A stretch of 64,000 bases of DNA, from assembly GCF_006345805.1 (NCBI RefSeq), contig NC_042998.1, positions 123,690,001 through 123,754,000 of the forward strand. Reading direction: 5' to 3'. The notes beneath the pieces are model-generated. The model was not told where the DNA came from, did no database searches, and saw only the letters and a program-made list of their open reading frames with translations. This DNA comes from Octopus sinensis (lineage: Eukaryota). Made by a program: the position numbers and the translations under genes. Positions 1-64,000 of the stretch are shown one piece after another (the first letter of the stretch is position 1; each line of letters begins with the position of its first letter).

Positions 1-586
1 AATGAAATACAGAAATACGCAGAGAAAAGTGAGTAACCGAAGAGATGGAAAAAGACGTATAAAGTTAGAAGCAGAGAAAAAGTAGAAAAGGTGTGAAAGA
101 GGCTTGAAGATTAAGAAAGAGCAGAAAATGAAAAGTAGAGAAAATCAAACAGAAGCCCATAAATTGATTCACAGACAAAAGAAAACTAAAGATTTGCGAG
201 GGAAGAAAATAAGTGCCTGTGAAAGAAAGGAAATAAAGAAAGAATCGAAGTAATGCACACACAACACATACAACACACACACAAACACGAACACACACAC
301 GTACACACCTGCGAAGAAAATGTTATAGGAAAGCAAAAGTAGATATGTGTGTTGCCGCATGTACGAATGTACCTGTGTCTATGGACACTCGTTTATATGC
401 ATGTTCATGTGCCTATATCTATGTGTGTATGAGTGTCTGCGTGTGTGGATTTATGTTTTGTATATATAAAATTAGATTCAGATGAATATATAATATATTG
501 AGATAGATAGAAAAATAGAGATAGAAATATACACATAAATACGAATACGTGCATACATTCATGCATACATATGCACAAACACACAC

Positions 587-705
<119 letters not shown>

Positions 706-1090
706 GATAAATAGATAGATAGGTAGATAGATTGATAGATTTCATACAAAAGTATAATATATGTGCGCAAGTATGTGTGTGAGACAGAGAGAGAAAACAT
801 GTGAAGTAGGTCTACGTGAATATTTGCAAGTATGAATTAAAATTAAATGTAGTAATAAACAGTAAGGTATATACAAGGAAATCTGAAATTTTTGTCGAAG
901 TTGGAAATAATATCTCTATCTTGAAATTATATTTTTTTAAAATTATAACTCATTGTCTATGGCTTTGTAAAATTACAATTTCAGTAACAATTAATCAAAA
1001 GTAGTTTTTTTTATGTTGAAATAATTTATAGCGCATATATATATATATTATATATATGTGTGTGTGTGTATGTGTGTGTGTGTGTGTGTG

Positions 1091-1123
<33 letters not shown>

Positions 1124-1224
1124 TGTGTGTGTGTGTGTTTGGAGAAGAGGGAGAGATAAATAAATATGTTATAGATGTGTGGAGTTTACTTATTTTAACA
1201 TTATATTCAAGGTAACAACTTATA

Positions 1225-1760
1225 AAATTATTAACCATCTCACTAACAAGAATTAAGAGAATACCCTCCATCAAGTATTTGCTATATTCTGAACGCCTTA
1301 CTACCCTAGGCATGGATACATTGAAACTCCGACGTCTGGCGGCTGACTTGGTAGAGACCCATAAAATTATTAACCATCTTACTAGCAATAACTTTGAGCA
1401 CATTTTCAAACTCCACATGTCTAAAACCCATGGACATGTTTACAAAGTCAGAAAACAGCACAGCTCCCATGACTTTCGGAAACATTTTTTCACGCTAAGA
1501 GTTGCTGAAGCATGAAACAAGCAGCCGGCTTCAGTTGTTAGTTGTCGGAGCACTATATCCTTCAAAACTGCCATGCTTCCTGAGATTCGCCAACACTACA
1601 CCTGATTTTCTCCCCTTCATACACACGTGACTCATACACTGTTCACTTCCCAGACATTTGTACATTACTGCATATGTTTTATACGCACTTTTGACAAGTT
1701 GTGGTGCACCTGAGCACCGTATAGAATATTTTCATTATTATTATTATTATTATATTATTA

Positions 1761-1830
<70 letters not shown>

Positions 1831-1852
1831 GTTGTTGTTGTTATTATTATTA
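1225..1852 (+). mobile_element. 3' end of a CR1/L2-type LINE with (TTA)n tail
   Basis: ORF 1279-1515 reads YSERLTTLGMDTLKLRRLAADLVETHKI...FFTLRV, matching the CR1/L2 ORF2 C-terminal pattern Y.ERL..L....L..RR...DL...KI...FF..RV. A short 3' UTR and (TTA)n at ~1733-1852 follow. Confidence 0.85.
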
Positions 1853-2101
1853 TTTACGTATATGTTAAAAGTATAACTTGTCATAATTAGTAAATATATT
1901 TATACAGATTGTAGTTGTAACAAAGTATCTTCACAAAATGCCATGAGCTATGGCACGACGATTTTGGAGACGTTAGAGCATTTAGATTTTATGATAATTC
2001 GGCAGTATTGTCCAGTAACACAACGATTGTCTAGTGTGTGTGTATGCGTATACACGTACATACATACATACAGACAGACACAGACATCAAGATACCTGTA
2101 T

Positions 2102-2156
<55 letters not shown>

Positions 2157-2235
2157 TATATATACACATCTATATGTATTAAGTGCGCGTGTGTATATGC
2201 ATATATGTATATGTTAAGTATGAATATATGTATGA

Positions 2236-2275
<40 letters not shown>

Positions 2276-2916
2276 TAGCAAAGCCATTGTTAGAAAGAAT
2301 CACTGAAAGGAGTCATTGTTGGTGCAATGTGAGGCACTTACATGCCTCCTGAACCCGGCCAAAGATTTGCACATTCTATTACTTAATGCATACCCGTCCT
2401 GGCATGCAGAAGGAATAGGTGCCGCAGTATAAACTCTTTTGATGTGCCTTTTTTAATCCTCCAACTGAGAGGCACACCTATCCACAGGCTCCACAGTTTT
2501 TGTCGTGAACCATAGCCTTATCACAATTTCGCGTGGGACTATTCCTGTGAGTTCTCTATGTTAGTATGTGTATAAATATATGTATATGTGTGTTATTGTG
2601 TGTGTGTGTGTGTATATATGTATGTATGCTTGTGTGTGTCTGTATGTGTTTAAATATAATACTTTAAGAATTGAGATCTAACTTAAAGAAAAAAAGAATA
2701 AATTTCCTACTAGCTGAGTTCCACTTTTCGTTCTGAATTTCTTACACATAGGCAGTAGTGAAGAATCATTATTCTTATCTGATGATAGTAATATACTCCT
2801 ATCCATTTATCTTCCTTTATACACACACACACAACACAGCTGTGTGCGTAAATATTACACACACGCACAGACACATACACACACACACACACACACACTC
2901 TCTCTCTCTCTCTCTC

Positions 2917-2959
<43 letters not shown>

Positions 2960-5754
2960 TATATATATGTATGTATGTATGTATGGATGTGCGTATATAT
3001 ATTTAAAGATAATAATAGCCATAACGAAAACGACAATAATGAATACTTCTAGAATCTCGTTGATAGCATAACACCTGTCAAATTGTTATAGTCTTCTGTT
3101 CGTCATGCACCTCAAAATAATTGTAAATGAACCTCTATAATAGACCTCCTAAATCAATAACATAGTATTATTATATACATAATTATTCCCATTTTGTAGT
3201 CCAATTTTCTGCGCTCTACATACTACTATTGGCAAATTACCTCGTCGTTCAATTTCCTGTTTCCCAAAAAATATAAGGGTTGCAATCATCCTTTCTAAAC
3301 TTAGAAAATGTAAACCGGCTCGTTAGAGTTAGTTTCCCTAGCATATTGGTATTCTTTATTTTTTAATCGACGATAATAATATATTAATGTTCTATGATTT
3401 ATAGTAGTAATATATATGAATAAATACTCGCTAGTGCATCAATTTGAAAAAAAAAAAAATTATAACATTTTTTGAAAAGGTTATATATCTTTACTTTAAA
3501 TTTTATATATGCACTCCCACTTATAGTACTGATTTGAAAATATGAATTTCTCATACCTTAATTTCTAAATATAGAATCATGTTCAAATAATTTGTATCTT
3601 TACAGTTAACTCTCTTAATTTTCCAATATTTATCAAAGATCCAAAAACGATACAAACGGTGATTTCGGTACATCTTCCCATTTCTATTTTCCAATTACAT
3701 TAACTCAGAAGCATATGATCCAGCCCTTAACTACAATGTATAACCAAATTGCTTTTTTTCTATTAAGGTATTTGATAATATCAGAGACAAAATCTCGGTT
3801 CCTTAGTCAGTAATGCACTTTTTTGTCTTTAATGTTAATAATTATCTTATATTATGCAACACTATGTTCATTATTTAGGTTTATAATGTATTGTTCTTGA
3901 GAATAAGCATATCCTCACGTGGGAAATTATAGTCAATAGATAAACAAGTTCAAGTATTTGGGGCGGGGCGTATTATTTTTCATAACAACAAACACAGCAT
4001 TTGAACAATCATGATGTAGCTCAGAAGTTACAAAAGGCATCAGAAATTGTTTGTTTAAAATATTTTGCAAGAACACACGATGAGCTATTAGATGTGTAAT
4101 AAGTTACTGGCGGATCCTGTTAATAATCTCGTCAATACGTACGAAGTATGTCAATTGAAAGAAACCGCGATGAAAATCTTTAAAACAAAAGTGAAAAAAC
4201 GTCAGTAACACCGTTACAACTGTAATCTCCAGTCACACAAAACTATATAGTTTAACATATCAAAACCTTTTCTCTTTATTTATTTCTATGCTTATTTATT
4301 ACCTTTCTGCTGGTTAAAAATGTCGATATGGAATACTAAGACGAGAGCGAGACTATGATCAGCTGCCAAATCCTTTTCAGGGATGGTTTAAAACTATATG
4401 CTGTAAACCATCAAAGTTTAAGAATATATCTTTAGCATTGTCAAACAATTTAGCAAAATATTAAAATGTTGTTTGCAATAAAGAAATGTAAATAGTTAAA
4501 CATAAGACGTTAAAAAGAAAATATGAGTTTGTACTCTATGAAGAGAGAATACACTCAAATAATTCAATATATACTTGATCACAAATGCGAAAGGTATCAG
4601 AACAAAATGATGACTATTTTGTCAAATTCAAGACAATTTTAAGAACTCATCGCAATGGCAAAAGAAATTTATTTGCGTCAGTTTCAAAGCATAGCTCTTT
4701 GCTAGTTTAATGGCGCGTTAAAAAGTAAATACAATCAACTAATACCTGATACGTATATAGAAGCATTACATATTACACAATAAGTTTGCCACAAACCTAT
4801 ACATCAAAGAGAGGTGATTCCTGAGTTTCAGGAAACATTACAAGGAAACTGTCATGCCACCAACTACTTTTTTAGGTCCCAAGAACACCTTTTATATAAA
4901 TTTCATGGTGGTCAGAAAAACATAGCTAAGTCATTATACTCTCAGCAATAAGATTCATCTAAGAAAAGAGTTATGTTTTCGAACCAATTAAAACCTGAAG
5001 ACGCATTTACTTGGTTAATATTTCGAACAAACACTCTTTTGTATTAAAACTTCGCATGACTTAGAACATAAATAAAAAAAGAAAATACGAAAATATTATA
5101 TAGTATCATGGCGATCAGATGATTATTAGCACACGATTAACTTGAAAATATTCCCAGAAAGAATGATGATAACAGCGTGTAACTTATCGATATAACAATA
5201 CCGAATAGTTTGCGGAAGCGAGGTGAAAATTAAATGAATTACGTCGATCTAATTGTAGAATTTAACACCTTATAGCCGTTAAGTTATGCGTCAATCATCC
5301 CATTTTTAATTAGCTGAAGGATAATAGACCACTACTGTGAGGATAAGGTTACACACATGTACTTTCCATGAAATCACAATAATAGTTTTAGCACACAATA
5401 ATGCATCATTCTTACACTGTATTTATTAAACATGAATGCATAACCGAAATTACAAGAATTTTATTTTTTTGCCTAGTGCATTGATTTTAAAAAAATATTT
5501 TGCAAGAAGATTCCATTTAATATTTACATATTTCGTTGTAATAATAATGAGAATTACGATAACAATGGTAATATCAAATAGAATAAAAAATATGTCTGGT
5601 TCTTTATATCTTAAGCTCAACCTTGCATTTCAACTTTTCGAGGTCGATAAAATAATGTACCAGTATAGTACTGGTGTCGATGATATCAGCTAAACCTTTC
5701 CCATCGAAAATTGCAAGTATTTTGAATAATAATGCTAATACTACAACTAGCAAT

Positions 5755-7330
5755 GATTTTTTATTAACGACTAAAGGTTTACAAGAGGAGCAAGGGCGGT
5801 ACAGGAATATACAATACAATGTGGACGTACGTAAAAGCGAGTAATAAGTAAAATAACTGAAACAGAGAAACAAAATATAAATCAAGAAATAATTCTGCCA
5901 AAGAGAGAAGTTTCCGTGAGTTCCTCTTAGAAACCCCACAAAATATTGGTCAAGTTGACCACTAGTGCAAGAGCACTCTCACCACTCTACTCTCTTGATC
6001 TACAGGTGCATGTTCTGGAACAGACCAGCCAGATAATTGTCGTAGACGACCAGAATATCGTTGAAGACTTCGTTGCACTTCTTTGAGCACCAATGTGAAA
6101 CTTCAACCGAATGCATTTCCGACTGAGAGAGGGCTGTGAATGCCAGACAAAACTCAAGGCACCAGGCACCCTGCCTTGGTATACGTTTGATCCAGGTTAC
6201 AGCTCAGTCATAGGGACGAGCTGTTGAAAAGCAAGTCTGATGAACACCGACTACACCTGCTTACCGTCAATGAAACTCTGGAGATATCGTAGGTCCAGCG
6301 AATGTCTATAATTCATCAGCTACGGCATGGTCATTCCTCCACTTAGAGGGCGTTGGAAACAAATGGAGTGACTGATTTGTGGAACACATCCCTTCCGCAG
6401 AAAGCGAATGACTAAGCGTTTCCATTTCGGTGAATCGTGAACCGGTTTAAAGTAAAACGGTCAGGCGGTAATATATGACGAAGCTGATGTAATCATTCCC
6501 CAACACCGCTTAGCCTTTCAGGAATCGTTTTCTCTTCGCCCATGCCTAGGTGAGACTGACCACTCTGCTCGTCATCTCGTCCCAGTAATTCTCCACTTGT
6601 TATTCTGACCCGGAGTAGTTTAAACGGTCAGTTCATTCAGCACTCCATGACACTGTTGTACGGTACGGACCTACTCCTCCGAGTGCCCAGTTGCAAGCTC
6701 TCTGACTTTTCTTTGATTTTGCTCTGGGCACCGACTCCAAGTCACTTTGAGCAGGGCTGAACACATCGATTTGCTTGACAGTAACCTTCATCCATATACA
6801 ACATGGTTCTTCCAAGTTCTAGCTCACGCAGGATGTTACTGAATGTCTGTAGTTTCCGCACGACATGCCCAAGTATTAGTGCATACAGAGTAGACGAGAA
6901 ACAATAACCTGGACCAACCAATGTGCAAGACATTGAACAGTACCGATAGGTGACCATAGACCCAGAACACGGAAAAGATATCGAAGAACATTGCGGTAAT
7001 CCAAAAGCGGAAGCAGAGACCGAAACCGGCTACCGTGAGAATAGCCACCAAGTATTGGTTGTCGAACTTATCAAGAACTTTTGATCGCTCTAATATTGAT
7101 TAGGGTCACACTCGTGATAAGTCTTTAGCCAACTTCTCATTGATGTTTGATATGAAGTGGAGGTTGTCATGGATATATCTTTGCTAACAATTTGGTCAAA
7201 AGTTTGAAATCTGCGTTTCACAGAATTATGGACCTAAAATTATCAATGTAATTCCCATTTTATGGGTCTTTTATCAGCATCGCTACTCATCCTTGACATA
7301 CAGAACTGGGAATTCTACCATTTCTGCTGC
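5755..7330 (-). mobile_element. Degenerate L1/Tx1-clade LINE ORF2 (reverse transcriptase) with 3' end
   Basis: Minus-strand translation across frameshifts: IDNFRSIIL*NADFKLLTKLLAK (cf. NFRPI.LLN.D.KI..K); LERSKVLDKFDNQYLVAILTVAGFG...WITAM (cf. LDQ.KAFDRVD); GYCFSSTLYALILGHVVRKL (cf. QGCPLSPLLY.LALEPL.RKL); LYMDE (cf. YADD). AATAAA/A-rich end near 5760. Confidence 0.8.
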
Positions 7331-7959
7331 TTGTTGCGGTTGTTACCTGATACAAGCTCTCCCAACAAGTATGGTATATAAAAGTAAATATTGCGCCTGA
7401 ACTCCGAGGATGCAATCTTGGTGCTTTGCGTCAAGGAATTGGTAATGGGCCAACCTCGCCACAAGCACATCAATTTTCTAAGCACCTTTTCTAAGTTTCC
7501 AACTAAGCCTTCTATTCATTTTCTTTTTCGCTACGACATTACTAAACATTATTATATTTATTCGAATAACTTTTTCAAGGCGATTGCTTCCTTTGTACCT
7601 TCTAAAGTAATTCACTAATCTGGTCTCTATAAACTCGTTATACAAGGATTGAGGCGTTCAACTTCCAGTAACTGTGTCCCTACCTACGAATGCTATCTGG
7701 ATAGACCGTACAGATCAAAAATTCTAGGATACTGTAAACGACATTTTTAAAATGTGGGCATCCTGTGCTATTCTTATCTACAGAATATTTTAAAAGGGCT
7801 GCGATGAAAGAACTGTACTGTAAATGTAATGGCACGAGTTTAAAACATAAAAGATACAAATATTTTTAATTAGTAAAATAATTACTTTAAAACAACGATT
7901 AAAACAAAAATTATATGTAAAGTTTTGATCTTATACTTTTGTTGATTCGGATACCAGAC

Positions 7960-8640
7960 TTCTACGGTTATATTTTCATTATACGAATCCTTTGATGCTG
8001 GTGTTTCTAGAATCCTCTGTGAAGAGTGACTTGGTCGGAGTGAAAGGCCCTTATCTGGTGAAGAGATTACATGTAAAGTTATATGTTGTAGAGTAATTTT
8101 TCAAATCGTTATTTGTTTGTTTTTTAGATTTAATCTCATCTACCATCGACTTTCGAATCGTTTGGTTTGTTTTGTTGCAGTCCAAATATGTGTACTACGA
8201 ATTTGTATTGCCTATTTTGAATGTCTGTGAAAATCGTTTCAATTGGGAAGTCGATGTATTTCCCTCCCTTGGTATGGGCTAACTTTGAAAGGAGGTAGAA
8301 TCTTCCTCATACAATTGGTACTCTTCTTCAAGAGAGGTAGAATCACTTTCATAGGAAGAAGAAAGAGAAGAGAAATTCTCTCCTTCGCGTGAAAGGAGAA
8401 CACTCTTCTCCTTCGAATGACTCGCCTCATCACCTGCAGTGTATACTGTCAATATTTCTTTATTACTTCTTTAAACACTTTCGTTTTGTTTGCTTCTGTT
8501 AATACGTCTTCCAACCGACCATCCTGTTTGGGTTTAATAGACAGGCTCTTGTCACACTGCATAAAAAAGCAACGAACTAAGTATATGTCCATTAGATATC
8601 TATAACTAACGGTATGGTTTAGGAGATACATAGTTCAAAT
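7960..8640 (-). mobile_element. Possible decayed ORF1 region of the same L1/Tx1 element
   Basis: Coding-like, acidic Ser/Glu-rich minus-strand frames lie upstream of and co-oriented with the RT remnant. There is no intact diagnostic motif. Confidence 0.25.
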
Positions 8641-10210
8641 AAAAGTTATATATACATGGTCCTGACATATGCTGTACATTTTTGCTCTAAATGAATGCAA
8701 AAATATTCACTACTTATTGCTTTTCTATGAAAAATTCACCCTTAATTTATAATAGTCATTTGAAGTAATGCTTCGCTTAAAGAAACAAGTAAATAATTAT
8801 ATATGTGTTGTGTGTGTATATGTCTGTGCATGTGTGTGTGTGAGTGTGTGTGCGTACGTTTGGGAGCTAGGTGTGTGTACATTTTACTTTGGAATACGTC
8901 TAAGATTTTTTTCATGCCGGATTCAAGACAGCACTTGGGGTTTGTAGGTTTCCCGATGTGTGTATCTGTGTATATATGTGCGCAGTGTATAAACTTGCGC
9001 TCGTGTAACGGTTGTTCATGTCATATTAGTACACAATTGTGTGTATTTGTGAATCTGTGTTTGTGTGTGTGTGTATGAGAGTCTGTGTGTGTGTATATAT
9101 ATATATGTACGTGTGTGTGAGTGTATATATTATATATATATATGTGCATGTGTATGAGTCTGCGTATGTGTGTATGGGTGTATGTATTTGTGTGAGTTTA
9201 TATAAGTGTATGAGTATTTGTGTATGTGTGTATGAGCGTGTGTATGTATGAGTGTATGTGCGTTTATGACTGTGTATGTGTGCATGTATGAGTGTGTGTG
9301 TGTGTGTGTATGTGTGTGTGTGTTTGTGTGATTGTATGTTTCATTACTGAATATTGAGATGTTATGCACACTCAGTGATTATGTCAAGCTATCCAACCTA
9401 TGATGAATATAAATTTGACTACATTACAAAGAAACGTAAGATTTCTTAGTGAACTATAATGTGAGCCCTTCCTTTCTTCGGGAGTTCCTAGTGATTAATA
9501 TACCAACTAATCAATCATTAAGTTAATAACTGCCATTAAACAATGGACTATCTTTAGTTCAACAGCTACTAACAAGTAAATGGTCAAGCCAACTTTTGGT
9601 AAATACCACATATTTTCTTTGTTGCTTTGTCAGAGCCATTATTACTGTTTGTATAATTCACAGCGATACAAGTTCATTGCAACGACTATCTGTGGAGTTG
9701 ATGTCAAAGTAGATCAATTAATATTGTACTGTTTCGAATCATGTCCGTCTCTCTACTGTATATACTGTATGTGCATGCTTATGTAGACACGTAAGATGTA
9801 TATGTATATGAGTATATGTGTATATATATTTATGAAACTGAAACAATAATAGAAAACAGATTATTAGGTTCTTGGACCCTGGCGTTCTTCACTTAGTCGT
9901 TCATTTTAATAACTTAATATTAATAAAAGCATCTCATTCGCAAAGTTTATTGAAATCTAACAAGGTTTTAATATCATCCTTTTATTCTCGATAATCATGC
10001 AGAACAGAGAAATAAAATGAGATATTAGTGACGAAATCTGTATTAATACCGAATGGCAATCTTTCTATCCAACCTAACATGGTTTTGTTATTACAATGCA
10101 ATGTTACTGCTGTATCCGACTTATGAGCTCATTTCATATAGACGTAATGCACTAAGAAGCACAAGCATATCGTTAGCAGACGAGAATCGCCTAGCGTAGG
10201 TGGTGGAATA

Positions 10211-10253
10211 GCTAGATCACGTGATTTCTGCGTACATGTATTTCATCAGTAGC
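10211..10253 (-). ncRNA. Type I hammerhead ribozyme (stem II base damaged)
   Basis: Minus strand: gcta-CTGATGA-aatacatgtacgca-GAAA-tcacgtga-TC-tagc. Stem I is gcta/tagc and stem III is palindromic. It lies just 3' of a co-oriented PLE. Confidence 0.75.
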
Positions 10254-10319
10254 AAACGTACATTCTGGAAAGGTATACTAGTTCAACGCAAAGGGAAGCA
10301 TCGACGAACATGACACTCT

Positions 10320-11960
10320 GGTATTTTTTTGTTGCCCTACCAATTGTTTGCCTTATTTATCTTATTACTGGTCCTTTCTGTCCTCTTCCAGGATTTACTC
10401 TTGTATAGCGGGCAGATCCCCTTGGCATCACTCTCTATAATGGCCTTGTACTTAGTCCTGACGCCTTTGCACACTCTAATTCTGTCACTTTGGTTGTAGC
10501 CAGAGAATTGCATGCGGTGGATCAAGTGTTATATGTGTCTTTCCAATTCCATAGGGTCGCACTTACGAGACACATTTCTCATCACACTCACCAAGTCAGC
10601 TACGAGAATGTTGAACTTGGCGTTGTCTGCAATAGCTGCTTACTTTTGAACAAGGTACTTAGAGGCCATGTTTTTGGCATAATGAGAGTGAGGGATCTGG
10701 ACCTTATCGTTCTTCATTTTTAGCCACAGTTCAGAGTCTAAAACGGGTAATGTATAGTTAGGGGGATTACTAGGGTAGTCTATCGTTATTTCTGTACTCT
10801 GGGGGATGGAATTAGCTATTTGCTGGATGTTCTCCACAGTATTGGCTTCTAGATCATTAACATTGTCTTGTAGGGATGCTTTGGCTATTATGTTGATATC
10901 ATTCACGTAGTGGGAGTATATGGTCAGGTTTATGGAGTTTGCTGCTAATTTCTCTTTAAGTCTCCTATCTCACCATACCATAAAAAGGTTAACCACATCG
11001 CAAGAGAAACTGACACCGATGGCTGCACCTTCGTCGTGGGCGTATATCTTCTTATTAAACTTAAATATATGGCCCTTGAGTGTGGTCTTGGTACTCGCAC
11101 CCACCGCATGTGCGACTATCTTTTTAATCTGATCTTTATTTTCGGTGGTCCGTACAGTTCTCTTTTGGGGTTTTCTTGGCCATAGAAGTTATAGTTGGGG
11201 GTCTACCTCTTATCGATCTTGTGGTGCAGAAACAACTAAAGTGATGTTTATCTAAGTAGTTATTGTGGCATGCCAGTCTCAGGAGGAGGCCTAGTTCTTC
11301 AGTGTCAACACCACGGAACTCCACATGGCTCTCGCTCATCACATTCGCACATTTGTCCACAGCAATATCAACATCAATGGATAGATATAGGGAGATTACA
11401 TCCATACTTTTTATTATGCATCCTGTTAGATCATAGGCATGGTTACAATCATTGATTCTGCTGGGGAAGTCCTCCTTACGGTCACACACATCTGGGGAAA
11501 TTTTTATCAGAGGGCCTATGCTCATTGCGAAGAAGTAGATCTGGTAGTTGTTGGCAACATTGGCTCCGCAGACCGGTCACGTCGGTGGTCCTGTGATTGG
11601 GTCATTGATCATCTCATGGTCCTTGCGTAGTCAATACAGTGACGGGATGTCGTAGTTGGCGCCCTGAAAGTTGTTGGCCATGCGCTTCTTTACCCCTAGG
11701 ATGTTTAACTACATCTTCATATGAGCATTGAAGAACTCTCGTTCTCCTAACTCCCGTATCGTTGTTTCCTCCACATTGGTGATGTGGGGCTGCATTGCCT
11801 GGATGTAGTTCAGTAGGATGTCCACCGACATCCTGCAGGACCTTGTGCGCTGTATCGGCCTGCGCAAGCCACCTACGGACTTCATGTCGAGTTGTTGAGC
11901 CTCTCTACCACTCCGTCTACTATGGTACAGTTTTGGCTATGGTGAAGCGTGCTTCTATAT
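10320..11960 (-). mobile_element. Penelope-like element reverse transcriptase remnant
   Basis: SMDVISLYLSID (RT motif A); EGAAIGVSFSCDVVNLFMVW*DR; HYVNDINII (cf. RYVDD); IANSIPQSTEITIDYPS..LPVLDSELW..HYAKNMAS; RMQFSGY thumb motif. Multiple stops and frameshifts. Confidence 0.85.
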
Positions 11961-12529
11961 CGTCATTTGTCAGTTGAGAGATACAAACTCTTTTGTTGAA
12001 CGACTAACAATATTAGCAACAACATGCAGCAGCAGCAATGACAACGATGACAATAACAACAACAACCACTACCATGATGACAACACCGTGGGCGAACACA
12101 TACACAGAAGAATACAGGAACTGTACCTTATTTTTAGGGTCTTAGGACAGCAGCAGCACAATGGAGTGAGAGGATAGCGTTGCTGTGGGGAAGCCCACAC
12201 TGCTGCTACAATCTATGACACGTATACAAGCATACACATACACATATGCACATCCGCACACGCACACACACACATACACACACACACACACATACACACA
12301 CACACACACAAACAAACAAAACAAGTAAGGACACAAACGCATGCGCACATAAGTATACACACCTTAGAAGAACAGAATGGAGTAAGAGGAACATGAACTC
12401 ACACGAAAACAAAAAGTGTTGCTGAAGAGGTCAGAGATGTGAGACGAAAGATATCCGGACAATGGATATAAGTTAAAATTTGGCAACCCCCCCCCAAAAA
12501 AAAGGTGACCATCCCGAAATACAACAATA

Positions 12530-12625
12530 TAAAAACTACTGTGGTCGATTAGTTCAATGAAATTCTTCAAGGCGGTACTCCAGTATGGCCGTAGTCTAAT
12601 GTCTGAAACAAGTAAAAGATAAAAC
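12530..12625 (+). mobile_element. 3' tail fragment of the CORE-type tRNA-derived SINE
   Basis: aaggcggtactccagtatggccgtagtctaatgtctgaaacaagtaaaag closely matches the reverse complement of the tail of the copy at 44335-44778. Confidence 0.65.
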
Positions 12626-12802
12626 TTGAATAAAAGATATACATCAATTTATTATTTATTTATTTATTTATTTTTATGTGTCTGTATATTTTAATACTGT
12701 ATATACATACGTATATACGTTTTTGAGCATGTACGTTTGTGTATATGAGTTCCTTTATGTCTGGCGCCTGCATCTATGTATGTATGTGTGTATGTATGTA
12801 TG

Positions 12803-12836
<34 letters not shown>

Positions 12837-13184
12837 TGTATCTATGTGTGTGTATTTATATGCATATATGAGGAGGGGTGCTTATGCGTCTACATTTGCA
12901 TGCATAAAAACATGTATTTTATAAGTACTTTCATATATATTTGTGTGTGCACGTGTGCATAAGTCTATGTGTATGTGCGTGTCTTTGTACGTGTGTGCAG
13001 ACACACATACGTTGATGTGAATACACCTAATATGTTTGGAAAATGCTTGTTTCACTATAATGGAACATATATACATTATATATATATATATATATATATG
13101 CATGTATCTCTATGTGAAGAGGAAAAACGCGTGTGTGAAAGAGTGAGAGAAAGAGAAGAAGAATATGATATACATACATGCATA

Positions 13185-13246
<62 letters not shown>

Positions 13247-15596
13247 ATATATATAATATATATATATATATATACATATATACACATAAATACATACATA
13301 CACACATACACATATAACTAGATATGTGACCATGCCTCTGTGGAAAACCCTTGATCTCCAAAACCCTTGTAATGTTGTTAAATTAGTCAATGGTTACAAT
13401 TCGGTTTGAGATCTAAGTAATACATCTCTGTTGTTATAGCCATCAAAATACACATAAACCCTATTTCTCGCTTTTGTTATTGCTCTTCTCTTATATATAG
13501 CAATGTTTTGTGGTTACTACTTGCACAGACATCAATACATAATCCTTTCTATTAAAACCAATGATATTTCATTCGTGGCATATCACATTCTTGGAAGTTT
13601 AAAATGGTAATATATCAAACTGTGTGTTATTCAGAAACATATTTATTTCATTTTCCTTCAGTTGTATATTGCAGAAGTCGGAAAAACAATTTTTTCATAA
13701 TACTTAGGAACACTGTTTGAATTTAATATTTGATATTAAGGCTTTAAAGCATTTTCCTGATCTATGTCAGCTACTTGTAATCCTTTTGTTAGACTAAGCT
13801 ATTTTAGGGGCAATTTATGCAAATATATGCGAAATATTACAAAGGAATGTATCGTAAGACTTGCGTGAAATAGGAAGCGAGAAGGCAATAAATTCTAGGG
13901 ATATATACAACACTTTCAGAAGGTGATGGGGAACAACAGTTATTTGACATGCCCAAAAAATATTGCAATGATGAGGGACATGAAATATATGCATAAATAT
14001 AATATACGAAAACAACTTCATAATGTTTAGAAAGACACATGAAATAATATGTGTTAGAAAATCCAGGGTTGACTATTGTGAAAAATTTTACAGTCGTGTA
14101 ATATACATTTATGGCTCTATTGAAGTTTAGAGGTAACCTTTCCGATAAAAGTTACCAATATTTACAACTAACTGAATTCAATATAATCACTTTGGACTTC
14201 TTTTAGTTAATCATTAGCTTTATGCATCTTGGAAATTAGTATTATTACTATTCTAAAGGAATATATTGGGAAATAGTTCTTCAGATTTTTCATTTCGAGT
14301 AGTCTTAAAGCCTTTCGTTCATAAATTGTGCTTGCACACTCCTTATTCTACTGAGCATCACCCTGCCGTATATAAAATAACACGATCTTTTACGTAATTT
14401 TCTTAAACGTATTGAAATTAACCATGCACGGCTACTGATCAGTCGTCAATTCCTCTCTAGACCGTACTTGAAGCAGTGAAATATATCGTTTACAGTACAT
14501 ATATAAACACTATTGTTGAAAATTAATGGTTTTGATCACATACAGTGTTGTTACGAATCTTCTACTTTCTCATTAGTTGCTAGAAATATCTATGAATACT
14601 CATTTGCACCAGTAATTTAACACTTATGAAAAAAATGATTTCGCTCAGATGACGTTATTGTTCAATTTTAAGTCAGAAGTAGTTCCAATAATGTAAACAT
14701 TATCGATGTTAAATGCTTATTGTGCATGTTTTGATTAAACGCTTTCAGGCTACGGTATTTCGTCCTAGGAGAATCCTTTTAATACGTAGATTGTTAAAGA
14801 AAAATAACACCGACTAACTCAAAACCAGGCGATAAAAATAGCCTCGTTTTGGGATATTCAGTGTTTGATAACAAACTATTATCTTAAAGGAAGTTTCTCT
14901 GACCAACATGCCCAGGCCTAATAACGCTTAAACAAGACATATGCTTTAATTTATCCTTTATAGTTACTGAATAGGTGACAATAGCAAATGTTCAAGAAGT
15001 TTAATGACAATAGGCTACAACATTTGTGTCAGATGTTGGAAACCTACTAGCAATAGATTATCCACTACATGTGAAAAAACTTGTAAATATTTTGATCAGC
15101 CTGCCCTACATTGCTTGATAAATTTTGAAATCGGTTGAATCGAGGCCACTATGTGTAAGTAATCATTTTATATGCACTACTTACATGTTTACTACTTCTT
15201 TGATTTTTTCGGCAGAAGAGATGAATTGCTTAAGAGACTGGATATTATTTAAATTTGTATTAACGAATCTGAAAATACCAAACTATGCAAAGCGTTCTTT
15301 GCCAAGAATATTGATTTGGCTTTCATTAGCTAACCAAGGTTTCTTTGTGGCGAACCAATGCGTTTGCCTTAGTTGCATTGTTGAAAAAATAAAAATAGAC
15401 GTCAGTAATTCAGTTGAAAGAAGAATGTGATCAAAGGGAAATATTTATGTTCTACTAAATTTCAAGCGTATTTTAAAATTCAATGATTACAATTCTATGA
15501 AAAGTACCTTCTCTCTTTCTCTGTGACTCTCTGTCTCTCTTTCAGTCTGCCTTTTGCCCCTGTCAGTCTTTCTCTTTCTTTCTTTCTTTCTTTCTT

Positions 15597-15684
<88 letters not shown>

Positions 15685-16468
15685 ATTGTGTGTGTATGTG
15701 CGTGCGACCGCGCGATGGCATCTGAGTATGTGTGTCTGGTTGTGTGAGCGTTCGTGTATTTGTGTGTATCTATCGTGCATATCTTTAGCGACAGAAATCT
15801 GCGAAGAAAACAAACTTGAGTCGAAAATCAAGATTTAGGATGGAAACCCATTGATATCCTTGTGTATAGAGTCCAGTGCTCCCAAGCACTCACAAGCGCA
15901 GTTAGCCAGTGATTGATACGCTGTAAGTTTACGTTGAACAATAATTTTGTCAATGGATTCAAATACAAAGAGGACAATGATAGCAGCATAAACAGTTATA
16001 GGAAATTGCAAACATTATCCTTTCACAAATGTCTTCGTATACCTTAAAAAATGTCATTACGAATGGACTGTCTTCCTATTGGTAATCGAAAGAAGATTGC
16101 AGTTGGCTTTAAAACCTTAATATTGATAAAAATATTCGACAAGGACGAAAATAAGAGCATTCAGAGCTGCATATTATTGTGACTGCTGACTCTTCAATAC
16201 CAAAGGAGTCTGTAGTCACTTTCCCAAACTAAATTAACATTTTAACGTTTTATAAATAGAAAACTATTTCGCACCTAGTGTATACTGTTAAGTGCCACAT
16301 AGTCTTTTGAACGCATTTTGTTTGGCATGTTTTCCAGAACTAAATACAGAATTATATTTCTTTATTTAACTTTGATATAATAACTGTTTATTTGCTTTCC
16401 ATTAAACATAGGGAATGGTGAGTACCCTTTGTAGACTTTGTATGTGTGTATATGTATGTATATGTATG

Positions 16469-16544
<76 letters not shown>

Positions 16545-16553
16545 TAATATATA

Positions 16554-16600
<47 letters not shown>

Positions 16601-16651
16601 ATATGTATGTATGTATTTATCTATCTATCTATCTACCTATCTATCTATTTA

Positions 16652-16700
<49 letters not shown>

Positions 16701-17432
16701 TATATATATACATACACACACACATGGTGATATAACGTTACTAATACAACAGCGAATTTGGAAAAATATTTAATGCTTTTATATGTTCAGTACAAATCCA
16801 TAAACCTGTTAAAAATAAATACCATTAAAGAACTAGGTCAAATATCAATATCCATTCTCATACCGTCTATAAGTCTTGCGTAGATGTGAAATATAATCAT
16901 GACTTAATAAATAATTTTATTTAAATGCAGAAGAATACCTCCGAGATTTTCGTCTCTCATAATATATAACAATATTATATATTTGACTTTCTTTGAAATG
17001 TATTTGAAAAGGTTTTCGTGTTTAAAGGGAGGCGATAAGTATAAAATGTAGGGTAAAATTGATTTTCAATGGCTTAAATGTCATATTGATGAATGAACCA
17101 ATGCATAACAGAGTACATATTATTTAAGTAGCAATGAATATCAAGTCGATGAAGCCGAAAATATAATCAACTTGTAGAACGATATTTTCCAGAAACTCAA
17201 TTCGGCACAAAAACACAATTCAATCCTAATATGCAAATGGTTTTATCTATAGGACCATCCACAGTAAACTATTCAATTTAATGTTACGTTATTACGTGTT
17301 ATTTATGCTGTTGAAAGAAAAGTTTTGAATATAGGCTGTTCTATGCAAGCTAGTTTCATTTTATGTTGAATTCTTTAGATGCTTCCGAACATTTATCATA
17401 ATTATGGATGAAAAATAGTTCGTATGTATACA

Positions 17433-17584
17433 CATCGACCTTAGTGTTCAACTGCTACTTATTTTATCTACCCCAATAGGATGGAAGTCAAAGTCTGCCT
17501 CAGCGGAATTTAAACTCAGATTGTAATCCCGGACGAAAGTCCGCTAAGCAGTGGCCCGAAATGCTAATGATTCTGCCAGTTTGC

Positions 17585-17587
<3 letters not shown>
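17433..17587 (-). mobile_element. Decayed copy of the SINE seen at 54412-54644
   Basis: Its reverse complement aligns by eye with ctggcagaa..ctgagttcaaa..gaggtcgactttgcctttcatcct..gataaa..agtaccag. Confidence 0.7.
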
Positions 17588-17675
<88 letters not shown>

Positions 17676-17704
17676 ATGTGTGTGTGTATACATATGTGTG
17701 TGTG

Positions 17705-18600
17705 TTAAATAAAATTAGACGACAAAGGCAAGGGTGTATGGAATTTTCAGGACATTTATAAAGAGAGAATTAGTCTTACAGCTGTTTCTGAGATATTAGG
17801 GATATTCCTTACATCAGAGACGATGTGGGATGGTTAAATAGAGGGAAATATTAGAGTTCAATACTAGGAGTTATTTTTGTAAAGAGGCAAATATGATGTA
17901 TATAGGGAAATAGGAGAATGAATGTAGAAGTAAAAATTAAAAATGTATAAAGATGTTGGAGTTCCATTATCCAAGGAAAGTGGTGTGTAGAAGTGGTAGA
18001 AATGCTTCCTCTCCGCGGTATGTGAATTCCATTTGGATATCATATTTTGTCATCACAAATGGAAAGTGGGGAGACGTAGATTACATGTACTGCTCATTCA
18101 AAGGTGTCTTGTGGTGTGAATGAAAATTTGAGAATGATATTAGTAGTAGTAGTAGTAAGTGGATAGAGAGAGAAGAGATGTGTATGTTAAAATGAAGAGA
18201 GGGGTCAAAAGAAAAGGTGAGAAAAGAAGAAGGAAACTAAGTGGAAGACAATGAAAACAAAAAGAGAAGAGGAAAAGTGTAAGAAAGTGAAAAAGTGAAA
18301 AGAGAAATGCTAGTTAGTTGAGGGATAGGAAAGGGTAGGAATGTAAGTAATAAATATGTGTGAAATGTATGATGTCGGGTGATAGGTTAGAATGTCATTA
18401 AGTGATAGGTACAAAAAAGGTATAGCAGGGGAGTTTCTAAAGTGAGTAGCAAATCGCAAAATGGAAGGGAGGAATACTAAGAATGGTCAAGTTTCTATAA
18501 ATAGACTTATGTGCTTATTCTATTGGCTAATGTGATAGCGTGGGTAGGGGAATCAGTGAGAAAGAAAGACAGCAGTGTATATCGATATACGCACGCACAC

Positions 18601-18631
<31 letters not shown>

Positions 18632-18713
18632 CGTATATACATATATACTCATACGCATGCATGCATACACATGTAAACATAGACATACATACATACACAC
18701 ACACGCACACACA

Positions 18714-18754
<41 letters not shown>

Positions 18755-19228
18755 TCACAATAAGGGTGAAACAATTGAATATTAATTAATAACATCAATT
18801 TAAAACACCAAGTGGCCTAGCGTATAAAGACTGGGATACAGTAAAGATTATTAATACAAGTAATGAGAGAGAGTCCAAATGCGGTCAATCTAACGCTAGA
18901 TATAGATGCACGAAGGGAATCAAGCACTAAAGAAATGTTCTCGAGAATTAATTCAACGCGCCAAGAATGTAAGCGAGCAGAACAAATGAAGAATAACGAA
19001 AAAATAGATTAACTCTATACAATTGTTTCACCGTTAATAGATTGTGTCATTTTACTTACATAATCATTTTCGGATCTTCAGTCGAGTATATCAAAAAAAT
19101 ATAATTTGCTGAGTCGAACGCCAACATCCACACGAAGCCGAATAAAGGCGAATGGCACAGCCGATTATATCTGCAGTTACGTTCAAATATCCTCATTCTC
19201 GCGCGTTGAAAAAACTCTCTCTCATTAC

Positions 19229-19275
<47 letters not shown>

Positions 19276-19970
19276 CATACGCACATACATCCGCATACGT
19301 ATGCGTATGCATGTTCCTATATACAGTATTAAACAATTAAAATAAGACTGGAGAGTTACAATATTAATGGAAAGTTAAATAGGGTTGTTGTGGAATACCT
19401 AAGTGGTGTTGGGGATATGTGCTGTGTGGTCATTTAGGTTGCATTTAGATTTGTGATAGAATCTGAAGGTATAAAAAAAGTGGTTGTTTCATTACCTAGA
19501 GTCTCATTATATTTATTTAGTAGTATTGAAGAGTTGTGTTTTAATATGTGAAATACCTCTTTTAGGCATATCTTACAGGCTGAGCGTTGACTTTATTATG
19601 GAAGCCCTGAATCTATTATGGACTATGACAAGATGTAGGGAATATTTCTATTTTTCAGGTGATGTATGTTAATGGCGAGTGTTGTGGATTTACTGTGTTT
19701 CTCGTATCTAAAAGAATTGATATGCGCAGCGTATACTTGTTTAAAATTTATAGTTGATCCTATATATATTTAGTTGTAGAATTGTGTAACGTGTTGAGGA
19801 CGGTGCATTTATAAATTACATTAGACCTTCTGCAATGGCTTTCTAGAAGGCACATGGTCCAAGGACGGCAGTTACATGGTAGTGCATTGTGGGGATTATT
19901 CTCAAGAATGGAGGGGTTATTCTGTCAGAGGAGAGGTTAGAGATAGGGGTAGATTGGTCGATTTTATTAA

Positions 19971-20011
<41 letters not shown>

Positions 20012-20690
20012 TATTATTATTATTACTATTTCTATGATTGTTGTTATTCATCCTATCTGTAATAGTGGCGGAAGTTGTGGTAGTAGTATTCTGGTTAGTG
20101 TTAGTGGTATTAGTTAGGTTTCTGTTTTGGTCTAATGTATAGGATTTTATATTGGAGCTATGTATATGTTGGGCGCTCATGTATTCAGAGTTGTTACAAT
20201 GTAAGTTTTGATAATAGAGAGAAACTTTTTGTTTATTAGAGGCTGTTACGATAGACTCAAATTTGGGCGGGAAGGAGTAGGATAGCTTTAAGATAGATCT
20301 ATTAAAGATGGAGCAATATTTATACTGACGAGGGAAGTTGGAGTCAAGTATATTAAAAAAGATTTAGCTAAGTTTCTAACGTTTAGTGAGAAGGGTGGTG
20401 TATACCATAGAATAGAGCGTCCAGCGCTTTCTTTTTGGTTGCTTAAGGTTAGTGTTATCTATACATTTAGAAATTAGAGGGGGATAATACGGCCCGTTAT
20501 TGTTAGCTGTTTTAGCTTTTGACCTAGTGTTATATGTGTACATGTGAGGTCAAAGTTGTCTTAATCTGGGTTTTATCGGGGTTCTAGTATACTGTATGTG
20601 TGGTCTGTTGTGATGGTTAGCATGTCGTTGTGATATGATTTGAGATATATGCTGTTTGAGCCTAGTATTAGGGATGTATATTCTATATGT
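17705..20690 (-). mobile_element. Naiad/Chlamys-type PLE, 5'-truncated: GIY-YIG endonuclease remnant (~19450-20430) plus long 3' region with hammerhead
   Basis: ILWYTPPFSLNV..ILDSNFP..KY.SIFNRSILKLSYS; CNCRPWTMCLLESHC..NVIYKCTV..YIGST..H..SF; CKICLKE..LLNK. The clade call rests on remembered motifs. Confidence 0.75.
17773..17821 (-). ncRNA. Type I hammerhead ribozyme, core mutated
   Basis: Minus strand: gtct-CTGATG(t)A-aggaatatccctaatatctca-GAAA-cagctg-TA-agac. Stem I is gtct/agac and stem III is the palindrome cagctg. Confidence 0.7.
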
Positions 20691-20768
20691 TGGGAGAAGC
20701 CGCTGGCGGCGAGCGCTTGGATGAAATATGGCGCGTGATTATCGAACAGTGGATGAGAAACATATATA

Positions 20769-20834
<66 letters not shown>

Positions 20835-21099
20835 TAAAGTTCTTATGTTCAGTTATAGTAAAAACAAACTTATATAAATATGATGGCTTACACCATACTT
20901 TCGTAAAGTGCAAATTAATAATTCTTAACTAAGAATGTCTGAAGAAGAGAGAGAGAGAGAGCCAGACAGACAGACAGAGCATCTATTAAAAACCTGGCAT
21001 ACGTGCAATTTTTGCTTTTGCATAGAAAAGCTAATTTTTTGTGAAATTGATTCATGCATTATGTTTATATTGATTAAAATTAACATATATGTCTAACGT

Positions 21100-21850
21100 T
21101 GTCATCAGTTTCCCATGATTTTTTAAATCTTTTAGTTCATACTTTCTTGAATAATGCGAATAAATTCGTACATTTTTTTTTTCATGAAGTGTTACAAATA
21201 AAGATAAAGTCCATTAGAATTTTCAGAATTGAAGTTTTGATTTAATGATCTGTAATGCTGTACAATAGAATTCATATCTGGAGAATCTCTCGAATAAAAC
21301 AATATCTCATTTCCATAGTCTCTGCTTTTTTCACTAATTTGGTTAACTACATAGGAGAACGATTACAAATTGAGCCGAATTCTTCAAAATTCGAAAGATA
21401 TAACGATATACTTTTGTTAAACATTATTTCTAGTAATACTGTATAATGATTAAGGGAATAAGTTGCCCAGCAACCAGATAAGAAAGACACACCGAAATTA
21501 TACAACAGCTTCCGAATCAAATTTGCAATTTTAAGCAATATTCATTTCATTCTACAGATGACCTTCTCGCATGTCAAAGCAACAGAGTCGCAGAATATCG
21601 AGATTTTCGGTTTTATGTTTTTTACCAGCACATTTTTGTTATTTACCAAATAATTGTTCCAACAACACATTCTGGATTATTGACGCAAGTATCGAATGTT
21701 TTGTTATAATACATGATTCTTTTTCAAGAATACCATTATTCAATGAACAAGTGAGGGTTTCATTGTTTTTAATACAAGGTTTTCTTTGATATTCAAAAAC
21801 AATTTTCTGCTTTTCTCCCTCTCCCTTTCTGGAATTGACACACCTTTCAT
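21100..21850 (-). mobile_element. Possible highly decayed Tc1/IS630-like transposase
   Basis: EILFYSRDSPDMNSIVQHY resembles VLFLPPYSPDLNPIE..W. The rest is riddled with stops. Confidence 0.25.
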
Positions 21851-23418
21851 ATATTTAAAGATACTAATCTCAGTATAATGGCTAAGGAATTAAACGTCTA
21901 TTTTTATCTTATCTTTTTGACAGCTTTCTTTTGATGTTCCTGAACTGAAAAATAAACCCATCAAAGAAAGAGAGAAATGTTTACCTCCTTTAGTGAAAAC
22001 TATCGAATTTAAAAGAGAAAAGAAAATGCAGCGTGTAATTGAGAAAGCCGATAGAAAATGATAAAAACTTCCTTGAAAAAGATGTTTGTGGATAATATAT
22101 TTCTCCATGCGAAATTAAGTAATAGTACTCAAGTGAGTACTAAATACAAAGGCCTAATTTTTAAGTCAGCTATTCTATTTTTCACTATAGTAAAAAACAT
22201 ACACATACACATTTATTGTGGGAGCAAAGTAATAATATACTTAAAGCCACTATGTTCATTTTTGTGACCAAATTATGCAACTTCTACCTAATACAAGTGA
22301 AAAGGTCCAATGCTCTGTTTTAATTTTAGCTATTTTAATACAAAATTGGCTAAGTAAAAAACGTTTCGATAATATATGTGTAAAAATAGGAGAGTAACGC
22401 ATACATGCAAAGTTTAAGCTTTGCAGTGTTTGTAATAATCAAATATTAATTACACTTCAATTGAAGTTTTACTCGTGAAATATAAAATACTGAAAACCTC
22501 GTCAAGGTTGGACCAATAGAATAAAAAGAACTTATGAAGTAATAATTGGTTAAATCGGAATGTACATATGTGTCTGTGTGTGCGTGCGCGCTTGTGTGTA
22601 TATGTTTGTGTTTGTCTTTGGATCTTTGTGTGCGCGTGTTTGAGTATTTGTGTGCGTGTGTTTGAGTGTTTAAATGTGTGTGTGTGTGTGTGTGTGTGTG
22701 TTTGAGCGTTTGCGCGTGTTTGCGTGGTGTGTGTCTATGTTCGTCTGGGGCATATATGCAAATAGTCTATTTGCTGTGTTGTGGCGTAGTACATCTGAAA
22801 AAAAAATGAAATTTATAATTAAATGCACCTCCGATAAAATAAACATTATCGGTCGCACATACACGTTGTATGTGCACTTTTGTGCGAGATAGCGTCTTGA
22901 GAAAGCTCACTACAAAATGCCGAGTGTTCAAGAATGCTGAATAACACTGACGAGATATACAAGGAGCGAAATATCGATATATAACATTCTTAATCACATC
23001 GGGCGAGTTGCTTCACCTGCCTACGACATTCAGTGATCTTTAACACTCAGTATCGTTTAGGGAGCTTTTCCTTCATGCTATGACGCAGAAAATTGGCATA
23101 TAAACAAATCACATACACTATGGATGTACAATCGATAATGCTTGCATAATCAGAGCAGATTTTCATTCGAAATCTAATAAATAAAAAAGTGAATAAATAT
23201 GTGTATGTATTTATGTACATATGGTTGTCTGTCTGTATGTATGTGTATACCTGTATGCATGTATGTGTATATGCTTGCGTCACAGACAAAGAAACAGTAC
23301 AAGTGTTTAATTTCCTACCCATATACATACATACTCCCGCATACAGATAGACTCAAACACAGTATATACTCACAGGCGCACACACAGAAACGCACAAGCA
23401 CAAATCCTCTCTAATATG

Positions 23419-23474
<56 letters not shown>

Positions 23475-25399
23475 TAGATACATACATACATACATCATAC
23501 ATACATACATACATACATACATACATACATACATACATGCATACATACATACATACATACATACATACATACATACATACCTACATACATACATGCAGTA
23601 GTATATTTTTTTCTCTGAATATACTTTCTACGTGTGTTTGTGCTTGAAAGTATATGTATTTGAGTGCATGTAAAGAGAAACGCATATATACTCACAATAT
23701 TGTATATATTATTGGTAATTCAAAAAGTTGTGGTAATAATTCAACGCTCATCAGAAGTCTACGCAATGAGTTGTCAATTTTGATATTAAAATTATACGTT
23801 TATCAGTAAAGCAGAGATATATAAGAAATAATTCAAATAGCAATAATAAATGGCAAATAGAGAATAAGTTGTTCTGGGCTTGACAGCTTGTCATTATAAA
23901 GATACTCTTGCAGTTGATTAATAAACATTGATAAACAACTCGGTTGCAAAATGACAGTACTTTTACATTCACACACAAATATATATTATAAGCAAATGCA
24001 CGCACATGCATATATAATTGTGTTTGCGCTTGTTAGTGTGTATGTACACACACATACACACACGGACACAGGTACAGAAAAACACACATGTACATATATG
24101 TGTCTGTGTGTGTGTATATGTGCAGTTGTTTATAATTATCTATGTGCGAGAGGGTTGACCTTGCGTGTCCATATGTGTCTGCATTCTTTATTGATTTGCT
24201 TATTGTCACGCTATATTTGAAAGAACGTGCAATTCCTTAGACACAGTCACGCATTAAATTGGGCATACACAGTGGAATAGGTGTAATATATAGCGATAAA
24301 TATTTGCATACATATCTGCTTGCAGAAATCTCACACAGTATAGAGACGATATCATATAAACGCATAACGTAATACTTACAGTCTGAGATTTACTGGGGTA
24401 AACTTGGAAAAGTGCATTTAAGTAGATCCAAATGTGTACTCACACATACACATAATGCATACATACATATATCTGGGGTGCGCACGCGATTATGTTTATG
24501 TATGTGTATATGTAAGTGATTTGCATTCACATATCTATACACATATATTCATATGTGTGTGTATGGTGTCGGAACTGTGGTGACTTTTGCGCATGTCCAC
24601 TATATGTTTTTTCCTTTATTCCGTGTATACCTTAGTCCACGTCCTGTGCCACATTTTATTAATGTGTGTGCATGCATACGTGTGTGATTTTTGTGTGAAT
24701 TTTGGATAAATGTATTAGTTTAGAGGTGCTTACATGTATTTCCATTTCACTATAATCGCTAAATGTAGAATTTGCGCTCTGCAGCAGAACAATAACCCAT
24801 TCCCAAAATTTAACATCTCTCTAATAAATCAATTAAAACCTGTCATTTCAACCAGAATATAGTTCATCCCCAATAATTCCACCTTTTCCAAACTGTTTGA
24901 TTTAAATCCCGAGTAACTGTCAAAAATATGTTGAGTTAAAGAGTGTTTCAACCTGTTTACACCCACCCAAAGCTTTCAGATACCTACACTGTGACTTGAG
25001 TTTCCAAAGAGACTTCTCTTAATCTCCCCAACAGTTGTGAAGAATCTAGCTCAGGACAAAATCTTGTGTAAATCATCAACTTTTGATATATTGAACAAAT
25101 GTGCAGCATGCATGCACACTCAAGCTCACATATATTTATAAATACCACTGTTAATTATCAAACCTGGAGTACTGACGAACTATTTCTTTTCAGAACTAAC
25201 CGAAAGGAACATAATAGTCCTCTCGATACACTGTCTTTATTCAACAGAATAATATAATTGCTTTTACTATTATCATAAAGGTTGTACATGATGATGAGAT
25301 AGAAATATGTATAGCATCCATTTCCTAAATGTATGTTGTTGTATATTCCATTGGTACTACAATAGTTTACTCAGGCTTCAGAAGGAATTTCGCCGGCGA

Positions 25400-25755
25400 A
25401 TTGCTATCGAACGTAGGATTAGCTATATACTTGGTAGCATACAATGATCTACCAAATGTTTCAAACATTATAGATAATCCCCTAGAAATTTTGCCGAACG
25501 AATATTACAAAATCAACTGTTCTTTTATGTTCATAAGCAGAAGAACATTTTGAATTCTCCTCTTTATGAATTCAGCCGAGTAAACGTAGTGTTAAAATTT
25601 TCTCAACTGCATTCTTCTTTCTATCTTTTAGTACTTTCATCTTGAAACTGAATACTCTGGAAATGTATCTGGTGATTCATCTAATGTCTGATGTACCTCA
25701 AATTCAGCATCAAATTCTGACCAATATGGATTACATGGTGTAAAATAGAATTTTA
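25400..25755 (-). mobile_element. Possible piggyBac-like transposase N-terminal remnant
   Basis: Coding-like minus frame FTPCNP..ESPDTF..NVLLLMNIK resembles the PGBD pattern F..LLLLMGI. Weak. Confidence 0.2.
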
Positions 25756-26229
25756 ATATAGATACCAATTACAACCAATTAGTGTGTCACTTTACAAATC
25801 GTCTGTGAGGCCTTAATACTAACTACTTTTAGTTCCCACTGATTATTTCTACCCATTCAAGCCTACCATATTCGTTCTTATAGTTTACCTTAAAACCGAA
25901 ACATTTCAAAATCTATTATCTTATGCTTTACTATGTGCGCAAAATAATCAAGCATTCCAAGTGTTTATTATTCACCGCAATGAGCGACATGTATGAAAAC
26001 CTTCATTCTGATTCGGTAGCTACTTTTTTCTGCTCCACATAGAATTGTTGTTAATTTATGAAAAAAATAGGATCATTAGACTTTCTGATAGACTATGAAA
26101 CAAGGATAGCATTGAAATTTTGCGAACAAGAATTGATGAGTTAACTCGTAGTACGTAAATGTTCCGTTTTTCGCTATGTTCAAGCAACCAGTCGTTTTGT
26201 ATACGTACCAGAATCCATTTATTCAAAAG

Positions 26230-26533
26230 TAGCATAATGTTTCGTTTTTGGATTTGGTTTGCAAGATTCTTTATATGAGTTCGTGTGTTGAAGCATATTC
26301 TGTTGTGTCCGGGGACAGTCATTTCCTTTTTGTGCCTTATAATTTAACATACTCACCGGTAAAATTTCCACTTTTTTCTTATTTTTATTGAGAGTCAAGA
26401 CTATTGAAAAGTTTGCAACACGCAACGAAAATATTAGGAAAATAAGAAATAAGTGGACATTTTTACCGGTGAGTGTGTTACATTATAAGGCACAAAAAGA
26501 AAATAACTCTCCCCAGACACAACAGCATAATAT
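26230..26533. repeat. Fold-back (inverted) copy of a dispersed repeat, probably a PLE pseudo-LTR
   Basis: Arms 26294-26385 and 26439-26533 are imperfect reverse complements. The same unit recurs at 50590-50776. Confidence 0.8.
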
Positions 26534-27779
26534 GGGTTCTATGTTTAGTTGGAAATTTCAATCACATTTTAAAATTTCGGCAAAGGAATGTTGCATTAAA
26601 GAAATGCAATAATCCATTTTAAAGAAATATGAATACATCACCTTTTATATGCAGTGTCTGTGTCATAAGATGCCATACTCGTAGTATGTCCCACATGAAG
26701 TGAAAGTTAATCGCATTCGGTGTCGCATTTCCTGTTTATGCTTATTCTTTCCTTATTGCTTGTATTACGGTAATTCATACAGATGAAATGCATGCATATT
26801 AAAATGTTTGTATCAAAAAAGAAAACAAGAAAACAGTAACAAGCATACGAATATAGAATAGTTAACTGAATCTCAAGTTTGGTCCAACGGTTTATGTTAA
26901 ACATTCAATAATTACCTTTAGAGCAGAAAAAAAGAAAGTAACAGGAAAAACGATTTATGCCGTACTGCAGCTAGCAGGAAACACAACTCAACTTCTCACA
27001 TTACATTGCGCTGTGTGTAAGGGATCATTTGCAAATAATGTTGGAGACTTGCCATCAATGAACAACAAACACAGAAAAGGCTAATTTGATTCTGGGACAA
27101 GAGCGTGAGAACCGGTAATTGCTGATAACAAGTAGGCCGTGCACCAGCACCGTAGAAAAAAGGTAATTAATGTATTATTAAGTGACAAGCTATATAAAAT
27201 GGAAACAGTGCGTTAAAATGCAGTCCAATTATAATGTTGCCCAATTATTTACACTAAGTAATAACCTATGATAGCTCTAAATGTTGTTGTGTGGTAGCCC
27301 AATATTTGTATACACTCGCATGGTCTTGTATGTAATTAATAGGATCATAAATATTATATATATTGAATCTCTTGAGGACAAGCGTCTGTTAAGGGGCTAT
27401 TAAGTTTGAAAGGAAATATATCTTGTAGTCTTAACCTTAATATTCCAAAGTTTTAAAATGATGACAGCGTTGCTAGATGTTTGTGTACGAGAAATATTTC
27501 CAATGGAAGCAATGTACATAATAATTATTCTTGGCTATGAAACTTTAAACTTACGCATTATTGATGTATACTACATAAGAAAATATGCTGTAGATATAGT
27601 AAAAATCGACGTAATATGTAAATCAAAATTACATCAAGGTTTTATTTAGACTTATTGGATTTGCAAATAGCTTTGGTTTAAAAGAATAACATAATCAATA
27701 CATTCTTTTGTGAAATATTAAATAACTATGTCATTTAAATTTCTGTAATGATCAAACACTTAATATTTTTACCAGTCAA

Positions 27780-28340
27780 GTGTGTATACGAAAGTTTTGA
27801 AGTCTGCATATATAGAGCGGGTAGTATTTTCAATGTCATTGACATTGATAGAGATAATCTGAAGCAGTTGCACATTATGGACAGTGAAAAGCCTTTTGAA
27901 ATCCACTAACACACGTATCGTTCTTTGCTGAGATGGTTGCAGTGAGTTGGCAAAAAGTCAAAATAGGTTCATGTGTGGAACGGTCTATGTGAAAGCCGTT
28001 TTGGTTTGATTTGAGTAGCTTTCTGATAGGGTCTCGAATGCTCAGCTTGAATTCCAATGGAGCTTCACTAGAAATATTCGCAGAATTTAGAATCGGAAGA
28101 AATAAAAGAAGTAAATAGGGATTCCCAGCGGTGAGGTTATTGTCACAACAAAATTGTCCGTGGGTGTTGTGTTACAGTTGAGCAGCTTTTCAAACTTTGA
28201 TTCCCAACCATTTAATTCATCTTGCGGATAACCTATTGTTGATGTTGGGTTACATTCGTGACCAGACAAGTTTCTGTGGCTTTCCATTCTGTGGTAATTT
28301 AACTGCTGTCATCTGATTCTTTTATAATGTTGATCTGCTC
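27780..28340 (-). mobile_element. RTE-clade LINE RT fragment
   Basis: IRDPIRKLLKSNQNGFHIDRSTHEPILT..QKAF matches the LR.NQNGFR..RST..QIL and DF.KAFD region of RTE RTs. Confidence 0.7.
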
Positions 28341-28456
28341 TTCGATGCGCACTTTTTTTTATTTGTAGTGTACAGCTTAGCTAAAACGAAGGACCAAGCT
28401 ACTACAGAATTTAGTGTTACAGAAGTCTTGGTATGCCGATTTGCTTGTTTCACTAG

Positions 28457-28536
28457 CTACGACTTCACGAATCACCAACTTCGAGTTTATGAATCGCCAA
28501 CTACGACTTCACGAACCACTGGCTACGACTGCATGA
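28457..28536 (+). repeat. 22-bp minisatellite, ~3.6 copies
   Basis: ctacgacttcacgaatcaccaa / cttcgagtttatgaatcgccaa / ctacgacttcacgaaccactgg / ctacgactgcatga. Confidence 0.85.
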
Positions 28537-28639
28537 TAGGTTCGCGAAATTGTATTGAAACTGCCGCCGGGAAACACTCACAGGAAAACTTATCCTCAAA
28601 CACGGTCTACGTGCGGTAAATGAAAAACTACGTTAGTGT

Positions 28640-30200
28640 AAAAAATTACATGAGCAGAAAAAGGTAAACCGAAAGTTTACTCGAAACCTACAAGCTGTAT
28701 ATCGCAGTATGGAAGGCAACACCATCGAAGCAGTAAAGGCTTCTCCCCAGGAAGATCAGAGTCATTTTGGCAGGGAATATGGAACGTAAACAAAGCACAC
28801 CATCGCGATAAAACATGGTTAAACAACCTACGAAGTGAGTACTGTGTAAATGCCTCTTCCAAAACATACAGCATCACTAGTAAAACATTCCTGACGCTTA
28901 TTATTGCCGAATGGAAAATCATCTAGGGGAGACCTGATAGTAGGCTGCATGTAGAAAAAGCTCACGTTCTACAGAGAAATTCTTACGAACTCGTTTAAAA
29001 TAAACAATGGACGATGAGCTAAATATACCAAATTGGCTGACGGTTGCATGGACTACTCTTACCCCAAGAACAAAGAGATCCCTGTGGCCCCAAAATAATT
29101 AGAACTAATTACAACATTCTCACGAGTTTAGGCAAGGTAAATGCTTATACGTGATAGTCAACTCAGATTTACGTAAGACAAAATGATAGCGGTAGTTGCA
29201 TAAGGTCAGTCCAAACAGCCTTTGAATATTTCATTGTATCACTCAGACAGCACCTGTTGAACAGTAAATTAAGAAAGCAACATCTTCAGAGGTGGAGAAG
29301 AACTACTGTGCAGGTACTATGAGAATACAACTGTCTCCTGCAACCCAAAGGAGGATGTAGTGGTCTACCTAAATAGAGGTTTAGAGGAGAAGCTGGCATC
29401 ATGCCAACAAAGGACAATGCATGGGTACATATCCCGTCAGCTAGAGTAAAACGACATTCACAGGAAGATTAGCCCCTCCTGGACCTGCAACAGATATATT
29501 ACATCCAACCTTGGCGCATATGCCTTCCCTATCCAGGAACATATCTATTAAGCACCTGATAAACAAGACGGACAGAGATACTGCCAAGCCTCCACCTTCC
29601 GATAAAAAATGTCGGCTCTGCTATACCAAGTGTGGAAAATAGGACCCACATCAGCAGCAGCTGCCCCAAAATGTCTACGAAATACTACCTACCTCCTGAG
29701 GCATGATAGAGTTGCAAAGACTATTTACAATGATATCCGTAGGAAGAAGTGCCTTGATGGATACAGCAAAGGCATGTCAGAAACAGCAGGTATTCACACC
29801 TTTAAAATCAAGGAATACTGGTGGAACATCCCGATATAAACATTAATTCGGAGGAAACATAACAGACTTTATATTGTTCTGTGGGACAGGCAACACAAGT
29901 CATGCACTGTTGAATTTAGCTGCCCAGCGGATGTGAGTTTACAAATATCCAAGAAAAGGAGGATATTTATAACAACGAATTAATGCGGAACTTACAGCTC
30001 TTGTACCCTGACTATGAATTCTTCTTTGTACTTCTCATCATAGGTGCATTAGGCTATGCAGCAACAAATTTGCACAAAAACCTGGAAATACTCAGTTCAC
30101 GGAAATAGAGCAACAGAAACTGACACGAGTTCTCCAAATCCAATCTATTCGTGGCACAGTGAATATTTGTAAGAGGTTCAAAAAATTCTCCTTCGGAGAT
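28640..30200 (+). mobile_element. R4/Dong-clade LINE remnant with restriction-like endonuclease, internally deleted
   Basis: FWQGIWN..H..WL; IPNWL..TTLTPK; YLLRHDRVAK; WWNIPI..KHNRLYIVLWD..EFSCPAD (cf. HNRPDIV); LIIGALG. Confidence 0.8.
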
Positions 30201-30404
30201 TCTAATATGAATAGATGCATACACGTGGGTGTCTGCATCGACAGTTAAACCAACACACAAACCGAATACCGGGAGCTCTCTTAGCTCAAAAACGCTTGTC
30301 GCTTTGTTAGTCACCTGTTTCAAATCTCTCAAGAACTTAAATTAAACACAAAGAAAAATTACACACACACACACAACACACACACACACACACATATATA
30401 TATT

Positions 30405-31060
30405 AAACAGCCGAAATTGCTAAGATGATCCGGTTCCGACTGAAGATTAGAGGCTTCGAGTGACCCGTCTGTTTTTTTTGTGTCGTCTCTTTGTGTGTTT
30501 TTGCGTTCTTGTCCCACTTTGTAATTTATATTTTATATTTAATTTCTATACATATATATATATACATACATACATATATGGGTACAGGGCGTCACCAACT
30601 GTGTAAACATGAAATAAGTAGACAACGTGTTAAATACGTAAACAATACGAGTAAAAATGGAAATCAGGAAAGTAAACAGAGAAATGACCCTTCATCATTT
30701 ATCACCTGTGCCTCTACTCCTCATTTCAGGCATTCAACGACTATATGAGTCTTCAAGGACAGTTGCTTCCATAGATTCTAAAAAAAAATTAGGATTTATG
30801 GATGGTCAACGTTAGGAACAAAAATAGGACAGTGGAGACATACAAGGAAACCGAACAAAAACAAACATGGAAGGTCGTTAGACCAGAACGAGAAGGAAAT
30901 AGTGAACGCTGGGAGAAATATTTTCTTTGAAAACAGAAAAGATAGGAGATAAAAAAATGCCTAGTCCTGTGAACGTCCGTGCAGGAAAAGAAAGATGGTC
31001 ACGTGAGGAAAAGAAAAATGAACAGTAATCACGTGTAAGCAACGAGAGAGGAAAAGAGAA
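30405..31060. mobile_element. Probable PLE terminal (pseudo-LTR) fragments with decayed hammerhead-like cores
   Basis: CTGAAGA at ~30440 (+) and TTGAAGA...GAAA at ~30720-30760 (-), in microsatellite-flanked, strand-biased sequence like the other PLE tails. Stems are poor. Confidence 0.3.
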
Positions 31061-31065
31061 AGAGG

Positions 31066-31103
<38 letters not shown>

Positions 31104-31830
31104 TAGAAAACAGTGAAAAAGTGAGGGAGAGAAAGGGAATTAGAGAAAGATGGATGAAGTAAGCAGTATATATTATTTAGTATTATTATCTAATTGAACG
31201 TCACACATCCATTTCCGAGTACACGCGCGCACACTCACGCACACATTTACGTGTATGTAAATAATATATCTAATAGCTTCGAATATGGTTTAGTCTCATA
31301 AGTATATACACATATGCAAGCTAATTTACATGTCTATAACAGAAAGACAGATATAGTTATCTTTTATATTGCCTGTCCCTTCATTTTTATCTCCCAATTA
31401 CCTATGGTTCTATCACAATAACAAATCTATAGGTTTCGTTTTCGATTTGGTATTGGTGGTAGAAGAGGACGTGGAACAATAACACGACCCAGAGAAAACT
31501 GGCAAACCATATTAAAAAAAAATTATTAGTTATTTTATTAAATTAAACAAACATAATCTTATTTAAATTTCATACTATATGAAACAGATATGAAGTACTA
31601 ACTTCCACTCTTCTTCTTCTTCCCTCTTTCACTCAGTCTTTCAAGCCAGTTCCTTTTCATCTCTCATTCGCCAACCCGCTCAGGCTCTGTGTTTTCATTT
31701 TCATCTTCATTCATCCTCTCTTTTACTTTTTATCTATTATACTGTCTTGGCAGCAGATTAAAGAACTGAATCTAAATTTCAACAGATAATAACTATTGTT
31801 AAATATAAGACTCGTTTTGCTCTATTTATC

Positions 31831-31894
<64 letters not shown>

Positions 31895-32016
31895 TGTGTG
31901 TGTGTGTGTATGTGTGTGTGTGTGCATATATTCATACATACACACTCATACATATATGTATATATATAATATATATATATTTATAAATGCATGTATGCAC
32001 ATATGTGTGTGTGGTG

Positions 32017-32092
<76 letters not shown>

Positions 32093-32099
32093 TATAGAG

Positions 32100-32168
<69 letters not shown>

Positions 32169-32321
32169 TATGTCATATTGTATACATATAACATAATATC
32201 TCTTTAGATATCTACATTTATGTTTGTTTATCTATCTATTTATCTGGCATTCTTCCTGCCCGAGTGTCTCTATTTCAACAATGCCTCTATCTTATCCTTA
32301 CTCAGTGTATGTATGCTTGTA

Positions 32322-32486
32322 CAGGCGTTGCTGGGTGGTATGGATCTTACTTCACATTCCCAAATTTGTGGTCTTGGGCTCAGTGCCAAGCGTATCACTT
32401 TGGGAAAGTAACTTCCACAATAACTCCGGGGCGACCAAGACTTTGTGGGTAGAGTCGGTGGTTAAAATGTGAAAGAAACTCGTCGT
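32322..32486 (+). mobile_element. Decayed 5' half of the CORE-type tRNA-derived SINE
   Basis: caggcgttgctgggtggta..gggctcagtgcca..ctttgggaaagt..gaccaagactttgtg..gaaagaaactcgtcgtata is similar to the copies at 44335 and 49958. Confidence 0.65.
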
Positions 32487-32739
32487 ATATATATATATAT
32501 ATACGAAATCATATACCCCCAGAACCACACTTAAAGTTTAGGAGTGAAATTTAGGATTTCTCGGTTTTCTGTGAATCAAATTTAATAAAACTTTCCCCAT
32601 TTAGTCTGCACACTATGGCAACCCCGTTGTTATGTTTTCATTATTCTGTGTATCGTTCTTTCTTTTTTTTTATTTCAGGATCTTCCATTTTGGGGTGAAC
32701 CACGCTAATAGCTTTTGAATGAAAATATCTCATTCAGAC

Positions 32740-33608
32740 AATTTTTTTTTCGGAAAAGGAAGGGTAATGATACATATTAAGCATATATTTAACAGACAGC
32801 TATAATTGTGTTGCAACATTTATTGACATGATGAATTATTTAGCCACTTCAAAAACCCTATTAGTCATGGAATTTGTCAATTTCTCAATAGCAACAGGTC
32901 GGTTTGCCTCTGCTGCAGCTTTGATGGTCACCCATCAGACATCTTTCAACGTAAGTTGGCGTCCTTCGGTATAAAGACCCAAATCCGAAGATGCTGGCGT
33001 CCACACCTTTAACATTTCGTCTTGTATGCCGTAAGACTCTAGTAATGTTTGAGAAGTCCTAGCAGCGGAGGAGGGAGCGTTGTCATACATGAATATGAGA
33101 TTCCTAGGAAGTGATAGGAGATTGTAGTAGGTGGCTGCGATCCCTTTAACCCCTTCAAGCACTTTGAATGGGCCAAAATGTCTGTTCCCAATGATACCAG
33201 CACACAACATGTCTCCTCCACCTTGTTGTTGACGTCGCAAACGACGGTGACGCTCATCTCCGAAATAGATCCAACCATTTTACCACATGTCAGATCTATT
33301 AATGTTCGTCCTGTCTTCGTCAGTGAACAGAACACAAGTCATGTCTAACGTTATGGATTTTTGTGTGCACTGAAACCTCAAATTCCTGTGACGAAGCGTT
33401 AAAGGAGGTAGTTTCAGGGGTTCTCATTCGGAAGCAATGCTCTCGAGGATGCATTTTTGGCGTTTTTCGGTACATAAGTAAGTCCGGAAGCGATGAAAAT
33501 GGCTTTGCTTCTTTGCCCAGGTTCCCCACGTAACTTACAGCCAATATCCCTTATATCCTTAGTGCTCACAGTCTCGGAGGTCCCACAATCGTATCGTTTG
33601 TCCCTTGG

Positions 33609-33609
<1 letters not shown>
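32740..33609 (-). mobile_element. Tc1/mariner transposase pseudogene
   Basis: RRQQQGGGDMLCAGII..GPFKV.EGVK..IFMYDNAPS..VWTPASSDL corresponds to the Tc1 motifs GGG.M.W, DNAP.H and WPP.SPDL. Frameshifted, and TIRs were not identified. Confidence 0.85.
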
Positions 33610-33699
<90 letters not shown>

Positions 33700-33782
33700 G
33701 CGTATATATAAATATGTATATATTTATGTATATATATGTATATATATATATATATACATATATATGTATGTATATATATATT

Positions 33783-33843
<61 letters not shown>

Positions 33844-34789
33844 ATGTGGAGAAAACAAGTATATCTCCACACAGGAAGGAAAGTAGGAGAGTTTGTTTTG
33901 GGGGTTGAAAATGCACTTGAGTATTAAAACATTTGGTCGATTTTGAATTTTGTAATAGTGTTATAAAAATACCTGTTTCGGCATTTTTTTATTTATCAAT
34001 TGTAAATAAAAAAGAAATTAAAAAAGATTTTAAGAGAGGTTAACGTTACAAGTGAAATATCGAAAAAAAGACTTGCTTAAAAGATCAAATGTTCATAAAA
34101 ATTCCAATATTCTATGAGTTTCACAGATATAGGCAGTAATACAAGTTCAAATGTTCAATGAATTTCATAACATTGATGCATGATGGAAAGTTCAGCAATA
34201 TTGAGTTATATTAACAATTAGATACGATGAAGTTTTTTAAAGAGTTAGAAGAAAAGGAAGATAAAAAAAATATTTTTACAATTTCTGTCATAGTGCATGA
34301 AGAAGGATTCCTCGACGCTAGATTTTGCTTGTGAGAATTTGAACTGCTTTAAGTAAAACTTGCTTTGTATATATCGGGTTTTACGGCAAAGGGTTAAGTT
34401 CAGATCAATTATAAATTTATGGACGTCACTTTATTTTGTCCGTCTGTAATCAAAAGTTTTGAATGGCGCTTTTACGGATATCTTCGTAAAATATTTTTGT
34501 TTGGCCCAGCGTTCTTGTTGGTTGACTTTCCGGTGGGATCTTTTGTTTGTCGACTGTTTGTTTTGAACCCTAGTTTTTGACCAGTAAAGATCCAGTGCTG
34601 GTGTTTCGTTGGTATTCTGCTTAATGATTATAAGCATTTGTTCTGATGTTAGCTAAATGGAAAATTTTGTACAAAACAGAAATTCGACACAGTAACATAC
34701 CTGCATGCTTTAATTTACTACCCTTTAAACTTATCTCATGTCGGTGTTTTACTGTAAGAGTAATAACATTCCCCAATATTCCTCTCAAG

Positions 34790-34854
<65 letters not shown>

Positions 34855-34865
34855 ATCTATCTAAC

Positions 34866-34900
<35 letters not shown>

Positions 34901-35574
34901 CATTTTAAATATGTTCAAATATTAAAAATGATACACTAAAGAGATTCCCAATAATTCAGTAAAAAAAACAGTCCCAATCACAGCTATAATCTATAACGAT
35001 CCACTTTTCGGTCACTTGAACATTTAACCTTCTACTACTATCATACCAGCTGCATTCCCTTCTCATTCTCCCTTCTCTTTCTCCTTCTTCTTCTTCGTCT
35101 TCTTCGCCACCTCCTTCCTAACTTTGCACCTATTGCTGTTTAGAATAACACCTACGCAAATTTTATACACAATACATACAAAAGAGATGTCTCAAGCATT
35201 CAAGAACTATTACCATCCACAACAAATCACTTTCAGGGCCCTTGACCATTTAACTTCCTACTACTATCATGGCACTCCCACATTCTTCTTCTTCTTCTTC
35301 TTCTTCTTCTCTTCTTCTTCTTCCCTGCCCAAAATTCCCAATGACCTCGAACCCACAAGAGTAAACAAGAGAGACAGAGACAAGCAGAATCAAGGGAAAT
35401 GCCCCTTGTATTTGAATATTATGCAATATTCTTTTAAAACTCTTTTCATTTAATTTTTCCAAAATTTAATTGTTTTCCATACTTACAGCCAAAAAAGTCT
35501 CAATGACTGAAACCAGTACTGAAATGCTTTTTATAAAATTATTTTAGCATTTTCTACCTTGACTTCCCCTTCCC

Positions 35575-35614
<40 letters not shown>

Positions 35615-38363
35615 TGTGTGTGTGTCTGTGTGTGTAGGTATTTGTATGCATTGATGTTGGATGTTGGTATATGTATATATGTATATATATATATATACGT
35701 ATATATGTGTATATATATATATATGTATGTATATACACATATATACATATGTACGTATATATAGAATATATTATTTATGCAAACACTCACGTACACACGC
35801 AAATACACACACATATATCATACTTCTATATCGAAACTTATACGCATATAAATGTATGTCTGTGTGCGTGTATGTGCACGCACGTGTGTGTATGTGTATG
35901 TGCGCCCTAAGTAAATAAACTACGTGTTTTGGGATACGTTGACGTAGACTTGCAAACATTTCTACTGAACATCAGTTAGAACTGTTACAATAAATAAATA
36001 AATAACAACCTATGACGCTGAGTTCGGCGATGTGACACCTAGAGTGTTCAAACTGAAACTCCCCTCCCAGACTGAGAATTGTTGAGTCAACACACAACTG
36101 ACAATAGCGATTCATGTCAGTCTTGTAGATATCATGATTTCCCATCACTCACTGTCAACTGTCAAACATTAACTGACTTCATACATACTGTGACCTAATT
36201 TCTGGATCACTGGTTCGAAAATTTTACTATTCTTTCCCAATCAATTTCTTTATAATTTGTTGGAGAGCTAATATCTACCATCTAGTGTATTTTGTTTGTT
36301 TTTTAAATTATTTTTCCCGCCTACGTAAAGCAATCTTTTATGGTTAAAATAGCATTTCATCTGGTTATGATTAATTCGAACATTGGGTTTTTAAACAACA
36401 GAAAATAACTTTATAGAATTGTATGCACTCCTGCCTGCCTGCACACGCGCGTGTTTGCATGTATGTGTGTGTGTGTGGTGTGTGTCTGTGTGTTGTGTGT
36501 GTGTGTGTGTGTGTGTGTCTGTATGTTTTTGTATGAGCGCATTTGTGTGTAATGCTGATATTTAAGGCTTTGTTCTATACCTTTGCCAATTACTATAAAT
36601 GCGTGATTGAATATATTTAAGCATGTATTTGATGTGTGTGTGCATTTATACACACACATACATACTTATATGTACGTATGTATGTTACATAGCTTTATAT
36701 ATGTGTACGTATATGTATGTATGTGGCGGCACTTATTTTCACATTACATAAAACTGTATTATTCCCTTCTCTGTCTCTCTTTCTTTTCTCTCTCTCTCTC
36801 CCTTTCTCTCTCTCTCTCACTCTCTCGCTCTCTGCGTGTTTCTGTATCATTATGTTATTTTTCATTTATCTGATATCATGAAAGTGTCAGGCTGTATATG
36901 TATATATGTATTCTCTAATGCTAGCTTCAATGTATCTCTACATATGATCATGTGTGTGAATCGGCATGACGGATTGGATGAATGAACAAAGAATGTGCCT
37001 AGAACACAATGATGATAGTTGCACTGAATTGCGATTATATAGTAGTCATGCTTGTTCTTTGAAACACCCATGTTTTTATGAATAGAAGACATAACAATAA
37101 AAGAGAGAAACATTCTTTGTAGAAATATTGGTTGCGACTACACTGATTTATTTTGTTGATGATTTAGTCCCTGCTTCTTTGGTTGCGCAGCTTTATGTAG
37201 TCGAGACATCTTCAATGGAGACGACAAAGCTTAACAATAAATGCGTGAATTCCTGAGGTGAAAGAAGATCGAAGTCAAATAGATGAATATATGTACACAC
37301 ACGCATATGCACGCCCAATCACCCTAAATAATACAAATATATAATAGCGCGAGCACACACACACACACACACATACACACACACACACTATATGTATACT
37401 TGTGCTTATGAATGATTGCGCTCATGCTTTCTTGCTGTTTCTAAATACTTTGTTAGAACATTTCAATGCTACAGCTTTTAAACTTTAGAGTGATATGTAG
37501 GTGAGTAGTGTATGTACAAATTGTGACCAATCAATGAAAGTATCTCAGATACATTGAATATTATTAAACATTTCGTTAAATTTCATTTTATTACAGTCTA
37601 ACATAACTATCTTAATTTATTCTGTGCGTTGATTAAATTAAACAAAATACAGTGTGTTAAAACATTGTACTCGTTAGTTCTTTTGTTAAATAAAAAAAAA
37701 ATTATATACAGATTTCTAATTGTGCAATTCGAGATCCTTTTCTATTTTCCAATTAAGTATATTTGTGTTAATTGATAAAGATAGGAGTGCTTTCATTAAG
37801 AAACCCTGACCCAAGTCCAGACCATATTTGCTTAATTATTGTTTGAAGGTTGTGGATAGTTTTTGTCTCTGCTTTCTTTCGGGAGATAGTTAAATAAAAT
37901 TTAGACTAGCTGAAGTACAAAGTTGTGATGCATGTTATATGAAGTGAATTCGATTTTGTAGGGACATAGGCTTAGTCTTGTGTAATTTACGAGACCAACT
38001 TTAATTCGGTAATGTTAATAGAATATTTTCCGTATTGAACATATGATGTAACGCTGGCAACGGTGTTATAGAAAATAGATTTTATTCCCTTCCTATATTG
38101 TGCTCTTGTTTCCACAGAAATTTCTTGTTTCTTGGTTGCGAGAAGAAACCAGCAAACATTACTGTAGCTAGTGAGAGTGAATAATCGTGGCCGATTTTGT
38201 CGGTTAGAATAGTGAGTGGGTTCAGCAATCTTTAATTTCTTCGATGGGATCGAAGGGTAGTAGTATTGAAATTGTGAGCGTTATGATACTTGCTAGTGGT
38301 GTGCTACGTATATATATTTGTAATTTCTTGGCGGTATGTGAAGGCAAGTCATGTTGGAATTAT

Positions 38364-38472
<109 letters not shown>

Positions 38473-38574
38473 TCGGGGTGAGTACTTGATAATTATAAGC
38501 ACCTGTGTATACCGTTTGGTGGTGTAGGTGGTGGAGTAAATTGATTAAAATAAAAACATGATGCCAAGGATTCA

Positions 38575-38652
38575 GCGGTACATATGTTTCGGGCCTTTAT
38601 TAGACAGATTTCTAACAATGCATAATGTATGTCTGTGGCCTTCTTCAGCCGC
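38575..38652 (-). ncRNA. Type I hammerhead ribozyme with intact catalytic core
   Basis: Minus strand: gcgg-CTGAAGA-aggcc[~41 nt]ggccc-GAAA-catatg-TA-ccgc. Stem I is gcgg/ccgc, stem III is palindromic, and the cleavage triplet is GUA. Confidence 0.85.
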
Positions 38653-40770
38653 GCACAACAACTTCCACAAGGACATGTGTTACATCAAAAATTCTTGGTT
38701 GGGGATGCAAATCCTCTCATTTGCGTACGACATAATGCGGCAACAGCATAGAATTGAAGCGTCCATCTCTTTCTTCTCTCAATGTAGAATGAGGAAAATT
38801 TGGATGTTGAAGTAATGTAAATAAATTAATAAATAAATACATATATAGACGTGAAGGGACCTGGTAATAAGAGTAAATAGGGGTAAAGATGGAGGGGCGA
38901 GAATTCAGGACGAAGGATAAAAAATATATAAAAAGTGTAAGTATAGAAAAATATAAAAATATAGAGTATAAAGATATAAAGAGATATAAGGAGATATAAA
39001 GGGGATGTAAAGAATATAAAAAAATATAAATGAATATAAAGGTATAAAGTTAAAATAGAAATAAAAATAAAAATAGGAATAAAAATGATAAAAAATGTAA
39101 AAAAATATATAAGGATAAGGGATGTATAGTGGTTACGGACCAAACATGGTGGTCAGGAAAATGACAGAATTTAGTTGTAGTCTGGGGACCTAGTGTATTG
39201 TAAATCAGAGCTGTTGAGCGGTTAATCTAGTTCCTTGAATTAAGTGGTCATCTTGTACATACATACCAGCATGGATACATACACCCATATACACGCGCAC
39301 ATATACGCGCGCATACACAGCTCCAAGCATATAAGCATACATACGTACTCACGTGTAAACATATACAGAAACACATATACACCCACACACATGCGCATAT
39401 ATACATACATACAACAGAATATGCGCATATATACACGGACATTATACGTGTACATATATATATATACATATATACACACACACGCACATACACATATACA
39501 TATACATATATACATATGCATACACATATGCACATGTATACCTATACATACATACGCATATACACACACCCATATATACATTCGTACGTCCATCCTTACA
39601 AACACATACACAGATGCCCACACATACAGGTTTACATATAAGATATTAAAAGATGTATATAAGAACGCATGTAAAGAATCACGCACTCACGTCTACACGT
39701 ACACGCACGCACGGCTGTGTGTCCATATGTGCGTGTACATATACACTTACATACACACACAGAGACATACGCGCGCATAGGTATAGCTATAAGATATTAA
39801 AAGATGTATACAAATATGTGTAAACATATGCATATAAGAAATCTGCGAAAACATGTGAAAAAACATTATTAAAAAATTATTAAAGAAAATTATTAAAGGA
39901 GGCTATTAAAGAGGAGTAACGGGGTATGCATATCCAGACGTAGATGTTTACTCGTACATATGTACACATATGTATACGTATACATACGTACACGGACGCA
40001 CGTATAATCATAAGCGGATCCATAGATCAGTAAATAAGGGATAAGCAAAAAAATAGACATATATAGAGATATAAAGCCATAATTTAGGGGTAAGAATGAG
40101 GGTAAGAATAAAAATTAGAAATAAAAGTAAGAAATACAATATAAAATAAGAAATACAATATAAAAGTTAGAAATAAAATATAATATTTATAAGAACTATA
40201 AGAATTAAAATAAGGAATGATAATAAAAATAAGAATAAAGGTAAAGCGAAATAGAATAGGATAAAGTAAAATAAAAATATAATCGGGTAAAGCTTAACAT
40301 GAGATGAAGGAAAAAATAAAAGGTGGTTGAAAGTGTAAAGTTAAAGGTGTGTGCTAAAGGTGACCACGTAGGGGTGGGCGGGGGGAACTGAAAATTGGAA
40401 GGGTGGGAAGTGGAGTTTGGCGGTGTGCGCTCAACATCCGAGTTAGAAATGTGAAAAGGTATAGGTATAGGGAAATAAAGAGTCTAGATAGGAAGAATGT
40501 AGGTGTAGGAGAAGAAATATATAGGGAAAAAAAACATATATGGGAGACAAAATGTGTATATATAGGAGGAAAATGCAGGGAAATATGTATGCACATACAC
40601 ACACACACACGCACATATATATATACATACATATACGTACACACATATGTATATACATATATACATATATATATACACACATACACGCACATATAGGAAA
40701 GCGGGATGCGCTGGAGCCGATAGGTTGCACCGGGTGGGAGGAAATTGCATGGGGGAGTTGGTATAATAGC

Positions 40771-41650
40771 CTAAGCTTTGTAGTATTTGAAAGTATTAAT
40801 AAGTTTGTGTATACAGGAAGGTTTGAACTCTGACCTTTTGTTAATAAGATTGTGTTTGTCTTTGAATTTCAAAATATTCTGGAGTTCTACACAACATAGT
40901 TGGCATCCTGCTCTATTATTTAAATAAGGTGCAGCTGATCCGATGATGGACCACCTGAGTTTGAAACCTATGCATTTGTCTTTTAATTCCCAATTTTTTT
41001 TTAGAAAGAGAGGTGCTGTTAGCTTCATGTCTGTGTTTCAGCGAGGACCGGTGGTTGTAGTATCTGAATTTCCAGGAGGTTGAGCAACCTATGTAGGTGA
41101 GTGTGTTAAACTGGGTACTCACCTCACATGAATATATTACGTTTTTCGCCCTACATGCGCCCCGTAGCGGACACTTGGATGCACATATGCAGTTGCAGTG
41201 CATTGCATTACTCGGTCGTGTGCTGTTAATCCCAGGCGGAGGTGTTGCATTACGTGTGGGGGCGTTGGTGTCCTCCTGGTTGTTGATGGGTGTGGTATTG
41301 CCTCTGTTGTGTTGGCGGGTGTTATTACTAACTGTTTGGGTAATATGGCTGCCAGTCTGATTATATTGTCTACTGTCTGGATGAGGGGGGTTCGGTTGGT
41401 CGCTATAGCTTGCTCTTGATCTAGCTGTTCTAATATTAATATAGTTATGTTTAGCTATGAGACAGCTCATGTTGGGCAGGGTAGAGTAGGAAATCCTAAT
41501 AGTTTTGTTGGAGAAGATACTTCTATACTTATGGGTGGGTGGAAAGTTGTTGGAAATGATAGAGAATATTCTCTTACATAATTTACCTCTAACTGCTAAG
41601 TTGTATGGTATGTTGAACCATATATATTTGCGTAATCTACTATTATCGCT
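40771..41650 (-). pseudogene. GIY-YIG endonuclease domain of a Naiad-type PLE, one frameshift in an A-run
   Basis: RKYIWFNIPY..NFP..IRISYSTLPNM; CNC..KCPLRGAC..NVIYSCEV..YIGCSTSWKFRYYNH; WELK..RWSII..PY..CQLC..E..LINKRSE..CIH then stop. The frameshift is near 41000. Confidence 0.9.
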
Positions 41651-42039
41651 TCTATTTCTCCTAATAGGATCTATATTGTTCTCGTCTGGAGGGTTACTAT
41701 TGTGTGCTATTCTATTAGTTCGCCTATTTCCTATACGTTCGCCTATTTCCTAATTTAAATTAGAATTATCGTTAGCATGAGTGCGGAGTTCGATTATAAT
41801 TGGGAGTTTTACGCCCGACGGACGTTCCTGGGTGGTCTACATATGATATTCTCTGGTTATACCCAGCACTATAGAGAGCCTGGTTGTAGTGTTGTGCGTG
41901 ATTATTGAAAATTTCTCTGTTAGAGGATAGTTTTGTAAGTCTGTCTGAGATGGCTTGGACCGTGGTGCTAATTATACAGGGTGGATGGTACCTTGACGAT
42001 GCGATGTTAGGTCGGCCAGTAAAGAGTGTCTGCCACGAT

Positions 42040-43340
42040 CTAAGATTAGTGTTCCCGCTCTAGAAAATATCGTCCGCAAGATAAACTCATTCAAATCGGA
42101 GGTTGTGAACGTCAACTACGACGCACTTGACTTTGGGGCCTCCGTCTCAGACGTACATTCACTACTTCACCGGGTACAGGACACCTCAAAAGAGGACGTT
42201 CTTATCATCGATTCTCTGATTGTTCCGTCTGCCCGGTCGATCCACTCTCAGGTCTAAGCTTCGCCTGTTTGGAAAATTGATGAATAGACTGAATATGACC
42301 GACGCCCTCCCAGTGCTGTTCCTTTTAAGGAACTGCTTCGCCATGCTGTAGTGTCCCTTCATGCCGCCACGTGTCTTTCGTCACGCATCTCGATGCCTGG
42401 AAACGTGCGTTTCGGTGACATTGGATGGTGACATTATCCATCAAATATGGTGGTCTCACCCTTCGATATCCGTTCTGCGGTCTCATCTACCCTGCCGGCT
42501 TTTCTCTTATCGGCAACCTCTTGCCGTGTCCTTAGTAATAGGGTTCTCCACAACACAACTGAACCATCTGTAATTGGGCAACTCGAGGTGAACTATGCGC
42601 CTTCTTGACATCATCCCCCTGTCACCCCTGTAGACGTAATATCCTCTGAAAAGAAATACAACGCCATCTAATGTTGCCTGATCTCAGACGAGTTAGTGCG
42701 CCGACTTGACCAGCATGTTCTAACTTGTTTCCGCTCAGCCTCCGAGACACTCAATGCGGTGCCATCACCTGTGACTGGCACTCATCTTGATAGCGAATGT
42801 CTGCGCATCAGCGTTCCTTTGAGGTTAGGCCTTCAAATATACGTGCCTCAAGAATGTCGCTGTAGGTTCACTGTGAATTCTTTTGCTCCCCACTCATGGT
42901 CATGCCATCATAATACTGGCCGCCTTCTACGCCATGCCACACTTACAAAATCATAAAACATGGTCTAGACGTCGCAGGTTTTGCTTCTCAGATTGAGCCA
43001 GCGCAGCTAGTCGAGAGGGGCGATAAAAACCTGACCGTGTAACAATTTTCCCGTTCTGTGGTGGTAGGCCCCTCACTGGAAATTCACATGCTGCGACACT
43101 TTCTCCAGTAGCAACTTAGTGTATTCATTTACCAGCACAGGTGCCCCTGCTCATCAGACTAACAAAAGCAAACTCTCAAGGTATTGATTATTCTCTGACA
43201 GGTTTATGGTCGAGCCTGTAGCAGTGGAAACTTCCGACGTATTCTACTCCCGGATCGTATCTTTGCTCACCGCTATTGGAGCGGAAGTGACTATACCAGC
43301 GCATTTCCCTCGCCATCCTCCAGTGCAACACTTTTTCCAC
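42040..43340 (+). mobile_element. CRE-like non-LTR retrotransposon 3' portion (zinc knuckle plus restriction-like endonuclease)
   Basis: LRISVPLRLGL..ECRC..HSWSC..GR..RHA; KPDRVTIFP (cf. RPDG.T..P); TCCDT; EPVAVETS. Confidence 0.8.
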
Positions 43341-43619
43341 TTTGTCTGCTCCAGTCCTAATGTAAAGCTATTCAATATGTATCGATGATGATGGTATATA
43401 CGGCCGACTTTTACATTTCGTTTTGTCCATGTGAAATGTGAAGCAATTGCTTGTACTTGATTCATTTGGGCCGTGTGGTCTTGCGGGTGAGAGGACTGCC
43501 AGTTGGCTTTGATGTCATAATTTCTGCCTTAGTTGGCTGTTAAGGATGGATATCATTAGAATGAGATATTTTTTTCGTTTTTAAACAATTAAAAATAGCT
43601 GTAAAAACTGAGGCAGCAC

Positions 43620-43620
<1 letters not shown>

Positions 43621-43671
<51 letters not shown>

Positions 43672-43691
43672 ATAGTAGGAGGAGGAGGAGT

Positions 43692-43726
<35 letters not shown>

Positions 43727-43745
43727 TAGTAGTAGTAATAGTAAT

Positions 43746-43792
<47 letters not shown>

Positions 43793-43812
43793 TAGTAGTA
43801 GATGATGATGAT
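43621..43812. repeat. Compound trinucleotide microsatellite (TAG)n/(GAG)n/(CAG)n/(GAT)n
   Basis: Directly visible. It explains the poly-L/Y/C ORFs. Confidence 0.95.
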
Positions 43813-44334
43813 GTTGATATTGGTTACAAGTTCGGTTACCATAGTGATAGATGGGGGTGAGTGAAGGGAAGGAAACATGCCGTACCAATAACAGAGAGGT
43901 CGCTACGTTCAGTGCTAAGTAGAAGGTGATTTTGTTATTGGTCTCTCCCTCTTGGTCTTCATTTTGTTGTTGTTGTTAGTGTAGTGGAGCAGAACACAAT
44001 GTTAAATGTGTGAGTCCACGTGCTTTTTTTTATTTAAAAAGATATTAAATGCTTTCAAATATCGTTTTAGTCAGAATATTTAGGTGACTGACTACTGAAA
44101 AAGAGGATCATTTATTGAAAAGTAATACATAATTGAAACATGATATGAGAGAACCCCAGCCTAAATATCAATTTCGTTTTGTCTACTTATATCAATTACA
44201 GATATGAGATCTTTTCTATTTGGAAATTTTAAAGTTTAGTGAAATTTTTTTAATTTAGTCTAATGATACAATTTTCTGCGCTGAATCTCAGAGGCTAATT
44301 CAGCCAAACTCAAAATATCCTCCACTTTTTTTAC

Positions 44335-44778
44335 TTTCCTTCTTGTTTCAGTTATTTGACTGCGGCCATGCTGGAGCATCACCTTAAAGGATTTTTTTAA
44401 TCAAAGAAATCGACTTCATGACTTATTCTTTGTAAGCCTAGAACATATTCTATCGATTTCTGTTGCCGAACTGCTTTGTTATGGAGACGTAAACACACCA
44501 ACATCGGTTGTATAGTGACGGAGGGAGGAGGCAAACACAGATACACAAATACATACACACATACATGCATACAGACATATAGACACACATATAGATATAT
44601 AGATAGATAGATAGATATACAACGGGCTTCTTTCAGTTTCTGTCTAGCAAAACGACTCACAACGCTTTGGTCTGCCCGAGGTTATAGTAGAAGACACCGA
44701 CCCAATGCCTCGCGCAGTAGGACTGAATCCGGAGCCATGTGGCTGGAAAGCAAGCTTCTTACCACACAGCCACGCCTG
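44335..44778 (-). mobile_element. Full-length CORE-type tRNA-derived SINE with internal microsatellite
   Basis: Minus-strand head caggcgtggctgtgtggtaagaagcttgc..ggattcagtcc has A/B-box-like motifs, followed by ttgggtcggtgtcttctactataacctcggg and a conserved tail. It is multi-copy in this window. Confidence 0.85.
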
Positions 44779-45571
44779 AAAATAAAAAAAAAAGTTACGG
44801 AGGTTCAAAATTTGATAATTTTTACCTAGTCAGAAAACAGTATTTGGAAGCCGTCATTTTGTGCTTGCGTGTACGTGTTGTCAACCGTAAATAAATGAAA
44901 TACTGCCGGAATTCTGATTTACGCATGACATATAACTCTTCATAACTGTTTTATTTATCGGAAATTTTAGAAGATTTTTGCGTATTTGTATTCTGCAAAC
45001 AATAATCTATACAATTATATAAAAACCAAAAATAGTTTTAAAATTTGGTGCGTGATTCATGGCCTGTTTAGCTGTTAGCACATCTCACAACCACCTGATA
45101 CATCGTGTTTTAAGAATTTAAATAGCAAGAAATTACCACATGGCTTGATAGGACTACAACAGAGGGATAAGTAGCTCAGCAGCTTGGGTTGTTACTATGG
45201 AAACAGGCACTCATGTGTATGTAGTTTTTGATTAGCTAAAATTAATCAAAATTTGAAAACTTTAAAAGCTATTAACTCTTTATTCATCGAGTTATGGTGA
45301 AAATGAATTTACTGTCGATGATTATCATACAAAACTACACCAAATATGAAATCAGTTGGAACTCAAATTGAAGAAATTAAAATTGGCAGCCAAACGGGAA
45401 AGAAAATCCCATTTACGGGATTTATTCATTTTAACGAGGGATTCGTAATACAAATTTGTAAATTACATCACTCTTGTCTTTCATTTGCTTTTCACATTGG
45501 ATTACGTCCATATTATAGCGTCCCCTCGAAAGGTTTTGGTTGAGCGAAGCAACCCTAGTTCATTTCATTAA

Positions 45572-45774
45572 CTCTTTAGCATTCATAACACTCTGTCAAA
45601 TATAATTGGTGGTTATTCACGTTGCTTTTAATTAATCGTGTATTATCTCATAACTTTGAGACGTCAATATTTTTTGAATGACATTATAAATTGAGAGGGA
45701 CCAGATCTAGCCAGTGTGAACATAAAACTTGTTGCCTATTTGGGCCAGCTAAGGTGATATTAAATGCTAAAGGG
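45572..45774. mobile_element. piggyBac-type MITE
   Basis: TIRs ctctttagcatt / aatgctaaaggg (one mismatch), flanked by TTAA and TTAG. Confidence 0.7.
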
Positions 45775-45959
45775 TTAGAGTTTGTTACTTATTCCATCAG
45801 TCATTTTCACCAGAAAAACCGCTACGTTACAGTGACAAAGACCTTGGATGTCATGCGGCAGTCCATCACACAAAAAGGCACATGCCCATATGCACATGTA
45901 CACATACCCACATACATACACATACGCGCGCGAATATTCCTTTAATCATTCGCGTGTTT

Positions 45960-46658
45960 TAATCATCGCCTTGAACATTTTAATCGAATACTCGACATCA
46001 GAATTTATTCTATCGGCTCCTTTAGGCCGACTCGCTAAGTTACGAGAAAGTAAACAAGCCAACACCGGTTGACAAGCGGTGGTGAGGGACAAACACAAAT
46101 ACACACATACATACTCTCCCTTCCTCCCTCTTTCTCTCTTTCTCTCTCTTTCTCTCTCTCTCTCTCTTTCTTTCTCTCTCTTTCTCTATCTCGCTCTCTC
46201 TTTCTCCCTCTGTCTTTCTCTCTCTCTCTGTCTCACACACCAACACACACACACACTAAACAAACACACACAAACACACAAACACACACACACACACACA
46301 TTTTATGTGTTTCAGTCATTATATTGCGACCATGCTGGGGCACGGCCTTGTAGAATTCTTATTCGAACGTATCGACATCAGTACTAATTTGTTCAAAGGC
46401 TAGGTAACATGTATATAAACACACCGGTACCACTTGTCAAGCGGTTATGGGGGTCATAAACAGACAACAAAAAAAAAGAAACACACATATATACATGACG
46501 GGTTTCTTTCAGTTTCCATCCAACAGATCCTCTTATGAGGCTTTGATCGACCTGGGTCTATAGTAGAAGACACTTGCCTAAGTTATGAGACAATGGGATT
46601 GAAGCCGGATAAGGTTTGGTTGCTAAGCAAGCTTCTTACCACACAGCTACAACAGCGC
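45960..46658 (-). mobile_element. One partial plus one near-complete copy of the CORE-type SINE
   Basis: Segments ~45960-46110 and ~46308-46658 match 44335-44778. Confidence 0.75.
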
Positions 46659-47460
46659 TTATATACACACGCACACATTGATGTATATACATGAATCGTC
46701 TAAGAGACAATAAGTCAATGAGATGATACACTTGTATATCTTTCAGTAAAGCGGGCATATTATCTGAAATGTATAGTATTAAATATCCATTACGGCTGGT
46801 CTTACCAAATGGTTTCACGTAAAGAATACAATGGAGTGTTAGGTAACAAGCCGATGATATAATATTATCAGATAATACACCCTCGCTACTGACAGATATA
46901 CAAGTGCATCTTTTCCCTAACTAATGGTCTCATATGCCACTCACGTACGTACACGATGCCACATAACGTAGAGTGTAATGCAATAGTTCCTCCCCGGCTT
47001 GTGACTTATAGCCAACAAAGATTACATTTTTATATATCCTTTACAAATGGATTTGGAATATTACGACCTCGAATATTCAACAAAGAATATCCCAACATCA
47101 CCGAACGAACTCTATACAAAGCAGCTGCTACGGATGAGATGGAAGGCTTTATACCTTGATCAACTCAGACCACCAATGGAAACCGAATATTTGGGGATTA
47201 AGTCCAGGAGGTTTCCACCCAAGATCAAGGAATTCTAAGTTTCGAAAACGACATGTTGAACATAATACTCGCATGAGATTCTCTAAGTCCTCTAACTCTT
47301 TACAAAATAAATTTAGAAGAGACACCTAATAGCTTAAATCTTCTGATAGGACCATCCTCTTCTCTGACAAAACAAAAAGATTATATAGAGTAAGTAGTGA
47401 CATATTCACACAGCTCCTTAACAATAGCATTGCACAAACGTACAAGAGAACTATTCCACA

Positions 47461-48200
47461 GACATTATTTACATTATTTATATTTTATGGCTATTTGTCC
47501 TTATCTTGTTCGTTGTTAACACAATATTTCCCCCGATACACCCTCTAACCTTCATCAGGTGTCTTTGTATAACCTACCACAGCTGCATGGGATGGAGCAC
47601 ACGCAGTTTTTGGTCATATTCTCTTCTGTGGGAGGTTATATAGAGGCGAATCATGCCGCCCCTTCAAACTAAGGGTAGACGAACATAGCAAAGCTGTGAC
47701 ACGAGGACATATTGATAAATCGAGTATAGATGGTCATGTATGAGAAAAATGGAGACCACCTCTTCCTGTGGGATGAAGTTAAAATAATAGACAGAGAACA
47801 CCACTGGAAAATACGAAAACTAAAAGAAGCAGCACATATGCTAGGACACAACAACCTCCTAAGCAGGCCGAGTGCAGGTATGAATAGCATATGGGAACCG
47901 GTATTAAAGGAGGATAGGAAAATATTAGATTTTTAAGCCCTAAAATTCACTCCATAATTGCCCACGGCGTAGTAGTTAAGAGTGCGGGCTACTAACCCCA
48001 AACTTCCGAGTTCAATTCCAGGCAGTGACCTGAATGATAATAATAAAAATCGAAAAATATCTTAGGAATGAGAACCCAGGTTCGAAATTTCCCCAAGACA
48101 CCTGATGAGGGCTTGGGGGTATATCAGTGGAACAACAAACAAGATGAGGACAAATATCTGTCAAATGTAAATAATGTACATAATTCCTCATCTCTTAAAT
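47461..48200 (+). mobile_element. Nested Penelope/Poseidon-type PLE: inverted 5' segment, GIY-YIG C-terminus and pseudo-LTR
   Basis: YRGESCRPFKLRVDEH..WDEVKIIDREHHWKIRKLKEA (+). Inverted KNCVCSIPCSCG at ~47570-47632. pLTR copies at 47463-47566 (-) and ~48093-48178 (+). tattcc occurs at both junctions. Confidence 0.85.
47518..47563 (-). ncRNA. Minimal type I hammerhead in pLTR, decayed
   Basis: gacac-CTGATGA-aggttagagggtgtatcgggg-GAAA-ta-TT-gtgtt. Sister copies at ~48098 and ~63783 give the consensus stem II ggctg/cagcc. Confidence 0.6.
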
Positions 48201-48370
48201 ATTCCCCAGTCGTACGATAGCATTAATCAGGAGGCCAGAGAGATAGCTTTTAAACCAGACATAGATGATAAGAGAGAGATGCTGGCGAAGAAAGAGGCCT
48301 TCATAACGATAAAAAATCATAAGCCTCTAACTCTAAATGCAGATTGATAAGCCCGACAAAGTCTGAGATG

Positions 48371-48452
48371 CATAATTGCCCACGGGCATATGGTGTAGTT
48401 GTTAGAGGCCCGCGCTGTTAACCACTACGCCATGTGCTCGTGGACAATTATG
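48371..48452. repeat. 34-bp-arm hairpin formed by two inverted copies of the pLTR tRNA-like head
   Basis: cataattgcccacgggcatatggtgtagttgtta ... taaccactacgccatgtgctcgtggacaattatg. Homologous to 47953-47990. Confidence 0.85.
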
Positions 48453-49639
48453 GAGGAAGATAAGAAACGGCATTAAAAACCCCCTCTGACTTCGCCCTAT
48501 AGCGCAACAACGATGTAGTCATTCCATGGTTTAAGGCCAACAGAGCTAGGTTTACCCAATTTGATATGGTAGACTTCCACCCATCCTTATCAACTTTGCT
48601 AGGGCCATTACTGAAGTCAATGATGAGGACATACGCATTATCATGCATGCCAGAAGAAGCCTGCACTTCAGTAAGCACTGAAACGCACTGACCCAGAGGA
48701 CTCTTTCGACGTGGCAGTAGATACTTTTGACAGTGCGGAGATATGTGACCTAGTCGGTCACTTCATCTTAGAAATACGAAAAAGGACAGACATTCCTTTT
48801 TACTAGCTTTGGCCTATATAGGGACACCGCGCTGGCAATATCAAGTGGGGCTAAGGGCCACACGCTAGATAGGCTCAGAAAGGACCTCACAGACACCATG
48901 AACTCCATCGACCAGCTTGGTCACTATAGAGACCAAACTGAAAACGGTGGATTTCTTTGATGTGACCAGGGACCTGGAATTAGGTGCCTATAGGCTCTTT
49001 AGGAAACCGAATGAAAAGTTGTCTTACATTAACACTGTTTCCTGACATCCAGTCATAGCGTTCAGAAACATGGCTAAGGGCGTCATGAGCAGAATCTCCA
49101 GCTTGTCTTCAAGCAAAGTGATCTTTGATGCTGCCGCTCCGTAATACAACCTGGCTCTGGCTGCCAACGGTTTCAAGGATAAAATTAGTTAGCCCCACAA
49201 GAAAAACTGTCTCTCCCTCACCCTCGACCCCCAACAATACTCTTTCACACAAATTGTAGACAAACATATACACAGATCCCATATACACACACACATTACA
49301 CACCATACGCTATCATATCCCCCCACAGATTTATCCTTTCCTATAAAGAAAACAGACTAACGAACCCAGCTATATATACCTACACGCCCGGAAAAAATTA
49401 TACATATGAAACCGTTACGCACACCTCACCCTCCAACACCACAGAAGCACCAAATTAATAATACACACTCTCCCCACTTCAAGATAACTCTTGCCCGCTT
49501 CACAGCGTACCCAACCAAGGGACTTAACTAATTTCCTGGCACCTTTTTCGTTCCACCATCTTTTTCACAGAAATTGCTAACCGGTTGTGCTAATTCATCT
49601 CCAACAGTAGAGAGCAATCGCCATATTACCTTTAATATC

Positions 49640-49731
49640 GGCTAACTTTGATGAGCGCAATGTTATATAATCGGTTTGTTATCTAACGCTCCATTGTATT
49701 CTATACGCGAAACTGATTGGTATGACCAGCC
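49640..49731 (+). ncRNA. Decayed hammerhead with long stem II insertion, at the 3' end of the Naiad copy
   Basis: ggct..-tTGATGA-gcg[long loop]cgc-GAAA-ctgattgg-TA-tgaccagcc. Confidence 0.45.
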
Positions 49732-49957
49732 GTGATAGATATTTATATTACAAACACGTTTGCTGTGTAACAGATTTTGCGGGATGGGATTAAGGATCTT
49801 TTCTGTTTGGCTGGCACTTTTCAACTTTACTGGTGAAAAATCATATCAATACATCGAATTTGAAAATATTCACTTAATTTTAAAATTTCAAAAAGTACAA
49901 TTAAACAGAAAAGAACCAGGATTAATTCTCTTTCTTTTTAAAGAAATATAGTGGTAA

Positions 49958-50110
49958 GTTTAGCTGTGTAGTGGCCACTTGTTACCCAACCACAGGTTTC
50001 CGGCTTCAGTCCCATTGCGTGACACCTTTGGCAAGTTTCTTCTATTATAGCCGTGGGGGACCAAATCCTGTGAGTCAATTTGGTAGACGAAAACTGAAAG
50101 AAGCCTGTCA
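49958..50110 (+). mobile_element. 5' half of the CORE-type SINE
   Basis: gctgtgtagtgg..cccaaccacagg..ttcagtcccattgcgtgacacctttggcaagt..ggtagacgaaaactgaaagaagcc. Confidence 0.8.
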
Positions 50111-50259
50111 TATATATATATAAATCAATAAATGGTGGGGTTGTGTTGACCGCTCGTGGAGAAATGATACGCAAGGAAAACTTATAAAAAGGCAGAATGA
50201 AGGTAAATTTTAATGAAAATGTGTGTATGGAAAATTAAAAAAAATTTTTTTTTAATATT

Positions 50260-50301
50260 AACTCTAACCGGTTTTCATAGCAATGCGACTTTTCAAGAAT
50301 T
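50260..50301 (-). ncRNA. Type I hammerhead with U3-A8 core variant
   Basis: Minus strand: aattc-TTGAAAA-gtcgcattgctat-GAAA-accggt-TA-gagtt. Stem III is the palindrome accggt. Confidence 0.6.
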
Positions 50302-50510
50302 GTAAGGTGTAAAGAATTTTTTTTTTATAATTGAGGAGGGGGGAAAAAGAAAATTATATTGTTTTTTGCATAAAAATAATAAACCTATACAAAAATTAAA
50401 AAATAGGTACACCGATACATTGTAAAGTCTTTGTGTATCTCGAGTTCAATGTTAGTCCTTGGAAAAATTACCTTGGAGGATTAAGATCCGTGTGATTAAA
50501 TTCATGTGGT

Positions 50511-50559
<49 letters not shown>

Positions 50560-50589
50560 GACACACGGCACCCACCCGTACATATATAT

Positions 50590-50776
50590 ATATTTTTCGT
50601 TTGGATTGTTAGATTGTTTATGTGAGTTCGTGTGTTGAAGCATATTCTGTTGTGTCTGGGGAGAGTCATTTTCTTTTTGTGCCTAACACACGCACCGGTA
50701 AAATTTCCCGTTATTCCTTATTTTTATTTTCCTAAAATTTTTGTTCATTCTTGCAACCTTTTCAATAGTCATGACT
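50590..50776 (-). repeat. Second copy of the 26230-26533 dispersed repeat
   Basis: gagttcgtgtgttgaagcatattctgttgtgtc..caccggtaaaatttcc is shared between the two. Confidence 0.85.
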
Positions 50777-51510
50777 ATTGTCATTTGTTTCTTACTGTAG
50801 ACTCTAGATTCATCGGAAGAGGTTTATATCCATATACACATTGAAAAGAGAGATAAACTTACATCGCATTATATTGTAACTAGCATCAGTGTCTATCACA
50901 TACAGATTGATTGCATGCATCACGAATGTGGGTATTCACGCACTCTGTCTAACTGAATGAGGATCGATTTCGCACTGTAGTACATCTCTTTCTACAAATA
51001 GCTTTTAAGCTTCTAGGTGTTTCCGTTTCAGCCAAGCACCAGGAAATCAAGATGAATTACACCATTATCGATGAAAAGATAGTCACCATGAATTTTATAT
51101 CGGATCGCCGTCTTTCGAACATCTTTTGTCTTGCAAAAAAATGTGTGATTCCTTTCCATTCACTGGAGCCATTGTTTCCATATCATAAAATACGTCCATA
51201 TTCATTTCCTGTTACCGGATTGAGAAACATGTGCTTGCGTTAGATTGAAACACTTGCAGCCGATGAGATTGACATCCAGCATGCTCTCCTTCCAACTGAA
51301 TGTCAACTGCTGACGAGTCAATCACTGCACTCTCCTTTTATATGAAACACAGAGGAATCACATAATGGCAGCAATCATAAATGAGAGCGGCGTTGTCCAA
51401 TTCTCTCATTTAATAAAACGTCACAGTGAGTGAGGGATGGGAAATGAACAAATAACTCTACTAATAGCGGTGCCCAAGCTTCACCTCGGAGTAAGAGAAG
51501 TAAAAGCGTG

Positions 51511-51542
<32 letters not shown>

Positions 51543-51546
<4 letters not shown>

Positions 51547-51818
51547 GAGAACAGAGGTTTACACATCCAAGATTTATCATACAGTTAATCATATTCCTTT
51601 TTGGCAGGACCTACGCGCGTGTCCACTGCAAGCCGGTACACACTGCAAATTGTGCATCTTGGTGTTAATTACCGGTGCTGCTTCATCTGGTAATTAACAC
51701 CGAGATGTACAATTTGCGGTGAACATCGGCTCCCGGCGGAAACGCGCGTAGGTCCTGCCAAAAAGGATGTAATTAACTGCATAGTAAAACTTGGATAAGT
51801 AAATCTCTATTCTCCTGA
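51543..51818. mobile_element. Fully palindromic 276-bp MITE flanked by TA (Tc1/mariner-type)
   Basis: Ends are tcaggagaa / ttctcctga. The arms pair over ~130 bp, including perfect tttttggcaggacctacgcgcgt / acgcgcgtaggtcctgccaaaaa. The central loop is short. Confidence 0.85.
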
Positions 51819-51998
51819 TATCAATTAATTTATTATTTCTTCTCTACCGACACTATTCAGTCTTAATGAGGAGATTTGGATTTTCCGCAGTGAGATCAAC
51901 TGAGTATAGAAAATTTAACTAACTGAGGTTAGCCAACATTGTTAACCGACAAGAGCGAGCACGGTACCCGCTAAAATTATATACCACTGTCAACCATG

Positions 51999-52048
<50 letters not shown>

Positions 52049-52074
52049 TATATATGCATGTATATGTGTGTGTT

Positions 52075-52134
<60 letters not shown>

Positions 52135-54411
52135 TATATGCATACATATAGGTACGTATAAGTGCGTGTGCATTTGTGAATGTATACACGGAACATATTT
52201 GTATCATATTTACTTATATTGCTCACATCTAAGCGCAAATAAACTAAGGCACTTGAATGTATGAATGTAATAAAATAGAAGAACGAAGTGATTTTCAAAT
52301 ATATTTTGATTCCTTTAGAAGATATGTCTGCTTACAATCCTATCTTTACTGTAAAAATCGCAAAATATGAAGCTTAATGAAACGAAGAAAATTACATATA
52401 TTTTCGCGTTATTCATGAAATCCAACTAATATTTGATGACACGACATTTTAGTTATATTGGTATAAGGTTTATTGAATATTTATACTACATCATTGGCTT
52501 TTGAATTTCGTAATATTGCAATTTATCAAAGAACAGGTTCTCTTTTTGAAAATTATATATCACCGTTATTCAGGATAGCATAAACTGACGAAAGAGCTCT
52601 TACGAAAAATAAGCTATATAAAAATATTGAAGGAGAAGGTGAGAGAGAAAAAGAGAGAGAGAGAGAGAGAGAGAGGGAGGTGGAGAGGGAGATTGAGAAA
52701 CTGAGTGACAGATACATACACACATATATAATTTACTGACAAAAACAACACATTCTAGTTCTTAAATTTATGCAAATATATGTGTATACGCGTATGCAAC
52801 TTATGTATATTGCCTATTACAATACAATACTGCACAATATTTGTAGCTATCCACTTCATACGATTTGGAACTGATATAATCAGAGTAACCCCTTTGAATA
52901 TCGTCATATATGTAAGTACACTGAAAGTAAATGCTACAGGATAACTACACCTCTGCTATTACACCAACAATATTTGGCCACTATTCTCTTTCCACTTTAA
53001 GATAGCGAAGACTGATTTCAGTGAGAGCTGGTTGCTATTTTAAGCATGTCCAGTGAACAAGTAGGTGTCTTTTGCTGACGAAATTAATGTAATAATTTCG
53101 GAAAGATGTGACATAAAAAATTCCAATACATTTTTGTTTTCTCAATGTTCAAATTCAATTTGCCGTATATAGCCTGTATAATCCAAGAATATATATTTTA
53201 TAAACAATATCGAACATATACACACAACGTATGCGTTTTGACAGTTCGTGGGCAGCTGAAATTTATACGCATGAGAGAAAACTTTCTTTTCATTACGCTT
53301 GGCGTAAAAACACCTAGATATCATATACAAGCGAGATAACTAAAGCCAGATCCCGTTCCAGGAGTGGTAGACAATGTTTCGTCATCTTTGTGACTTATCA
53401 ATACCACGTACCCAAATCGAGGACAGACGTAAGCTAAATCGCTCACTGTGACTATATGCTAAATGGTATGACAATAATGTGCTGGCATGTCCCAACGTTT
53501 CATACAACGGGGTGCTTCTCATTCATATATATTTCATGTACAGCAATGTATAAGACAGAACAACTATTATAAATTTCGGTTTTACAATGCTTTACAGTGG
53601 TGAAATACAAGCAGAAACGTTCTTCTATGTTACTGATGTGTGGAAAAGTAGGAAGGAGTCTCCCAAGACGCAATTTCACGGTTTGTTGACTGCTCTTCAG
53701 AGAAGACTACGGGGCTCTCGACTTCAACCAGCTAAACTTGTTGTGGATATCTTAATTTGTATGTTTATGCATTTAAATAAACAGTACCTATATTATGCAC
53801 AACACTGAAATCACCAAAAACTGAAAAACGTTAAAATATTATAAAGCCTCCCTATGGCGAAATAAATAATATTTTTATTTGTACCTTTGAATGTATTCTT
53901 TAGTTTTGAGATTATTTCTGTTAAAACAATGTAAACTTTAAAGTGATGGGTTATTGCCAACTTAATGTGGCAGTCCCAGGAAAGGGAAGAATGCTACTAC
54001 TATTTAGCCCCAAGAAACACAGTTCCTAGCTGGCTACGCACCACAAGTGTCCTGCGTCCTTAAGTTTCAAACAGGGGAGATAAGCAACTCCACCCAACAA
54101 AGCCAGCATCCAGATGTCGTGTTGTTGTTGTTGTTGTTAGTGGTGGTGGTGGTTTTTGTCGTCGTCGTCGTCGTGATGGTAATTTGTTGATAGTCAAAAT
54201 TATTTTTAGTTATTGAACTAATTTTTATATAGTGACCACCCTTGAACGCATGCGCATAACTGCAATTATGTAATACCTGTTCGCTTTTAAAAATAGAATT
54301 TGCTTATAAGGTTTAATTTAGCCTAAGATAAAAGGTTGCAAGCTGCCCGAGAAAGGATGTGCAGATATAGAGCACGGATCAGAGAGCAACAGAAAGATAA
54401 TATAATAAAAA

Positions 54412-54644
54412 TAAGGCAGCAAGCTGGCAGAACCGTTAGCACGCCGGGCGAAATACGTAGCTGTATTTTGTCTGCCATTACGTTCTGAGTTCAAAATCCG
54501 CCGAGGTCGACTTTGCCTTTCATCCTTTCAGGGTCGATAAATTAAGTACCAGTTACGCACTGGGGTCGATGTCATCGACTTAATCCGTTTGTCTGTCCTT
54601 GTTTGTCCCCGCTATGTTTAGCCCCTTGTGGGTAATAAAGAAAC
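54412..54644 (+). mobile_element. Full-length tRNA-derived SINE (Meta-domain-like core) with 17-bp TSD
   Basis: A/B-box-like motifs tggcagaaccgttag and gagttcaaaatcc; core gtcgactttgcctttcatcctttcagggtcgataaattaagtaccag. Perfect TSD agataatataataaaaa at 54395-54411 and 54645-54661. Confidence 0.9.
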
Positions 54645-55318
54645 AGATAATATAATAAAAAGAGAAAACAAGGAGGGCACTGACGGAGAAGGGAGAAAAT
54701 GAATATAGACGAACATCAAGTGTAATTAAAGAAAGCTAAGCTATGAATGCTATGAAAATTCAAATCATCCCTTCTTTCTTTAATAGGTTCTCCTGATGTT
54801 TTTCATTCCGTGGAATTTACATGCGCCCCACTAGTAACGTTAAATTCGTCAGAGAACACTGAACCAGAGTCCCTTTTAAACATATCAATGCAAACTGACT
54901 GTTCGACTCAATATCGTGACTAGTAAGATGGGTATCAGATTCAAAAGTGTAGTCATGCCAAGTGATTACATATAGGGCAATCTATTCATAGTTCATACAT
55001 ATAATTGACGCTTTTGGGCAGAAGAGTATTTTGATAACATGTGTTCAGATGTAAAATGCAAAAGAATACAGGTTTTCCAAAAATGGTTTAAACTGATAAA
55101 GGCAAAAGAAATGGATTTATGAAATAAATATATTATAGGACGCCACACTTGGTTGGTAATTATATGTTACCATTCCGTTTTGCTACTTTTTATATCTCGC
55201 TCAGAGATATAATATAGCATATTTCTCCTTTCTCGGGATCAGCAACTGTTTGTCGCTGGAAATAGCATATAGTATTTGGCGAGTGGAATGTGTTTTCATC
55301 ACTAGCGGGTGATTAACA

Positions 55319-57130
55319 CTGGGTGTTGATTGTGATTTCTTCTATGTGAGTTCGAATTATTGCACACTGATATTGTATGTTTCTTGTAGGTTTTCCCGCG
55401 CGGGTGAACCAAGATTCGTTGCATTATGTAAATTATTGAATTTCAGTTACTGTTTCGTCTGCACCTGTTTAATCCCCGTCTACGGGAAGAGGGAAGTAAG
55501 ATGGAGAATAGACAAAGTTACGCAGCGGCAACGACACGAGGAATAAATACCTACACCCTGGAAGTCCAGGAAATAGAAATTGACACAAGAAGGAAGAAGG
55601 TAGGAAGAAAATTTGTAAAAAAGGAGGGAACCAGTCCAAAGCTGACTCCCGCAGAAGAACTGATGAAAAGCATAGAGAAGAGGACGGTAGTATACAGAAC
55701 GTTGTCTACGTCCTCGAACAAGATAGAAGTAGCCCCAACAGAAGAAATAGAGGAATGCCTCGAAAATGTGAAAAAGTTGACCACGTCCTATACACATGGA
55801 AAGAAGTATGGCTCAGTGGAAATAAGGTTTGGCAATGAAGAAGATGCCATAAACCACTCCACGGAGCCGTTACGGACAACAAAATGGATACTACTTCCGA
55901 CGTACTGTGGCAAATGTACTGTGAGAGTTGGAAGAGTGTCCCGTCCCCCGCCCCGAAATCGAGAAAGAATGGCTGCTAGCAGCCATAATACACGATATAA
56001 AGGATGGAGTAGAGATCCTCAAGATAACAAGGACCCCAAAATCCAATTGGTGGGGATATAGCCTCGAAGTGACCATGCAGGTATCTTTGGAAGACTTGCA
56101 TAGTATAACGGAGGAAATAATGTTCCCGGAAGACAGCAGACTTCGAATAACAGTAGAAGGAAGACCAACAACATGCTTCCTATGCGGCAAAAGGGGGCAC
56201 ATGAAAGCAAGATGTCCCGAGAAGGAAAATGGAGAGGAGAAGAAAAGTGAAGAAAACAATACCGAAGAGGTAGTACTAATGAAAGAGACAGATACAGTAG
56301 AGGAACCCTTCTCAGTAGTAAACACGAGGAAGAGAAAGGAACGGGTGAAACCTCCCCCAGACAGTCAAAAAAGGCTAAAGGAGATTGTGATAGAAGAAAA
56401 TAGAAATGGATGCGAAGCACCAACAGAAGCAGTAGTAGAAGAAGGCACACAGGAAAAAACAGCATTACAACAGGGAGAAAAAGGAAGCGTTCATAAAATT
56501 GGTTATGATGTTTCTGCACGCCCGAACAGATCAGGACGGGAGCCGAAGCAAGCAGAAGTGAAAAGGAAGAGATATAAGTGGCATTTGGTCACATATTCCA
56601 AACGTAATAGAGAAATCGATTGTAAAATATAAATTTGTTATAAGAGTAAAGCTGCCGCCAGAAAAATACCAGGTATACACTAAAGGAATAGTCATATACA
56701 AAGAGAGATTCTTGAAAATGAGAGAAATGTATGGACGTTTCATAGACCCGCTGGGGGTTGAAGTCGAGTTTGTCGAGCTCCCGCCGGTCGTGGAATTAGA
56801 TTTGAAACCCTTTATGAACATTTAAAAAATAAGTATGTAAAATTTGTACTTCATAAAAAAAAACATGAGAAAAATAGACTGTTAAAATGTATAAAGAAAA
56901 AATGATACAAAAAAAAAGACTAAGAAAAAGAACAAGCTAAAAGGGAAAAACAAAACAAAAAAGACTGTAAAAACCTTTAATTGTAAAAAAGAAATCGCGA
57001 TTTCGTCTCGGAGCGGGACCGAGAAAACCGTCTCATATTCATTAGAAATTTAATTCATTGTAATTCATTCTTTCATATGTTTGTGTATGTCCCCTCTGTA
57101 TTCAGGCCTTGTGCCTATAATAAAGAGAAA
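55319..57130 (+). mobile_element. ORF1-only non-autonomous L1/Tx1-like retroelement with 15-bp TSD
   Basis: TSD agcgggtgattaaca (55304-55318) / agctggtgattaaca (57131-57145). Single ORF, A-rich 3' UTR, AATAAA at ~57119, no RT. Confidence 0.8.
55501..56825 (+). pseudogene. L1/Tx1-type ORF1 (gag-like nucleic-acid-binding protein, CCHC zinc knuckle), ~440 aa, two frameshifts
   Basis: MENRQSYAAAT start; RRM-like segment GSVEIRF..EEDA; CFLCGKRGHMKARC knuckle. ORFs 55501-, 55928- and a third frame ending ..LDLKPFMNI* join across frameshifts near 55940 and 56630. Confidence 0.8.
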
Positions 57131-57143
57131 AGCTGGTGATTAA

Positions 57144-57188
57144 CATATGCTGAGGACAGGTAACCACCCAGAAACTCGAGTCTGTGTG
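57144..57188 (+). ncRNA. Type I hammerhead ribozyme of the retrozyme-like unit
   Basis: catatg-CTGAGGA-caggtaaccaccca-GAAA-ctcgag-TC-tgtgtg. The core is canonical with a GUC triplet and palindromic stem III. The stem II mismatches fit CpG decay of cgggt/acccg. Confidence 0.8.
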
Positions 57189-59149
57189 TACCATGGAAGG
57201 CTAGAAATGAGAGCGATGACCTCCCCTCGCAAATACTAATCGGACACAGAATGTGTGTAGTGAGCCAGCTAGAAGAGATGTCTTCCAGAGGCTATAAACA
57301 TCAGTAGCACTGTCCTTTATGGGACGCTACACTTGGTTGGCAATTATATGTTAAATATATTTTATAGTATATCTTACTCTATAACAGGTATAAAATGTAC
57401 CACTAGGATTTGGAACATGAAACTATTCTGAAATTTGAGTTTGAATGAATTAACAAAGAAATATATTAAGAGACGAAGGAATAATTCCTAAACTGAAAGA
57501 TAAAACAGTTTATTCATAGTTTCAAATATATTAAGTCTATATTCATTTAAATGACATTTTGTCTTAAAACATAACATTTTATGAAAGCATTTAATTTAAT
57601 TTCTCATATCCCTCTGGCATAAACCTTAGTCCACCTCATATTTAAAGGACAAAATAACGTTTTCCACAAAAGTGTCTCAGTTTTAGTAATCTAACATATG
57701 TGAAAAGTCATGTCAAATTTTTAAAAAGTTCAATAAAATGAAAATGCACAAATACACATAATGTATAATAGTATAAGTATTTATATCTTAAATGTTATTT
57801 TTATCGATTTCCATCATTAAAATAAAGAAAAAACTTGCAATAAATTAATTGTTTATTCTAACAATAAAATACATACACATATAATACATATAATGTAGAC
57901 CTGATAATCTGTTAATCTTGAACTTTATGGTATTCGTGATGCATGCAATGAATCTAGATGTGAAAGACGCTTATGTTAGAATGTAATGGGATACAGGTGT
58001 TTATCTCTCTTTTCGATGTGTATATGGATATAAACTTCTTCCAATAAGTTTTGACTCTACACTAAGAAACAAATGATAATGAAATGTTCAAGTGGAAGTA
58101 CAAACTATTGTATTGTGTTATTGCTATGATGTCCTTGCAGCATACTTTTCATGTAAAAAAACAACTCCCACACAGAGATTAGTGGAGTGGGGGTGGGGCA
58201 GTTAGATTATTAGGTATTTTATAAGATTTATTACTGGTCGCTTTTAGCTACGAATGACGACATAATATAAGAAATAAACATTGCCTTTACTACCGATATA
58301 ACAGCAACATGTTACCAAAATATGAACACAGCTACTCATCCATATTTATATAGAGAGATATATGTTTATATATATATGTATGTATATAGGTGTAGGTATT
58401 TGTGTAAGGAGAGAGAACAAAAGAGGTAAATTTGTGTAAAGGGCGAGCGGAACAGGCAGATAAAGAGACAAGAATAATATGATGCATTAATAAGTGGCAA
58501 TTCTGAATTTGTTTAACTAATTAAAAATAAATAATTAGAAAGAATTTTGTTCATAACGAAATCCCTTTTACTTTATAAAGATATGCTGTGTTGTCATTCT
58601 TTTCGAAGAGAGTAATTATTCGAGAAGTGTAAGAGTTTCAAATATTTCTCGAAGAAAACTAATTGATTTGCATCTCCTAAAACCTGTGCAGCTTGGGATT
58701 CAGTTTCACTGAAAGTATGCCGGCCAGAACTAAGAAGTGGGTGTTGATACCGCAAGTCATTTTTTTCTATCCCTCTGACAATTCTACCAATCGATTAATT
58801 AGGACTGCTACTTCATTTATAAACATCTAAACTATGGAAAGCTAAAATGACATCTTCCAGATTTGAAATTAGAGACCAGAGCGCCCGATCGTATATAACT
58901 AAGTAGCATTCAGACATATAAATATACATGGCATTCATACGTACATACATAAATTATGCCGTCGAATTCAGTTACGTCGACATAAAGGGACAATTCATCT
59001 TTCTGTAATGAATACAACCCTAAGAACATTCGCCATTGCTACATGCAGAGAAAAATATAAGAAACATATTGGCCATCTTCTTTGGAAAAAAGTGAAGCAC
59101 TTTTTATAGAAGATTATAGCGGAGAAAACTAAATGGAATTCAACAGCTG

Positions 59150-62100
59150 CCTTTACTACATATTACACCATGGCAGTATAGAAGACGGGTCAGCTATCAA
59201 AGGTTGGGGAACTATCGACAGAAATTTGAGTAGATCTTTGAATTGAATGATATTGAGTCAAATCGATAGAAAACTGGCCGATTTGATGTTATGTTATGTT
59301 GTGGTTACTATGCAGCCACAGCAGGAGTACAGGGATTGATCACAGTTGAAAGAATGGAACGAAATGGGTTATCTCCCTCTAGATATAAATTGACAGACTC
59401 AGGCAAAATAGTGGGCAGTTATACGCAATTTTAAAGTGAAAAGTGAATAATAAATTCACGATTTACTCGCTGAAGAACTGTTGACAAAAAAACACCAACG
59501 GGCAAGTTAGTTGCCCTTAAACACAATTTGCGAAAGTTAAGGAAATAATTTTGTTATTAGGAAAAAGAAAAAGCAGCTTCGAGAACTAAAAAAAATCAAG
59601 CACAAATTTAAAATAAATTGACAAGCAGTGTATCCCAGTATGAAAGGTGACTACAGCAAGTAATCTAGAATTACTTTGAAGAGGAATGTGGAATGTAAAT
59701 GAACAACACATTTGAGAGGCGATTTGATTAAAGTACTGCGCAAACATCTGTCTGAAAATTTATGAAATAAACGATAAAATTTTGACCATTTCTGTAAAAA
59801 GTGTCGAGTGGAAAATCACCTAGGAGAGACCTGATTGTTGATTATTGGTACAGAAAGTTCATATTACACAGGACAGCTCCCATTAACCAGTTCAAAAGAA
59901 CATTGAACAAAGCGATTGACGATTTAGCTGGTTGGTTGACAGTTGCCCGTACAATCAAGCCAAATCAGTTTAAATCAAGCCAAAACCTACGGCGAAAATA
60001 GAGAAGCCGATAGCATGCTTGAACGGGAAGCATAAATTATAAACATGTTACTTGAATGCATGCATTCAGCATCACTATGAAATACACAATGCTGTAACTT
60101 AAAAGTAGGCAGGGAAATAGAAATATGTATGGAGGTGTATTGAATAGATTCTCATCAACAAAAATGTTCCTAAGGAAAATAAGACGCACTGCAGAAAACT
60201 ACTGACACTCTGATCCTCCCTCATGGATTATAGAGCCACTACACATTGATAAATTTTCAACTGCTAGAGTCAATATCATTAAGTGCCCGGCAGCAGCATG
60301 ATCCTCATAGTTATCAGAAAGACCTGAAGCTACCACTATTGTTACTAACAGAATTAAGCTACCAACAGAATATTTCAGAGTGACAGGCTAATTGTGATGA
60401 TGATATTTTGTTTTAGCAATAAACCATTAATCAACCCTGCTAAGAAAATACATGATAGAAGATGAATTTTACTGACATCGTTTTTGTAGATGACTATAAT
60501 CTATTCTCGAGTAATATTCATAAAACCAAGAAACAGAACTGGTCAGAGCATTCTCCAGGTATATAGGAATGGAGTTTGCTGAGGACAGGGACCCATACAT
60601 GGTTGTCAAACGAGGAAAGATTGTCAACAAAGGAAGGAATGCAGATATCAATAGCCTCTCTATCTCCTTTATTACCTATGATGACCTTTTACCTTGGAAT
60701 TGAATATAATATTGCATATGTTGGTGTTGTGAATAAAGCTAGAGTATCAAAATGATATTTCAGAACAAATTTCGGAATATATGGAATTCAGAGGTGCCTG
60801 TATTCAATAATTTTGTGCCCTGTAGTGCTTTCACAGTGCTATTGCTGGTGCCAACATTTGGGATTTTATACCGAGCCCTTTATGCAAATCACAATTTAGA
60901 CATGAAGACGAAGATGCAATAACTGGTAAATTTACAACGACTCCTTCAGGATCTATTTTAAATGGAATGATGAAATTATAATCATAAGGTCATTTAAGAG
61001 TGCCTTTCGGTGCTGTTTTGTGCCACTTCGACCACAACTATTGAAAAGTAAACAGCAAAATAAGTACATCATTGAAGGTAATGCCATCATGAGATTAAGC
61101 GTAGATTACAACTGATCCGTGTCAACGAAGAGCGGATGGACTGACCTATTTAAATAGAGATATGGAAGAGAAATACTCAGCATACGAGCAGGAAGTTATA
61201 CTTGAGTATTTATCCCACAAGCAAGAGAATATCAGCAACTTTGGCAAGAATAGTAGCCTCTCCTGGACCTGTGGTAAGTACATAACATCTCACAGAAAAG
61301 GCTACGTGTTTGCTAGCCAAGAACAAAAGACAGCTGCAATATACCTGATCATCAAAAAGATAAGGATGCCTATAGACTTCCACACCGTGGTACAAGTGTC
61401 GATTGTACCATGCCAGGGTGGATGATGCCATCCAAATCACCCGTTGGTGTTAGAAAACGTTCGGAAGATATTACTTTACCTTGTGACATGACATTGTGGC
61501 TAAGATGCACTAAATGCATGAAGGTTGTCCTGAAAGTCATATAGTAGAACCAGGAGATATCCACACACTTGCAAATAACACTAATGGGGCAGATTACAAA
61601 TTGTACGTCATTGCTGAAATCAGTTGCCGATCGGATTTGAAAGTCACTTCAAAACTTGAGGAAAATGAGATCATCCTCGACAACGGAAGAGACACCTACA
61701 AGAAAGTTGTGGCGAAAGAGTACAACAGGGGACGCCACCACCCCTTGCCGGAGCCTTGTGGAGCCTTTAGGTGTATTCGCTCAAAAAACACACACAACGC
61801 CCAGTCTGGGAATTGAAACAACGATCCTTCGACCGCGAGTCCGCTGCCCTAACCACTGGGCCATTGCGCCTCCATTACATACGCACATACATTCATACAA
61901 AATGTCTACATGATATTGCCTACACTCGAGACATTACATAATTGCGAAAAATATTTACAATACAGGAAGGTTAGTCCTGATGGATGCATCAAAGGCATAT
62001 CAGAACCAAAATGCTTTTACATCTTTAACATAAAGAGTACCGGTAGAATTCATTGCAAATGAAACCGACCTTATATTGTTCTGAGAGGCAAGGGGCAAAA

Positions 62101-62350
62101 TTCATGCAACGCAGATGAATTGGCTAGAGAGGTTAACGTGCCATGAAATGTTCAAGACAAGGAGAGCACATACGGTGAAAAAATAACCTCGCTATAAATT
62201 TTTATTTGTACCTCTTACCACAAAGCTTATATAGAGGTTAGAAATCTTTTTTATGAAGAGGAATAGAATCTGACGGGCGCCCTCTACATACAATTTATTA
62301 GGGTCACATGGAAAATTTGCAAGGCATATAAAATATTCTCCAATGGAGAT
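59150..62350 (+). mobile_element. Heavily decayed R4/Dong-clade LINE
   Basis: SGKSPRRDLIVDYWYRK (cf. WKAPG.D.I..YW.K); SLSWTCGKYITSH.KGYVFASQEQ. The 3' part (61900-62340) is similar to 29680-30190. Confidence 0.7.
61716..61873 (-). mobile_element. tRNA-derived SINE (third family), 5' part, nested in the LINE
   Basis: Minus-strand head ggaggcgcaatggcccagtggttagggcagcggactcgcggtcg..gtttcaattccc is tRNA-like, followed by a non-tRNA body. Confidence 0.8.
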
Positions 62351-62471
62351 TCCTTAAATTAAATTTATGGCTACATTAGAAAAACTTACATATATACATA
62401 CATAAATACATACATGTATGCAAGCATGCATATATACATATATGCATACATACATACATACATAAATGCAT

Positions 62472-63022
62472 GGTGGTTGCCCCCTCGTTATCGAGTATGG
62501 CCATTGCACGAAGCTTAATCAATGTTGTTATCGTGCAATGCCTATGCAAGAAGATTTTTTTAAAGTGAGGAAAGGCTGTGCACTGAGTCAATCCCACTCA
62601 CTAAGCAACAGCAGCCATAATCCGAAAAAAAAAAGAAGTCAACATCATCGTTAACCACTCAGCCGCAGGTTTTATGTCGGAGTTATCCCAGTTACCTGAG
62701 TTACCTTCTCCTAGAAGGATGCCCTAACAAAGGCAAGGAGTCCTTCACTCCCAATGGTTTAACCGTGCGATCGGGTATTCAGTCCGATTATTTCTATGTC
62801 CCCGCGCATGATACAGCCTTAAGACATTTATTTGATGGCGGTTGACTCTCAAGAGTTCCTCCGCCCATTGACGAGTTTTGTTTTTCAACCCTCAGGGTGT
62901 CCAATAAACACCCTCCTCACCAAGCAAGCTTGGTGGGGTTGCCGGTTTAGTCGCCGACGACCCGACCATGCAACAGGTTGTACTGGGTTACATATTACCA
63001 GTAGCACTCGAAAGTGACCTGA
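62472..63022 (-). mobile_element. 551-bp non-coding, highly structured retroelement (probably non-autonomous RTE derivative) with ~15-bp TSD
   Basis: TSD catacataaatgcat (62457-62471) / catatataaatgcat (63023-63037). GC-rich with stacked hairpins at the 5' end, no tRNA head and no credible ORF. The RTE assignment is from memory. Confidence 0.6.
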
Positions 63023-63059
63023 CATATATAAATGCATACATACATACATACATACATGG

Positions 63060-63782
63060 AAGGGACCTAAAATTTGGATATTGATACAAGAAGCTGACAT
63101 TTTATAGAAACCAATTGATATGTATGTTCAAAAGGACTATGGCGGGTCAGACTGATATACCAAATTGGCTTGCTACACCAAGGACAAATCTTTTTGCCAA
63201 AAATGAAATCACTGAGATGGCAGAAAACTACAGGCCCGTTGTTTGCCTAAACATTATGTACAAACTGTACGCCAGTTGCCTCAGCCAATTCTTCCAGGAT
63301 CATTATGAGTCAAACCACATTGTGAATGATGAATAGGCTGACAGAAAGAAGGGAGTGTGGGGTATGCTGAACAACTTTTAATGAACAAAGCTTTATTGTC
63401 TGAAGTAAGAAAACAACGCAGAAACATTCAGGCAGTATAGCTTGATTATAGAAAATCTTTTGAATCTATCCGTCATTCATGGCTGTTGAAGTGCTTACAT
63501 CTGGTAATGATAGCTACTACCTTAATTGCTGCTATAGGGAAAATCACAAAGACAAGGGCAACTACCCTTATCCTTACAAATGAGAACAGAATAATTGTTT
63601 CTAATAGTATAGGCATTACAAAGGGAAAATTCCGAACATATAGTCTTTCTGTACTTCTTTACAATTTTGCACTGAATCCATTATCGTTTCTATTGCAGAA
63701 AACAAATTGCTACATGCCAGGATCTTCAACTGCTAGAAATATGAATGTTATTCATAATTTCTTTCTAGACGAGTTGATGCTA
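63060..63782 (+). mobile_element. R4/Dong-clade LINE RT fragment
   Basis: IPNWLATPRTNLFAK..ENYRPVVCLNIMYKL; LDYRKSFESIRHSWL (cf. DY.KAFDS.PH.WL); SLSVLLYNFALNPLS; HNFFLDEL (cf. HL.F.DDL). Confidence 0.85.
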
Positions 63783-63870
63783 GATGAAGGCTGGAAGGTA
63801 TATCAGCCGAAACGTTGGGTTAACACCAAACAAGATGAGGAGAAATATCCATCAAATGTAAATAATATAC
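63783..63870 (+). mobile_element. pLTR fragment of the 47461-48200 PLE family with 5'-clipped hammerhead
   Basis: gatgaaggctggaaggtatatcagccGAAAcgTTgggttaacaccaaacaagatgagg matches 48100-48178. Confidence 0.8.
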
Positions 63871-64000
63871 AGTAGACCTGACATAAAGATTTTTGATAGA
63901 GACGAGAAACTGAGTACAGTCCTAGAAATCAGTTGCCTAGTGGATGTTAACATAAAGCTAAAGAGCAGCGAAAAAGAAAATACCTAAGCTTAAGAAATAT

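Follow-up and report, generated by a model that had tools for sequence, protein, structure and literature searches.

A decayed 357-nt hammerhead repeat in the Octopus sinensis genome and the gag-only element inserted in it

Metazoan non-LTR retrozymes have units of 350-390 bp in mussel, 220-240 bp in coral and 330/350 bp in axolotl (PMC7229834). Which enzyme mobilizes them, and whether a circle is the template, are stated to be open questions (PMC7229834, 10.64898/2026.07.22.740005). Within a 64,000-nt window of an O. sinensis contig (the whole stretch of DNA that was analyzed), a hammerhead repeat interrupted by a longer insert occupies positions 55138..57353; all features given here are on the + strand. 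Like metazoan retrozymes, the octopus unit has a length (357 nt) within the 150-450 bp of the class, a low GC content (45%) and no ORF, carries a type I hammerhead with a 4-pair stem II and a short stem III with a palindromic loop, and is predicted to form a self-paired circle; it also has head-to-tail copies and shares its genome with Penelope-like elements (PLEs). Unlike them, it occurs mostly as dispersed copies of 0.5-1.7 turns, with PLE-type inversions instead of arrays, and its stem II has C.A at the base, where axolotl HHR_Amex2 has U.U. The family is apparently extinct in this genome, and it is known here from sequence and predicted fold.

The second relevant comparison is with EN+ PLEs and their pLTRs (PMC8557442, PMC3846280, PMC4209133; 10.64898/2026.07.22.740005), with which the octopus copies share 5' truncation, partial tandems, an inverted 5' copy, a tail at one end and a bias toward microsatellites. 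In contrast to EN+ PLEs, the unit has no attached RT-GIY-YIG ORF, and its tail measures about 50 nt rather than 30-40. It differs from pLTRs in having a canonical-type hammerhead instead of the minimal motif (PMC4209133).

The 357-nt unit and its hammerhead

The left part of the unit (c1-c181 in unit positions) lies at 55138..55318, with a 5' end that may reach 55134, and the right part (c182-c357) lies at 57146..57321. The start of a second turn follows (c1-c32, 57322..57353) and ends at one of the two preferred 3' ends of the family. A reading made from the sequence only had proposed that the same 32-mer begins and ends the repeat; indeed, the first copy of this overlap (c1-c32, 55138-55169) and the second (57322-57353) are identical at 30 of 32 places, and the match extends to 37 nt at 92%. 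The proposed 357-nt period was likewise borne out, as excision of the insert and one copy of its target-site duplication left 181 + 208 = 389 nt, or 357 + 32 nt. The alternative that the 32-mer is an unrelated target duplication was not supported, the overlap being the start of a second turn of the unit. Its length is set by the chance position of a 5' truncation, which lies 1.09 turns away from one of the preferred 3' ends, and is not a fixed terminal feature; at 1.09 units, the window copy would count as a monomer. A 10-nt repeat around this copy (55125-55134 / 57352-57361) was rejected as a target duplication, because flank repeats of at least 8 nt occur in 8 of 51 non-inverted copies, compared with 14.5% for mismatched pairs.

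A genome search of the kind that the sequence-only reading had suggested, run with the two unit halves, gave 2033 and 684 first-look candidates. The 357-nt repeat is an old multicopy family with at least four subfamilies (one of them, D, built from 5 loci), whose consensuses are 356-358 nt long, 74-90% alike and 45% GC; at this locus, the ORFs of at least 60 amino acids lie inside the insert. No copy is more than 95.7% identical to its own consensus, so no active source is in hand. Together, the copy family and the overlap arithmetic support the earlier idea of a 357-nt, noncoding, retrozyme-like hammerhead unit present in slightly more than one turn. The further idea that this was an unrecognized cephalopod retrozyme family holds for the family and not for the class, which has already been described, in a mollusc as well (PMC7229834). 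Taken by itself, the retrozyme adds a new member to an established class.

The hammerhead motif spans 57136..57194, with the core elements CTGAGGA at 57150-57156, GAAA at 57171-57174 and GTC at 57180-57182. Stem II is at 57158-57169, and a two-pair stem III is closed by a palindromic loop (57176-57179), with cleavage predicted after 57182. All four subfamily consensuses have the core, a stem I of 7+5 pairs, a 4-pair stem II, a 2-pair stem III and the palindromic loop. The motif had been described as a canonical type I hammerhead. That description fits the core elements, which are all there, but not the base of stem II, which is C.A rather than G-C in the four subfamilies. It fits the window copy less well, since nine changes from the consensus fall between c170 and c242. 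One of these, a G>A at 57158, disrupts a pair of stem II, and three others are C>T changes in stem I. Left with a single, weakened hammerhead, this copy is probably dead and would be unable by itself to release unit-length RNA. The C.A deviation falls at positions 10.1/11.1.

A 33-place core pattern had 552 exact matches in the genome, compared with 0 for the reversed pattern used as a control; thus, the motif is not a product of chance. In an Rfam scan of the window (E<=1), none of the 143 matches was a hammerhead; they were microsatellites matching miRNA models.

Folding the unit as a circle, which had been put forward as a check, predicted a stable self-paired structure for the consensuses (z of -5.2 to -6.5) and for the window unit (z of -3.2). 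The reverse strand of the subfamily A consensus folds equally well (z of -6.1), so that folding does not discriminate between the strands. Two of the three pairings that had been noted across the insert, c133-146 with c262-274 and c155-170 with c235-250, recur in the fold predicted for the window unit and in that of the family consensus, whereas the third, ctggaa with ttccag, is absent from both folds and depends on a base private to the window copy. In the window, the 5' arm of the predicted rod (c133-c170) is at 55270..55307, and its partner is at 57199-57238. When 94 pairs from subfamily A were followed in subfamilies B to D, 89% of 280 cells were still paired, compared with 32-46% for slid partners, and changes on both sides occurred at 11 of the 94 pairs, compared with 1-7 for slid partners. 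Counting against the fold, 13 of the 94 pairs change by breaking alone. Loop III is palindromic in 47 of 74 cores and takes three forms there (TCGA in 33, CCGG in 9 and TGCA in 5), which is the expectation for dimeric hammerheads (PMC4209133). The motif and the fold are conserved, and the compensatory changes suggest that the hammerhead and rod-like fold have been under selection.

Insertion anatomy and the source of the copies

We surveyed 124 distinct loci (with 191 3' ends and as many 5' ends) other than the window copy, chosen by best match to the queries and hence biased toward copies that are long and extend across both junction and core. Copies start at scattered positions and run head to tail across the unit junction, for about five turns at most. 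In 67 of the 124 loci the longest segment is more than one unit long, and in 14 it spans two cleavage sites. Segments passed through the cleavage site 167 times, versus 5 segments that start within c212-226, and no stop hot spot was seen there in this survey. Most 3' ends (150/191) are concentrated at two sites adjoining (TA)n, and a microsatellite follows 86 of these 150, compared with a background of 10%. A head-to-head 5' inversion is present in 63 of the 124 loci. Among 65 inverted pairs, 32 combine one long and one short end, none have ends alike and 33 include an unclassed end, so that the tail is one-sided in 32 of 32 classifiable inversions, as is known for PLEs (PMC8557442, PMC3846280). 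Two loci, L091 and L092, were considered as a 1.4-kb longer element and set aside as a local duplication that is 99% identical over 263 nt.

GIY-YIG-bearing PLEs are present in the genome (147 matches), and at one locus, L177, a PLE 3' UTR is joined directly to the unit. The case for a PLE partner is built from the insertion anatomy and this one junction, which is also explicable by insertion with deletion. By anatomy, the PLE signatures seen on this periodic unit, which has no ORF, tie the spread of retrozymes to PLE machinery.

On balance, we think it probable that the 389-nt remnant is a decayed retrozyme copy, likely produced by way of multimers, circles and a Penelope-type reverse transcriptase and then interrupted by a site-preferring gag-only element. 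The noncoding repeat was likely transcribed as multimers, which paired hammerheads would have cut into monomers that would close into circles. A Penelope-type enzyme likely copied the RNA back into TA-rich DNA. Reverse transcription may have been primed at either of two AT-rich sites (c20-40 or c68-97) and run round the template to a random stop, which for the window copy would have come after 1.09 turns. The gag-only element would have been inserted later by a LINE-type enzyme, leaving a 15-nt duplication. As modeled, with cleavage and circle both predicted, the 357-nt family works like a metazoan non-LTR retrozyme.

A possible but doubtful alternative is that the same nonautonomous, PLE-mobilized family was copied with no circle, from an uncleaved linear multimer (by read-through of a tandem locus) or through repeated PLE template jumps. 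PLE partial tandems form without a demonstrated circle, and a nonautonomous head-to-tail derivative, MRC1, exists (PMC8557442); moreover, cleavage failed in 8 of 9 dimers assayed from Xenopus (10.64898/2026.07.22.740005). As evidence of a periodic template, turns that overlap in the same insertion had non-CpG variants in common at 47 of 3714 sites (permutation mean, 0.0051; maximum, 0.0091; 5000 permutations) in a tally that omits copies below 86% and loci L117 and L159, L117 alone having supplied 21 of 73 shared variants in an earlier tally. These shared variants and the passage through the cleavage site fit a linear multimer equally, and all of the template evidence is also compatible with a homogeneous one. 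In addition, c161-180, a bin close to a possible start site, contains 29 of the 191 5' ends, although its count is inflated by the queries and the gag inserts. Against a linear multimer, just one array of more than two units was found in the 124 loci; it has about 4.9 units with star-like divergence among them and, at 86%, is more diverged than typical copies. No recurring difference between first and second turns stood out (the highest was 5 cases), and the hammerhead and end-joining rod are conserved in four subfamilies. Four sequencing runs, their RNA nature guessed, each gave 43-111 contigs that were mostly less than 95% alike, none spanning the stretch; joints in these contigs that go back 356 are what the tandem reference itself yields.

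It is very unlikely that the unit is instead a plain pLTR belonging to an autonomous PLE, with the ORF-bearing copies overlooked. In favor of this reading, the copies insert in the manner of PLEs, a relationship between retrozymes and pLTRs is known in Xenopus (10.64898/2026.07.22.740005), and six loci have PLE coding sequence no more than 1.5 kb from a unit. However, a microsatellite separates the two at five of these six, including L096 and L077, which had been considered as ORF-bearing parents and were rejected for that reason. What lies upstream of units is another unit, an inversion, the tail of a gag element or SINE, or unrelated DNA. The unit is present in 1 of 30 GIY-YIG loci, in which a strict hammerhead scan found none, and the PLEs examined carry their own 3' UTRs. 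Constant attachment to a PLE ORF, raised earlier as the mark of a pLTR, thus does not describe these copies, which yielded the one direct junction at L177 and no rule of RT plus GIY-YIG beside the unit. Nor is the hammerhead of the minimal kind, its stem I being long and stem III present.

The gag-only insert and its target

The insert had been treated as incidental; it proved to be a target-specific non-LTR element and the more novel part of the locus. It covers 1812 bp (55319..57130) and has an A-rich end with AATAAA at 57119-57124. A broken ORF1-like gene (55432..56825) runs through three overlapping frames (55432-56061, 55925-56632 and 56562-56825), with a zinc knuckle near 56171-56221 (PF00098, 20.6 bits against a cutoff of 20.8). 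The target-site duplication has its left copy at 55304..55318, in the 5' arm of stem I (c167-c181), and its right copy at 57131..57145, where it rebuilds that arm before the core; the two agree at 14 of 15 places. Including the window copy, 37 of 45 distinct insert 3' ends lie at this 15-nt target (match at 11 or more places; null, 0.5%), which is hit across subfamilies; in a wider tail-sharing group the count is 11 of 24. Target specificity is recognized when the same repeat stands in >20% of flanks (PMC4494074), a share that is exceeded here. Duplications were found at 11 of 12 insert copies with an intact 5' end, along with A-rich 3' ends and tandem copies around the duplication, and related gag families stack at the same site.

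The preference for one site in another repeat, the ~15-nt duplications and the tandem copies sandwiching a duplication resemble target-specific Tx1-clade elements and SINEU-3 (PMC4494074). Like the ORF1-only HAL1 (PMC5753468), the insert codes for an ORF1-like CCHC protein alone, and its 1.8-kb copies have zf-CCHC and lack RT. Unlike Tx1-type elements, its target is a hammerhead repeat rather than a DNA transposon, snRNA gene, LTR element or microsatellite. Other hammerhead families also have insert copies a short way upstream, in three cases, with a similar spacing to the core and an unrelated target sequence.

That the true element is a 2184-bp unit of gag ORF plus hammerhead repeat, with the 357-nt form its deletion derivative, is largely refuted and highly improbable: 12 of the best 14 other insert copies are flanked by the unit on at least one side, and some 5'-truncated inserts without a left unit half could mean comobilization, but the insert has its own 15-nt duplications and AATAAA/A-rich ends and forms insert-duplication-insert stacks, one unit (L265) contains three different gag families, the insert is 0.85-0.87 identical whichever subfamily flanks it, and the element is also present, with a duplication, in a hammerhead family unrelated to this one and in DNA that has no hammerhead (L170 and L211).

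Judged from sequence, the insert is apparently a parasite aimed at hammerhead repeats. We found no printed report of elements targeting this class, in which several gag-only families that have diverged from each other strike a single position here. Should insertion be guided by position or structure rather than by sequence, it would follow a targeting rule that is new among non-LTR elements. More speculatively, and with considerable doubt, these gag-only retroelements may be specialized on hammerhead repeats by position instead of sequence, as ribozyme-assisted hyperparasites of a circular-RNA retroelement. Such an element would insert some 17-22 nt before the catalytic core, immediately past the start site of the repeat, so that the host repeat would supply its promoter and the duplication would rebuild stem I. 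An intact hammerhead could then trim read-through RNA to a ~50-nt target-matching 3' end that would steer the next insertion.

No ORF2-bearing relative of the insert was found in the loci read. One candidate for an autonomous gag-plus-RT parent, L264, was rejected, as the RT beside its gag belongs to a PLE inserted with an inverted end. With an intact gag relative as the query, a search of proteins yielded 1 match among 2009 candidates, and look-alikes of the insert protein in the Atlas are CCHC and ZCCHC3-type RNA-binding clusters. A TATA-like motif read by eye at 55268..55274, ~35 nt upstream of the insertion site, may be a promoter. None was obvious by eye at three non-hammerhead sites with clear duplications (L272, L278 and L283). 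The motif is clearer in subfamilies C and D.

The 357-nt hammerhead unit and its family

The sequence-only reading had proposed a retrozyme-like unit interrupted by an insertion, and its 357-nt hammerhead unit is real. As that reading had it, the terminal 32-mers at 55138 and 57322 were identical at 30 of 32 positions, and removal of the insert left 389 nt with a period of 357. When the unit is numbered c1-c357 from 55138, the insert follows c181, cleavage is predicted at c218 (57182), and the 32-nt overlap is simply 1.09 turns of the unit, ending at c32. A 15-nt duplication (55304-55318 and 57131-57145, 14/15 identical) brackets the insert. No hammerhead appeared among the Rfam matches in the window. 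We infer that the window copy, 92% identical to subfamily A, is dead, a fossil, because it has lost a stem II pair, has three G.U pairs in place of G-C in stem I, and contains a single hammerhead.

A first look at the source genome gave 2033 and 684 candidates for the two unit halves, 40 of which were scored per half. A 33-place core pattern had 552 exact matches, versus 0 with the reversed control. Majority sequences from the fetched loci define four subfamilies, A to D (357, 358, 356, and 357 nt; D built from 5 loci), that are 74-90% mutually alike. Median identity of copies to their own consensus was 88-91%, with a maximum of 95.7%; the family therefore looks extinct in this genome among the copies sampled.

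The consensuses carry a type I hammerhead motif with a long, bulged stem I extended by a rod (c133-185/c219-274), four pairs in stem II, whose base is C.A in all four, and two pairs in stem III. Folded as circles, they scored z values of -6.2, -6.5, -5.2, and -5.4 against shuffles (window unit, -3.2; reverse strand of consensus A, -6.1). When 94 pairs were defined on A alone, 89% of 280 cells paired in B to D, with 11 of A's pairs showing two-sided changes, 11 one-sided changes, and 13 nothing but breaks; in the slid-partner control, 32-46% of cells paired, with 1-7 two-sided changes. Two of three pairings proposed earlier across the insert recur in the predicted fold, and the third is private to the window copy. 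The free core position in 74 distinct cores from fetched loci was T in 38, G in 31, C in 4, and A in 1, the other positions being fixed by the search pattern, so that their constancy is no evidence. Loop III was palindromic (TCGA, CCGG, or TGCA) in 47 of the 74; a passage of PMC4209133 gives short stems with palindromic loops as a mark of dimer-working hammerheads.

Two further hammerhead repeat families were seen in comparison loci, one in L267 and L286 (downstream of 1519, element orientation) and one at L254:2698-2790. L267 and L286 are alike and have motifs in common with the 357-nt unit; L267 terminates in (TA)n.

Insertion anatomy and the template of the unit

We analyzed insertion anatomy in 124 distinct loci from the 150 given, leaving out the window. 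Segment 3' ends fell at c20-40 or c68-97 in 150 of 191 cases, and a microsatellite followed 86 of these 150 (background, 10%); 5' ends were scattered round the unit. Head-to-head inversions occurred in 63 of the 124 loci. The 65 inverted pairs comprised 32 with one short and one long end, 0 with two alike, and 33 with an unclassed end. These inversions match the anatomy that portions of PMC8557442 and PMC3846280 describe for PLEs (Penelope-like elements), in which a 5'-truncated copy is inverted and only one end bears a tail. Unit copies showed no excess of target duplications.

The longest segment exceeded one unit in 67/124 loci and spanned two cleavage sites in 14, both counts being inflated by query choice. 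Because only 5 segments started within c212-226, versus 167 passages, the template, judged from sequence, was not a cut linear monomer. At L159:3791-5768, on C9, an array of ~4.9 units is accompanied by an inverted 5' piece and has a 120-nt gap after its first unit. Its units are 18-27% apart mutually and 11-16% from the consensus, with a few variants in common, and the array looks as if it came from one long copying event. Across insertions, overlapping turns shared variants within an insertion at 2.5 times the between-insertion rate (47/3714 sites; reached in 0/5000 permutations), a rate equal to that of inverted pieces.

The periodic family, the conserved motif, the PLE-type ends, and the site-preferring insert are observations made here. 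For the unit's cycle, we favor, with some confidence, one modelled on a proposal in the sections of PMC7229834 concerned. Two-hammerhead loci would yield multimeric RNA, which dimeric cleavage would cut to monomers; the rod would hold their ends together, ligation would close them into circles, and the circle would be copied by a PLE enzyme using nicked (TA)n as its priming site. A homogeneous linear multimer is an unlikely though serious template in place of the circle: it predicts the insertion anatomy and the variants shared within insertions equally well, and the ends, passages, array, and shared variants expected of a circle are expected of it too.

GIY-YIG PLEs are numerous in the genome (147 matches), with a CX4CX2C linker resembling the Neptune linker in the relevant part of PMC8557442. 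We rejected the unit as an ordinary pLTR (PLE terminal repeat), which the sequence-only reading had expected to be always attached to a PLE ORF: it was present in 1 of 30 GIY-YIG loci, and at five of the six loci with PLE protein matches near it, a microsatellite lay between the two. On the minus strand of L177 (1296-2350), the 3' UTR of a PLE, 86% alike to its counterpart in L176, continues into the unit at c126-129 with no microsatellite between. This one case is no more than a lead: either the enzyme of that PLE may have switched templates, or an insertion may have been accompanied by a deletion; a template switch would name the PLE family mobilising the unit.

By eye, PLE 3' UTRs contain a minimal-hammerhead-like motif (hairpin, GAAA, palindromic 4-mer) with U for the first core C, at L077:~2970-3010, L176:~1200-1235, and L264:~3370-3410 (minus). 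L264:4096-6017 (minus) also holds a 571-aa PLE RT frame and a GIY-YIG frame, which adjoin a truncated gag element whose match has an identical score at three places in the genome.

Gag-only elements and their target in the unit

The insert (55319-57130, ~1.8 kb) belongs to a family separate from the unit, with 416 candidates and near-full-length copies 75-88% alike. It has a broken ORF1-like gene with a zinc knuckle, AATAAA, and an A-rich end. The unit adjoins 12 of the 14 other best insert copies. The c167-181 target (at least 11 of 15 places) followed 37 of 45 distinct insert 3' ends, collected by insert sequence except for two from unit loci, versus 0.5% of 3000 positions drawn at random; the 37 do not count as 37 independent events, since the unit may have taken some copies with it after they were inserted. 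Of the 12 copies whose 5' end was intact, 11 had the duplication. Identity between inserts was 0.85-0.87 regardless of A, B, or C host. Several loci contain insert-duplication-insert stacks, and in L265 a single subfamily C unit houses three gag elements whose knuckle regions are 45-75% alike.

A 19-nt tail common to the gag group had 127 matches (control, 0). Among the first 24, 11 passed the target test (five counted before, window included), another sat in the target, its duplication decayed, two lay 17-18 nt upstream of a distant hammerhead family's core, and 10 lay elsewhere. The L170 insert sits 22 nt upstream of a third hammerhead family's core; the sequence of its 14-15-nt duplication is unrelated. 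Together with the 37 ends, these placements point to a preference that is strong for the insert family, looser for the wider gag group, and possibly positional. LINE-type target-primed insertion would have placed the insert, and the duplication would rebuild stem I, leaving the downstream hammerhead whole. The loci examined held no ORF2-bearing partner, and the sole protein match of a gag relative was an Octopus bimaculoides entry, which fits the cephalopod origin supposed by the sequence-only reading.

Non-LTR retrozymes have been described before, among them mussel units of 350-390 bp (PMC7229834, in part), and the available text of a 2026 preprint traces them back to PLE pLTRs (10.64898/2026.07.22.740005). 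Portions of two further papers likewise describe ORF1-only HAL1 elements (PMC5753468) and Tx1-clade elements with other repeats as their targets, stacked around duplications (PMC4494074). A term search of the accessible text of an octopus repeat annotation (PMC13282606) returned neither ribozymes nor retrozymes, which PMC10886601 touches on only in passing. Searches of mainly open literature listed no octopus retrozyme and no elements targeting hammerhead repeats; Repbase, Dfam, or the supplements of PMC7229834 and the preprint may list either family. The 357-nt retrozyme is a new addition to a known class, and novelty rests on the gag-only elements that target hammerhead repeats.

Other elements at the target and in the window

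Other sequences, some common between loci, start directly after the c167-181 target in L009, L024, L050, L205, L207, L209, and L222; these putative further families occupy the same site. More distant gag-only relatives in L247, L260, and L262 lie, by eye, in LTR-like sequence ~25-30 nt after a TATA-like motif, a position that suggests start-site targeting; two of the three have ~15-nt duplications. Elsewhere in the window are a 277-aa open frame lacking any Pfam match (40916-41749, minus) and a long imperfect inverted repeat (26298-26527), probably a MITE, that matches the MIR2646 model at E 9.7e-14, far below its gathering score. At 54388-54661, a pair of 24-nt direct repeats (88%) flanks a SINE-like repeat whose tail is like the 3' end of the insert; copies similar to this repeat break units in L035 and L045.
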